Source of the DNA: Blastocladiella emersonii ATCC 22665
Taxonomy: Eukaryota; Fungi; Blastocladiomycota
DNA length: 64,000 bases
Reading direction: 5' to 3'
Assembly (NCBI GenBank): GCA_025594325.1
Contig: JANHCV010000001.1
Location: forward strand, 248,001-312,000
Below the pieces are notes generated by a model, which was given only the letters and a program-made list of their open reading frames with translations, did not search any database and was not told the origin of the DNA. Shown here in pieces: positions 1 to 64,000 of this stretch (its first letter is position 1; the number at the start of each line of letters is the position of its first letter). The position numbers were made by a program, and so were the translations under genes.

Positions 1-3000
1 GCCGAAAGTCGACAGCACCCGACGCGGCGATCGTCGACGTTGACGGGACCGGCATGCTTCGCGCACACGTCCACGTCGTGACGGCAGAGACCAACGCGCA
101 GCAGCGGTACGCATGGATCTGGATCTGTCGGACTTGACCTTTTCGCAGTGCTGACTTGCCACGCTGGTCTGCAGCCAGCAGTCGTACCTCAAGGGCGGCG
201 TGTTCCTGGTCACGCCGCAGATTCTCGTCGCCGACATGCTCAACAACGTGGTCCCGATCCACTTGATCACCGGCTTCCTCATCCGAAATGCGGAACGGTA
301 CGGATTTCTTCGCCACCCAGGCTCGCCACAAAACGTTAACCTCACTCCCGCTACAGAGTCACCGACCTGTCGACCGAGGCTTGGATCCTGCGGCTGTTCC
401 GGCAGGGTAACCAGGCGGGCTTCATCCGCGCGTTTAGCGAGCGCCCCGAGCCGCTCGTAACGGGCTTCGCGGCGCTCGAGCGCACGCTCAAGAACCTGCA
501 GGTCCGCAAGGTGTTTGCGTGGCCGCGCTTCCACGTCCACGTCGCCGAGAACCTCGCTGCGCAGCCCGTCGACACGGTCGAACTCCACGTCGACATGACG
601 CCGTCGATGCAGCTCGCGCAGTCGGCGCTGCTTCGCCTCATCTCCATGTGCATCGCCGAGCTGCGCCCGCTGCTGCCCGACCTCGCCTTCGAGTCGTTCG
701 AGGAGGGCACAGGCGCCGACGTGGATCCGAACCTCGAGGTGGCCCTCGACAACCCGACGACGCGGCGCCGGCGCACGCGGTTCGTCAACCGGTCCGCCGC
801 CATGTCGCTCGCCGATGCGTACGTCAACTACGGGCCCGCGGCGATCGGCCTGGTCCGCCCGCCGCCGCCGGGGACCCGCGCGCGCGGGCTGTGGCACGAC
901 CTGCAGCTGCTGCGCGCGCTGCTCGACTACCTCGCCGAGTACGACGCGGTCTCGTTCCTGACGTTCCTCGAGACCGTGTACGCCGAGTGCGCGCCGGGCA
1001 CCGGCAGCGTGTTCCGTTCGGCCGCGCGCGAGTGCATGTGGATCCTGACCGACGAGGCGGCGAACCTGCTGACGGTCAGCCGCGAGCGCGTGTACCGCAC
1101 CGTGGCGGCGCTCGAAGATGATGTGGACCGCGACGCGCACCTGCGCCGCGCCGAGCACGCCACGGGGACCCGCGCCACGCTCGAGGTGCTCCCCAAGTGG
1201 CAAATCCTGCGCTCGGTGCTCGAGGAGGTGCACGCCGACCCCGTGTACCGCGACCCGGAAACGGGCGCGCCGACCGCGCCCGACGGCCACCGCACCCGCA
1301 TCCTCATCGTGTGCCGCGAGCGCAAGGCCGCCGCGCAGATCGGCTCGTTTCTCGTCAGCGGCGAGGCCGGGATCAAGCGCCACTTTTTGCGGTACCTCGA
1401 GTGGAAGGGCAAGCTCAAGGGTCTCGAGGACCTCGTCCGCGGGAGTGGTACTGGACCGGCGGCTGAGGAGCAGGCGCCGGCTCGTCGGACGACCGCGAGC
1501 GCGCCCGTACTCCCTGGCTCGATTGCAGCCAAGCGCCGGCGCGTGCGCGGTCCTCAGGCGGTTCCCGAGGTGCCTTCCGCGCGCAGGGCGACCGCCAACC
1601 CCGCGCAGCCCATGGATCCGCTCTCGGTGGCGGTGCGCTCGGCCGAGGCGGTCCTGTACCAGGCGCTGTTCGCCGAGGACGAGTCGAGCGGTGTCGAGGG
1701 GTCGGCTGCGGCGGAAGGCGAGAGCGAGGACGAGGACAGCGCCGAAGATGGAGCTCACGGTGACGACGAGGAGGAAGAGGAGGAAGAGGAGGAAGAGGAG
1801 CCTACGCACGACTCGACCCTCGCGCCGGCGCCGCCGTTCGTCGCGCACGACTCGGAGATCTACGTGCGGGTCGCGTCGCACATCAACTCGGACCACGACG
1901 ACCGCATGCTGGCCGAGGTGCGGCCGGACGTGATCATCTTGTACGACGCGCTGCCGTCCCTCGTGCGCCAGATCGAGCTGTACCAGGCGACGCGCCGGTC
2001 GGACGTGCACCTGCGCACGTATTTCGTGGTCTACCGCGACTCGACCGAGGAACAGCGGTACCTCGCGCAGGTCCGGCGCGAGCGCGACGCCTTCGAGCGC
2101 ATCATCCGGACCGCCGCCACCATGGTCATCCCGCTCACAGTGCCGTCCGCGGGCGACGCCGGGCTGCGCACCGCGGGCGTCATGACGCACGACGACCTCG
2201 AGTCGCGGCAGCGCGGCGCCGCGTCAGTGTCGGCAGCCAACGCGTCGCTCGCGGGTCCGCGGTCCGTCCGCGACGCCGCGGGCGCAAGCGGCGCCGGGTC
2301 GCGCACGCTGACGCCGCCGACGGTGATCGTCGACATCCGCGAGTTCCGCGCCGACCTCCCCGCGGCGCTCGCGCTGCACGCCGGCCTGCGCGTGGTCCCG
2401 TGCACGCTCGAGGTCGGCGACTACATCCTCGCGCCCAGCATCGCCGTCGAGCGCAAGTCGCTGCCCGACCTCGTCCAGTCGCTCGCGTCGGGCCGCCTGT
2501 ACGCGCAGGCCGCCGCCATGTCGCGCGCGTACCCGACGCCCGTGCTCCTGATTGAGGTCGACCGCCCCGTCGGGCCCGCGGGCAACCCGCCGTCGCTCTC
2601 CCTGTTCGGCGGCGGGGGCACGTCGATCGAGACCACGCCCATCTCGGCGTCCTCCGTCTTCTCGTCGCCACAGGACGCGATCCCCGCGAAACTCGCGCTG
2701 CTGACGATCCACTTCCCGAAACTCCGCGTCGTGTGGTCGTCGGGCGCCGCGGAATCGGCGCTGCTCCTCGCCGAGCTCAAGGCCGGGCACGCCGAGCCCG
2801 ACGCCGCCGCCGCCATGGCCGTCGACGCCACGGCCCTCGGCATGGGCGGCGAGGCCTTCCACGCCGTCCCGCACGCGATCCTGCGCCCGATCTTGCGCCA
2901 CCCGCCCGCTGAGCGGCCCGTCATGCGCCGCGCGGTCTCGGTCGCGGATCTCGTCGCGCGCGCGACGCGGGTCGGTGGGTTGGTGGACGTGATCAGCGAG

Positions 3001-3216
3001 CCCAAGGTCGCGGACGACGCGGCTGAGTTTATCAAGCAGACCGTGGATCCGGGGCTCGCGGCGGCAGCGGCCGCCGCTGCCGCTGCGTCTTCCGCCGCGA
3101 AGTCGGGCGGTCGGGGTCGTGGTCGTGGTCGTGGACGAGGCAAGCGCGGCGGGCGAGGTCGCGGAGGCCGGGGAGGACGTGGGCGTGGTGGTGCCCGAGG
3201 CGGAGGAACGTTGTGA
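1..3216 (+). CDS. ERCC4: DNA repair endonuclease XPF/Rad1 (5' partial; introns 107-174 and 298-356)
   Basis: Spliced reading gives the N-terminal helicase-like part (GVFLVTPQILVADML, EAWILRLFRQGN, WPRFH), then the ERCC4 nuclease motif VDIREF...LEVGDYIL...VERKSLPDLVQSLASGRLY and an RGG tail. Confidence 0.95.
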
Positions 3217-3408
3217 TTCTATACATTTATGTCGTGGCCAAGCTGTTGGACGAGGTCTGCGAGACCCTACTCGCGCCGCGGTGTTGCTGAGCACCCTCAC
3301 AGCGCGCCAGGCAGCTGGACAAAGTGTTTACAAATATAGGTCATATTATGATACTTGGGAACAACAGGAAATCATACACGGCACCTCCAACCTTCTCTCT
3401 CCCTCCAT

Positions 3409-6400
3409 CTACTGCATCGCGCTGACCACGGGCGCCGAAGACGCGGGCACGACGGCCGGTGGCGCGGACGCGGCGCTACCAGCCTCGGCGGCATCCTTGG
3501 CTGCGGCGGCCTCAGCCTCGCTCGCATCGCCGTCGCTGCCGCCCGAGATCCCCGTGTCGTCCATGGCGACGAGCAGCTCGTCGACCATGCCGTCGACGAG
3601 GTCGACCGAGACGCCGCAGCACTTGGCGACGAGCGCGCGGTACTTGTCGATGGGCGCCACGTACTCGGGCTCGCCGCTGCTGCCGGTACCCGACTTCTTG
3701 TCGCCGCCAGTGCCGTTCTCGAGGACGCCGCCGAGCCCACGCGGGAGGCGGCCGGCGGCCTCGGCCTCAGCGATCACGGCGGATGCCGCGGAGCCCGAGG
3801 ACCGGATCGCCGCGAGCGTGGCGCGCGGGGACGGGATCGACGACGCGCGCGACGGTACTGGCACCGCGCTCGAGGAAGATGACGTAGTAGACCCGTTCTC
3901 GCACAGCGCCGTGACGTGGCCGAGCAGCGCGAGCTTGGTCGACTGGAGCAGGTCGGCCCACGCGGCCGAGAGGCGCGCGGACCGCGCGTCGCTGGACTCG
4001 GCGCCCTGGCCGTCGGTGACCTCGCCGTCGGCTGGTGGCGTGCCGATCGTCGCGAGCTCCGACTCGACGGCCTCGAGCCGCTCGAGCAGCGCCTGCGACT
4101 CGTGCAGCTTGCCCATGACGTGCGCCGCGTACACCTGGTCGGCGAGGGACTTGTCGTGGAGCTCGAACGCGAGCGACGGGTCCGCGGCACTACTAGTACC
4201 GTCGCGCGCGCCGGCCGACCGGGACGCGTCGTTGACCGACGCCGCGAAATCGAGCGCGGCAGCCGAGATGCTGCCGTTGGCCGCGCCCGTGGTCTGGGTC
4301 GCGACCGAAGCGCCGATCCCAGCCCCAGGACCACTACGCGCGCCGGGCGGCGTGAACCGGCCCGTTGGCGGGGCGAGCGGCTGCGCGTGGCTGCTCTGCT
4401 GCGACGGTGGCCGGCGGGCGCCCGCCGTAGCGGCGCCCGACGACGCCGACGACGACGAGTGCTGCTGGTGGTGCACGTGGCGCGCCGCGGCGACGGCGAC
4501 ATCGACGACGCCGGTGTTGCCGACGATATCGAGGTGGTGGTCCACGTCCATGGCGTCGCCGACGGGGACGCCCGACCCGCGGTGGTGGTGCTCGTCGTCC
4601 GAGTCCTCGTCGTCGTCGCTGAGCCCCGCGAGCTCGGCGTCGGGATCCGCGTACTCTTCTTCATCATCCCCAGCGGCGCGGCGGGTGCGGTGCGCGGCCG
4701 CGTTGCCGTCGTCCGAGTCCGAGTCCTGGAAGGCGGCAGCCTCCGAGAGAAGAATGGAGCGGCGGCGCTTGCGCATGCGGCGGACGGCGTTGGGCCCGAG
4801 CTGCTCGGCCGTCTTGCCGCGGCGGTTGAGGATGCGGCGGTTGGCGCCGGCGTCGATGAGGATGCGCGCGAGGTTGGTGTGGCCCTCGTGGCACGCCACG
4901 TGCAGCGCCGTGTTGCCGTCGACATCTTGCGCGTCGAGGAACTCTTGCGGAACGCCACCCGCAGCCGCCGCGGCCGCCGCAGCAGCGGCAGCGGCAGCAG
5001 CAGCAGCGGCGGCACGACCACGACCGCCACGGCCCGAAGCGGCTGGTGCGGCGGCGGGCGCGGGCGCAGGGCGGCCGAAGAGCTCGGCCATGTAGTACTC
5101 GGCGGCGGGCATCTTGCCCTCCTCGCCGGCGACGAGGGCGATGTGGTGGAGGACCGTCATGTCGCGGAAGTCGGTGGCGAGGACGCCCGTCTCGCCGAGG
5201 AGGTCGAGCAGCTCGCGGAAGCTCGCGTGGGCGTGGTTGTCGTCGAAGCGGATGGCCCACATGAGCGGGGTGGCGCCGTCCTGGCCCTTGACGACGGGCG
5301 AGTGACCCATGCCCAGGAGCAGCTGGATGCAGTCGGTGCGGGCGAGCGCGGCGGACCAGTGCAGCGTGGTGTGGCCCTGGTCGTCGAGGGCGAGGTCAAG
5401 CGGGAGGTCGGCGGGCGGGTGGCGCAGCAGGTCGGGCACGGTACCACGGGTAAGGAGGCCCTGGATCAGCGCGTCGCGCCACTGCAGCAGGCGTACGGTC
5501 ATGGACGGCTCGGGCTCGGACGCGGTGGCGCCCGACGACGACGCGCCCGACGAGGCGCGCGCGTGCTTGCTGCCGCGCTTGCCCGAGGAGACGGCGGGCG
5601 ACCCGTCGTCGTTGTACTTGCCCGACCCGCTGGTGGGCGAGCCGGCGCGGGACCCGGCGCGCGAGTTGGCGGCGGACCCGGCGGCGCCCATGGCGGCGCG
5701 GGCGAGGCCCGAGACGGAGCCCGAGGGGACGGGCGAGTTGCGGGTGGACCGGCGACCCGTGTTGGAGCGCTTGGCCGGGGGCGGGATCGGGGTGGACCCC
5801 GAGTCGTAGTCGCTGGCGTCGCCCTCGGACCCAGCGTCAGCCTCGCGCTTGGCGCGCTTGTTGGAGATGCGCGGGGAGCCCGAGGTGGTCGCGGTGGCGG
5901 CCCCGGGCCCAGCGAGCGCGGCGGTGCCGGGCGAGGCCGAGGGCGAGTTGGCGGCGGTGCCCGTGGGGGCGATGCGGCGGGATGCCGCGCCGGCCGCACC
6001 GCCGCTGCCGCCGTAGTTGATGGTCTTGCGCGGCGCCGTGGGCGGGGCGGGGTCCGTGTCGGGGCAAAAGTCGGTGAGGGCGCGGACCTGGTCGAGAATG
6101 TCGAACTGCTCGGCGATCTCGATACCGCGCTCGAACGGCACCTAAATCGTGTGGTTCACGAGTTAGCACTCTGCTCCCATGAACGATAGCAACCGAAAAA
6201 AAGCGTACCCAGGTGCCCTGGTACTTGCCGTACCCGCCCTGGACCTTTTCGTGGATGCCGGTCTGGATCTCGCGCTCGAGGATCTTGGTGCGCTGCGGCT
6301 TGTCGATGTCGGCGACCTTGAGCAGCTGGGTGGCGTTGAGCCAGTTGTCCTTGCACCGGCGCATCACGTCCACGTTCTGTGCGCGCATCTCCCAGACGGG

Positions 6401-7717
6401 GATGGACGAGTAGGTGGCCGTGTAGATGACGGGGTTGGAGGTGGGTGCGCGGGCGGGGCGCGGACCCGAGGGGCCGGAGCCGGCCGAGCCCGCGTTGCCG
6501 GCGCGCGAGGACGGGCCGAGGGCGGGTGTGTTGGCGGCCGAGGACCCGCCGGACCCGGGCGCGGTGCCGGTCGCCGAGTTGACCGACACGGCAGCGGCAG
6601 CGGCGGCCATGGCGGCGGCGTGGAGGTGCTGCTGGTGAGCGTGGTGAGCGTGGTGGGCGGCGTGGGCGTGCGGGTGGTACTGGTGGTGCGGGTGGACGTG
6701 GGGATGGTGCGGGTGGTGCGGGTGGCCGAGGCTGGGCGAGTTCATGGCGCTGGCCGGGGTGGAGCCCGAGGGCGGGGGCGGGCCGACCATGGCCGAGATG
6801 CTGGCGGGGAGGGCAGGCGGGCCGGCGCCGGCGAGGCCGGGGTGGGCGTGCGGGTGGTGCGGGTGGGTGCTGGGCGATCCAGGCGCGGTGCCGGGCAGCG
6901 ACGAGCCGGGCGGCGCGCCGTTGGCGCCGGCGGCTCCGGGTGCGCCGTTCCCCGAGGCGCCGGGCTGGCCCGACGTGCCCTGGGCGGACCCGACGGCGCC
7001 GGGCGGGAGCGCGTTGACGGCGGCAGCGGCGGCGGCGATCACGGACTGGCGGGCGTTGACGTAGTTTGAGACGGAGGAGAGCTGCTGCTGGCTGGGCATG
7101 GACACGTTGGCCATGTGCATGGGGTTCATGGGGCTCATGGGGCTCATGCCCATGTACATGCCGTAGGCGGCGGGGTGCATGCCGGCGGGGGGCGGGCGCG
7201 GTGCGGCGGGGTTGGATCCGGGCGGCAGCATGGGCGATCCCGAGCCCGAGGGCCCGCCGACGGCGAGCATGCCGGGCGGCGGCGGCATGGAGGGGTGCTG
7301 GGGCGCGTACTGGTGCTGGGCGGGCGGGCCGTACTGGTGGTGCGGGTTGGGCCCGGGCTGCTGCTGCGGGTACTGGTGGGCGAGCGAGTGCTGCCACGGC
7401 GACATGTGCGGCGGGAGGGCCGAGGCCGGCTGCTGCTGCTGCGGTTGCTGCTGCTGCTGCTGGGACGGGGGCGGCATGGCGGCGGCGGTGGTGGTGGGCG
7501 AGGGCGCAGACGGCGCGGCGGGGGCGGCAGCAGACGGGTTCGGTGCGGCACCAGCACCGAGGGTGGGTGAAGACGAGTCGGCGGGCGCCATGGAAGCGGG
7601 GGCCGCGGGAGCCGGTGCTGCCGCGGGTGTCCCGGTGGCGGGGGCGGCGGCGGCGACGACGGGCGAGGGTGCGGCGGGCGCCGCGGCGGGCGCGGAGAGG
7701 GGCGACGGCTGCTGCAT
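3409..7717 (-). CDS. SBF/MBF G1/S transcription factor subunit (Swi4/Mbp1/Res-like): KilA-N/APSES domain + ankyrin repeats + C-terminal helical domain; intron 6142-6208
   Basis: [11 protein letters not shown]...[19 protein letters not shown]...[15 protein letters not shown] spliced (GTACGC...TTAG) to VPFERG; ankyrin repeats [15 protein letters not shown] and [13 protein letters not shown]; C-terminal [11 protein letters not shown]. Confidence 0.93.
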
Positions 7718-8822
7718 GGTTGTTGGGTTGTAGACTGTTGAAGTTGAGTTGGGCGGGAAGGGGAGAGCGGGAGGGGCGGAAGGGGGCGGGCGGAACGCGC
7801 GGCGCGTGGTGGTGCGCGTGGGCCACGTGGCGCGTTGTCGCGTTGCGGGTCGGGTCGCGTTTTGGATTTTCGGGCCGCCGAGGTTGGAGGAGCGAGTCAG
7901 AGCGGCGCGTGGGAAATGGGGGCATGCGGGCCAGCGCGGTCAGTCGTCCGATTGGATTCACAGCGGGGCGGGGGCGCGTGCGCGCGCGAGGGAGAGGGTG
8001 CGGTGGCGGCGGCCGGGGAGGCGCGTCGCGCGTCGCGTCGGCACCATCAGCGCGTCGCGTGGGCGAGAGAGGGGGGGGGCGTACCAAAAAGGCGACCGTG
8101 CGCAGGAGCGTGGTCGGGCGCCGATGCACCGAGTTGCGCGGCGGTCGCGGTGGCGGGTGGTCGGCGGCGAGGAGAGGATGGGGGCGGGCCGGCGACGCGT
8201 CGGTTCGGGCGGCGGCGCGGCAGACGCGACCGTGACGCGAGTGGCACGACGAGGTGGGAGGCAGCGGCTCGCGGCGCGCGGCGCGTCTCCCAGTTGGTGG
8301 AGCTTAGGGGGGAGCGGGGAGGGGGCGTGGATGCGCTCGCTCTCCTTGGCGGACTCGCTGCGCAGACGATATCGGGCGCGCGCGAGAGGGAGGTGGATGC
8401 AGCCGAGCGAGGGGTCGACCGCGTCGTGCAGGGGGGCAGATGGGGCAATGGGCGCGCTCGCGGCGAGGGGGCGGGGGCGGCGGCGGCGGGGCAGATGCGT
8501 TCAGCGTGTGTGTTGAGGCGAGGGGAGGAGAGAGAAGGGCGGCGATGGCGGGCGTGCAAGCCCAACGCGTCTCTCTGTGACGGCGGCCCGGTCTCGCCCG
8601 CGACGCCCTCTCCCCCCCCTGCCCGCGCACGCGCCGCGCCGGGTGGCAACCCTTCACGTGCCCGTGCTGTGCGTTGCTTGCGCGCGTCGCCGCGTCGCGC
8701 CGCAGACCGCTGACTTTCACATGCTGGTGACACAGCTGGCATCCGAAACGCTCTCGGGAGGCTTGCCGTCTCACCCGCGCGCGGCCCATCGCGTCGCCGC
8801 CCAGGTCGCCGCCATCGGCCAT

Positions 8823-9419
8823 TTATTCACATGAGAGAGACCGCTCCACGACGCGCTTGGCCACAAACACGCGCTCCACCTTGCCCTCGTGCTTGGCCGC
8901 GTGCCGCGCCGCCACGAAAAAGTAGTCGCTCAGCCGGTTCGCGTACTGCGTCACGCCCGCGTCCACCTCGTCCGCCGCCGCCAGCGGCACCAGCGACCGC
9001 TCCGCGCGCCGCGCCACCGACCGGCACTGGTGCAGGTGCGCCGCCGCCAGCCCGCCGCTCGGCAGGATGAAGTTGGTCAGCGCCGGCAGCGTCGCGTCGA
9101 GCGCGTCGATCCACGCCTCGAGCTGCGCAACGTGCGCCTCGTCGAACGCCGTCTTGGCCAGCTTGTACGGCGCGTCCGCCGACGACTGCCGCGGCGTCGC
9201 AATGTTGGACCCCATCTCGATCAGCACGCACTGGATCTCCTGCAGCTGCTCCGCCAGCCCGTTGCCCGCCTGCCCACAGTACTCGGCCGCCACCCCGATG
9301 CTGCTCGACAGCTCGTCCACGCTGCCGAGCGCCTCGAACACGGCGTCCGTCTTGCTGCGCCGCTCGCCATTGTACAGCGACGACGTGCCCTTGTCGCCCG
9401 TCTTGGTGTAGATCTTCAT
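8823..9419 (-). CDS. MMAB: ATP:cob(I)alamin adenosyltransferase (PduO/MMAB type), intronless
   Basis: Signature KIYTKTGDKG.SSLYNGERRSK, LGSVDELSS, FILPSG, RSVARRAER, YANRLSDYFF. Confidence 0.96.
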   Translation of the reverse strand: MKIYTKTGDKGTSSLYNGERRSKTDAVFEALGSVDELSSSIGVAAEYCGQAGNGLAEQLQEIQCVLIEMGSNIATPRQSSADAPYKLAKTAFDEAHVAQLEAWIDALDATLPALTNFILPSGGLAAAHLHQCRSVARRAERSLVPLAAADEVDAGVTQYANRLSDYFFVAARHAAKHEGKVERVFVAKRVVERSLSCE

Positions 9420-9605
9420 CGTGCTACTTTTTCGTTGCTTCGTGCGTGGGGGAGCGTGCGTCGATGGCGTGGGGCCGCGGCTCTTCGCTCGCGCGAGAGA
9501 GCAACGCGGTCATGTGAGCGATCTGGACACCGCTTCGCTCCACCTCGACCCGCCGCGGATCCCCGCTCTCCCTCTCCCCTCGCAAACCTGCAACGTATCG
9601 CCACC

Positions 9606-11818
9606 ATGGGAATCAAGGGCCTCGGCGGCTACGTCCTCCACTCGCCCGTCCTCCGCGACATTGCCTTCCGGCGGCCCTCCTCCCCCAAGGCCAATGGCGG
9701 GGGCGACCCGCCGCCCGTCGTCGTCATCGACGGCACCTCGCTCGTCTGCGGTCAGTACTTTGGCAAGATCGAGTGGACCCTCGGCGGCCAGTACCACGCC
9801 CTCTTTGACCGCATCGACGACTTTGTTGCCAAGCTGCGCAGCGCTGGTGTCGACATCGGCATGGTCGTCTTTGATGGTCCGTAGCCTCGCACCCGCAACG
9901 ACCAGGCGCCGAGCGCTTACACGCCTCACCCAGTCTAGGCGGCCGCGGATCCCCCGCCAAGGCGACCGAGCGCCTCGCCCGCGACACGCGCCGCACCGAG
10001 TCGATCCACCACGCCCTGCGCGCGCTGCGCGCCGACCCCGTCGTGCACTTGCGCAACGGCGTCCCCGTGTCGTCGACCGACCGCTCCTATGCCCGCGTCT
10101 TTGCCCGCGACAACGTGCTGCCGCTGCTCGCCGCGCCACTCGCCCTGCAGCACCTGCGCGATACGCTCGGCGTGCCCGTGTGCGTCGCCCCCGGCGAGGC
10201 CGACGGCCACGTTGCCGCGTGGGCGAACCGGCTCGGCGCCTACGCCATGGCCAGCGACTCGGACTTTTACGTCCTCGACGTGCACAAGGGCTACATCCCG
10301 CTCGACTCGCTGTCCATGGCCGACGGGCTCGTCCAGGCCAAGGTCTTCACCCGCCCCGTCCTCGCCCGCAGCTTGCAGCTGCACCCGCGCTGGTTCCCCG
10401 TCCTCGCGTGCGCCCTCGGGAACGACTACGTCGACGAACGCGTCCTGAGCCAGCGCATCATGCGCGTCGCGAGCGCCTCGTCCTTCCGCAACACCACCCT
10501 CACCGCGCGCGTGCGGATTGTCGCCGACTACCTCGCCAAGCGCGTGCGCGAGGCTGGGCTCAAGCGCCTCGAGGACGAGGATACCGCGGGCATGCCGCCC
10601 GCCGAGGCCGCCACCCCGCTCGTCGAGGAGATTTTGCGCCATCTCCACGTTTCCCCGCCGCTCGTCGTCGCCCAGCAGGCGCCCTCGTCCACCTCCAAGG
10701 CCGCCCTCGCGCGCCGCCGCAAGGCCGAGAAGAAGCGCGCCGAGAAGCTTGCCGCCGCGGCCGAGGCTGGCGAGGAGCCCGACGAGCCGACCAACGGCAC
10801 CTCCGTACCCTCCCCGACCCTCGACTTGCTCACCACGGGGATGGACGAGTATACCCTCCCGCCGCTCGCCGCGCTCGACCCTCCCGCCAACGACCCGGCG
10901 CTCGCCGCGCAGGCCGCGGGCCGGTGCTGGCCGGGGCTCGCAGACGTGTTCGCGTACCGCGTCCTGTACCTCCCGCCGACGCTCGAGGACACGACGCTCG
11001 CGTCCCCGTGGGAGCTGTCGTGGCCGCTGCGCGAGGCCGCGTACGCCGCCGTCGGCGCTTCCTCCGTCACCGAGCGCGGCCGCCACGTGTGCTCGGACCT
11101 CGCCATCGGGTCGCGCGACCGCGCCGTGTCGCCGCGCGCGTTTCTCGCGCCCATCGATATCCCGGCGAGCTGCAGTGCGGGGCTCGTGCGCGCGCTCGCG
11201 TGTGTTCTCCGCGCGGATACCCGAGGCGAAGTGTCGCTCGACCTCGTCCTCGCCACGGCGCTCGCGGCCGCGCGCAACGTGCGGCTGACCGCGGTGCCCG
11301 CCGTCCGGTACACGCGGCGCGGGGTCCACTGGGTCGCAGTCGTCGAGGCCGCGCTCATGTCGTGGTTCCTGCACCCGGCGCGCGGGAGCGAGGACCGCGC
11401 GGGGTTGCCTGCGATCGACGCGGCGGCCGTGCACCACTACCTCGCGCGGATCCATACCGCGGTGCCCGAGGGAGTAGAGACGGGGAAGGCGGTCGCCGAG
11501 GTGCTCGACCGGTACGTCCCCGAGCTCACGCCCGACGAGCGCGACGTCGTTGTGGCCACCGTCAACGCCGCGGTCGCTGTCGCGGGCGTCGCCGAGGTCC
11601 CGCGCCGAGCCGTGAAGCTCGAGCCCGACGAGGTGCCCGCGCCTGACCCGGAACCGGTGTCGCGCCGTGCGCGGTCCCGCTCCACGGGCAGCGCGAAACG
11701 CGCCAAGACCAAGAAGAACGCGTCGGCGTCAGCGGCCTCGTCAAGGTCTCGGCCAAGTACCCCGGCGAGCGACGCGGCCGACTCGCTCGCGGAGCTCGGG
11801 CTGTCGCACCTGTTCTAG
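9606..11818 (+). CDS. Asteroid/FAM120-like XPG-type PIN-domain protein; intron 9877-9938
   Basis: MGIKGL start, VVIDG, VVFDG (split by the intron), APGEADGHVA, ASDSDFYV, ACALGNDY. Confidence 0.85.
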
Positions 11819-11997
11819 ACGCACATATACAACGAGACATTTACCGGACCCTTTGCTCGCTCGAAAACGTGTCCCGCGGAAAACGTGTGCGCGCGGGGTT
11901 GCCTGTGACCATGAGCATCGCGGCGACTACGCTCTGCGCTCGTCCCTCATCGTTCGCTCGTTTCATCACGTCGACGACGCGCTACGCCACCAACGCC

Positions 11998-12572
11998 ATG
12001 GACACTTCAGCACCATCATCGCCGCCAACAACTACAACCGCAGATCGACCAACTTCAGACCCGCCGCCCTCCTCGGTCCTGGTCCTCCTCGCCGTGACCT
12101 TGCTCGGGACCCTGGCCGTCGTATGCCTCCGCCCACTGGTCCGCGCCTGGCTCGCGCTGCAGTACCAAGTCCGCGGCGCGGTCCGCACGACGCAGCGCGA
12201 GCTCGCCCTCAAGCCCGTGTCGGGCGCGATGCTGAGCCCCGTCGCCGCTGCGCGGTACGTACGGCGCGCCCGCGGCGCCGGTGGGTCGCTACGGTGGGAA
12301 GAGGGGTCGGTCGCGTCGGTTGGCGGGAGTTTGCCGCGGTATTATACGCGTCGCCGACCGCCGGGGCGGCCATGTCGCCGCGTACTCTCAGAGTCGTGTC
12401 ACCCCCACCGCCCGCGTGGATGTCGCCGGCGCGGATGGCCGAGGATCCGCGGTCTCCGCAGCTCGGCGCGACGGCGGCGGCGGCTGCAGAGGGCGAGCCG
12501 GTGTGGGTCGCGGCCATGCGCGGCGCGCCTTCGTCGCTCGCGATCCCTGGCGGCCGACGTGAACGGGAGTGA
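11998..12572 (+). CDS. Small hypothetical single-pass membrane protein; probable intron 12255-12391
   Basis: ATG in GCCATG context, hydrophobic segment VLVLLAVTLLGTLAVVCL; a GTACGT...CTCAG splice joins in frame to VVSPPPPAW...RERE*. Confidence 0.45.
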
Positions 12573-12609
12573 TTTTCTTCTGTATACCAACATACAATAG
12601 ACCATCAAA

Positions 12610-14459
12610 CTACTGCCCGCGGCGCTTGAACTGGACCGTGATCCCGAGCGGGTGCGCGAGAATCCCCGGCATCGTGTCGGGGTACCCGGCGAGGGCCTTG
12701 TCGTCGCCGACCGTAGTCCACTCGTACCGCGCGAGGAGCATGGCGAGGACCGTGCGCTGCTGGATGGTCGCGAAGCTCTGGCCGAGACAGAACCGCTGCC
12801 CGCCGCCGAACGGCGCCCACTTGTAGTCGTAGGCCGCCGGGTGCATCGGGATCGCGCTCCCGCCGACCATACCGTCGCCCGACGCGGACCCGGACCCCGA
12901 GTCGTTGAGCGACATCTTGGCCCACCGCTCGGGCTTGAACTCGTCGGCGTCGTCGCCCCACACGGCGCGCGACCGGTGCAGCAGGTACACGTTGGGCGTG
13001 ACGGCGGTGCCCGCGGGCAGGACCGTGCCGTCGGCAAGCGTCGCGGCCGCGGTCGTCCGGCGTGGCGGCAGCACGCCGACCGAAGGGAACAGCCGCTGCG
13101 TCTCCTGCAGCACGTGCGTCAGGTACGTCAGGCGCGCCTGCTGGTCGTTGGTCGGGAAGGGGGCGGCCTCGGGCTCGGTCGTGGCGGCATCGTCGCCGAG
13201 CTCGGCCAGGACCTCGGCGCGCGCGGCCGCCTGCACCGCGGGGTGCATGCCGAGCAGGTACACGGCGAGCGTGAGCGAGTTGGCGGTGGTGTCGTGGCCC
13301 GCGAGGAAGAAGACGGCGAGGTTGGCGCGCAGGTCCTCGCGAGAGAACTCGGCCGCGTCCTGAGCCGTGAGCATCAGGTCGAGCAGGTCGCGGGTCTCTT
13401 CGTCGCGCTCGAACGCGCGCAGCGACGACCGGCGCCGGCCCGCTCCCGCGCCCACGGCCGCCTCGGCGTGCAGCTTGCGGCGCTCGTCGATGAGCCCGAA
13501 CAGAAACGCGTTAAATGCGTCGAGGTCGCGCCGGTACGCGCGCGTCGACGGCAGCAGCAGCGTCGCGTTCGGGAACACGACGCGCAGCGGGTCGAACATG
13601 CCCGCCATCAGCCGGTTGTACCGCGCCACCGTCTCGTTGTCCGGGTGGTCAATCGCGTTGAACTCGAGCCCGAACGCCGATACGGTCAGCGCGTCCAGCG
13701 TCAGCCGCTGGAACCAGTCGCCGATGTCGACCTCGGCGCCGCCCGCGGCCAGCTGGTCAAAGTGCGCGAACAGGCGCCGCGTCGGCGCGGCGAACGTCAG
13801 CGTCGGCCAGCCGCGGCGGAACGCTGGGTTGACGACCTTGCGGTGACGCTTCCAGTCTTGCAGCTACGCACAAAAACGGGGGGTGAGGTTAGCAACCGCT
13901 CTCGTCCATGAGGGCGTGTGAAGAACGAGCGTACCTTGGCCTGGACCACGTTGACGCCGGTAAACTCGACGGCGAGCCAGAGCCCGACCTCGTCGAGCTT
14001 GATCCGGTCAAACACCTGCTGGTTGAGCAGCGCCGTCTTGAAGTCGACCGGGTTCGTGAGGACCGCGACCCACTCGCCGAACAGCCACGTCAGGTACACG
14101 CCCCGGACATGTTCCGGCGTCGGGACGAGCCCGCGGTCGAACGCCTGCTTCGCAACCGCCTTGGCCTGGACCAGCGTCAGCTCGAGGAACCCGCTCTGCC
14201 GCGCCTGCATCAGGTTGGCCTGCCACATGGACTGCGCGGGGAGGTGCCGCAGCGACCGCGGGATGCGCATCGACCACAGCAGCCGCAGGAGCATCGCTGC
14301 TGCGACGATCGCGGTCACGGCCGCCGCGGTAGTACCGGGCGACGCGGACGCGTACGCGGCGGCTTCCGCGGCGTGCGCCTTGATCGGGCCCGCGAGGGAG
14401 GGCAGGTGCGCGTCGAGCGCGTCAGACGCTAGCTGGGATAGGGTTGACAGGACGCCCAT
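12610..14459 (-). CDS. Cytochrome P450; intron 13864-13934
   Basis: N-terminal anchor, W.RHRK..NPAF, I-helix FFLAGHDTTA, ETQR (ExxR), KPERW, heme motif PFGGGQRFCLG. Confidence 0.95.
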
Positions 14460-14704
14460 GGTCGGTCAGGGTTGGTTCGGCCGGGGGAGTGCGAGCGTGT
14501 GCCGCGAGTTTGACCTCATTTTAGGTGGTTGATGCATGGTGATGCGAGTATACATGGTAGTGGCCTCCGAGAAGCGACCCGCGCGGAGAGCGTGGAGGCC
14601 GCGCGGAGCTCAGCGGCCGAAAGGCGCGTGCACAGGCGCGACGCGTCCCGCGATCCAAACCTCTGCGGTCACATGACGGTGGTATCGATTATATCTCTCA
14701 GCGG

Positions 14705-15808
14705 CTACGCGTCGGCGAAGACGGCGTTCTGGTACATGGCCGGCGACGTGAGCGGGCCGGCGAGGGCGAAGAAGAGCGCGAGGCCGAGGACGTAGGCGGC
14801 CCAGATGACTTAAAGTGTGGGAGTGAGGTTAGCCCACGATCTTGAGTCGTATGACGAGCGAGAAGAGACGTACCGCGTGGGTGACGGGACAGGTGAACCT
14901 CGGCAATGTTGGGCACGCCCATGATGTTGCAGAAGATGTGTGCGAGCATCGCGGAGATGACGTGGCCTGGACTCCGCGCGTTAGTCAGTCTCTCAACCCC
15001 TACACTGCTTCAGCGCGCAAACCGTACCGGTGCGGACGTAGATAAACGCGGCGATCCAACCAAACAGCGTCGTGTACAGGAACTGGAACACGGACACAGT
15101 GACGGCGCGGCGGAGCGCGTCGAGCGTGCGTCCGTGGCGGCGGTACACGTCGTAGATGTTGTGGAGGTGCGCGGCGCCAAAGAAGAGCGGCGTCAGCCCC
15201 ACAATCGCGCCCTTGCTGACGCGCGCGGCCTGGAACGGCAGCGCGATGCACGCGCGGAACATGAACTCCTCGCACACGGGGCCCAAAAAGTAGCTGCGCT
15301 GGCCGCCGGGCGTGCGCAGCTGGTGCAGGAACAGCGACAGCGTCACGGGGTCCTGGAAGAAGAGCTCGCGCTCAACGTACATGTGCACGAGTGGGCCGAG
15401 GAACAGCGCCACGACGGGCAGCGGCGCGACGAGGACGGCGAGGGCGAGCCGTGGCCACCGCACGCCTAGTAGCGACAGAAACTCGGACACGGAGCCCTGC
15501 CCGCTCCCGGCCGGCACGATGCGCGCCGTGTACACGCCGAGGTACAGCAGGACCGCGGCCAGCACGCAGCTCGCGACGATGGTGGCGAGCCGGTTGCGAA
15601 CGACCGACGGGTCGACGAGGATCGGGTCCGGGCTGCCGCCCCCGCTCGACGGCGACGCGGCGCTGCCGTTGGCGGACGGACGCCGAAGGGCCTTGCGGTG
15701 CGACACGTAGTAGCCGAGAATGTACAGGACCGTCAGCACGGCGCCGATGGCGACGGCCTCGGTGACCGAGACGGGCGGCGCGGGAGTGTTCATTGGTGGT
15801 GCATCCAT
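14705..15808 (-). CDS. RCE1: CAAX prenyl protease 2 (Rce1/Abi family); two introns near the 3' end (approx. 14.81-14.87 kb and 14.97-15.03 kb)
   Basis: GPVCEEFMFRAC, PLFFGAAHLHN, FQFLYTTLFGW, spliced to GHVISAMLAHIFCNIMGVP. Confidence 0.93.
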
Positions 15809-15957
15809 GGTTTGTCGTGTGAGGGGAAGAGCGAGGACGAAGCGCGGCGGTCTCGCGAAAGTGACCTCACGCCGACCTCGTTGGCAGCCGCTGATCTCTC
15901 GCTGCCGCTGCCCGCTGCCCTGGTCTCCCCACCACCCGTCAGCAACGCATCGCCACC

Positions 15958-16675
15958 ATGGATCACATCCCGCAGTCGCCCATCAGCAACGTCTTCTACT
16001 GCGGCAGTACGGTCTCTGCCGCCGCCGCGCGCCTTGGACCCGGACGACTCACGCGCGCCCGCTGCCTTCCCCGCAGTCTGCTCGCTGCCGCCCGAGTACT
16101 GCGAGTTCAACACGACGCAGAAGAAGTGCCGCGAGTGGCTGCAGAAGAACAATGCCGCGCTGTTCGACCAGCTGTACACGGCGACCAGTACGGTTACCGC
16201 TTGAAGCTTGCGCGAGACCGACATGCTGACGCTCTGCATGTGTAGCCGAGGAGGCCGTCGCAGGCCTGACGCTGACGCCCGCGGCCAAGCCCAAGGACGC
16301 GAGCGCCAAGCTGGAGCGCAAGCTCGAGGCCGAGGCCGAGAAGAAGCGCAAGACCCAGGTCCTGATCAAGACCGAGAAGCGCAAGGGCAAGAAGATGGTC
16401 ACGGTGATCGTCGGCCTCGACGTGTTTGGCGTCGACCTCAAGGCCGCGTCCAAGCTCTTCTCGCAGAAGTTTGCCACGGGGTCGTCCGCCGGCAGGTCGG
16501 CCGAGGGTCTCGGCGAAATCGTCATCCAGGGCGAGGTCGCCGACGAGGTCATGGACCTGATTGTGGAAAAGTTCCCCTCGGTGCGTTCGTTTTGCGCTTG
16601 CTCTTGGTCTCGCGGCGGATTGCTCACGCGCTCTTGCTGTAGGTGCCCGAGGACAACATCACCATCAAGTCCTAA
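15958..16675 (+). CDS. TMA22: Density-regulated protein / translation reinitiation factor DENR (Tma22), SUI1 domain; 3 introns
   Basis: VFYCG|CSLPPEYCEF zinc motif; KRKGKKMVTVIVGLDVFGVDLKAASKLFSQKFATGSS; IVIQGEV. Confidence 0.93.
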
Positions 16676-16736
16676 GCCCCCAACTGGTGTCGTCTACACG
16701 CACATGTCTATCTCATCGAATGCATCGTACACTACC

Positions 16737-16760
16737 ACCGCTACCGCTACCGCTACCGCT
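16737..16760. repeat. (ACCGCT)4 microsatellite between convergent genes
   Basis: Four perfect ACCGCT units read directly. Confidence 0.8.
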
Positions 16761-16776
16761 ACCCCCGCGCCCACGA

Positions 16777-18096
16777 TCACGCCTCGGCGATCCGGTCCTG
16801 CATCGTCAGAATGCCCGTGCGCTGCGTGATGAGGTGCAGCCCGCTGGTCTTGCTGTCCTTGACGCGCGACGCGGCCAAGAACGCGAGCCGCGCCATGCGC
16901 TCACGCCGCGCCTTGCGGTACCGCGCGCCCGCGTACCCGACCACGGCCAGCACCATGACCGCCGCCACCACGATCCCCGCCACGCTCGCCGGCGTCAGCG
17001 TGTACCCCGTCGCGTCCGGGGTCGGCGGCACCCGCACGTAGCTCGGCGAGTACTGGTCCGTCAGCGCCCGTGCCGACTGGTAGTACGACACGCGCTGCGC
17101 CAGGCCGGCGTCGTTGAGCGACTACAGGGACGTCTCGTCAGTCCTGATGCGCGATGTCCATGCCTCATGGCTAACGCGTACCCCGAAGATGCACCGCGAC
17201 ACCTCGTAGTACCCGGTCCCCGCGGTCTCGTTGATCTTGACACCGAGCCCGTCATCAGCGGCTCGCCGGAGATCGCCGCACTTTGGGTCGAGCCGCTCGG
17301 CCGCGGCGCGCGTGAACCACCAGCCCGCCGCGAGGAACGCGTGCTCGGGCCGCTGGATCAGGTTGCCAATGAGCCGCTGCATCGTGGCGTTGGTGGCCAT
17401 CGAGTCCCAGTCGGCCTGCGTCAGGTCGCGGTACACGGGCTCGGTGCGGACGGCGTCGCGCAGCCGCGGGATCTGCGCAACGGCCGCGGCAAAGTGCAGC
17501 GGGATCATGTGGATGCCGCCCGCACCGCCGTCGGCCGGCTGGAACAGCGTCGCGAGCGCGGCCGTCTCGTGCCGCAGCTGCGCCAGGAACGCCGCGAGCC
17601 GCGGCGCACCGCGCTTCGTGCACGGGTCCAGTGTCGCCAGGTCGTACGCCTCGACGGCCTCGCGGATCGCGTCGTAGTAGTACAGGCAGTACGGGCAGGC
17701 CACGGCGCCCCCCATCAGGTCGACCAAATCGCATGGCTGCAGGGCGTAGTCGGTCCCAGAGGCGCCACAGGCCGTCGAGTTCTTGTAGTTGAGCTTCGAG
17801 GCCACCATCAGCGGCACGGTGCCCGTAGTGTTGGAGCGTGTGCTCGGGAAGACGTCGGCGGCCACGGTGACGCGGCCCGTGCACTGGTGCGGGTTCGGGA
17901 TCTTGCTGCACCCGTTGAGGCACCCCGCGGCCTTGTCACATGCGTTGGCCGAAGAAGAGCAGCTACGAAGTCGGGGCTGGTGAGGATCGGGGCCAGGGGC
18001 AGCGAGCGAGGCGGGGGCGGCGACGTACTAGCCATCGACGCTGCAGCACAGGTCGCCGCGGCACGGCACCGTGTTGGAGCACCGGAAGTTGGACAT
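16777..18096 (-). CDS. Hevein-like CBM18 + GH19/lysozyme-like domain + C-terminal transmembrane helix; introns 17963-18028 and 17122-17181
   Basis: Spliced N-terminus CSNTVPCRGDLCCSVDGYCSSSANAC..GC...C (hevein pattern); RLAAFLAQLRHET, AFLAAGWWF and SRCIFGSLNDAGLAQRVSYY (GH19-like); TM segment VAGIVVAAVMVLAVVGYAGA followed by RYRKARR. Confidence 0.75.
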
Positions 18097-18294
18097 GATG
18101 GCGTGTGTTACATGAGTTTTCTCTATAGTCTATCGTATGCCTCGCGATCTCGGAGCGGAGGCGAGGACGAATCCCGGAACGGCGGGGCGGCCACCGGGTG
18201 CGCGGTCACGGCGACGCGTCGCGCGACGCGTCTCACCTCCTCGCCGCGAGACACTCTTGTCTCCCGCCCACTTGAAGCCAACAAAAAATGATTT

Positions 18295-20034
18295 TTATAC
18301 TGCGGGCCGGATGCCCATATACTTGCGCCGGATATGCTCAACGAGCGCAGCCTTCCCCGCGCGGCGCGCGCGCAGGCACAGGGCAAACGGGAAACACCAC
18401 CGGGTCTGTGCGATGCCGTGCTCGAAGACGGCGTCGAACAGCGCCGCGTCGCCCGCCGCGATGGCCGCGTGGACCGGCTGGAACTGCACCGCGCCCATGC
18501 CCGTGGTCCGCCCGCCGCGGCACACGACGGTGTCGGGGACGCCCGCGGCGCGGAGTGCGGCGAGGAGCGACGTGAGCGAGGATGCGGTCCCGTGCCGCAC
18601 CGCGAGGTACACGGCGTGCGAGACGAGGTCGTGCTCGTCGGCGGGGAACACGGGTGGGAGGGGGGTGCCGGTGAGGACGGCTAGGAAGAGCGCTGAGACG
18701 GGGTCGTTTTGGGGGATGAGGCCGTCGGTGGTGCGCAGGATGGCATGCAGCGGGCCGACCGAGGCCGCGTACCACCACGGACACTGCGAGTGGCCGACGA
18801 GCGCGAAGACCGCCGCCCTAGCGTCCACCGTGACCTCACCGCCGGCGACTTCCTCGATGGCCGACAGCGCCTCAACGAGCGCCCACAGCACCGTGGCCCG
18901 CGTGCGCTCACCCGCGGGCAACCGGTACCGCGCGTCCGCGCCGTCGGTGAACCGCATTACGAGCTCCCAGTCAGCGTGCCGCGCAGCGACGACGAGGGCG
19001 CGGCCGTCGAGCGTGCGCGGCCCGTGGACCGTCGCGTCCTCGGCGAGGAGCGCGCGGAGGAGCGCCGGGCGGTAGGTGAACGAGTGCGAGACGAGCCACT
19101 CGAGCTTGGCCTGCGCGACGGCGCGCGAGGGGCGGCCGGCGTACACGGCGCGGCACACGCGGCGCAGCCGGTGCACGTCAGTGGCCGTGGTGAGCGACTC
19201 GACCAGGTCCCACACCTCGGCCGGGAGCCGCGTGATGCCGGCAACGAACGCGGCGGCGGTTTTGGGGCCTGCGACCACGGTGGCTGGCAGCACGGTGGGC
19301 GGTTCGGGGCGAGAACCGGGCGGCGGGACGAGATGCGCGCGCAGCCAGTCAAGTGCGTCGGCGTTCCCGAGGCAGTGCGCAGCGAGCGCCGTGATCCAGG
19401 CGGGCACGACGTTGAGCCGCGGGTCGTGCGCAAGGACCTGGAACACGGCTACGTCCTCGACACGCGCCTTGAGCATGAAGCACGCGTCGAACGACTCGAG
19501 CAGCGCGTTGCCCTGCGGCGCCGGGTCGAGCCGCGGGTCGTTGAGGAGCAGCGCGACGATCTCGGCCGCGGCCGCGGACTCGTCGTCGACGCGGTGCGCG
19601 ACCGCGGCCAGCAGCGGCGCCGGCGTGCCGTACGGGAGCTGCAGCACGGCGAGCAGGTACGCGACGACGGGCGGGGTCGCGTCCTGCGCGGCGAGCCGCA
19701 GCAGCTTGTCGGCGGTGGCGGCGTGCGCCGGCGGGTGGCTCTCGACCAGCGCGCGCATCAGGGCGGCCGACGGGTGCCGCAGCGCGTGCCAGATGGCCAG
19801 CGGGTCCGCGAACGGCTCGACGCCCGGCACCGACAGGATCTCGCGCACCATGGCCACGTGCGACGCGTCGCTGTCCATGAGGTGATGCGGAAGCAGGTGC
19901 AGCGCCTCGTCGTCGTCGCCGAGCAGGTCGCCGCCGTGGTGGTCGGGATCGACGTCGATGGCCGAGTCGGGCGCCACCCCCGCCGACGAGGCTGACGACG
20001 GCGACGTGTCAATGTGAAGGTGTTGGTGCGCCAT
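18295..20034 (-). CDS. F-box plus degenerate ankyrin-like repeat protein, intronless
   Basis: F-box-like RLPAEVWDLVESLTTATDVHRLRRVCRAV; helical repeats LLNDPRLDPAPQGN, LAHDPRLNV and VHAAIAAGDAALFDAV. Confidence 0.65.
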   Translation of the reverse strand: MAHQHLHIDTSPSSASSAGVAPDSAIDVDPDHHGGDLLGDDDEALHLLPHHLMDSDASHVAMVREILSVPGVEPFADPLAIWHALRHPSAALMRALVESHPPAHAATADKLLRLAAQDATPPVVAYLLAVLQLPYGTPAPLLAAVAHRVDDESAAAAEIVALLLNDPRLDPAPQGNALLESFDACFMLKARVEDVAVFQVLAHDPRLNVVPAWITALAAHCLGNADALDWLRAHLVPPPGSRPEPPTVLPATVVAGPKTAAAFVAGITRLPAEVWDLVESLTTATDVHRLRRVCRAVYAGRPSRAVAQAKLEWLVSHSFTYRPALLRALLAEDATVHGPRTLDGRALVVAARHADWELVMRFTDGADARYRLPAGERTRATVLWALVEALSAIEEVAGGEVTVDARAAVFALVGHSQCPWWYAASVGPLHAILRTTDGLIPQNDPVSALFLAVLTGTPLPPVFPADEHDLVSHAVYLAVRHGTASSLTSLLAALRAAGVPDTVVCRGGRTTGMGAVQFQPVHAAIAAGDAALFDAVFEHGIAQTRWCFPFALCLRARRAGKAALVEHIRRKYMGIRPAV

Positions 20035-20372
20035 GGTCGCGGGTCAGGGCAGCAACATGGGCGGGGTCCCTGCGCTTATCATCGAGTGCGCGGACAGCAG
20101 CTCCACTTTTGCTGCGCGGCGGCCGCCAGTACACCCGCGCGTAACAACAACGCGCGCAGCAGCAGCAAGTGTCTCTCCCAGCGCGCGGGTCGGCTGACCC
20201 GTTGCTGCCGATCCTCGATCCATCACAAGTCTCGCACGCTGCATCAAGTCTTGCCGTGGTTGCGGGGGTCGGCGACCAGGGAGGAAGGAGGAGCCAGCCA
20301 GCACAAAGCGCAACGCGTCGTGTTTCAAAATTCCATCATCAGCGCCCCGGCACGAGGCGCTCACCCCAAAAA

Positions 20373-22187
20373 CTACATGCGCGAGACGCCGACCAGGTCG
20401 CGGTCGACCTTGACGAGCGGGCGCAGCACGTTGAGCGCGATCCCGAGCACGGTCCGCGTGTCGCGCGGGTCGATGATGCCGTCGTCGAGGACGCGCGACG
20501 ACGTGAAGTAGCAGTCGGACTCGTCGTCGACCATGGCCGTGAGCGCCGCCTTCTGCATCGCCAGCTTGTCCTCGTTGACGACGCGCCGGCCCGTCTGCGC
20601 CGCCTGCCGCGCGACGATCTCCATGACGTTGCCGAGCTGCTCGGGCCCCATGACGCTGCACTTGGAGTTGGGCCACGAGAAGAGAAAGTTGGGCGCGTAC
20701 GACCGCCCGCACATGGCGTAGTTGCCCGCGCCGTACGACGCGCCGACCAGGACCGAGATGGCGGGCACCTGGCGGTTGGCCACCGCGTTGATGAACTGCG
20801 ACCCGGCCTTGATGATCCCGTCCTCCTCGGCGGTGCGCCCGACCATGAACCCCGTGATGTTGTGCAGGAACACGAGCGGCGTGCCCTTGGCGTTGCACAA
20901 CTGGATGAACTGCGTCGCCTTGCGCGCCTCGGCCGGGAAGATCACGTTGTTGTTGGCGAGGATCCCGACCGGCACCCCGTGCACCACGGCCCACGCCGCC
21001 ACCAGGTTGGGCCCGTACAGCGGCTTGAACTCGGCAAACTCGCTCGCGTCCACGAGCCGCGCAATCACCTCGCGCGCGTCGAACGGGATCCGCGGGTTCG
21101 CCGACACGACGCCCAGCAGCTCGTCGGGCGGGAACCGCGGCGGCCGCGGCGCCGTCCACACGGGGTGTTGGGGGATCGCCGCGCGCCCGAGCGTGCCCGC
21201 CGGGATGCGCGACCACGCGTACGACAGGTGGCGCATGTAGTCGCGCGTCATGGCGAGCGCCGTGTGCTCGTCGGCAGCCAGCCCGTCGGCCACGCCCGAC
21301 ACGCGCGCGTGCATGTCGGCGCCGCCCAGGGCCTCGTCGTCGGTCACCTCGCCCGTGGCGGCGAACACGAGCGGCGGACCACCCAAAAAGACCTTGGCGC
21401 GGCGCTGCACCATGACCGTGTAGTCGGACATGCCCGGCACGTAGGCGCCGCCGGCCGTGGCGTTGCCGAACACGACGGTCACGGACGGGATCCCGGCCTT
21501 GGCGAGCTGGGCCATGTTGCGGAAGGTGGCGCCGCCGCGGTGGAACACCTTGGCCTGCTGGGTCAGGTTGGCGCCCGCCGACTGCACCAGGTTGACGAAG
21601 GGCAGGCGGCACTCGCGCGCGATCTCCTGCGCGCGCAGCGACTTGAGCACGGTGACCTCGTTGTTGGACCCGCCCGCGATGGTCGGGACCGAGGCGGATA
21701 CGAGGCACTCGATGCCCTCGACGAACCCGAGCACGACGATGGCCGACCCGCCTAGCGACATGTCGTCCTGGCCCCACCCGGCTACACGGTTGGCGAGGTG
21801 AGAGGGGTGCGCTCGCGCAGAGTGCGGCGGGGCGGCGTACCGAGCGGCATGAGCTCGAGGCACGGGCTGCCCTCGTCGAGCACGAGGTCAATGCTACACG
21901 AGGACTACCGATTGAGCTCGGGGTGCGGGTAGAGTCGAGAGGGCACTCAAAGTACCGGTCGCGCGCTACACGGCATCCGAGTGAGCGCGAGTCGCGAAGC
22001 GAGAGCCGGGCGACGTACCTAGCAGCTGGCCGCGGTCGAGGTGGCGCTTCACGTCCTTGGGCCGGCCCTGCTCGGTGGCGAGGCGCAGGCGCTCGTGTAG
22101 CGTGGCGACGAGGCCCGACATTTCGGCACGGTTGGCCTTGTACTGGTCGCTCTCGGTCGAGACGGCCGTCTCGAATGGCGTGCTCAT
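20373..22187 (-). CDS. Biotin-dependent acyl-CoA carboxylase, carboxyltransferase (beta) subunit of the MCC-beta/AtuC group; 3 introns including a 10-nt micro-exon at 21956-21965
   Basis: GQLL|ARD|RIDLVLDEGSPCLEL, LVQSAGANL, TAGGAYVPGMSD, FLHNITGFMVG, GASYGAGNYAMCGR, DDGIIDPRDTR; ends VGVSRM. Confidence 0.92.
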
Positions 22188-22622
22188 GGTGGTGGTACGG
22201 GCTCGATGCGTTGCGTCGGGTTGCGTCGGGTCGCAGCGCAGGGGAGACGACGCCACGGGCCGCTGCTGCTGCGGCAGGCGAAGGCGACGCGGACGAGGCC
22301 AACGACATGATCGCGGCGATCCCGTGACTGGCGCACAACGCGTCGCCCGACGCGTCGGCGGCGGCGCACCGTGCTCGGCAGGACCGTCTTCGATGAGGCA
22401 CACCGTGTACGAGGCCACGGCCGTGTGAGGTCGGATTCGGGGGCGGGGCGCGGCGGTGAGTCGCTCGCACGGGCGAGACAGCGGAGCGCTGAGCGTGGCG
22501 GGTGGTCGATGACCGCCGCGCCATCCGCTCTCCCTCGGCGCCAACCCCACCCCCAATCCATTGCACGGCCCCCTCGGCGACTCGGATAACTTGCTGCACT
22601 CGGCGCCCCCGCTGCCGCCGCC

Positions 22623-22634
22623 CGCGAAACGCGT
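22623..22634 (+). promoter_or_regulatory. Composite CGCGAAA/ACGCGT (SCB/E2F-like + MCB) element
   Basis: CGCGAAACGCGT in the divergent intergenic region; near-identical elements at 31266 and 44716. Confidence 0.35.
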
Positions 22635-23822
22635 TTTTTCCACGACTGGGCGTGCCCGGGTCCGCTCTGCCTCTCCGCGGCACCGCCGGCTCATCTGCGC
22701 GCTCACGTCGTCGGCGTTCGCTGGCCTGCTGCCGCCGCCGTCCATCCACCGCCGCCGTCCATCCACCGCCTATCGACCACCCGACCCGTCCATCCGAATC
22801 GCACCCGCGGCCCGCCGGAGAGCGCGAGCTCTGCTGCTGCTGTCTCGGCGCGCCCGCGCACACGCCCCGCCCTCGCTGCACCGCGCGCGCGCAAAAGCTC
22901 CCCCACGTCTCCCTCTTGCCTCGCCGCCGCCGCGGCCGGCCTCGCTCCTCCTCCCCCCTATTCATTCCCGCGTGTCTCCCCCGCGGCCCGTGCTAGTGCG
23001 CGCGCACGATCACCCTATTTTTATTGCCCGGGGGCTCGTTGTCCGCCGCGCGGCCCCGCCCCGCCCCGCCAGATCCTATCGCCGTGCTGGATCGCGGATT
23101 ATTCTCTCCCCTCCACGCCTCCCTCCCTGCCCTCGCTCGCGCGCACGCCTGCTCCCGCTGCTGCCGTCGCACGCTCGCACCTCGCCCGCCGTCTGTGGCG
23201 CCGTCGTCGTCATCGCCATCGTCACCGTCACCGTCACGGCCCTCGCCGAGTGACCACCGACACCCACCTTCGCCTCCGCCATCGGCTCGTGGACCGACTG
23301 CCCCCTCGGTGCCCATCGTCCTCCGCCTCGCCCAAGGTTCCCGTCGAGGGACTTCTCGAATCCCCGCGTGTCGCCCGATCGCCGCGGCCTGACTCGAGCA
23401 AGCCGCTGCTGTGGCACCTGCCGGCCTCGCTCGGAGCGCTTGAGCCACCCACCAGCACCAGCGGGCCGGGCTCCCCTCCCGCACCCACCCGCACCCGCAT
23501 TTGGTTGCAGCCCCGCCCTATGCCTCGTCTTCTCTCCCGCCGCCTTCCTTCTCGACTTGCTCCTCACCACCCACCCGCCGCTGCTGTCCTCCTCGCCGCC
23601 TCCGCCACCGCCGCCGCCGCCGCCGCCGCGACGCCACCCTCGGACCTCTAGTCCCCCGCCCACCCTCGCTCGCTTCACCTGTGCCCCGCCCGCCTCGCCG
23701 GGACCGGACCGCACTCACCCAGCGACCTTCACCACACCACGCACTCTACTACACTCCCGAATTCGGCGCTCCCGACCCGCCCCGCCGTCGGCACGACCTC
23801 CCGCACCACGACGACCGCCACC

Positions 23823-26800
23823 ATGGACGCGGTGTTCCTCTCCGTGTGCTTCCCGAGGGCCGCCGGGGGCTCGGGCCGCGCGCTCTCGGCCGCCGCCGTC
23901 CCCTACGCGGCCACGCCCGACCCGACCCCGACCACGGGCGCCCCGCAGGCCGTGCTGCACGACGACTACCTCGACGTGTGCCGCCAGGCCGCCGTCGTCT
24001 CGCAGACCGCCATCATCCTGTGGCCGCCATCGCCCACCCCGCCGAATCCCGCTGCCGGCGTCGGCCCTGCGCCCGTGTCCCCGCCGCTCTCGGCCGCGAC
24101 CAGCCCCGCCCGCCGCCCGGGCACCCTCGGCACCGCCACCGTCGCCCACCCGGCCCAGTCGCTTGTCATGGGCGGCGGCGCCGGCGCTGGACCCGAGCCC
24201 GCCGACCTCGACCCGCACGACACCCAGTCCGAGCCGTTTGTCGCGCAGATCCGCTCCCCGACCATCGCGCAGGCGCTCCTCGCCCGCGCCAACCTGATGC
24301 ACAACAACCCCGCCAAGGTGCGTTTTTCTCCCTTGCACTCGCCTCGAATTCTCTCCTCCCTCCTCTTCCCCCTGTCGTGCTGCGCCACCCGCTCCTTCTG
24401 CATGCGGAAGGCTCGCATGCATGCGCGCATGGTCGGAGTGGGCTGGGCCCCGGGGGTGACTCGGCTTTCCTTGCCTCGCGCCGACTTGCCCTCGCAGCGC
24501 GCCCGATTTATCGTCGTGGGTCGTGGGGACCTGCCCAATCTGGCCGCATGCTCGCCGCAGCGCTGCGCCTGCCGCCCGCCGCCTGCCGTGCTGAGCAGGT
24601 GGCTCCGCTCCGCACACACCCTCCCCATTCCCACCCTGCCCTGCTTGCCTCGCACGGTCGCTGGCCGCGGTGTGCTGAGCCGACCGGAGCCAAGCCACCC
24701 GGCGGCGTTCCGAATCGGCCGGCCGCTCACGCTTTCCGTTGTCGAGTCACTCGCCGTCACATGGGGCCGTTGCTGACTGATTGTCTCCGCTTGTCTCGCG
24801 CTGCGCACGTGCTCGCTCGCATCTGTAGACGTCGGCCATCGTGCGCGTCAACTACCACCTCCTGCTCACCGCATCGGGCGAGCTCAAGCCCGGCGTCAAG
24901 GCCGAGGTCGAGGCCATCCAGGCCGCCACCGGCACCCAGATCACCGTCATTGGCGAGGTGCCCTCCGAGACGGTCACGCCGCCGGGGATCCCCGCCGAGG
25001 AGACGGCCGTCGAGATCTCGGGCCCGCGCGAGGCCGTGTACACGGCGCGCATCAAGTTCCTCGTCGCCCTCGACGTGCAGGCCGGGCTCGCCGTCGACGC
25101 GTCGCTCGACCTCGACCCGAAGTGTCACTACGTCGTGGCCGGCCGCAAGGCCGCCGAGCTGCACAACATCATGCGCCTCACCAACACCAACATCTACCTG
25201 CCGTCGCCCTTCGCCAACCACGACGCCCTGACCTACGCGACCAAGGCCGGGTGGGAGAACGAGCTGCGGCCCGGGCACGGGCGCATCTACATCACGGGCG
25301 AGCGCGCGCGCGTCGACCAGGCCCGCGACATGCTGCTCGCGCAGGCCAAGGTCAAAAAGTACGCGACGCGCCAGCTGCACGTGCTCGCGCGCAAGCTCGA
25401 CTGGATGCTCACCCACCGCAAGGACCTGGTGCTGCGCCTCATGTACGACAACGGCACCTTCGTCGCGTTCCCGCCGCTCGGGTCCGGCGAGACCCTCATC
25501 ACCGTGTACGGCGACAACCCCATCTACATCAACCGCACGCTCGAGTCCATCGCCCGCATCGCATGCGACTTCTACACGGCGAACATTCGCCTCCTCCCCG
25601 GCCCGCCCGCCGCTGTTGCCTACCGCAACCCCGCCATGGTCCAGTTCGGCGTGGGGTCGGCGGGCCCCGCCGTGCCCAACCCGGTCGCCATGGGGCTCGG
25701 GTACCCCGGCGGCACCGGCGCCGCGCCGCCCACCCCGCAGCAGCAGCAGCAGCAGCAGCAGCCGCCCATCCCGCACGGCGCCCTGCAGGCTGCCGCGTCG
25801 CTGTTTGCCCAGATCGCGCAGCAGACCGAGACCGAGATCATGCTCAAGGGCCCCGAGATCGAGATCTTCGGGTCCGAGCGCGGCGTGTCGGACGCCTTTG
25901 CCATGATCGCCAGCACCGAGTGGGTGCAGGACTCGGCGTGCCAGACGCGGTTCTGCGTTGAGCTCGACATCCGCCACAAGGACTTCATCTCGGGCAAGAA
26001 GAACGGCAAGATCAACAAGATCGTCAAAATGTCCGAGGCGTCGATCCTGTTCGACGACTGGAACGATATCAACATGATCATGATGGTCACGTCGCCGTAC
26101 CCGGCCAACGCGCTGTCCGGGTTCGCGCTGCTCAAGGACGAGCTCCCCGCCGAGATCTCGTTCCACGTCCCCGAGACGTTCCACAAGCGCATCATCGGCG
26201 TCGGCGGCAAGAACATCCAGCGCATCATGAAAAAGTACGGCGTGTTCGTCAAGTTCTCCAACGCCGAGGAGCACGCGTCCCAGGGCGGGTACTTTGACAA
26301 CGACGACAACGTGATCGCCCGCACCCCCGCCAAGAATCGCGACTCGCTCGACCCGCTCAAGGACGCCATCTTCGAGTCGGTCCAGCAGTCGTCGTCGTCG
26401 TCCTCGCTCGCGCCCGGGTCGCACCACCACCAGCAGCAGATCCAGGCCGCGCTCAACCTCATCGCCACGGTCCACTTCCTCATCTCGATCCCGATCCGCC
26501 ACCACCGCTGGGTCGAGTCGTGCATCTCGGGCATCGAGGTCGCCACCGTCACCAAGATCCGCATGCCCAACCGCGAGACGGGCAGCGACAAGGTCGTGGT
26601 CGCCGGACCCGAGCCCAACGTCAAGCTTGCACTCAACCTCCTCGCCGAGTGCACCCCCGAGACATACCAGATCCCCGTCGTGAGTCGTGTTGCCGAGGTC
26701 GTCGCCCTCGCCCGCTCCCAGGCGTTCCGCGCCCACGTCACCGACGTCGCCAAGGCCCAGTACGACATCGACCTCATCCTGCTCGACGACGGGATCGACG

Positions 26801-28540
26801 ACGCGACTCTCGCCGCCGCACTGGTCGAGGCCGAGCAGCAACAGGCCGCCGCGACCGCGGAACAGGCGTCGTCTTCGGAATCGGCCTCCGCCGCCGAGGC
26901 GAGTGTGTCCCCGACGGGCAAGAGCGAGGCCGGGACCAGCACGGGTCCGTCGGCCGCCGCCGCCGCCGCGACGACCTCGGGTCTCCGTGCCTTCTTCGGC
27001 GTGCGGTGCCCGCGCAAGTTCGCCAAGTTCCTCGCGCAGGTCCACGACCTCCTGCTCGGGTACCTGCGGCAGCACCAGCTCGGCGACGCCGTCGACATGC
27101 CGCCCGTCGGCCTGGTCCCGCCGAGCGTCGCTGCGGCTGAGGAGGCGCCCGTCGTCGTGCTCCACGAGCACCCGCCGCTCAGCTACACGCCGCACCACCA
27201 CCATCACCACCACCACTCGCAGGGCCCGCAGGCTCAGCAGCAGCAGCAGCAGCAGCAGGGCCCGCAGCTCACGCGCGTCGCGTCGGTGCCCTCCATCGAC
27301 TCGCACTTCCGCCACTTCAACGCGCGGCTCTTCTCGTCGGGGTCGACCGTCGACACCCTCGCGTCGGGCCCCGCGGGCGCCGGCGCCGCCGGGCTCGCCG
27401 TCGGCATACACGGCGGGTTCCAGACCACGCGGCCGAGCGGCGGGTCCTCGGTCTCGCTCGGGTACGCCGCGGGCGCCAACATGGCAGGGTCCTCGGGTGC
27501 CCAGCAGCAACAGCAGCAGTCGCTCCGTGACATTTTCGGCGCCGCCGCGTACATCCCGGACCTGCAGCGCACCGCGTCCGAGCTCGCGCCCGGCGAGGCG
27601 TACGCGCAGATGATCTCGCCGACGACCGCGGCCGAGCTCCCGTTCCTCGCGCCCGACAACTGGTCGCGCACCGCGGCCGCCGCGGCTGCGGCGTCGGCGG
27701 CGTCGGCGGCTGCCCAGCAGGCGCAGCAGCAACAGCAGCGCATGGAGTTCTACCCGCCATCGGGCGCCCCCGGCGCCGGGTTCCCGATGCAGCCCGGGAT
27801 GATGGGCGGCGCCGTGTACGGCGTCCCGTCGCCGCCGCAACAGCACCAGCACATGTACGGGTCCGCCGGGCTCGCTGGCGGCCAGCAGCAGCAGGGCCAG
27901 GGCCAGGGTGCTGGCGGGTCCGGGATCCTCAGCGGCCGCGGTATCTTCGAGCTCGGCTCGCTCATGGAGTCGCTCCCCGGCGGCGCCGGCCAGGCTGGGG
28001 GCTCGAGCAGCGGCGCGCACCTCGCGGCGCAGTCGAGCGCGCCCGCGCGGCCCATCAACAAGACGCCGAGCCCGCTGCAGCTGCACGGGTCGGGTGCGGG
28101 CGCGGGGGCTTCCGCCAGCGTGCTGTCCACGTCGCCGCCCACGCCCCTGTCACTGTCGTCCTCGGCGGCGGCTGCGCAGTTTGCTGTCGGTCCCGCGTCG
28201 CCGTCGTCGGGGATGCCGACCGAGCTCTCGGCGGCGCAGCTCAGCGAGGTGGTCAACAGCAGCGACCCCGGGGCCACGCTGTGCCAGAAGCTCGGGCTCG
28301 ACAAGTACGCGGCGGCGTTCAGCACGCAGGAGATCGACCTCCACGTGCTCGTGACGCTCACGGACGCGGAGCTGAACCAGCTCGGGGTCAAGGCGCTCGG
28401 CCCACGCAAGAAGCTCCTGAGCGCGTTCCAGGACCTGATCCGGTTTGTGCAGCGTACGTTCGGTGACGATGGTGGTGGTGGGTGCTTCGCGGTGATCGGT
28501 GGGCTGACTATGTTTCGTGCTCGCCTTTGTAGACGGTTGA
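23823..28540 (+). CDS. Multi-KH-domain RNA-binding protein with C-terminal SAM domain (Bicaudal-C-like architecture); introns 24318-24828 and 28454-28532
   Basis: KH motifs HYVVAGRK, KDFISGKKNGKINKI and HKRIIGVGGKNIQRIMKKYGV; SAM LGLDKYAAAFSTQEIDLHVLVTLTDAELNQLGVKALGPRKKL; polyQ/H linkers; splicing gives the ending RFVQHG*. Confidence 0.85.
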
Positions 28541-29505
28541 GTACCCCCTCCCCTTCCTCCCTCCTTTTGCGTTTTCCCCTCCGTACCCGTTGCGCCTTTC
28601 CCCCTCCCCTCCCTTCGATAACCCGTCCTACCCCTCTACTCAACCCGTCCGTCCGTACACTTTCGGCCAGGGCCTCGCGTTACCCCTCTCGGTACCCTTC
28701 TCGCCCACCCACCCCCACCACCCGTCAACCCATTTGCTGTCGTCTCGCTCGCTCTCCTTCGTTTTGTTCGTCCTCGCTCTCTGCTCGTTCGCGTTCAAGG
28801 CGGCCTCGGCGCGCGCGCTCTCGGATCGGGGCAAGTATTTATTGGCGCCGCGCGCGTGGGCTCAGTTTGTACGTTTTCTCGCTCCTTCATCGTCGTCGCG
28901 CGACCCTCGGCTGACCCACTTCGTCCGGACGTGTAGGTCTTGAAACCGTCAATTGTTCGTTCGCTCCTGAGCTCCAGTCCGTTGTCGCGGTCGTCTCGTT
29001 GCCGTCTTCGTCGCACCCAAGAGCTCGATATACGCCCACCCCTCGAGGCGACTGTGACCTCGACGACCACCGCGCGCGCCGGCCGGCCGCCCTCGTTTGT
29101 GTTCTGTACCCGTATTCTTTTGTATTTAACCGTCTTCCAATTCATCTGGATCGTGTTCGTGAGGTGATTTCGCGGAGTGGAGACAATGTGAGACGCGTCG
29201 CGTTATCACGTGTGGGCGCGGGAGACGCGCGCTTGCCTCTTGCGACGCGTCGACGCGTCGCGCTCCCCGTTGTTCACGGCCCGCACCCTGACACCGCGGC
29301 CTGCTTTGTGAGGATCGGCGCGACGCGACGGCGGACGGTCAAGCGGGTGGGAGATTCTCGCTGCCGTGATTCTTGTTCTCCGCTTCTTGGCGGCCAGCAC
29401 CGACGCGTACACCTTGAGTCGTCGAGGTCGCTTCTCTCCGGCTCCTCAGACAGTCAGACGACGACTGCGAAGACGTATCATAGACCACCATCGGCAACCC
29501 CCACG

Positions 29506-31149
29506 ATGCGACCACTCTCGCCGCTCCTCGCCACGCTGCTGCTCGTTGCGCTGGTCGCGAGCGTCCGCGCGGACCCGACCCCCGACCCGAAGCCCGAGCC
29601 CGGCCTGTTCAACGTGCCGCAGTTCCTCGGCGACGCGGCCAAGCAGCTGCTCCCGCCCGACACGATGGCGGCGCTCAACTCGATCGTCCAGCTCGCGGCC
29701 AAGGGCGAGAACTACATTGTCACGCTCAAGCCCGAGCTGCCGGTGCAGGAGTGTACGTGAGACGTGGCCGCGACGGACACGACCCGCGAGTCGCTAACCG
29801 CCATCTTCTAGTCCTGGACCACGTCGCGTGGCTCGAGTCCAAGCTGCAGGTCGACCTGGGGATCGGGCACGTGCTGCACAAGTACCACATCCCGACGGCG
29901 ACGGTCGAGGACACGGACCCGGCGACGGGCGCGTCGATCTCGTCGGTGGCCCCCGCCTTCTACGGGTACGCGGGCACGTTCCACCCGGCGCTCGTCGAGA
30001 TCATCAAGTCGCTGCCGGTCGTGGCGTCGGTCAGCAAGGACGACGTGGCGCAGATCGAGCAGGCGCCGCTCGCGTCGACGCTCACGCAGCGCGGCGCGAC
30101 GTGGGGGCTCGCGCGCATCTGCACGGTCCGGCCGCCCAACTTTGACAACGGCAGCCCGCTCTCGTACACATACAACTTTCGCCGCGGGCTCGGCGTCGAC
30201 GTGTACAGCCTCGACACGGGCGGTGCGTTCGCTGGTTCGGGATAGCAGCGTGACGTGGACTAAACTTGCTCGCCGTGTAGTCTACGTCGGCCACCGCGAC
30301 ATTGCTGGTCGCGCGGCGTACGTCAACATCCCGGGCCTGACCAACGACGGCGGCGACCCGAACGGGCACGGGTCGCACACGGCGGGGACCATGGTCGGCA
30401 CCACGTACGGCGTGGCCAAGGGCGCCAACGTGTGGGCGCTGCAGGTGCTCGACCGTAACGGCAAGGGCCCGTGGTCCAACGTCATCAAGGGCATCGAGAC
30501 GGTGGTCAACCTCAAGAACAGCCGTAAGCGGCCGTCGATCATGAAGTGCGTGACTCGCGGAGGCTCGAAGTTGTGAGAGCAAGCACTAACCCCCCCCCCC
30601 CCCAAAAAAAAAAATGTAGCCTGTCGGTGACTGGGGCCAAGAACGACGCGCTCAACGCGGCGCTGACGACGGCGACGCGCAACGGCGTGCACGTGGTGGT
30701 GGCCGCGGGCAACTCGAACGTGGACACGTGCGGCACGTCGCCCGGGTCGGCGGGCGGGCCCAACGGCGACGTGGTCTCTGTCGGGTCGGCCGGGCAGACG
30801 GACGTGCAGAGCGTGTTCAGCAACTGGGGCCGGTGCAACGATATCAGCGCGCCCGGCGAGTTCATCGAGAGCATCGGCACCACCCAGGGCAAGGTGGTCA
30901 CGATGAGCGGCACGAGTATGGCGTCGCCGCACGTCGCGGTACGTGGGACAGTGGCGGAGTGGGTGAGAGAGGTGGCCGAGTACTGACTGAGCGGGGGACG
31001 TGTAGGGCGCGCTCGCCGTGGTGCTCTCGCAGGCGTCCAACTGGACGCCGCGCCAGGCCAAGGAGTACCTCAAGTCCAAGGCCAGCATCGTGGTCAAGAA
31101 CACCAAGGGTGGCACCCCCGGCCTGCTGTACCTCCCGCCCCGCGTCTGA
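29506..31149 (+). CDS. Secreted subtilisin-like serine protease (S8, proteinase K type) with I9 prodomain; 4 introns
   Basis: Signal peptide, YIVTLK prodomain, TWGLARI, catalytic VYSLDTG, GHGSHTAGT, AAGNSN and SGTSMASPHVA. Confidence 0.93.
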
Positions 31150-31265
31150 GTGACTGGCTGCCTTGCGCGCATTTGACTGTTCCAGAAACCCGAATGAACC
31201 TTGCTCAATCATCCTGCAGAGACTCTGAGAGTGAAAAACACGCGAGCGGAGGGGTGCGAGACACT

Positions 31266-31278
31266 CGCGAAAACGCGT
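31266..31278 (+). promoter_or_regulatory. Composite CGCGAAAACGCGT element upstream of Qcr6
   Basis: The same 13-mer occurs on the minus strand at 44716-44728. Confidence 0.35.
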
Positions 31279-31456
31279 CTCCCGCGGCGCACGTGATGCC
31301 ACCTGACGACAACTTTGCATCGCTGCGCCGCCGAGCCGGCCGACCGAGCGGTCCGCCATCGCCCATCGCCGAGCTTGTAAGAGGCCCGACGACGCCCCCG
31401 TACCTGCAACGTATCGCTACGCAACGCAACTACCCGCATCCGCCACCGCCATCGTC

Positions 31457-31896
31457 ATGTCATCCCTGCTCGAGAAGTTCTTTGCTGTCGTCCGCTGCGA
31501 GGAGGAGGAGGCCGTTGAGGAGCCCGAGGTCGCCGCCGAGGAGGAGGAGGCTGCCGAGGAGATCTCCGACCCCAAGGAGGCCGTTGCCGAGGGTACGGCA
31601 GCCACGCGGGACTCGGTCTGCCGGGATATCATCGCTCACGACGCGGCGGCGTGCGCGTGTAGAGTGCGGCAACCAGCCCGCCAACGCCCCCCTGCGCGAG
31701 GCCCTCGATGCCTGCACCGCCCGCGTCGAGGGCGGCGCCGACGAGACCTGCGTCGAGGAGTTCTTCAAGGTACGCGCCGCGCTGCGCCACGGCATCGTGG
31801 CTTCGGGTGGTCGCTGACGCGCTACGGTGATGTATGTAGTTCCAGAAGGCTGTCGACCAGTGCACGGCCGCCAAGCTGTTCAACTACCTCAAGTAA
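31457..31896 (+). CDS. QCR6: Cytochrome bc1 complex hinge subunit (Qcr6/UQCRH); 2 introns
   Basis: Acidic N-terminus, DPKEAVAE|EC...CTARVE...ETCVEEFF|..VDQCTAAKLFNYLK. Confidence 0.92.
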
Positions 31897-32090
31897 ATCC
31901 CTCCCTCGCGTGTCGCTCTCCCTTTCCTCGTCTTCTCCGTACCTTAGCACCTCTCCTGCACAAACACCACCATCCGCCACCTGCCCGCTGCCTCGAGGGC
32001 GTCGCGGCTGCTCGCCCGTCGCGATGCGCTCCTCCTCTCTGAATATACAACTCCGGTGTTCTACTTGACAAACGGGTTGTGTGTGTTCAT

Positions 32091-33212
32091 TCATGAGGAA
32101 CTGCCAAACGACTTGGGGATCTCGAACGCGCTCGCGAGGGCCGCGCGGAGCAGTCGCTGCTTGCGCGACGCGGCGCCGGTCCCACTTGCCGACGGCGTTG
32201 ACCTGGTCGTAGACCGCTTGCTCGCGCTTGACGGAGCCTTGGCCGGCCGCAGAATCGGCGCGCTCCGCACGCCTTCTTTCCTCCGCTCGAGTTGGTCGTC
32301 GAGCCGCCTCGCCTCGCGCTCCGCAATCGCCGCGCGCGCCCCGTCGCGGTCCTCGTCCGTCTCGGGCAGGATAGCGATGGTGGTCCCGATCCGGTCGGCC
32401 ACCGCCCGACACTCCTTATCCTCGGCGACGCGTGCCTTCTTCTCAGTGCGGAAACGCCGCCGCAAGAGCTGGTTCGACTCGTAGTCGTCGGCCCACTGCG
32501 CATCGCGGTCCGCCTTGAGCGCGCGCAGTGCCGCGTCCGCTTCCGCTGCAGCATCGGCGTCGCGCACCGCGTGGTCGAGCCGGTACAACGGGTCCGTCGC
32601 GAGCCGCGCCGACGTGGCCTCGGATGAGAGCGCGGGCACGCCTGCGTCCGCGGGGTCGAACGACTCGACTTTCTGACGCGCGCCCTCGGTCACTACGTAG
32701 CGCGTGTTCTACATGCGACGGCTCGATGTCAGCGTTGCGTGCCATGGCAAGGGCGATCCGAGCGAGCGTACCTGCGGGTCGGTCCGGATCTCAAACCAGT
32801 GCTTGCAGCACGGGCTCTTCATGCGGAAGCTCCAGATGGGCGTCGAATAGTACTTGCCGACCTTCTTCTTCTCGGCGTTGAACCGCACGCCCATGCCGAT
32901 CGGCGCATCGCACCCCCCGCACCACACGTTGAACGGCAGCTCGAAGCTACGCGGCAATGGTGCGCGTCAGCACCGTGGGGCGGACGGTGCCAGGGTGCGG
33001 GACACGCATACCGGATGATCAGGATGCCCTCGGACTTGAGCTTCCGCGCGCGGTCGCCCAGCGGGTGCACACCATGGTGCTGGTTGACCGAGTTGTGCTT
33101 GGACGGGTCTGCACACCGCCGCGGAACCGTCAGATTCGGCGCCCGTACATGATCCGAGGCCGTTGCATCAAGTACCAAAGTCCTTGGGAAAGTATTTGTT
33201 GAAGCCTTGCAT
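32091..33212 (-). CDS. YJU2B: Splicing factor Cwc16/YJU2B (CCDC130); 3 introns
   Basis: MQGFNKYFPKDF|DPSKH...HPLGDRARKL..GILIIR|FELPFNVWCGGC...GVRFNAEKKKVGKYYSTPIWSFRMK...EIRTDPQ. Confidence 0.93.
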
Positions 33213-33312
33213 GGGTTACGTGGTGATGGGGAGGAGAAGCGACCGGGGACAACGTCAAATCGCCCTTGCTGCGCCGCAGACGGTTCTCTCTCCCTCCCGA
33301 CCAAGTAAAACC

Positions 33313-34933
33313 ATGGAAACTGATGAAACTACCCCGGCAAACCGAGAGTCACCGAAGATTCCCTCGTATCGCGAGAGTCTCTCGGCACCGTGCAAGTGCC
33401 GCTCCGCGCTTTCCGGCTTGCATTGTCACTTCCAGCATCTCGGCGTGAGCGGCGATCTCTCCGACATCGCCGTCTCGTTCCACGGAATCACGTACCACTT
33501 GCACCGCTCCGTGCTCGCTCAGAGCCCCTGGTTTGTCGGGCTGTTGGACGACGCGTGGCACGCACCAGCGGCGGGCCCGGGTACCGTCAGCACCGTTCGC
33601 ATCGATTTCTTGCCGACCACGGCCGAAGAGGGCGAATCCGAGGACCAGCTCGTCGCGCGCGCCGTTCAAGCGTGGGAAACGCTCCTCGTCGCCGTGTACG
33701 GCGGCTGCTTCGCGATCATCCTCAGTCGGTTCAGGCATGAGTCGTTCCTCGATGTCCTGGAGACGGCGCTATACTTTGGTACACTTTGCACGCTTCAAGA
33801 CATGAGGTGGTTACTCTGCTGACCCTCATATTCACTCTCTAGACTTTTCGCAGCTTCTGAGCGCGTGTCGCGAGTACTTTTTTCTCCAACTCGGAAAGCT
33901 TGCTCGCCCGCGCTGCCAGCAATCTCAGCGCGCGGCCATGATCGCACGAGTCATGGCGTTCTGCGACGGACGCGCCCTACCCGATTCCGTGGCCTCGCTC
34001 TTGTCCATCGCAATCGCCCACTCGCGTTATCTGGGCACCCGCGCGAACAATCGCGAGCTTCTCAAGGAGTGCCCACCCGAGCTCGTGCGCCGCATTTTGA
34101 TCTCCCCCAACTTTTGGAGCTCATCCGAACTCGATTACTTCAGACTTCTTGCTGATCTTGACGGAATCCCGACCAAGGAGCTACTCGGCGCGGTCCATTT
34201 CATGACCATGACCGTACCTGAACAAACAAATGTCCTTGATGCGCTTAACGTTGCCAGCAGCCCGGAGCTCCAAGCCGGGATCAAGACAGCCTTCTTTGAC
34301 GCAGAATTGCTCCGCAGGGCAGTGCTCAAGGCCAAGCCTGGGGACCGTGTTCTGGGCGACGCGTGGGCGGGCCCGACCTTGACGCCTCGTCAGCCGCGGA
34401 TGTGCTTTTACTTGCAGCCAACAATCGCTCCTGACGCGTCCCAGGCTCAGGAATCGACGGCCTCGATCGACTTTGGCGGCAGTCAATGGACTGCCTCGCT
34501 TTGCTTTCTCAAGGACGGCAAGTCGCTGAAGCTCAGCGTGTACGTCGTTTTGTAGAGTTCGCGCACGCTGGGCACGGGTCACTGATTGGTTCTTGCTCGT
34601 GCTTCATGTAGCTCGCGGGGCGCTCCAGCTGAGGGCAGCATCGCGAGTGTCGTTGATCCGCGGCACTTGACGTCGATCCGAATCCGCTACGTCGCGTATA
34701 CGGCGTGCTTGAAGCACGTATCACTGCGTACTTGCCCAGGTGCTCAGTGGGACCGGTCCACATTCAATGCGACCCCCGCGATCGTTTCTAAAGCAGTCAA
34801 GTCCGACTGGGTAACGGCCTCGCTCGCAATCGGCGGTGAGTCGTGGACTTGCACGTTGCAGGACCAAAAGCCGATCCCCTTGCAGCGCCGCGGCGGCAGC
34901 TTTCCGCTCAAGGTCTCTGTCGAGCTCCTCTGA
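33313..34933 (+). CDS. BTB/POZ + BACK-like + C-terminal MATH-like protein (germ-cell-less-like Cul3 adaptor), copy 1; introns 33779-33842 and 34540-34611
   Basis: SDIAVSFHGITYHLHRSVLAQSPWF BTB start; VLETALYF; ELVRRILISPNFWSSSELDYF; FGGSQWTASL...LKVSVELL. The spliced frame is open throughout. Confidence 0.75.
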
Positions 34934-36010
34934 ACTGATAGGATATTTTATGTGCATTTTTGCTGAACGTTTTTAATTCACAACTGTACCTGTCGCCCGT
35001 CTTCATCGACCTTTCAGGGAATGTCAGTGAAAGTGGCGCCAATCTTGTGCCGCGCGGACCTCGCCGTGGGCCGATTGTGATGGGAAGCGCGTGCTTCCCC
35101 CATGCTTCACCCCGTTCTAGCGCAAAGGGTCCGTATGACGTGCGGTGAGAAACGAGCTCGTCGAATCTATGACGACTGCGTCACAATCCCGGCAGACATG
35201 AGGATACCAGTGATGCGATGGATGATGGGAAAGCTGCTGGAGTTGCCCTCAGACTGGTGGTTGTTATTTGCATGTTGCATCAATTGCCACCGCGCTGCGC
35301 TCCCCCTTCATTTATGGAGCACCTTTCGCGGTTGACGTGGTGATGGCCGTGAAAACCGGCGGTACTGGACTTCCACGCGCGACCTCCGCGACGCAGGCGT
35401 TTCTCTTTCAGCGGACTCCGATCACGAATTCAGATGAGGTCCGCCCGAGTCCTCGCGAAGTCGCTTCTCTGCCGTGGCCGTTGTGCCGCTGGTGTCTGGT
35501 GCTATGATGTGAGAGTGGACAAAACGGATCCGCCATGACGTTCCTGCTACCTACAGCATCTGGTATGTACCGTTATCCTGCTGCAGGTTCATCAACGCGT
35601 TCAGCAGCTTGGCGTGAGAGGCGAACTTGCTTGTACAAAAGTTGCGCTCCATAGGCAAGCGTATAGCCTGCACTGTGCCATGCCCAAATGAAGAGTATGG
35701 CCCCCGAGGAGTCATACCAGCCTCAGTGTACGGTGGCAAGGAGCCACTTACCGCGGCGGCCACGCTTCCCTCTCGCTGTCACTTGACTTGGTGAAACTTC
35801 TCACTGCGCAGGGTCTGAATACAAATAAACTGCACTCTTGATTACATTTCACCAAGTGATTTAACGGTAGGTAGCCTGGTTAGCGTGGGTTGACCGTATT
35901 CGCTCGTCCTCGCTCGCTTGGGGCGAGCACCCAAGCCAAGACGCCGTCGCCGCGTCGCAGGCGGTCCTCTCTCTCGCAACGCAGCGCGATTTTATGAATG
36001 CAGCCGAACC

Positions 36011-37614
36011 ATGGAATCAAATGAAATAACCCCGCCCACGCCGGGCCTGCCGAAACTCCCGTCGTACCGCGAGAGCCTCTCAGCGCCTTGCGGGTGCCGC
36101 CCGAAGCTTCCGGCCCTCCATCGCCACTTCCAGCGCCTCGCTGTGAGCGGAGATCTCGCCGACGTCAACGTCTCGTTCCACGGGTTCACCTACCACTTGC
36201 ACCGTAATGTTCTTGCTCAGAGCCCCTTCCTTTCTGGGCTGTTGAGCGACGCGTGGCACGCGCCGCCACCGAGCCCTGACACGGTCAGCGCAGCTCGCAT
36301 CGACTTCTTGCCCACTGTCGTTGATGACGACGTTTCCGAGGAGCTACTTGTCGCACGCGCTATTCAAGCGTGGGAGACAGCTCTCGTCGCGCTTTATGGC
36401 GGGTGCTTCAAGTCGCTTATCGCGCGCCTCACGTTCGACTCATTTCTTGACGCTTTGGAGGTTGCAATCTACTTTGGTACCTCTATTCCGCCACCAAAGT
36501 GGGATAGCCTCATGTGACTAACACGACCGCGCGCGATAGACCTGCCACAGCTCATGGGCGCTTGTCACGAGTATTTCCTTTACCACCTTGGAGTCCTTGC
36601 CAACAACTACGACAAAAACTTAACACACAGAGCTGCCATGCTTGGGCGAGTCGCGGCCTTTTGTGACGGACGCGACCTTCCCGACCAAGTCGACTCGTTT
36701 CTAGGTATCTTGGTGGCCCATTTGCGCTATCTGGGCTCCCAGCTGAACAACTTTGACCTGCTTCAACATTGTCCCCCTAACTTTGCGAAGCACATCCTGC
36801 TTTCACCAGAGTTTTGGATTTCCTCCGAACTCAGGTATTTCAATTTCCTACGCACGTTCGATGCAATTTCGACCAAAGAATCGCTTGGTTCAGTTCGGTT
36901 CTTGACCATGATGGAGCAAGACCAGTATACTGTACTTCAAACACTTGCAGCAGCAAACAAGCTTGACCTTCAAGCCAACGTCAAGGCTGCCTTTTTTGAC
37001 GCTGAGTTGCTCCACAAAGCTGTGCTCTGCAAGGTCCATGACAACAGCGCGCTTGGCGACGACTGGGCTGGCCCTGGCTCTCCACCCCATCGACCAACAA
37101 TGTGTTTCTCATTGACTCCCCGCATCATTTTTGGTGCCGCTCCCCCAATGTCCGGGTCTTTGGTGATTATCAAATTTGGTGGCAGCCAATGGACCGCGTC
37201 CCTTGCCTTCATGGAGAATGGCAACTTGTTGAAACTCAGCCTGTGCGTTTTTTACCTCGATTTGTTCCCATACGGAGATTGAATCGTTCTGACTCTTCGT
37301 TTTCTAGCTCGCGGGACCCACCGGAAGCACGGGCTGCTGACCCAAGGCAGTTGACGCCGGTTCGTCTGCAGTACGTCACGTACACATTGTGTCGGACTTA
37401 TGCGCAATCAAGCGCGTGTCCTGGTATATCCTGGGATCGGTCCACGTTCAATGCGTCGCCTGCGATTGTACACGCGACCACAATGTCTGACTGGGTCACG
37501 ACCTCGCTGGCAAACGCTGCAGCGCCTTGGACATGCACTCTACCAGACCCAAAGCCGATCCGCGTGGGTTCCGCAGGCTACTTCTCCCTCAAGCTTTTTG
37601 TCGAGCTCCTCTGA
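36011..37614 (+). CDS. BTB/BACK/MATH-like protein, copy 2 (tandem paralog); introns 36477-36539 and 37243-37307
   Basis: Colinear with copy 1, same intron positions and phases; ADVNVSFHGFTYHLHRNVLAQSPF, FGGSQWTASL, LKLFVELL. Confidence 0.75.
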
Positions 37615-38229
37615 ATTGCTTCGAAGCAAGAAAGATCCTCCCATACATCCCGTGCGCGTTTCATTCATCTTTCCAACTGGCAACTGCAGCTCTCCCGTCG
37701 CGCTTATTCCAAGCAATCCTGCGCGGGTCATGTCGCGGCGATGGAGCTTCGTTTCAGGGGGAGGTTGGCCCTCGCGTAGGCGGCACTGTTTGCTGTTGTA
37801 GCAGCTAATCGCGATGGGAGACGACAGCTTGCATTTAAGATTCTCCTTGCGCATGCACACTGCGGCTCTTCGCGTACACGCGGAGCGCGGTTCTTTGTTG
37901 GTCCAGATTCTGGCGGCTGTGTCAGCCTTTGAGGCATGAACAACGCGCCAGCTGCATGACGCGTGAATGTCTAGTGAACTTTTGAAAGTGTGCTTAGGCG
38001 GGGATCGGGGCTATCCGTGCCTGGTGCATCAAGGGAAAACACGTTGCGATCGGGAAACTGCGCGGGATGGACGGAGTCATGGACGCGGGATGCGTGACAA
38101 CGCGGCTTCCGCTGCGTGCGCGAGCATCCCTTTTCCCCGAAACTAAACGCAACCGGCGGTCATGAGTCGGGAAGAGCGCACGGTGGTCAACTCGGGTTCG
38201 TGCAAACCTGTCCGGTTGGGAGCTGAGTT

Positions 38230-39520
38230 CATGTGATTATCTCTAGTGACAGAAAATCCTCAGCTGTAGCTTTAGCGAAGCTGAGTTTTTGTGGGAGCAA
38301 TTTGAAGCTATCAGGCACATCAACCTTCACGTGCACCTCAGCTTCCTTCGCAGTCCCGACGTCCGTCTCAACTCATAAGTACTGGCTTTCATTCGAGTCC
38401 CCGACTCCCCGCATTGGTCTTAACTCAGTGTAATATAAATTCAGACACTACCATTAAGAGACGGCGACCTGCTTGAAATTCTTCGAGTGTTCGGCAAGCT
38501 GGAGCGACGGTGGAGCGGTCAGTCGCTGCTGTCTCCCACTGCTGCGCCACCCGCTGAGCCACCCGCTGAGCCACCGCGCTCCGACCACGCCTGCATCTCC
38601 GTCGCCAACCACTACGACCGCTTCTAAACAACAGCCAGCGCGGCATCAATGTCGCACAAAAATCATGACGGAACAGCTGGCGCAAATTAACGGAGCTCTA
38701 TTTCCGTTGGTTTCCCAAACTGACTTCAATCTCTGACCGCCCGAATGGTCGAGCTTTGATCAGAGTATGCAGCCTTCGACTTTTCTCGTTGAGCACAAAA
38801 ATGGTGAGAGTTCGTGAATCGCCTGATTACCGAGGTAGCACAAGGTCATGGATCTCGGTCGCCGTTTGCAAGGTAATGGTTACATTGTCAGCGATGGCTA
38901 GCGTCTAAAAAACGAATAGGGAGGGACAGCGATGATGCGACGCACCGGTACATACTGAGTGGAGAATACTCGACATGCACGCGGCAAGGCGAGAACGACG
39001 GTGCGACGCGACCCTGGAACAAAGGTCTGAGACGTTGAGCACGGGGCCGAGGATTCATGATCACCACTGGATCACGCCGGTGAACCGACCCTAACCTGGC
39101 GACAAAGAAGAAGGTTCAGCAGCGTCAGGCGTGTACGCGTCCACTGTGTCGTACTGAAAGTAGTCGGCCGCAAAGCTCAACGATCCGATTGCTAAGCATG
39201 CGCGAGCGGAAGTCACTGGTGCTCGCGGCCCTGTAAATACCGCATCGTGCAGGTCGGCCTGAGCGACACCACCACGCCCGGGTTCCAGTAAGCGTACCTA
39301 TACCTCTCGTCCGCGTCCGAGGACCAAAAGCGGCTGCGCGATTTGGTCTCAGCCCAGCGTTTTGTTGACGAGGTCACAGGCGAGGCGCACATGCACATCG
39401 ACTTGGACCACAAGGACTTTTCCTGCCGCTCAACTTTGTCAACTAGCACGGATTCTCAGGCGACCAGAGCGACATGTTTGAGCCCAGCCTCAGTTTCAAC
39501 CATGGGCCACGGCTTCTAGT
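38230..39520. pseudogene. Decayed coding-like sequence, identity and strand unresolved
   Basis: Protein-like stretches interrupted by stops, e.g. minus VETDVGTAKEAEVHVKVDVPDSF and TLAIADNVTITLQTATEIHDLVLPR*SGD; plus KYRIVQVGLSD...FQ*AYLYLSS. Confidence 0.3.
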
Positions 39521-39969
39521 GCTCGCTCAACCGAATATCGTGATTCTCCGGGGCCATGACGCTCATGGCCGTGGCCGTGGCGGCGTCGGTCAAGGACGCG
39601 TGCCTGCCACGCGCGTTAGACCTGTGCTGCTGTTCTCATCATTGACATGACAGATTTGAGCTACAGCTGAGACCCAAGTGTGTGCGCAGCACACACACCT
39701 AGCGAAACTTGATCGCTTCAAGTTCGCCTTCGGCGCGCATGAGAGGTGCAAGACGCCTTTTGGAGCCCGCGAGGAGTTTTCAACTACGCGGTGGTCCAAG
39801 AGGATCAACGCGGCCCGTTTCAGGACTTGTTTTCCCGCGCGTGCGTCGCTCGACTCACCGCTGGCAGCAGACGAGCGCTTTTTCGTCCGCGCCTCAGTCG
39901 TGTCGAAGCACAGGTGGGTTGGGCGAATGCGGGGAAATTAGGATTCCTAACAAAACGCTCAGATTTCGC

Positions 39970-40051
39970 GGGTCAATGGCCGAGAGGTCTAAGGCGTCCC
40001 ACTCAAGCTGGGATCTCTTCGGAGGCGCAGGTTCGAACCCTGCTTGACTCA
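39970..40051 (+). tRNA. tRNA-Leu(CAA), intronless, long variable arm
   Basis: Acceptor stem GGGTCAA/TTGACTC; D arm TGGCCGAGAGGTCTAAGGC; anticodon arm TCCCA-CTCAAGC-TGGGA; T arm GCAGG-TTCGAAC-CCTGC; followed by TTTT. Confidence 0.95.
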
Positions 40052-40139
40052 TTTTGCCGCAGCGATCATTCCTCGCCATCGTTTTGACCCTGTGGGAGCC
40101 TCACGGACGCCTTAGGAGGCGCCCACCGCAGCCCGAGGC

Positions 40140-40660
40140 AGCTTTAGCCGGTTCGATTACAATACACATTGTCGTTTGACGGAGGAGTCCCTGCCATGAT
40201 CAGCTGTCCTCCATGTCTCACTCAAACATGGACACAGTCAAGTTTTCAAGTCGGGCTTGTTCAACAAGCCGCTTAAAAGAGGATGCTTACTCTCTACGTG
40301 TTCCATCCCGTTCCTGTGCCCTGATGGCTCATAGTGTTCAAGGAGAGGTGTATGTTGCAGCCTCAAGTGCATACACGTGACAATCAGCCGCCTATCCCCA
40401 CGCCCACGTTTAGACCGCACTTTCATGTTCACTCGTTGCCACCACACGCTGCTCAAGCGCCTAAAAACGATGCACCGCGTCTTCCAAATCCCGCAAATCG
40501 TGATGCACCCTGCGCAAGTGGCAATCTTTGAGGGCTCGCTCACTCTTGTCACCCTCGCCGTCCACGTCTTCGCTTGCGTCGCCATCGTCTTCTACTTGAC
40601 CTCTCGCCTCTGCATTACCCCAAGAAGCCAAGACGAGAGCTTTAGATGGACCGCCCAGCA
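40140..40660 (-). pseudogene. Heavily decayed ORF (acidic tract then coiled-coil-like segment, 8 in-frame stops)
   Basis: EDDGDASEDVDGEGDKSERALKDCHLRRVHHDLRDLEDAVHRF*ALEQRVV...*...*; one frame is kept across all the stops. Confidence 0.35.
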
Positions 40661-41108
40661 ACTTTGCTGCTGCAGCGGTCTCAAGCGCAAAGCGTGCCGC
40701 GTCAAAGCAGCCACGTAAGTAACGAGAGTGTGCACAGAGCGAGATGGATCTATGGCAAAGTCAAGAGCAAGGGTGAAAGGGCGTGGCTCTGCGCCGGTAC
40801 CAGCCAAAGGCCGTGCGGCTCTGGATCTCGCCGTGATCATTTCGATTGTCTCACGTGAGTGGTGCAGCGCGTCCCAGGCAGGGAACGCTATCGAACGTCA
40901 GCACTTCGGTTTCGGTTCCAAAATCCAAACAGTTGAAAGCCACTACGCATGCTTTTTCAGTGGAAACAACATTGTACTTTCTCACTTTCTCACTGTTGAA
41001 AGCATTCCTTGCCATGCGAACCACTTTGAGGAATGAAACCTGTTTACTCGGCCCAAAGGGCTCACTAAACCAACAACCAACAAACTACCGAATCATGCAC
41101 AATCCAAC

Positions 41109-43234
41109 CTACTGGGAAGCCTTTTCCCCACGGCCGCCCTTATCCTCTTTCGCAGCGGGCTCCTTTTCGACCACCTTCTTGGGCGCGGACCCACTCTGTA
41201 TCCGCTTCTTGGGCTCGGGGATCTTGCCACCGTGGAACTACTTGCTCAGCGGAGCCGTCTCGATGAGCGACTCGACGGCCTTCTTGATCCCCTCCGTCGG
41301 CCCAGTCGTTGTGGGCAGCCGCGACGTGACAACGCCCAAGACCGCGGCTTGCGCACTTGCGAGTAGGTCGCGCGTCACCGGGGTCTGCTTGCCCACAGCT
41401 GGCACAGCGTGAGGTTCTCGGTCCCAAGGCTGGTCACGGGCTCCGGATGCACAGTGGTTGTCAAGGCCGACTCTGCTGCAGTCGTCGCGTTACCCATGGC
41501 CGCTGGGCTCGCTGGCTGCAGCGGATGAATGAGACGAAGGAAGTCAATCTCAATTTGTGCCGCGGCGGCATCATCATCCTCGGTTTGGTTTGGCGAGGGC
41601 ACATCGCCGCCAAGCCCACTGTGAGGAATCTGACTCGTCAGCGGCATGAGAAGTTTGACTTTCGGGTGATGGATCTGGTAGACGACGGCGCGGGTGCGGA
41701 AGTCCTGCGAGCCTAGATGCAGCGCCACGGCCTTGCGCTCACTGAGAAACTCGCGCGGCGAGTTAATGAGCTCAGGCGTGATCTTGCACGCGTCGCCCCC
41801 AGATCACGCCGTCGGGATGCTCCGCCATGAAAGTGTTGATGCTGTCAGACAGGCGCCAATGCGTGCCGACGAGGAAGAACGCGCCAAAATACCCGCCGCA
41901 GGGGCTCGCCCGCAAAGACTCGACAACGTCCGCCAGGTCAAAGTTGGGCGCGAGCGTGTACGGCAGCGCAGCATTCGTTGTTGCAGGGGCAGCACAAGTA
42001 GTGGCGGAAGAATCAGCGGCGGCGAAAGGTGATGGAGCCGATGACGCCGAGTGACTCGCGCTCGTAAAAGTCCAAGGCCGAGTAAGGTCCGCTGGATCAC
42101 ACGAAAACTCGTACACGACACCAGCCAGAGTAATGTATCTGAGGCGCGTCTGTTGTTAGATAGGTTTCTGGTGCACACTCGCAGGAAGCTCATCCGTACC
42201 GAGTGAAACTTTCGTCATCGCCAGGAAACGGCGCCAGAAGATCGAGCTTGGTGTACGACGGGGGCGACTCGACAGGGCCAAACGCACCGTCGCCCAAAAG
42301 CCCCATGTCGTTGCCGTCGTCGTCGATCTCGGCGACAATGAGGTGCGGCACGTCGAGGCATGAGCGTTGGTCCACAAGTTCGCGAGGGCACCCGACTCCT
42401 GCAGCATGTCGTGGACAAACTGGACGACGGTCTTGCCCGACTGGCGGTGGAAGAGCAGCACGCCAAATTTGAACTTGCTGCCGCCGACCTGTTCAACAGG
42501 AACACCGTTTCGCGGGTCCTTGTCGGTCGTGAAGGTGAGAAGCGGGCGAGGAAGCGAGCGAAGCGTGAGGTCGCCGTTGGTAAGCTTGGGGATGGCCCAG
42601 GTGAGGTAACGCTTGTCGAGCTCGGAAAAGACCTCGAGAGCATCGGTCACAGAGAATCGTTCGATGTCTAGACAAGCCAGGGTACGAGGGTCAGTACAAG
42701 TCCCACGCGATGAAGAGAGGGCAGCGAATGCGCTGCGCAATGTCCCAAATGGGTAGGCGAGGGATGAATTCGACAAGCGAGCGTACCGTTGGAGATGATC
42801 GGAACGGAGCCGCAGCCCATGAGCAGCGGGATCAGCGCGTCAAAGTTGCGGTCGGTGAAGAGGGCGGCGGCGAAGCCGAGTCGGTTGACGACCAGCTCGA
42901 GCGTCTCGGGGCGTGCAGTGAAGGCGTCGCTGGCTCAGCGCAGCGGCGCGGCGCGGCCCTGCGTAGGATCGGTCACTCGCGTGTCGGCGACCAAGGGAAG
43001 CTTTAGCGAGGACAGCAGGCCAAAGTGCCACAGCCCGTCGGCCTGGTCAACGGGGTAGAGAATGGCCAACGCGAGGGCTGCGAGAAGGCAAGAGAATTTG
43101 ACAAGCTTGGGCTCGGTCCGCGAGCCGTTCGGCGCGACCGTGTACAGGTGAGTCCCGAGAGCGGGGCACTGCACGGGAGCCGCAATGGTCATGTGCACGG
43201 GCGGCTCGAGGTCGATGTGAGCCCAAGTCGCCAT
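41109..43234 (-). pseudogene. Multi-exon pseudogene of unknown family with a P-loop-like HRQSGKT motif
   Basis: ATG 43234 (MATWAHIDLEPP); stop at 42935; intron remnants (GTACG...TAG/CAG); frameshifts at ~42370, ~42150-42190, ~41798 and ~41420; stop at 41238. Segments include GVLLFHRQSGKTVVQFV, PHLIVAEIDD and EHPDGVIWG-DACKITPELI. Confidence 0.55.
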
Positions 43235-43481
43235 TTTGGCGGGCGAAGCGAGGAAACGGCGGGGCGACGATGGCACAGAAAATTGGAGGAAGTGACACCG
43301 TGGTACGGGTGCGTTACATGGACTTGCTTCATGCGGGCTTCCGAGGCGCGGGAGGAGAAGCGCTCGTGTGGCGGCGACAGCGGCGAGTCGACTGACGCGC
43401 ACCTCGCGAAAGCACGTCCTGAAACGGCACCGGGCTGGCGCCGCGGCGCGGTTCGGATGAACGACGCGTCGGTCGCGTCGG

Positions 43482-44224
43482 CTTCACGGTGCGTTGATCG
43501 CGGACCGGCCCGCATACAAGCAGCGGCGCAACGACCTTTCATTCGTATACTTGCACTTTTCACGCGGGTTTCTCGGCGCGTTGGCTCGGCATCACGTACT
43601 CGTGGTCGCAGAACGTGGCGACAGCATAACTGAAAGCGTTGACGTATGATTTAACCAGGACTTGCACCCCGAGCTTGCTGCAGCGACCCCAGCTCATGGC
43701 GCAGGACACCTTGACGGTTCGCCAATCTCGCTGTGCTCAATCCCAGTCGGGGCCCGGAGTACTCGCGCGCGCTACAACCATCGACGTGATCGCCGGCGGC
43801 GTCAGCATGATCCCGACGTTGGACCGTGCTATTTGCGACGATCCGCCGGCCTCGAGGCCTTGAAACGTCCGCCGACTAGCTGCGGATGGCGAGCTGACGT
43901 TTCTCGATCGTGACGAGCGCAAGGTCCTGACGAATACACTTTGCGTTTCCGTCGGACGGGCACTCACGATTTCACGAGCTCATGAGCCGCAAGCTTGTCC
44001 CGCTTCTCTGACGCGGATTCAGCGCGCGGGTCGAGTCGGGTCGAGACGTACGACGACGCAGCCATCGGATTGATTGCGCGACCCGCCGTTGCGCGACACT
44101 GCCAAGACGGACTTTCAAGGGATCAGGCAGGCTAGTGTCGGCCGGCCATGGTGCTCTCACTCTGGATCTGAACGACGAATGCGGGAGCAGTAGACGCGCT
44201 GTAGCCGTTGCTCGCACTGAATAA
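43482..44224 (+). pseudogene. Fragment (3' half) of a third SNF2-derived paralog, frameshifted and internally deleted
   Basis: Segments match copy B: GALIADRPAYKQRRNDLSFVYLHF..RHHVLVVA vs GLITDRPLPKQWGEDLSSVFLHF..RHRVLVVA; LMAQ/LKAQ; ICDDPP/IYDDPP; FLDRDERKV/LLDRDYRAV; FAFPS..MSRKLV/LAFPS..KSRKLV; LDLNDECG/LSLNDEGG. Confidence 0.7.
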
Positions 44225-44715
44225 TATGTGGGACTTTGCTAATTGACTGAGATGCGAGATATAGACGGGGGACAGTTTGGTCGAAATGACGGCGGAGCGA
44301 GTACTCGCGCGGGGCGCGGGGAGAACCCGAAAGGTCCTCGATTCCGATGGGACGCGTCCCGGCGCGCCGTCTGTTACGCATACGGGACATGGGCAACCTC
44401 CCTCAGCGAAGCAAGGTCGGGCGTTAGTGGATTGGCCTCCGCTGACGCTAGGCGTGTGCGGGCATGCCATGCATCTTCCCCCCTTTGAGTCCCCGGATCG
44501 AAACCCAACCCGCGACCGGAACAACTCAGACGGATGTAAAACCCTGCGAGGGAAGGGGAGCATGGCCTCTAGCGCACACAATTCGGAATTGGGCCGAGGC
44601 GGGGATGGGAGGGAGGGGGGGGACCGACAACAGAACAGAAGCCGGAAGCCGGAAACCAAGCACACAGGAACGGAATTCAAATACGAATTTGAATTTCGTT
44701 TTCGTTTTTGGGCTG

Positions 44716-44728
44716 ACGCGTTTTCGCG
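44716..44728 (-). promoter_or_regulatory. Composite CGCGAAAACGCGT element upstream of SNF2-derived copy A
   Basis: ACGCGTTTTCGCG on the plus strand. Confidence 0.35.
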
Positions 44729-44884
44729 TTTTGCGCGCAAACCCGCGCGTTCGACACGCGCACGTGGCCGGGCGCGCGTCTCAGTTTGGCCTGTGGCGGC
44801 GCCCGTTTCCCTTTCGGGGTCCCGCGCCGCTCTTCTCGCCCCTGCTGATACATCATCCCCCCTCGCATTGCACACCGACTCTAG

Positions 44885-47800
44885 CTAGATGCAACGGATG
44901 GACTCCATGGACCCGACGGCGCTGGGCGGCTTTGCGGCGACCCATCGCCGCCGCTGCTGCTTGCGATTGACCAGGTCCCTACTACTGCTGCCACCCAACA
45001 ACAGCTTCTCGATGTCGATCCCAACACGCCGCCGCCGCCGCCGCTCGACGCAGCCAACTTTGACCGCCGCGTCCTCGCCGAGCGCGTGGCGCGCGGGTGG
45101 TGGTGCCCGTTCCCGCACACGCCCGCGTCGCTGCTCGAGCAGCGCTGCAAGGACGGCGCCGAGGCCCGCAAGCTTCTCAACGAGTGCGCGCCGATCCGGA
45201 ACCTCGCCGACGAGGACGGCGTCGTGGCTTCCCTGTTGTTACACGACTCTTCGCAGCACACTCGCATTGCTTCCTCCGCCCAAGCCAATCCCGGCCCACC
45301 CTCGCCCGTCTCTCCTTTTGCCGCTTCTGCCGGTACGTCACGACACGCCCCTTCCATCTCTAGTAGCGTCAGACTGACCGACCTTCTCCTGCTGTAACGC
45401 CCCACCCCACCCCGCCCCGCCCCGCCCGGCAAAATCGGCCCGCGTCTAGTCGATCCCGCAACACCGCCACCGCCACCAGAGTACTACCACCTCGCCACGT
45501 ACCACGCCCTGCAGCAGCGCCGGCTCCCGCTGCACGGCCGTCTCGGCCTTGGAGTTCCCGGCATCGAGTTCCAAAACCAGACTGCGGCCGCCCTGGACTC
45601 GGACCCCGAGCCGCGCGCGAGCTACGTGCGGTTCAGCAGGGATCCCGCCGCCGCGCCCTTCTTCATGGTCGCGATCCGCGAGACCCCCGCGGCGGCAACG
45701 GCGCTGGCGGCCGCTGAGACGGTGGTGAAGCCGACCAAAAAGTGGAAGCGGCGCCGCTGGTACCACTACACGCTCGATTTCTACCTCGACGCGGATGCCG
45801 TCAACCACAGCCTGCGCGCCGGCGTCCCGGGAGCCGCTCGCGCCGTGCGCCGGCTGCTGCGGTCGCACCGCCCGATCCCGTCGCCGTCCATGCTCTCCAA
45901 GGTTGCTTCCGCCTCCCTATCTCCTCCGCTGCTCACGCTCTGGTGTCCGACTTGGTCTCCGGCGCCGCCGCAACCGCTGCCTTCGGGTCCCGCACTGCTC
46001 AACAGCAACAGCGGTAACACCATGCTCGTCACCTGGCTCGTGCATCTTGAAGCCGATCCGTACGTGCTCCCGGTCTCGCAGCAGCTCTCCACTCTCGTGA
46101 GACAGCCGCACTTGCGCATCGGCCCGCGCGGCGTGCTCTTCAACCTCGAAATTGGCGACTGGGCCGAGCACGACGTGTGGTCTACTTCTTACTCTCAGCC
46201 ACGGGTATCGTCACCGACAAGCTCCCGAGTCGTGCCAGTCGATGGCGAGGAAATACGCGCAGGCGCCATCTTCTCGCCGCTGTCCGAGGACCTCTTCCTG
46301 TCGATTGCGCAGCTGGCCCGCGTGCGTCCGGGCCGCCTCGACTCGGTCACGGCCACCGTCGCCTCCGCTTCCGCTTCTGACGCCTTCTTGGGTGACACGG
46401 CAGCCCGGCCGTCGTTGTACATTTCATCGCGGGCCACGCTGCTCGTGCTTCACTCGGCCGACGTGCCGAAATCGCTGCATCGCATGTTCGGACTTGGTTC
46501 AGCGAGCAGGATGCCTCGGCCCGTATCAGCGAGAAGGCTCGCAAGACCTCGTCCCATTACCATGGCGGCTGCTGCTGCTGCCATGTTAGCCGCTGCTTCG
46601 GCCGCGACGACGGGCGAAACTCCTGCTTCCTCGGATCCGTCGGCGCTTCGCATCGTCGCCATCTGGAGCATCGAAAAGTACCGCGCGACGACGTGGGACC
46701 AGATCCGCGACGCCGACCTCGTCCTCGTTGCGCCGGCCGTCATCATGCATCCCGACTACCGCGCCCACATTGCTTCGCTGGTCGGCGAGACCGAGTACCA
46801 CGGACCCGGCCCGTTTCGCGGCAGTCGTGGCGGGTCCGGCGAACCCGCGTCTTTGTCCACGGACATGTCGCTCGAGCAGTACGAGTTCTCGGAGCTGCTT
46901 GCTGAACGCGTCGCGGCTCTCAATGCGGCGGGCTCCGCGGCGTACGGGCCGACCCGGGGCGAGGTCATCTTCGAGCGCGTCTGGTTCCACCGCGTGTTCT
47001 TGCTCAACTCGCACGAGCGGACAGGGTCCGTGGCGGTCGACGCGTGGCGCGCCCGCGTGGCCGAGTACAATGCCCTCCTGTCGAAGCGCAGCCGCGCGGG
47101 CGAGCGCGGGCTCGCTCCCGCACTTGCCGAGCGGATCGGCGTGCTGCAGCCCAAGGTGACCTCGTACCAGCTGCTCTGCGGTCTCGCTGGAAGCTTCAAG
47201 TACGCCGTCGTGCTGCCGCCGCAGCAGAAGCAGCTGTCGGACGGGTTCGACTTCAAGGACTGGGTCGACTGCATGCCGGCCCGCGCGCTGCGTGCCCACC
47301 TGCAGCACCTCCCGCTCGGCGACGCGCTCCCGGACCTGCCGCACGCCGACTGGGTCGGGTTCATGCAGCGGGCCACGCGCATGACGACGACCACGACCGC
47401 GGCCGCCGCTGGTCCCGGTGAGGCGGCGGCGCCTTCCGCTTCCGCTTCTGCTGCTGTCGATCCGTTCGTAACGTCAGTGGTCGTCGCCGTGGTGCCGACG
47501 GTGGCCAAGCTTCTTCTCGCGCACGACCAGGCCGCGTGTCCGCTGCCGCAGCCTGTTCCTTTTCCGAATCGCTTTTCGACGATTTCCGCGGCATCATCTC
47601 AGTCCCCCTCCACCTCCTCGGGTACGACAGCTGGTCCAGTGCCTTTTCTCTCGCGGTACCGCCAACTGCGCGGTCTCATGCGCGGGTTGCAGCAGCACCC
47701 CCACCAGCTGATTGCTGCATCAGCTACCGCTCCCGCGGCCTCGGCCTCGCTTCGGTGCGCGTCGTGCGCGAGCGCGATCCATTTCTCGCAGGACGCGTTT

Positions 47801-48913
47801 TCCATCACGCCGTGCAACCACGTCTTTTGTTGCTCGTGCCCAGTGTTCTTCTCGGGCGCGGCTAGCAGTAGCGGGCCCGGGGCCAGTCGCGGCGGCGATC
47901 GCAGTACCTCCTCGGACCCGACTCGGGTCGCTACCGCCACCGTCGCCGGAGCGTGCGCCGCTTGTCGCCTGCCGATGGACCGTGACCTCGTCAGCCGCGC
48001 GAACTGCGTTTCGGCTCCACTCGACGACCTCCCGGTTTCGATACCCCCCTCCGCGTCCGTCACCGTCACCAGCACCGCACCGTCTCACCCGGCTGCAGCC
48101 GCCACGAGCAGCAGCGAGACGTTCTCGGCTCACCTCGCGTCCATCGGCGAGACCTTTCCAGCAGCACTTTCCACCTCGCTCGGATTTCCGCCGCTACCGC
48201 CACCTCCGCCCACCTTCTCGGCCTCGCAGTACGGCACCAAGCTCGCGGCGATCCTCGAGTACATTGTCCAGCAGCAGCGGCTGTACGAGCAACAGCAACC
48301 GCTGCGCGACCCTGCACCCGATCCAGCGACAGCAACAACTACGGCAGTCGCGGGCAAGCGTCGCCGTCTCTCGGTGGCGGACCATCGCCGAGGCCCGCGC
48401 ACCGTCGTGTGGACCCAGTTCCCGGACTTTGCCGCGCTGCTCGTCGCGGCCCTCGCCGAGCGCGGGATCCGTGCCATCGACGGGACCGCGGCGGGCCACC
48501 CGGCGGCCGCCGCCGCGTCCGAGGCCGCCTGCCGCGCGTTCGAGCGGCTCGATACGGCGACGGCAGCGTCGGTCATCTGCCTCAACCCCGAGACCTACCT
48601 CTACCGCTGCGCCGCCCTCGCCGTGAGCCACGTCGTGTTCGCCCACCCGCTGCTGGCCACGACCGAGACGGCCGCGCACGACCTCGAGATGCGCGTGCTC
48701 GCTGCTGTCGCCGCCCCGACCCCCGCCACGACCTCCGCCACGACCCCCGCTCCCGCTCCGGCACCCGCCGCCGCGGTGAGCCACCCCGAGCAGGCTACCG
48801 GTGGTGCTGGTGCCGACGAAGACCGCCGAGCCCGCGTCATCGTCGCGCGCTTCGTCGCCTCGGTCACGGTCGAGGTCGCGCTGACCGAGCGCCGGACGCG
48901 CGCCCTGTGGTAG
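44885..48913 (+). CDS. SNF2-derived pseudo-ATPase with RING finger, copy A (5' end uncertain; intron 45333-45449)
   Basis: SNF2-like order of motifs: ATLLV (Ia), ADLVLVAP, FERVWFHRVFLLNSHE (II), C3HC4 RING (47756-47965), YGTKLAAIL, TVVWTQFPDF..L...L...GI (IV), SHVVFAHPLL, RVIVARFVASVTVE. No in-frame ATG was found for the homologous N-terminal frame. Confidence 0.7.
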
Positions 48914-49181
48914 GAATCGGTCGCTCGTCACGACGATGACGATGAATACACTTTCATGAATGGGCCCTTCGATGACCTTCTAGCGCCTGTACATGCGCAC
49001 ACGGACTGATGGACAGGTAGCGTCAGCGGCAGGCAACTGACGGTCGACGCGATCGACATGACAGGAGAGGCGCCTCCCGTTCCCATTCGCTTCACATCGC
49101 CCTGACCCACCTCTGCCTTCGCGCAGCTAAACCCCATTTAACGAATGAAGTAACTTGATGCAAAATGCTTGATCTGCGACT

Positions 49182-52100
49182 ATGAATCCGCCCAGGAAGC
49201 GTGCCCGTGCAGCGCGCTTGCGCTCTGCGACCGCCGATGCGGAGCCCTTGTCTCGACCGCCGTCGACGCGTCGCCGCCACCACCGGCGATCGATCTCAAT
49301 TCTTCCGCGTATCGCGCTGCTTTGCTTCACGCCGAACGTACCGCGTGTGGTTGGTGGGTCCCCTTTACCGATGTCGCCACCCCAGGCGGTCCGCTCAGCA
49401 TGCTCGATTCGCTTGCGAGCACGAATTCGGTTGCCGAGTGGGTGGACAGCGTTGATACTCGTTTCGTTCAACCTGGTGCGTTTCTCCACCGCTCGCGAAC
49501 GCATCGGCCGAGGCAGACTCACTCAAAGGAACTCTCGAGTAGATTTGCTTCTGAGCTCCGAGGAGCTCGCCATCTCACGCCGGCCTCCTTTGCCCGAGGC
49601 TTCACTGGACGCAGAGACGGCGTGGCGCAACCCCGAGCGACCGGTCTTGGCCGATCTCTCGGCGCACCGCGAAATCGTGTGCATTCAGACGCGAAGCTAC
49701 CTGAGCGAGCGGTCCGTCCGCGAATGTGACTTTATCACGACGACCCCCGAGACCGCTCTCTATCGCTTTCCGTGCTCTGAGCGCGGGGAATTGGGTCGAC
49801 GGGCAAGCACTCGCCCGACTCCTTCGCGGAAGTCACCAGCGCCGACCCCGACTTTACGCGGTCGTATGTCCGCAAATACTCCTCGGCCGTGAATCACTGC
49901 ACAGCCACGGTAAATATGTGGTCCCTCGCTGGCGACGCCGTCTTCTCTGCATCCTGCCTGGAACCCGCGCGGACTGAATGGGACGTTCAGCCGTCCGCGC
50001 CAGGCATCCCGCCCGGCTCGCACAAGTTTTCGGCGCCGTGGGCGACCGCGGCCGGCACCGCGCTTCTTTCTGTGGAACAGTACACGTCGTCTCGCGCAAT
50101 CTACAGGATTGAGCCCAGCATGTTTCCGCTGCTCCGCGTTGTGGCCCGGCCGATTGTCGGCCAGCAGTACCCCAAGTTTGGCTTCCGCTTCACCTACGAG
50201 CTGGCCGTCTACCTGCGCATCGCCGAGGTTAACCGTCGCTTGTGCGACCCCGCCACGGCGCAGTCTACCCGCCAAGTCTTGCGCCAACTCTTCCGCCTAT
50301 ACCGCCCGCCGTTCACGCAATGGTTCTCTAATGACTCGCCGCGCATCCCGCTGATCGGTGACGTCGTTTACCACTGCGAAAAGGGCGTCCCTTCGCGGCC
50401 GTGGCAGAAGATTGCGCAGACCAACGGGCCCAAGCTCGGGTTGCGCAACTGGCTTCACACGCTCGAGACCAACGCCGAGGCGCGGACCTTCTCGCTTGCT
50501 GCCCGGGCACGCATCGAGCCGTGTATCCGCCTTGGCGCGCACGGCATGCTCTACAACTACATGAACGGCGAGTTTGCTCCTTCTTGCCCGCCGTTGTGGC
50601 TTCTACCGCTGCACCAGGACGAGACCCTCGAGATGCGCGCTGCCGTCGTGTGCGTCACGGAGCTCTCACCCGATTTGTGCCGCGACTCGCTTCCACTTGC
50701 GCCTCTTGATCCAGCCCTCGAAGTAGCGACTGCGACTTTGGTCCCTCAATCAACTGCGACGCTTATGCTCATGATCTCGGCCGACTCGGCCACCATGGCG
50801 CTTGATGCCGCGCGCCTCGAGCTTGGCCAGACCGCGCGCATCGTCGCTATCCGCAACGCTGGTGAGTACCGGTCGACATCGTGGGCAGCGGTCTTGAATG
50901 CCTATGTTGTCATTGTGTCGCGAGAGTTTCTCGCGAGCGACCACTACGCGCTTCCGCTGGGAGAGCGATGCTCGTCCAAATACGAGCTTCCGATCCCGCG
51001 GCTCGGCTTCCCAGCTTGGTTTTGGCAGAGGGAATCTTGCGACGCGCAGGTCGAGTTTGCCCACCGTCTTGTTGAGTATGCCCGCCAAAGTCAATCTAGC
51101 CCACACTCGTGCCAGGTTGCAATCGAGGCCATCCACTTCCGCCGCGTTGTCTTTGAGGACCCGAGCATCCTCCGCCGGCGGCCTAAATTCGATGGATCGA
51201 CCTCCAAGCTTATAGAGCGCAGTTGTACGCTTGTCCAAGGGCTTTACGCTGACTTTATGGTCGCCTTTGTCTTCCCGCGTATCCCGCTGTAGCGATCCAC
51301 TACTCCTTTGGGCTGATCACGGACCGGCCGCTTCCAAAGCAGTGGGGCGAAGACCTTTCCTCTGTGTTCTTGCACTTTGCGCGCAAACTGCCTGTTCGCC
51401 TGCCTCGACATCGCGTACTCGTTGTCGCGGATGCCACCAGCGGCGACACGGCGCCCATGGCCGAGCGCGAGTCGCACCATGCGCTGCGCTCGCACCTCGA
51501 GTCGCTGCAGGCGCCGCAGCTCAAGGCGCAGCTTACGCGTCTCGTCTCTCTCTTTGCGCTCGATCCCAATCGGTACCCGAGCTACTCGCGCGCGGCCATC
51601 GCCAAGATTGTCGCCGCGCACGATCCCAGCAGGGGACCGATATACGACGATCCTCCCGAGGACCTGGACGGCGAGGACTGCGAGCGCCCCTCGTCCGCGC
51701 TCTCGTTCGCGTCCGCGGTCTCGATGCTTGGCGAACCGCCGACTCGTGCGGTTTGGGCGTGGGCGGCGTCGCTAGGACTCGGCCTCGAGGGTGACCGCTT
51801 CGCCGCTCCCTCGGTGGGCGCCGGGACGGCCGACGGGGATCCTCGACCCGTGGGTTCCAAGCTGAGGCTTCTCGATCGCGACTACCGCGCGGTCCCGGCG
51901 ATTTCGCTTGCATTTCCATCGACGCGCGACCAGTTCAAGAGCCGCAAGCTCGTTCGCTTCTTCCACGCGGTCCAGCGCGCCGTCGAGGCGCACACGGTGC
52001 TCGGCGATGCCGCCGTCGAGGTGGATGCTGACCGCACCGTGTGGCCAGGCGATGACCTCGCTGTAGTTGCACACGACGACACCGCGGCGCGCCTCGCACG

Positions 52101-52614
52101 CGTCAAGGCGCGCTACGGCGCCAAGATCCACGCTATCGCTGCGACCGTCGCTGGCCTCGCGGGCGACAAGCGGCGCGCGCTCGTCGTGTGCCAGTCCCCG
52201 GTCCTCGCCGCGCTGATCGCCAAGGCCATCAACACGGTCCCCGACCTGCTCGCCGTCGACGCGTCGTCGCCCGACCCGCGCCTGCGCAACGCCGCTATCA
52301 CGGTCTTCCACGGGAACAAGCTGGTCACGGCCATGGTGCTCTCGCTCAACGACGAGGGCGGCGCGGCGTACGCGCCGCCGCCGCTCCCTGGCCAGATCTG
52401 TGGCGTCTCGCACGTCATCTTCGCGCACCCGCTGCTCGGCGAGACGGGGGCCGAGTAGGTCGCGATGGCAGAGCGCGTACTCGCGGTTCTTGACCCGTCG
52501 TCGCGGGCCTCGATCAAGCCGATGTGGGTCGTGGCCAAGGGCACAGTCGAGGAGAGCCTGATGCAGCCTTTCAAGGACCGCTTCGAGTTTGATGACGAAG
52601 TACTGTTCGATTGA
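49182..52614 (+). pseudogene. SNF2-derived pseudo-ATPase, copy B, no RING; two single-base frameshifts and an in-frame TAG at 52456-52458; introns 49476-49542 and 51225-51292
   Basis: Shares N-terminal AERxAxGWWxPF and DP...SYVR with copy A; RIVAI....Y..T.W, IHFRRVVFED, GAKIHAI..RALVVCQ, SHVIFAHPLL; after the TAG the frame continues AMAERVL...WVVAKGTVEE. Confidence 0.7.
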
Positions 52615-52938
52615 TGGCGGCGAGGGGCGCTCGCCGTATCTCTGAATACACGTCACATTTTTGGACAACTGGCGGCTATGACGAGGCTCAGTCTCCTTTA
52701 GGCAGCTCTTCAACCAGCACGTTAATCATGCAATTTGGGCTTGTATGCAGTGAGTGATCAGGTCGTGGTGCGCGAGCGAGTCACAGCGGCGCGGTGGGCG
52801 CCGACTCAGCGACCGGTCGCGCGTTGCGCCACCCCGGTGAAACCCGCGCGGTCGCTCCGAGACATCCCCGCTCTCCCGCCAGCTGCGACCGCCGCAACTC
52901 TACGCATCAACACCGAGACACCAAACCCACCACCCACC

Positions 52939-53286
52939 ATGAACCGCGACGCCACCCACGCCGACGCGCTCGCCCAGCTCGACGCGTACATTGCACGGCC
53001 GACGCCCAAGCTCGCCGGGACGGACCGCGGGCAGCTCGTGCGCGCGCTCGCGGTGCGCATCCAGCAGATGCAGGACACGCTCGCGGTGCTGTACGCGCGC
53101 GCCATCACCGACGCCGACGGCCTGTCCGAGTCCCGCAGCGAGGCCGAGCTCGCGCGCCACCGCAAGCGCATCGAGCTCCACGTGGGGCTCGCCCGCGTCC
53201 TCATGCGCCCGCCGGGCGACGACCCCGTGGCCGAGCTCCAGGCGCTGCTCGACGCGGGTGTCGACCGCGCGGGCGCCAAGGTGTGA
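52939..53286 (+). CDS. Small hypothetical helical protein (115 aa)
   Basis: ACCATG start, GC3-rich codons like the neighbouring genes; no motif recognised. Confidence 0.55.
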   Translation: MNRDATHADALAQLDAYIARPTPKLAGTDRGQLVRALAVRIQQMQDTLAVLYARAITDADGLSESRSEAELARHRKRIELHVGLARVLMRPPGDDPVAELQALLDAGVDRAGAKV

Positions 53287-53597
53287 GCGCGCTCGAGTGG
53301 CTCGTCGATGTCCGTTCACCCTCATCTGTATCGAATACATCCCACATCTCATGCCTACCACACCCGTGCTGTGCTCTCTCGTTAACGCCGTTGCTCTGAG
53401 CCCCGCACCCTGATGCCCGTTCGCCATCCCGCGCTCGTTCGGCAGGCGGTCCCACGCGAAGCGCCACTCACGTGTGCCGAGTATCGCTCGCTCCTTCCTT
53501 TGCTCGCCCCGATCAGCGCTCGGGCCGCCTCCCGACTCTCTGCAGTGCTCGCCCCCGAGCTCCATGAAGCCTTTGCACTCGCTGCACATGTATCTCC

Positions 53598-56583
53598 ATG
53601 TCTAACCAAGTCTCGCCCAAGAGCCCCGCTCGGTCCTTTTCGTCGCTCCCGCCCGGCAACGGTCCGGCTTCCAGGCCTCGAAGCGCTCCCGAGGCGACGC
53701 TGACACTTTGCTCTTGTTCGACGTTCAGGTGGTGTGGACGATCAAGAAGGCCAGGAGTACCACGACGTACGCTCTGCGGTGCCCCGCTCCTGACCCGCCC
53801 CGACGGCTGATCCTCGATCCGGCGTGCGCGCGTAGACGACCGGGTGGCTCACGTACGGCCTCAAGAAGCGCCGCAAGGAGTACATTGACCTCGCGCCCGT
53901 AAGGTACGGACCGCTGGCTCCCGCTTCCACAGCATACCGCTCACCCGTCCCTTCCCCGCTCTAGCGTGCTCGTCGGGACCTGGAACGTCGCCGGCCGCCT
54001 CCCCTCATCCTCGCTCAACGCGTGGCTCTTCGGCAAGCCCGGCCCCGACGACGCGCCGCCGTCCGTGTCCGCGCCCGATGCAGCGCCACCCTCGTTCCCG
54101 CCGCGCCTCCCGTCCTTTTCGCACGTCTTTGACGCCGCCGGGACCACCCCGCTGCTCGACGCGGCGGCGACGCCGCCCGAGTCGCCCGCCGCCACTGCTC
54201 CCATCACGATCCCGCTCCCCGCCACCCCGGGCCCCGCAGCAGCTGCAGCCAAACCCGTCCCCGACTTGTCAACGCCCCCGCCGCTCCCGCCGCGTCCGCC
54301 GGCCCCGCCCGCCGACATCATCGTGCTCGGGTTCCAGGAGGCCGACACGTCGACCGAGACGTACATTGCGCACGACCCGGCGACCGTGACGGGGTTCCGC
54401 GAGCGGATCGCGCGTGCGCTCGGCCCGCACCTCGAGCGCCAGTACGGGATCGCTGTCACCAAGCAGCTCGTCGGGCTCGTCATCGTGGTCCTGGTGCATG
54501 ACCGGATCGCGGCGCATGTCACGGATATCGAGACGGCGACGGTCGGGTGTGGGATCATGGGGTTACTGGTACGCGTGAGATCCGCTGCTTTCTACGGACG
54601 CGGCTGACGCCCGAGTTTGGATGGGTAGGGCAACAAGGGCGCCGTCGCGGTGCGGCTCAAGGTTCATGATACTCGCTTGTGCTTCGTCAACTGCCACCTC
54701 GCCGCGGACGCCGACCAGTGGGCGCGCCGCAACAGCGACGTCAACGAGATCCGCCGCCGCCTGTGGTTCCGCCGCTCCGACGGCCGGCCGACGCCCGACC
54801 CCGCCTACGACGAGGACGAGTACGTACACGCTCCACTCGTTGCGGTGGTCCCACTCACCTCACGCGCACGTTTAGGACGGCCGTCGTGTGGCTCGGCGAC
54901 ATGAACTACCGGCTGACGGGCACCCAGGAGCGCGTCGCGCAGCACGTCCAGAACGGCAACCTGCCGCTGCTCCTGCAGACGGACCAGCTCAAGCAGACCA
55001 TGCTCAAGGGCGACGCGTTTGTCGGGTTCGAGGAGGCGAACATTGAGTTTGTCCCGACGTACAAGTACGACGTGGGGACGTCGCGGTTCGACACGAGGTA
55101 CGCTGCCCCTCCGCAGGTCTATCCGCTTGGTAAACTGACCGCCTACTCCCTCGTGTAGTGAGAAGAAACGCACCCCAGCGTGGTGCGACCGCGTACTGTG
55201 GCGGCACCCGGGCCCGGGCGCCACGCGGTCGTCGCGGTACACGTCGCACATGAAGTACCTCGACAGCGACCACAAGCCCGTATCCGCACTCCTCTCGGTC
55301 GACGTGGGCGTGATTGACCCGGACCGGCTGGCCGTCGTGACGCGCGACGTGCTGCGCGAGCACGACCGGTGGGAGAACACACTGATCCCCGAGGCCAGCG
55401 TGACACCGCAGGTCGTCGATTTCGGCACGGTGCGGTTCATGAGCGAGGCGTCGCAGACGGTCGAGCTCGTCAATACGGGCAAGATCCCATTCGCGTGGCA
55501 CTTTGTCCCGCGCGACGGCAGCGGCCCGCTCGCGGGGATCGGTGTCGCGTGGTGTACTGCCGAGCCGCAACGCGGCGTACTTGAGCCTGGTATGGCCGCT
55601 TCACTCGCCCCCGGGTGGGCTCATAGCTGACGTGGCACACGGCTGTAGGCGACCGCAAAAGCATCACGTTCAGCGTGTACGTCCCGCCGCCGCTCGCGGT
55701 CCTGTTCAATGCGGCCGAGACCCCTAGCATGTCCGAAATCTTCATCCTGCGTCTGCACCAGGGCCGCGACTTTTTCATTGCCGCCGAGGGAAGCTGGCAG
55801 CGCACGTGTCTCGCGCGGTCGCTCGTCGACCTCGCCGCGTCGACGGGCCCATCGCGCACCACGCCGCCGTCCGCGGGCCCCTTGGCATCGGCGGTCCCGC
55901 CGGAACTCGACGCGCTGACGCAGTTCCTGCGCGACCACGCGACACACCCGGCGTCGCCCGTGGACGTGGCCGACCTCGTCGCGCCCACGGCGCCCGTGTC
56001 CGAGTCGGCGGTTCAGTCCGTCCTCGACGCCCTCGACACGCACCGCGCGGTGCCCGCTGACGCCGACCCGCGCGCCGTGTTTCGCGCGCTCGCCACGGTC
56101 CTCGAGTACCTGCCCGCGGCGCTGATCCGGTCGGGCGCCGCGCAGGACCGCGTGCTCGCTGCGGCCGCGGGCGCAGGCGCTGTCGAGGACGACCCGGCGG
56201 CGGCTGCGCTCGAGGCCGCCGTCAGCGAGCTCGACGCCACGCACCGCGCGTCGCTCCTGGTCCTCCTCGCGGCGTGTGTCGCGCTCGCGGACGCGGACGT
56301 TGCGAGGGTCGGCGACGCGATGCCCGCGCACGTCACGCGCGCGGCGGCCGAGGCGCGGATCGCGGATTTGCTGGGACCGCTGGTCATGCGGTGGAGCGCC
56401 GTCGGCGACGCGGGTGGCGGCGGGATCGGGACGCCGCCCACGGTTTTGGGAGGCATGGGCAGTGTGCCGACCTCTGCGGCCTCTTCGCCCGTCGCCGCCA
56501 GCAAGAAGGTGCGGTCCAAGATCGCGGCGCGGCAGCGTGCGTTCGTGCTGCTGGTCCGCGGGTTCCGCGCGACGAGTCCCTGA
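53598..56583 (+). CDS. OCRL: OCRL/INPP5B-type inositol polyphosphate 5-phosphatase with ASH and RhoGAP-like domains; multiple introns
   Basis: VGTWNVAG, IVLGFQE, GIMGLL|GNKGAV, FVNCHLAA, WLGDMNYR, PTYKYD, PAWCDRVLW, SDHKPV, ASH (VELVNTG, FILRLHQGRDFFI), then RhoGAP-like VPPEL. The start at 53598 is inferred from splicing. Confidence 0.9.
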
Positions 56584-56638
56584 CCACGCAGCGCTCAGTT
56601 TTGTTTTACCGCGGTGAATGTACAGTGCGTGTCTATGG

Positions 56639-57898
56639 TCATTTGTTGTAACACCCGGCCTCGCCATGCATCCGGTCCCACTTGGCCCCGCGTTTGGCCT
56701 CCCTGCGCGCCGCAACGGCCGGGTCCGTCCACACCACCCCGACGTCGGCGCCCGCGCGCGCAACCTGCGACGGGTACTTGCGCAGAAACCCGGGGTGCCG
56801 CTCCTGCGCGCGCGCGTACTCGGCGAACATGCCGGGCGGAGACAGGAGCGGCGGCGGCGGGGGTGCAGCCTGCGCTGAGTTGCGCGACCGCCGCGGAGAA
56901 GGCGTCGAGGGGAATAGCGCCGCGAACGTCACGGCGTCGCTCGCTGTCTCCGGGGTCCCCGGCGGCGGGACCTTGAACGTGTGCAGTTTCGGGCGCGAGG
57001 CCGACTTGGTGTCAGCGGCGGTGGGAGGAGGGTGCGCCGCGAGCCACTGCGTGTACGCCGCAGCGGAGGAAGCGCGGCGCGCGGCTTTGGACTGTGTCGC
57101 GGCGGCAGCGACGGCGGACTCGGCCTTGGCCGCGGCGTCGAGGGAGGCCGACTTGCGCGCCGACCACGCTTGGTACGCGGTGGCCGCCGCGGTGACGCGC
57201 TCGGGCGTCTTGGCCGGCGGCCGCGCGGCCTTCGAGACGGGGGTCGCTGGGACCGACTGGGCGGGTTTCGCGGCCTTGCGCGGGGACGCGGGCGGAGTGT
57301 CGGGGAGCCCGAGTACCGGTGACCTTGGGGGGATGGGCGGCCGCTTCAGTGGAGCCCGGCGCGCGGGGGACGCGGGCGCGCTGCGGGCCGCCTTGACGGC
57401 GCGCGCGTGCTGTTCCCGCTTGGCCGCCATCCACGCGTCGAGCGTCGCGGTGCGGACCGCGCGGTCGTGCTCGTCCCACTCGCGGACGCGGTTGGTGAGC
57501 GTCGCCGCCAGCGTGGGCTCGTCCAGCTCATCACCATCGTCGGAGCTCGCGTACTCTGGATCGGACACGGCTCCTCTATTGGCAAGCTGTAGAGTCCATC
57601 CATCGACCTCGGGCCCCGCATACCCGCGTACGGGCGAGCTCGGCCGCTCAACGACGCGGAGGCGGCACTCGTCGAGGTCGTCGCCTGACCTCGCGCCCGC
57701 ACGGCGCGTGGGCGGCGGGTCGACCGAGATGTCGCCCGGCCACGCCGTCAGGTTGTTGGGCAGCGCGAGGTCCCCGCCGTCGCCCCACGCGGCGATCCGG
57801 CGCACGTCCCGCGGGAGGACCGGCGCGTCGACCGCGCAGTAGTAGTCGAGCGCGGCGGCGGGCTCGAAGCGGGTCCAGTCGATGGGCGTTGGTGGCAT
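56639..57898 (-). CDS. Hypothetical protein, possibly CCDC34/CCDC181-like
   Basis: 419-aa ORF with repeated aromatic-basic helices (DAWMAAKR, YQAWSARK, YTQWLAAH) and C-terminal MFAEYARAQERHPGFLRKYPSQVA. The family assignment is tentative. Confidence 0.55.
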   Translation of the reverse strand: MPPTPIDWTRFEPAAALDYYCAVDAPVLPRDVRRIAAWGDGGDLALPNNLTAWPGDISVDPPPTRRAGARSGDDLDECRLRVVERPSSPVRGYAGPEVDGWTLQLANRGAVSDPEYASSDDGDELDEPTLAATLTNRVREWDEHDRAVRTATLDAWMAAKREQHARAVKAARSAPASPARRAPLKRPPIPPRSPVLGLPDTPPASPRKAAKPAQSVPATPVSKAARPPAKTPERVTAAATAYQAWSARKSASLDAAAKAESAVAAAATQSKAARRASSAAAYTQWLAAHPPPTAADTKSASRPKLHTFKVPPPGTPETASDAVTFAALFPSTPSPRRSRNSAQAAPPPPPLLSPPGMFAEYARAQERHPGFLRKYPSQVARAGADVGVVWTDPAVAARREAKRGAKWDRMHGEAGCYNK

Positions 57899-58168
57899 GG
57901 TTGCGGGTTCAGGTTCATGGTTTCGGGTCGAGGAGCGTCAAGGGAGGGTGGACATGATCAAAGCGAAGACGACGCGACGGGCAATCGCGTGACCCGCGCG
58001 AGACAGGGCGGAGACATCGTCACGCGGCTCGAGGTCCGCGGGTTCGGCTGAGATGAGCGCCGCGTGAGCACGAAGAGCGCGAGAATCCCACCCGCCCACC
58101 GCATGCAAATTTCGCCGACTGGGGCTCGTTCGCCGACCATGTGAAAAGGCGGCCCGGCGAGCGAAGGC

Positions 58169-58175
58169 TATAAAG
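58169..58175 (+). promoter_or_regulatory. TATA-like element upstream of acyl-CoA oxidase
   Basis: TATAAAG about 70 nt before the ATG in an otherwise GC-rich promoter. Confidence 0.35.
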
Positions 58176-58239
58176 GGGGAGCGTCGCCTCGCGCTCGGTG
58201 CTCGCTCTCTCTCCCGCTCCCCCGCGGAAACCACTGACC

Positions 58240-60465
58240 ATGAAGAGCGATACTACCACGGCAGCACCCATCGCGGTCGACCAGCCGCCCATCGACCTCG
58301 CGCGCGAGCGCGCCAACGCCGGGTTCGACATCGAAGCGATGCGCGTGTTCCTCCTCGGCGGCGCCAAGAAGGCCGAGCTCAAGGTCCGCCCTCCCATGAA
58401 GCGCTGACCCCGCCATGCACGCTGACACTTGCCGCACCTGAGAGTAGAAACTCGCGTACCGCCTGATCGAGCGCGACCCGATCCTGTCCTTCAGCACGAC
58501 CAACGGGCACCACTTTGACCTGACGCGCCCGGAGCTGCGCGAGAAGACCATGGCACAGCTGCGGCGTGCTGTGGCGGTGCGCGAGACGTTCCGCGACCCG
58601 GACCTGTACCACGCCTTCATCCACGCCATGTGCGAGCTGAGCGAGTCGTTCTCGATGCGCCTGTTCGTGTCGGACGCGCTGTTCGCGCGCGCCTTCCGCA
58701 TGTTCGGCACCCCCGAGCAGGCCGCCGAGTGGGTCCCGCGCGTGATGCGCTGGGAGGTCGTCGGCGGGTTCGCCATGACCGAGTTTGGCCACTCGTCGTC
58801 GCTCCGCGGGATCTCGACGACGGCGACGTTCGATGCCGAGCACGACGAGTTTGTGATTGACACGCCCGACACCATGGCGACCAAGGTACACACGCTCTCT
58901 CGCCCCTCCTCGCGATGCCCAGCGCTGACCCTCACCCCCACGCGTAGATGTGGATCGGCGCTGCGGGCGAAACCAGCACGCACACGTCGTGCCTGGCGCG
59001 CCTTATTCTCCCCGACGGGACCGACGCCGGTCTGCACTGGTTCATTGTCCCGCTGCGCGACCGCGAGACGGGCGCGCTTCTCCCCGGCGTGACGGCGGGC
59101 GACATGGGCGCCAAGGCGGGCCGCAACGGGCTCGACAACGGGTGGCTGCAGTTCACGCAGGTGCGGATCCCGCGCGCGCACAAGCTGTCCAAGTGGGGCC
59201 GGGTGACGCGCGACGGCCGGTTCGAGAGCGGTCTGTCGCGCACGGACCCGGCGTACGCGACGGTGCCCGCGACCGAGGGCGCGGCGGCGACGCTGTCGTA
59301 CGCGGGCCTGATCCCGGAGCGGCTCGAGATCACGCGCGGGGTGCCGACGGCCGTGAACCAGGCGCTGACGATCGCGGTCCGGTACGCGGCGATCCGGCGC
59401 CAGGGGCCCGCGGGCAACCCGCAGATCCTCGACTACACGACGGTGCAGACGTCGCTGCTGCCGTCGCTCGCGTGCATGCACGCGGTGATGGCGGCGGACG
59501 CGCGCGCGTGGCAGGCGTGGGCCAAGATGGAGGCCGACCCGGCGGCGCTGCTGCGCGGGCTCCCCGACATGCACGCGCTCAGTGCCGGGATCAAGGCCAT
59601 GGTGACGTGGCGCGGCGCCGACGCGCTCGAGCTGTGCCGGCGCGCCATGGGCGGGCACGCCGTGTCGCGGTACAATGCGATCGCCGACGCGATCGGCGAT
59701 TTCACGGTGATGACGACGGGCGGCGGCGATAACGCGGTCATGGTGCAGCAGACCACGCGGTACGTGCTGGGCGTGTTCCAGAAGGCGGCGAGCGGGCGCA
59801 CGTCCCGGATTGATCCCGAGGCCTCGGTGTACTACCTCGCGGACCTCGCCGGGACGGCGCGCGCGGCGAGCAAGCCCGTGGCCAACTGGGCCGACCTGGC
59901 GCACCTGCACGCGCACCTGACGCAGCTGCTGGTGCACAAGCTCGGTCGGCTCGCGCAGCGGATCGGCGCGGCGAGCGCGGCGGGCGCGTCGCTGGCCGAG
60001 GCGTGGAACGCGCAGCTGCCCGAGATCTCGTCGATTGCGCAGCTGCACACGGCCAACTACCTGGCTAAGGCGCTGCGCGAGCGCGCGGGCGACGGTCCTT
60101 CGACGGCCACCGCGGCGCCGGCGTCGCTGCAGCCCGTGTTCAAGGACCTGTGCGCGCTGTTCCTGCTCGACACGCTGAACGCGCAGGCGCGCGACCTGGT
60201 GGTGGTGAGCGGGTGGACGGGCGCGCAGGCCGAGGCGCTCGACGCGGCGTTCCTGCGCGCGTGCAAGACGGTCCGCGGGCGCGCCGTGGCCCTCGTCGAC
60301 GCGTTCGGGTACCCGGACTTTGTCCTCAAGGCGCCGCTCGCGCGCGCGGACGGGTCCGGGTACAAGGCGTACCTCGAGACGATCCAGCGCGCGCCCGGGT
60401 GCTACGGCCCGCCAGCGTACCACGCGCGCGAGATCAAGCCGCTCACGTCCAAGAGCCGGCTCTGA
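58240..60465 (+). CDS. Peroxisomal acyl-CoA oxidase; 2 introns; PTS1 SRL
   Basis: GGFAMTEFGHSS.LRGI.TTATFD...EFVIDTP, ATK|MWIG, HWFIVPLRD, DMGAKAGRNGLDNGWLQF, RQGP..QILDY, CRRAMGGH, GGGDNAVM; ends SKSRL. Confidence 0.95.
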
Positions 60466-60776
60466 GATAGGATTGTTGTGCGGCCCGTTGAGGCCCGGAT
60501 TTGTGAATCCGATCGACGATGCTTTGTGACCAGGGTTGACGTGAGCGTGAGGCCGAAATGACACGTCTGCGGGCACGAGTCGACGCGCGGAGTGAAGTGA
60601 GAAGTCCGATGGCCGGCACCGCGGCGGCGCGTCAGCCGTCAGCCGCCCGCCGAGGCGAGGCGCGTCGCCTTCAGAGTTTCGGCCGCCCCGCCGCCCGCTC
60701 TCTCTCCCCACAGAACTCGCTCTTCATGTACAACGCGCCGTAACTCGGCCCCCAAAGCATCTGCAACGCACACAGC

Positions 60777-61536
60777 ATGACGTTTCTCGCGGCCATTGCA
60801 TCGCGCATCGACGGGTGGGGCCTGCACTCGGCGCCGTCGGTCGCGCTCGCCATCGGGATCCCGGTGCTCGGCGGTACGCGCTCTCGCGTGTGCGGGTGGG
60901 TGTGATGCTGACGTGCGGTGTGGAACAGGCTTCGCGGGCGCCATCTCGATGGGCAACTCGGTCAAAACCTGGTACAAGGACATCAAGGTTCGTGTGTGGA
61001 CGCGCTCGCACCCGCTCCTGAAGCCCACTCACGCTTTCCCTCGTCCGCTCTCTGCACCCATAGAAGGCGCCGTGGAACCCGCCGCCGTACGTGTTCGGGC
61101 CGACGTGGACGGTGCTGTACACATGCATGGGGTACGCGTCGCACCGCGTCTTCTACCTGGTCCCCGCGCACCTCCGCGCCACCCCGCTCGCCCTGTACGG
61201 CGCCCAGCTCGCCCTCAACTTTGCGGTACGCTCTTTCGTGCAGGGTGAGACCGAGCAACCGCTAACCCCCGCGGCAATGCGTAGTGGACGCCCGTCTTCT
61301 TCGGCGCCAAGCGGTTCGGGCTCGCCATGGCCAACATCGCGCTCATGTGGGGCGGCATCGCGGCCACGGCCTACTCGTTCTTCGAGTACGACGCCACGGC
61401 CGGCTACCTCATGCTGCCGTACCTCGCCTGGGTCTCGTACGCCTCGACGCTCAACTGGTACATTTGGCGGAACAACCCGCGCTTCCGCCACAAGCTCGCT
61501 GCGGGCGCTGCCGGCAAGCGCGGCAAGAAGGAGTAG
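60777..61536 (+). CDS. TSPO: TspO/MBR family translocator protein; 3 introns
   Basis: WYKDIK|KAPWNPPPYVFGPTWTVLY.CMGYAS, YGAQLALNFA|WTPVFFG, LMLPYLAWVSYASTLN. Confidence 0.95.
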
Positions 61537-61688
61537 TTTTCGAGCGAGAGAATGGATATTTGCAGTGTTGATGACGTTACCCGCACGACGCGTCGATGGG
61601 AAGGGAAGGGACTCTGACCGCAGCGTTCGGCCCGCATGAAAAACGCGTCGTTGGCCCGCATCCCATCCCCGCTCTCTCTGCAACAACC

Positions 61689-63522
61689 ATGATATCGAAA
61701 GAAGCGCTACCCGAATCCCTCGCCACCCTCTCGGCCGACACGCTCGCCGCCATCTGCGACGTGGCCGACTCGGCGACCGCCGCGCTCGCCGCGCTCCTCG
61801 CCGCGCACCCGCACCTCGCCGAGCACGCGACGCGCCGCAACGCGAGTCTCGCTGCCGCCCTCGCCCTCGCGGCGCTCGCCGCACTCAAGGCCCGTCGCGT
61901 CTACATCGACGCCTTCTGCGTCCCGCCCTCGCTCCGTCGCCTCCCCGTTCTCTCCCCGCGCGAGCTCATCAAGTCGTTCCGCGCCGCGGGGAACGGCGGG
62001 ACGGTTGCCGCCCTCAACTACCAGCTCGCGCGCGTCCGCGAGGATGCGGCTGACCGTGGGATCGGGATGGTCGCGGGGAGCGAGGTGCCGCGCGTCTGGG
62101 CGCAGTGGATGTACGGTCAACGGACGCGTCGTTGAGGCGCAGCTGACGCTTCCCACCGCACCGCAACGTAGCGTCGGCAAGTGGGGCGTCATGGTGACGT
62201 CGCCCGAGGACATCAAGCTGGTCTTCGACAAGAACGAGGTGTTCGAGAAGGGCAAGACGGGCATCGCCGTCGAGTTCCTGGGCCGCGAGAACGTGGTCAA
62301 CAGCCAGACCCCCGAGTGGGCCCACCAGCGGCGCATCGTCAACCCGGCCTTCCACCGCGGCTGGCCCACCGAGCTGTTCGGCGCGCCGACGCGCGACACG
62401 ATCGCCGCGTGGGACGCGCACGCGCGCAAGGGCGAGCCCATCGAGGTCACGGGCTGGATGGAGCGCGTTGCCCTCGACGCCCTGTCGGCGGCCGCCTTCG
62501 GCAGCAGCTTCGCGTCGGTCCGCGACCCGCGGTCGAAACCCGTCGTCCTGTACAAGCAGATCCTCAAGGGCCTCTTCGACCCCGTCCGCGCCACCTTCCC
62601 GCGCCTCGCCTGGCTCGTCCCGTCGACCTGGGTCTACCACTGGCGCATGCGCAAGTTCAACCGGTTCCTCCTGGGGATGGTCGACGGACGTATCGCCGAG
62701 CGCAAGATGGTCGCGCGCGCGGCAGCAGCGCACGGCGGCGAGGACGCGTCGTCGGAAAAGGACACGCGCCCGCTGCTCGACCTGATGATCGACGCGTGGC
62801 TGCGGTCCGACTCGTCCTTCTCGCGCGAGGACCTGCGCGCGAACCTGGCCGTCTTCTTCCTCGCGGGCCACGACACGACCGCGCACGCGCTCGCCCACGC
62901 GCTCTACCTGCTCGGCATGCACCCGGCGGTCCAGGACCGAGCGTTCCGCGAGGTCGCCGACGTGTGCGGCGCGCTCGACCGCAACACCCCCGCGGCCGAC
63001 GTCACCATCCCGACGCAGTGGGACCACGCCCAGCTGCCGCTCGTCGACCGTATCATCATGGAGACGCTCCGCCTGTTCCCGAGCGTCGCCGTCCTCCCCA
63101 CGCGCGTCGTCAACGCGCCCGTCGCGTACCTCGCCGACGGCACCCCGCTGCCCCGCGGTATCCGCGTCAGTGTCCCGCTGTACCACGTGCACCGCAGCAC
63201 CGAGCTGTGGGGCGACGACGCGGCCGAGTTCAACCCGGACCGGTTCCTGCGCAAGGACCAGGCGGGCGCGCCGGGGCAGCCCGGGATGCGCGCCAGCGAG
63301 CACGCGTTCGCGTGGGCGCCGTTCGCCAGCGGGAAACGCGTGTGCCTCGGGCAGACGTTTGCGACCATCGAGATGCGCGTCGTCCTCGCCATGCTCCTCC
63401 TGCGGTACCGCTGGACGACCGTCGGCGACGAGCACGCGCTCAAGGGCACGCCGCAGTACCTCGCGGGGATCCTGCTCCAGCCTAAGGAGATCTATATCAA
63501 GGCTGAGCGGCGCGACGTGTGA
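61689..63522 (+). CDS. Cytochrome P450, paralog of 12610-14459; one intron (~62.11-62.17 kb)
   Basis: W.HQRRIVNPAF, LRANLAVFFLAGHDTTA, ETLR, FNPDRF, PFASGKRVCLG. Confidence 0.95.
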
Positions 63523-63661
63523 TGTGGGTGGGCCGCAGTGTAAAAGTATCGTTTTTTCCTCGACGTGGTGGCTATCCGCACGTGGGCGGGCCTTCCATAC
63601 ACTTCGGCCATCTTGAGCGAGATCCTCGCGACCTCGGTCGACTCTCTACCATGAAACTAGA

Positions 63662-64000
63662 ATGGATTCACTCGTCGCAACGGCCAGCAGCGTGCTAGCC
63701 CGCCTCGCCGCGCTCACGCGAACCGCGTCGCCGTGGCGGCTCACGACCGCCCTCGGCGCCGTGTACCTCCTCTCGCATCTCGCCCGCACCCTTCGCTCCG
63801 TCCTCGCACACCACCGCGCCCTCGCTCGCCTGACCCTCGCCGGCCGCCCTCTCCCCTCGCCGCCCTCCTCGTGGCCGCAGCGGTGGCTGTGGGGCGACGT
63901 GTCCGACTACGCGACGCACGGCTCGATCGTGGCGTGGTTCACGCACCTCGCGCGCACGCTCGGCCCCGCCGTCCAGACGTGGGGGTTCGTGCACCAGCCG
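63662..64000 (+). CDS. Probable further cytochrome P450, N-terminal part only (runs off the window)
   Basis: Open frame from ATG 63662: membrane anchor, Pro-rich PLPSPPSS-WPQRWLWGD, then HLARTLGP; sits in tandem behind a P450. Confidence 0.55.
   Translation, partial: MDSLVATASSVLARLAALTRTASPWRLTTALGAVYLLSHLARTLRSVLAHHRALARLTLAGRPLPSPPSSWPQRWLWGDVSDYATHGSIVAWFTHLARTLGPAVQTWGFVHQP

Follow-up and report, generated by a model that had tools for sequence, protein, structure and literature searches.

We consider it likely that copies A and B and the relic, the three SNF2-related genes in the 64,000-nucleotide window of Blastocladiella emersonii ATCC 22665 analyzed here (contig C1), belong to a large expansion in this species of catalytically dead descendants of an SNF2-RING ATPase, in which copy A is the functional member of the window, copy B was recently inactivated, and the relic is debris. 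The overall shape of the family is that of a DNMT5/Rad5-type SNF2 chromatin motor, and its dead members are probably non-catalytic scaffolds or regulators rather than enzymes.

Gene content of the window

The original prediction described an array of three same-strand paralogs, and all three were found in place (Table 1): the intact copy A, the broken copy B, and the fragmentary relic. Copies A and B matched the family profile with E values of 1e-60 to 1e-173, far beyond chance. The predicted paralogy stands, with two amendments: the genes represent two subfamilies, type A with a RING and type B without one, the relic being of B type, and the array accounts for only a few of the at least 33 dead loci that the family has in the B. 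emersonii genome.

Table 1. Features of the SNF2-related genes in the window (motif coordinates in copy A are derived from residue numbers of its long exon)
Feature	Position	Strand	Remarks
Duplicated segment	42066..48962		Inverted second copy at C1:396713-403605, 99-100% identical
Relic	43494..43771	+	Remnant of a RING-less (type B) member, decayed
Copy A	44907..48913	+	Intact type A gene; two short 5' introns predicted, then one long exon
Predicted introns, copy A	about 44937-45004; about 45329-45448	+	5' end
Short N-terminal motif AER..WW.PF, copy A	45077..45130 (approximate)	+	Shared with dead members of several subfamilies and with P0011
Long exon, copy A	45626..48913	+	1095 codons, stop-free
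Motif I (Walker A) position, copy A	46262..46297	+	From alignment with active paralogues bearing GxGKT
Motif Ia, copy A	46427..46441	+	Retained
Motif II position, copy A	47006..47017	+	NSHE; DExH in active relatives
C3HC4 RING, copy A	47756..47965 (exon residues 711-780)	+	Between the two lobes; pLDDT about 90
Motif IV, copy A	48401..48421	+	Retained; V928, T930, and Q931 invariant
H-V-x-F-A-H-P-L-L block and motif VI position, copy A	48629..48703	+	Replaces DPWWNP
Copy B	49169..52614	+	RING-less type B member, broken; middle diverged

The public model of copy A is H9P43_000142, which has an identical twin, H9P43_000161; our searches used the long exon together with the public gene models. The long exon encodes, in order, a truncated N-terminal domain, SNF2 lobe 1, the RING, and SNF2 lobe 2, and the short AER..WW.PF motif lies in the upstream exons (about 44907-45328). 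The second predicted intron is supported by the absence of its stop-bearing stretch from paralogue P0003. Besides, the public gene models splice out the conserved motif Ia and the RING, and they are corrected here. Under the explanation we favor, copy A would be the functional member in the window. Other intact family genes lie on C19 and C20.

Copy B is split into four pieces that are collinear but occupy three frames (49530-49772, 49817-51160, 52075-52449, and 52477-52566); the frame shifts near 49500 and again between 49730 and 49805, and an in-frame TAG (52456-52458) falls within a conserved block. Its nearest kin are P0027 (40%), P0021 (38%), and an open frame on C16 (36%), and it entered the tree as its pieces joined by X. 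Copy B was probably inactivated recently. When the middle of copy B served as tblastn query, the relic was hit in two frames, at 57% over 40 residues and at 52% over 19 (E, 2e-9); weaker similarity, at 27% identity and with 3 in-frame stops, continues to about 44018. The relic is presumably debris. The relic and copy A, excluding copy B, lie within the duplicated segment; a large palindrome was ruled out because the identical inverted copy spans only 6.9 kb, and no near-identical copy of this unit was found elsewhere beyond the single inverted duplicate.

Retained fold and lost catalytic residues

On alignment with active relatives, the residues of motifs I, II, III, and VI for ATP binding and hydrolysis were gone in every dead member. 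The Walker A loop of copy A is three residues shorter than in those relatives and lacks GKT; in its structural model, a strand (residues 212-216) leads directly into a helix (221-233), strand 1 and helix 1 being just four residues apart. The motif II position reads EDPS in copy B, a few other dead members bear acidic residues nearby, and at motif VI the glutamine and both arginines are lost. The H-V-x-F-A-H-P-L-L block is present in both copies. The predicted motif readings (Walker A, NSHE/EDPS, motif VI, and this block) were correct, and the claim that these copies are ATPase dead agreed with the alignment, in which GxGKT and DExH are present in the active paralogues and neither Walker A nor Walker B is intact in the copies. 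Judged by these substitutions, the dead proteins would be unable to hydrolyze ATP and hence to translocate on DNA. Motif Ia (with S268, A270, T271, and L272 invariant across the dead family), motif IV, and part of motif V are kept. These motifs contact nucleic acid in SF2 enzymes, and their conservation suggests that the dead proteins may still bind DNA.

The dead proteins contain two RecA-like lobes with SNF2-specific insertions. Their predicted SNF2 descent was borne out by a Foldseek match to SNF2 lobes and by the family profile, although this homology was detectable only via that profile and bridging paralogues. Indeed, neither SNF2-rel_dom nor Helicase_C was found at the Pfam curated cut-offs in copies A and B or in six other dead paralogues, and Pfam returned nothing for the two copies except a weak RING match. 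A single-sequence PDB search found only RNF25, and a word-based protein search found only four proteins, all from the same species.

All eight zinc ligands are kept in the RING of copy A and are invariant in nine paralogues, whereas copy B lacks a RING, as originally noted, and so does its whole subfamily. In the first loop of the copy A RING, a hydrophobic residue is replaced by serine; the dead members all have Ser, Cys, Arg, or Gln at this position, versus Ile, Val, or Leu in 14 of the 14 active sequences compared. We take a hydrophobic residue in the first zinc loop (C-x-I/L/V-C) to be the usual E2-contact position of RING E3 ligases. From this one well-known contact position, it appears that E2 binding may have been lost. 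Since the usual E2-contact residue is missing, a ubiquitin ligase role of the family is doubtful, and by sequence the dead proteins are probably not self-sufficient ubiquitin ligases. BARD1, BMI1, and MDMX are inactive RING partners in heterodimeric E3 ligases; by analogy, the dead proteins may resemble them in having kept a zinc-binding RING fold while losing E2-contact features.

The N-terminal domain shared by the copies was proposed to be a novel module. It matched no Pfam family and no fold, but it is not special to the dead genes, as it also occurs in active relatives from three genera (Blastocladiella, Catenaria, and Allomyces). The short WW.PF motif is likewise unassigned; of the active relatives, just one was found to carry it, the gene on C3 (paralogue P0011).

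Relationship to active paralogues, DNMT5, and Rad5

Active paralogues occur in one or two copies per genome in Blastocladiomycota, including B. emersonii (H9P43_008249 and a gene at C11:900-905 kb), B. britannica (KAI9223507), Catenaria (ORZ37087), and Allomyces (KAJ3358702 and others). They have the lobe/RING layout of the dead family, with 39% identity in lobe 1, whereas they keep GxGKT, DExH, T-G-S/T-P in motif III, the glutamine and arginines of motif VI, and a C-P-I/V-C RING loop. In LG+G4 quick trees, they were sister to, or parent of, the dead clade; a parallel dead pair was found in Allomyces, and the dead family shared a clade with a DNMT5-type protein having methyltransferase, SNF2, and chromo domains. 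Every traceable dead member of the expansion belongs to B. emersonii, in line with the lineage restriction originally proposed.

The SNF2-RING module of DNMT5 (Cryptococcus neoformans; PDB 7r76-7r78 and 7t02) was the best PDB match of the family in both sequence and structure. Rad5, HLTF, and Rad16 have the architecture of copy A (N-terminal domain, lobe 1, RING, and lobe 2) and also share with it a β-hairpin segment before motif I, and Foldseek matched Kluyveromyces lactis Rad5 with an E value of 6e-11. However, the DPWWNP block after motif V, typical of the Rad5/16-like grouping, is absent from the dead family, which has an H-P-L-L type block instead, and the C3HC4 RING between the lobes is present in copy A but absent in copy B. 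Among the 148 nearest representatives, the block after motif V was of WNP type in 1 and of H-P type in 76. The predicted placement nearer to DNMT5 than to DPWWNP-type Rad5 is thus supported by the best PDB match and by the tree.

Unlike DNMT5, which has a C5 methyltransferase domain, the dead genes and active paralogues lack one: PF00145 was absent from copy A, copy B, and the active paralogues. No methyltransferase-SNF2 fusion was found anywhere in the B. emersonii genome, and its four methyltransferase loci are not adjacent to SNF2 loci. A reading of these genes as a DNMT5 fusion was ruled out on these grounds. The N-terminal domain of the dead family also differs from that of DNMT5. Furthermore, DNMT5 requires ATP hydrolysis, as stated in PMC7862722 (citing Dumesic 2020), in contrast to the loss of all ATPase residues in the dead family.

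Origin and possible roles of the dead family

In the explanation we regard as likely, the ancestor would be a Blastocladiomycota SNF2-RING ATPase, itself the closest kin of the DNMT5 SNF2-RING module. The dead members keep the two-lobe fold with the RING between the lobes and have lost the residues for ATP binding and hydrolysis, and genes are born by duplication and die by frameshifts and stop codons. The birth-and-death process originally suggested is supported by the duplicated genes and by the frameshifts and stop codons of some loci. The proteins would act as static scaffolds binding DNA or partners. Rather than self-sufficient ubiquitin ligases, they are more likely to be partners, modulators, or decoys of the active paralogues on C3 and C11 or of their targets, although partnership with the active paralogues is speculation.

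Alternatively, the whole family might be a graveyard of neutrally decaying pseudogenes without function, whose frames stay open only because stops are rare in GC-rich DNA. In fact, stops or frameshifts occur in copy B and the relic and also in several loci on C19, C1, and C3, so that part of the family is already dead as genes; core genes show a stronger codon bias than the family, whose genes sit in low-GC, repeat-bearing regions. GC3 is 0.61-0.81 in dead members versus 0.93-0.95 in active paralogues, which fits weak expression. However, at least 10 open frames of about 1100 codons survive at about 30% identity, and such a frame is not expected by chance, since about 2% of random codons are stops at 65-70% GC. 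Besides, some 70 columns are invariant in addition to the eight zinc ligands, and a codon model gave an omega of 0.22 among dead members, a value from gap-free and hence conserved columns, with dS distorted by codon bias (the active pair gives 0.93). The intact members are under purifying selection, as far as these conserved columns and bias-affected dS values indicate, and neutral decay was ruled out for them; as an account of the whole family, it is quite unlikely. With the fold kept, the catalytic residues lost, and an omega of 0.22, the dead members can be classed as pseudoenzymes, subject to the limits on omega just given, and they resemble, by analogy, pseudoenzyme paralogues in general, which have lost catalytic residues under continued constraint.

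That the proteins are still ATPases or remodelers using non-canonical residues is very improbable. The retained fold, motifs Ia and IV, and the acidic residues near motif II in a few members would suit such an activity, but every member has a shortened P-loop without Gly-Lys-Thr and lacks a DExx box, the glutamine and both arginines of motif VI are replaced, and the model leaves little room between strand 1 and helix 1 (see above). We also weighed an origin in conflict, in which the genes would be carried by, or form part of, a mobile or selfish element, or would take part in an arms race in allorecognition or genome defence, so that copy number and turnover would mirror this conflict instead of housekeeping regulation. 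Family copies are concentrated within about 100-450 kb of contig ends and in a low-GC island with a dispersed 1.4-kb repeat and a tRNA gene, and the family includes two cases of near-identical inverted duplicates; the rapid turnover, the restriction to one species, and the parallel Allomyces pair point the same way. On the other hand, no transposase, integrase, or reverse transcriptase adjoins the copies examined, and the 6.9-kb unit has only its one inverted duplicate. Pairing with DUF4470 genes proved not to be general, since at least 150 DUF4470 loci are scattered and none lies in C1 248-450 kb. This origin is therefore unlikely, if slightly less so than a pseudogene graveyard. Pfam returned nothing for seven other open reading frames of the island.

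More tentatively, the family could be a radiation of over 30 SNF2-RING pseudoenzymes, each doubly dead in lacking both ATPase activity and E2 contact, which arose once in Blastocladiella and had a parallel origin in Allomyces. Its members could then substitute for one another as regulators or decoys partnering a DNMT5-related chromatin motor, as an arms-race family in chromatin or genome defence with an N-terminal domain of undescribed fold; we hold this extension of the preferred explanation to be possible but doubtful.

SNF2 proteins are viewed as motors that strictly depend on ATP, and in our literature searches no family of SNF2-RING proteins was found to have been described as catalytically dead. 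Dozens of constrained dead members and their active parents in one genome provide a natural experiment on what the SNF2 scaffold and RING do without catalysis, and a clean case for the birth and death of pseudoenzyme families. Moreover, a DNMT5-like motor without its methyltransferase exists across Blastocladiomycota.

Descent from SNF2 proteins and loss of the catalytic residues

Copy A, the intact RING-bearing (type A) gene in the window, and copy B, a broken RING-less (type B) gene, belong to a family that descends from SNF2 proteins, has kept the fold and structural motifs without the catalytic residues, is under constraint, and undergoes birth-and-death. Pfam recognized the SNF2 domain of neither copy. 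A family profile built from nine of these dead paralogues only matched Cryptococcus DNMT5 (7r76, deposited as 'Rad8') with an E value of 9.5e-17, in two separate significant stretches (lobe 1, and the RING plus lobe 2), and K. lactis Rad5 with an E value of 4e-10. Searched against 1.84 billion representatives, it found 3100 proteins at E ≤ 0.001; the matches examined outside B. emersonii were SNF2-RING-helicase proteins, including a DNMT5-type one that also has a methyltransferase domain.

Two active paralogues on contigs C3 (H9P43_008249) and C11 bridge the family to these proteins. SNF2-rel_dom, RING, and Helicase_C all score in both, and in the joint alignment they have GxGKT, DExH, and L-T-G-S-P and, at motif VI, the glutamine and arginines. 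At these very positions different residues stand in copy A and in all of its kin, whose P-loop is three residues shorter. Thus, the profile matches and this alignment bear out the original prediction of SNF2 descent with altered catalytic positions, and the motif strings that it quoted are all present in the copies.

Constraint, RING, and N-terminal domain

Open frames of 1000 to 1380 codons are kept in ten or more members at about 30% mutual identity. Across the nine dead paralogues, motifs Ia and IV are among the invariant columns, as are the H-V-x-F-A-H-P block and all eight RING ligands; where motif VI would lie, the family has an invariant L-E-M of its own. A codon model fitted to nine type A genes (560 gap-free codons, well-aligned columns only) gave an omega of 0.22; pairwise Nei-Gojobori values were 0.22 to 0.51, with dS compressed by codon bias (the active pair, GC3 0.93 to 0.95, gives 0.93).

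Dead type A members retain the RING zinc ligands. In all 14 active sequences compared, the first loop of the RING follows C-x-[I/V/L]-C, nearly always as C-P-[I/V/L]-C. In every dead member the hydrophobic position, where BRCA1, c-Cbl, and CNOT4 make their main E2 contact, is occupied by a small or polar residue. We infer from this loss that the dead RING is a structural or pairing module and not an autonomous ligase. The dead proteins would not hydrolyze ATP and may bind DNA or partners statically; more speculatively, they might pair with the active paralogues, modulate them, or be decoys for them.

The helicase core is preceded by a domain of about 250 residues, from the middle of which about 150 positions are gone in the copy A subfamily. 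Its predicted fold is confident (pLDDT 80 to 93), with no Pfam match and no significant structural match. The shared N-terminal module, originally called novel, is not confined to dead genes: the domain is common to dead and active members and occurs in Catenaria, Allomyces, and B. britannica proteins, and the short WW.PF motif is found outside the dead members in the active C3 protein only.

Distribution and place in the SNF2 tree

Profile searches of the genome (a 32.7-Mb assembly in 21 contigs) located at least 19 type A loci, spread over C19 (eleven), C1 (four), and C15 and C20 (two each), and at least 14 type B loci (on C1, C3, C6, C11, C16, C17, and C20). All dead members group as a single clade (support 100), sister to active Blastocladiella and Catenaria genes in the larger tree (support 96); a smaller tree gave no resolution with respect to Allomyces. 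All dead-type proteins with an established source are from B. emersonii and the two B. britannica matches are of the active type, in accordance with the predicted lineage restriction. In Allomyces a pair has degenerated independently (proteins concerned, P0018, P0020, and P0026): the ATPase motifs are lost and the hydrophobic residue of the RING first loop is again replaced by a small or polar one; GGF32_001847, one of the pair, adjoins an active copy, GGF32_001848. DUF4470 (PF14737) is expanded to at least 150 loci genome-wide, some of them interspersed with the dead SNF2-RING clusters of C19 and C20; the genome-wide search found none in C1 248-450 kb.

The H-P-hydrophobic-hydrophobic block was present in 76 of the 148 nearest representatives, and DPxWNP in one. 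When the genome's own Rad5/16-type gene (DPWWNP, RING) was included in the tree, the blastoclad clade and that of the DNMT5-type protein joined with support 100, excluding the Rad5/16 type, as expected from the proposal that HPLL-motif genes are nearer DNMT5 than DPWWNP-bearing Rad5. No SNF2 locus lies beside any of the four C5 cytosine methyltransferase loci of the genome. Given this and the tree placement, the parent lineage, present in Blastocladiella, Catenaria, and Allomyces, is a DNMT5-related motor without a methyltransferase. No DNMT5-type methyltransferase-SNF2 fusion was seen in the B. emersonii genome.

Gene structures and turnover

Coordinates of the features (window positions unless a contig is named; G000, B. 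emersonii assembly; the window is G000:C1:248001-312000)
Feature	Position	Strand	Remark
Repeat	38256-39700		~1.4 kb
tRNA-Leu (CAA)	39970-40051
Duplicated unit (relic + copy A)	42066-48962		= G000:C1:396713-403605, inverted, ~100 kb away, 99-100% identical
Match to first 199 codons of H9P43_000162	42393-43192	-	residues 109-199 at 100%, 1-108 at 75%
Relic	43494-43771	+	decayed type B fragment
Copy A	44907-48913	+	type A
Copy A uninterrupted exon	45626-48913	+	1095 codons without stop
Copy B	49169-52614	+	type B
Copy B frame change	between 49730 and 49805
Copy B TAG	52456-52458
Second inverted duplicate, near-identical	G000:C15:364.5-368.1 kb and 395.2-398.7 kb		30 kb apart, each with type A gene
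Active paralogue	C3:721.7-725.7 kb		39% identical to copy A in lobe 1
Active paralogue	C11:900.3-905.1 kb		39% identical to copy A in lobe 1
C5 cytosine methyltransferases	C1:1469 kb, C1:2684 kb, C18:932 kb, C21:1010 kb

In a protein search, the long open frame of copy A matched four 'hypothetical proteins' of B. emersonii ATCC 22665; the genome paper does not mention SNF2 (PMC9730499). The AER..WW.PF motif lies on exons upstream of the long exon in the same frame, and the one stop codon of this upstream part falls within a stretch absent from the paralogue P0003, and hence an intron. The public models of copy A and its identical twin, H9P43_000142 and H9P43_000161, take two 'introns' out of the open exon; they look mis-spliced because this removes most of the RING along with motif Ia, which is invariant.

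Copy B aligns to the family profile as four separate collinear segments, which between them use three reading frames. The frame change between 49730 and 49805 is a frameshift, an intron being ruled out by the related C16 gene, where the corresponding region is one continuous open frame. The TAG is flanked by two conserved blocks, and conserved sequence continues in frame beyond it. The relic is similar to the central portion of copy B, a region specific to RING-less members.

The duplicated unit does not include copy B. At the other locus, H9P43_000162 has its type B body beyond the unit, and the window has the 5' part only. The near-identical inverted duplicates could have arisen by recent duplication or by gene conversion; alternatively, they could be left over from haplotype purging during assembly. 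Birth-and-death, as originally predicted, is seen in these duplicates, in the frameshift and TAG of copy B, and in one or two stops at several other family loci.

The low-GC island (GC 55-58%, versus ~70% in the flanks) has the tRNA-Leu gene in its middle and also contains the dispersed repeat, which looks like a transposable element, with some 40 copies on many contigs at 75-84% identity.
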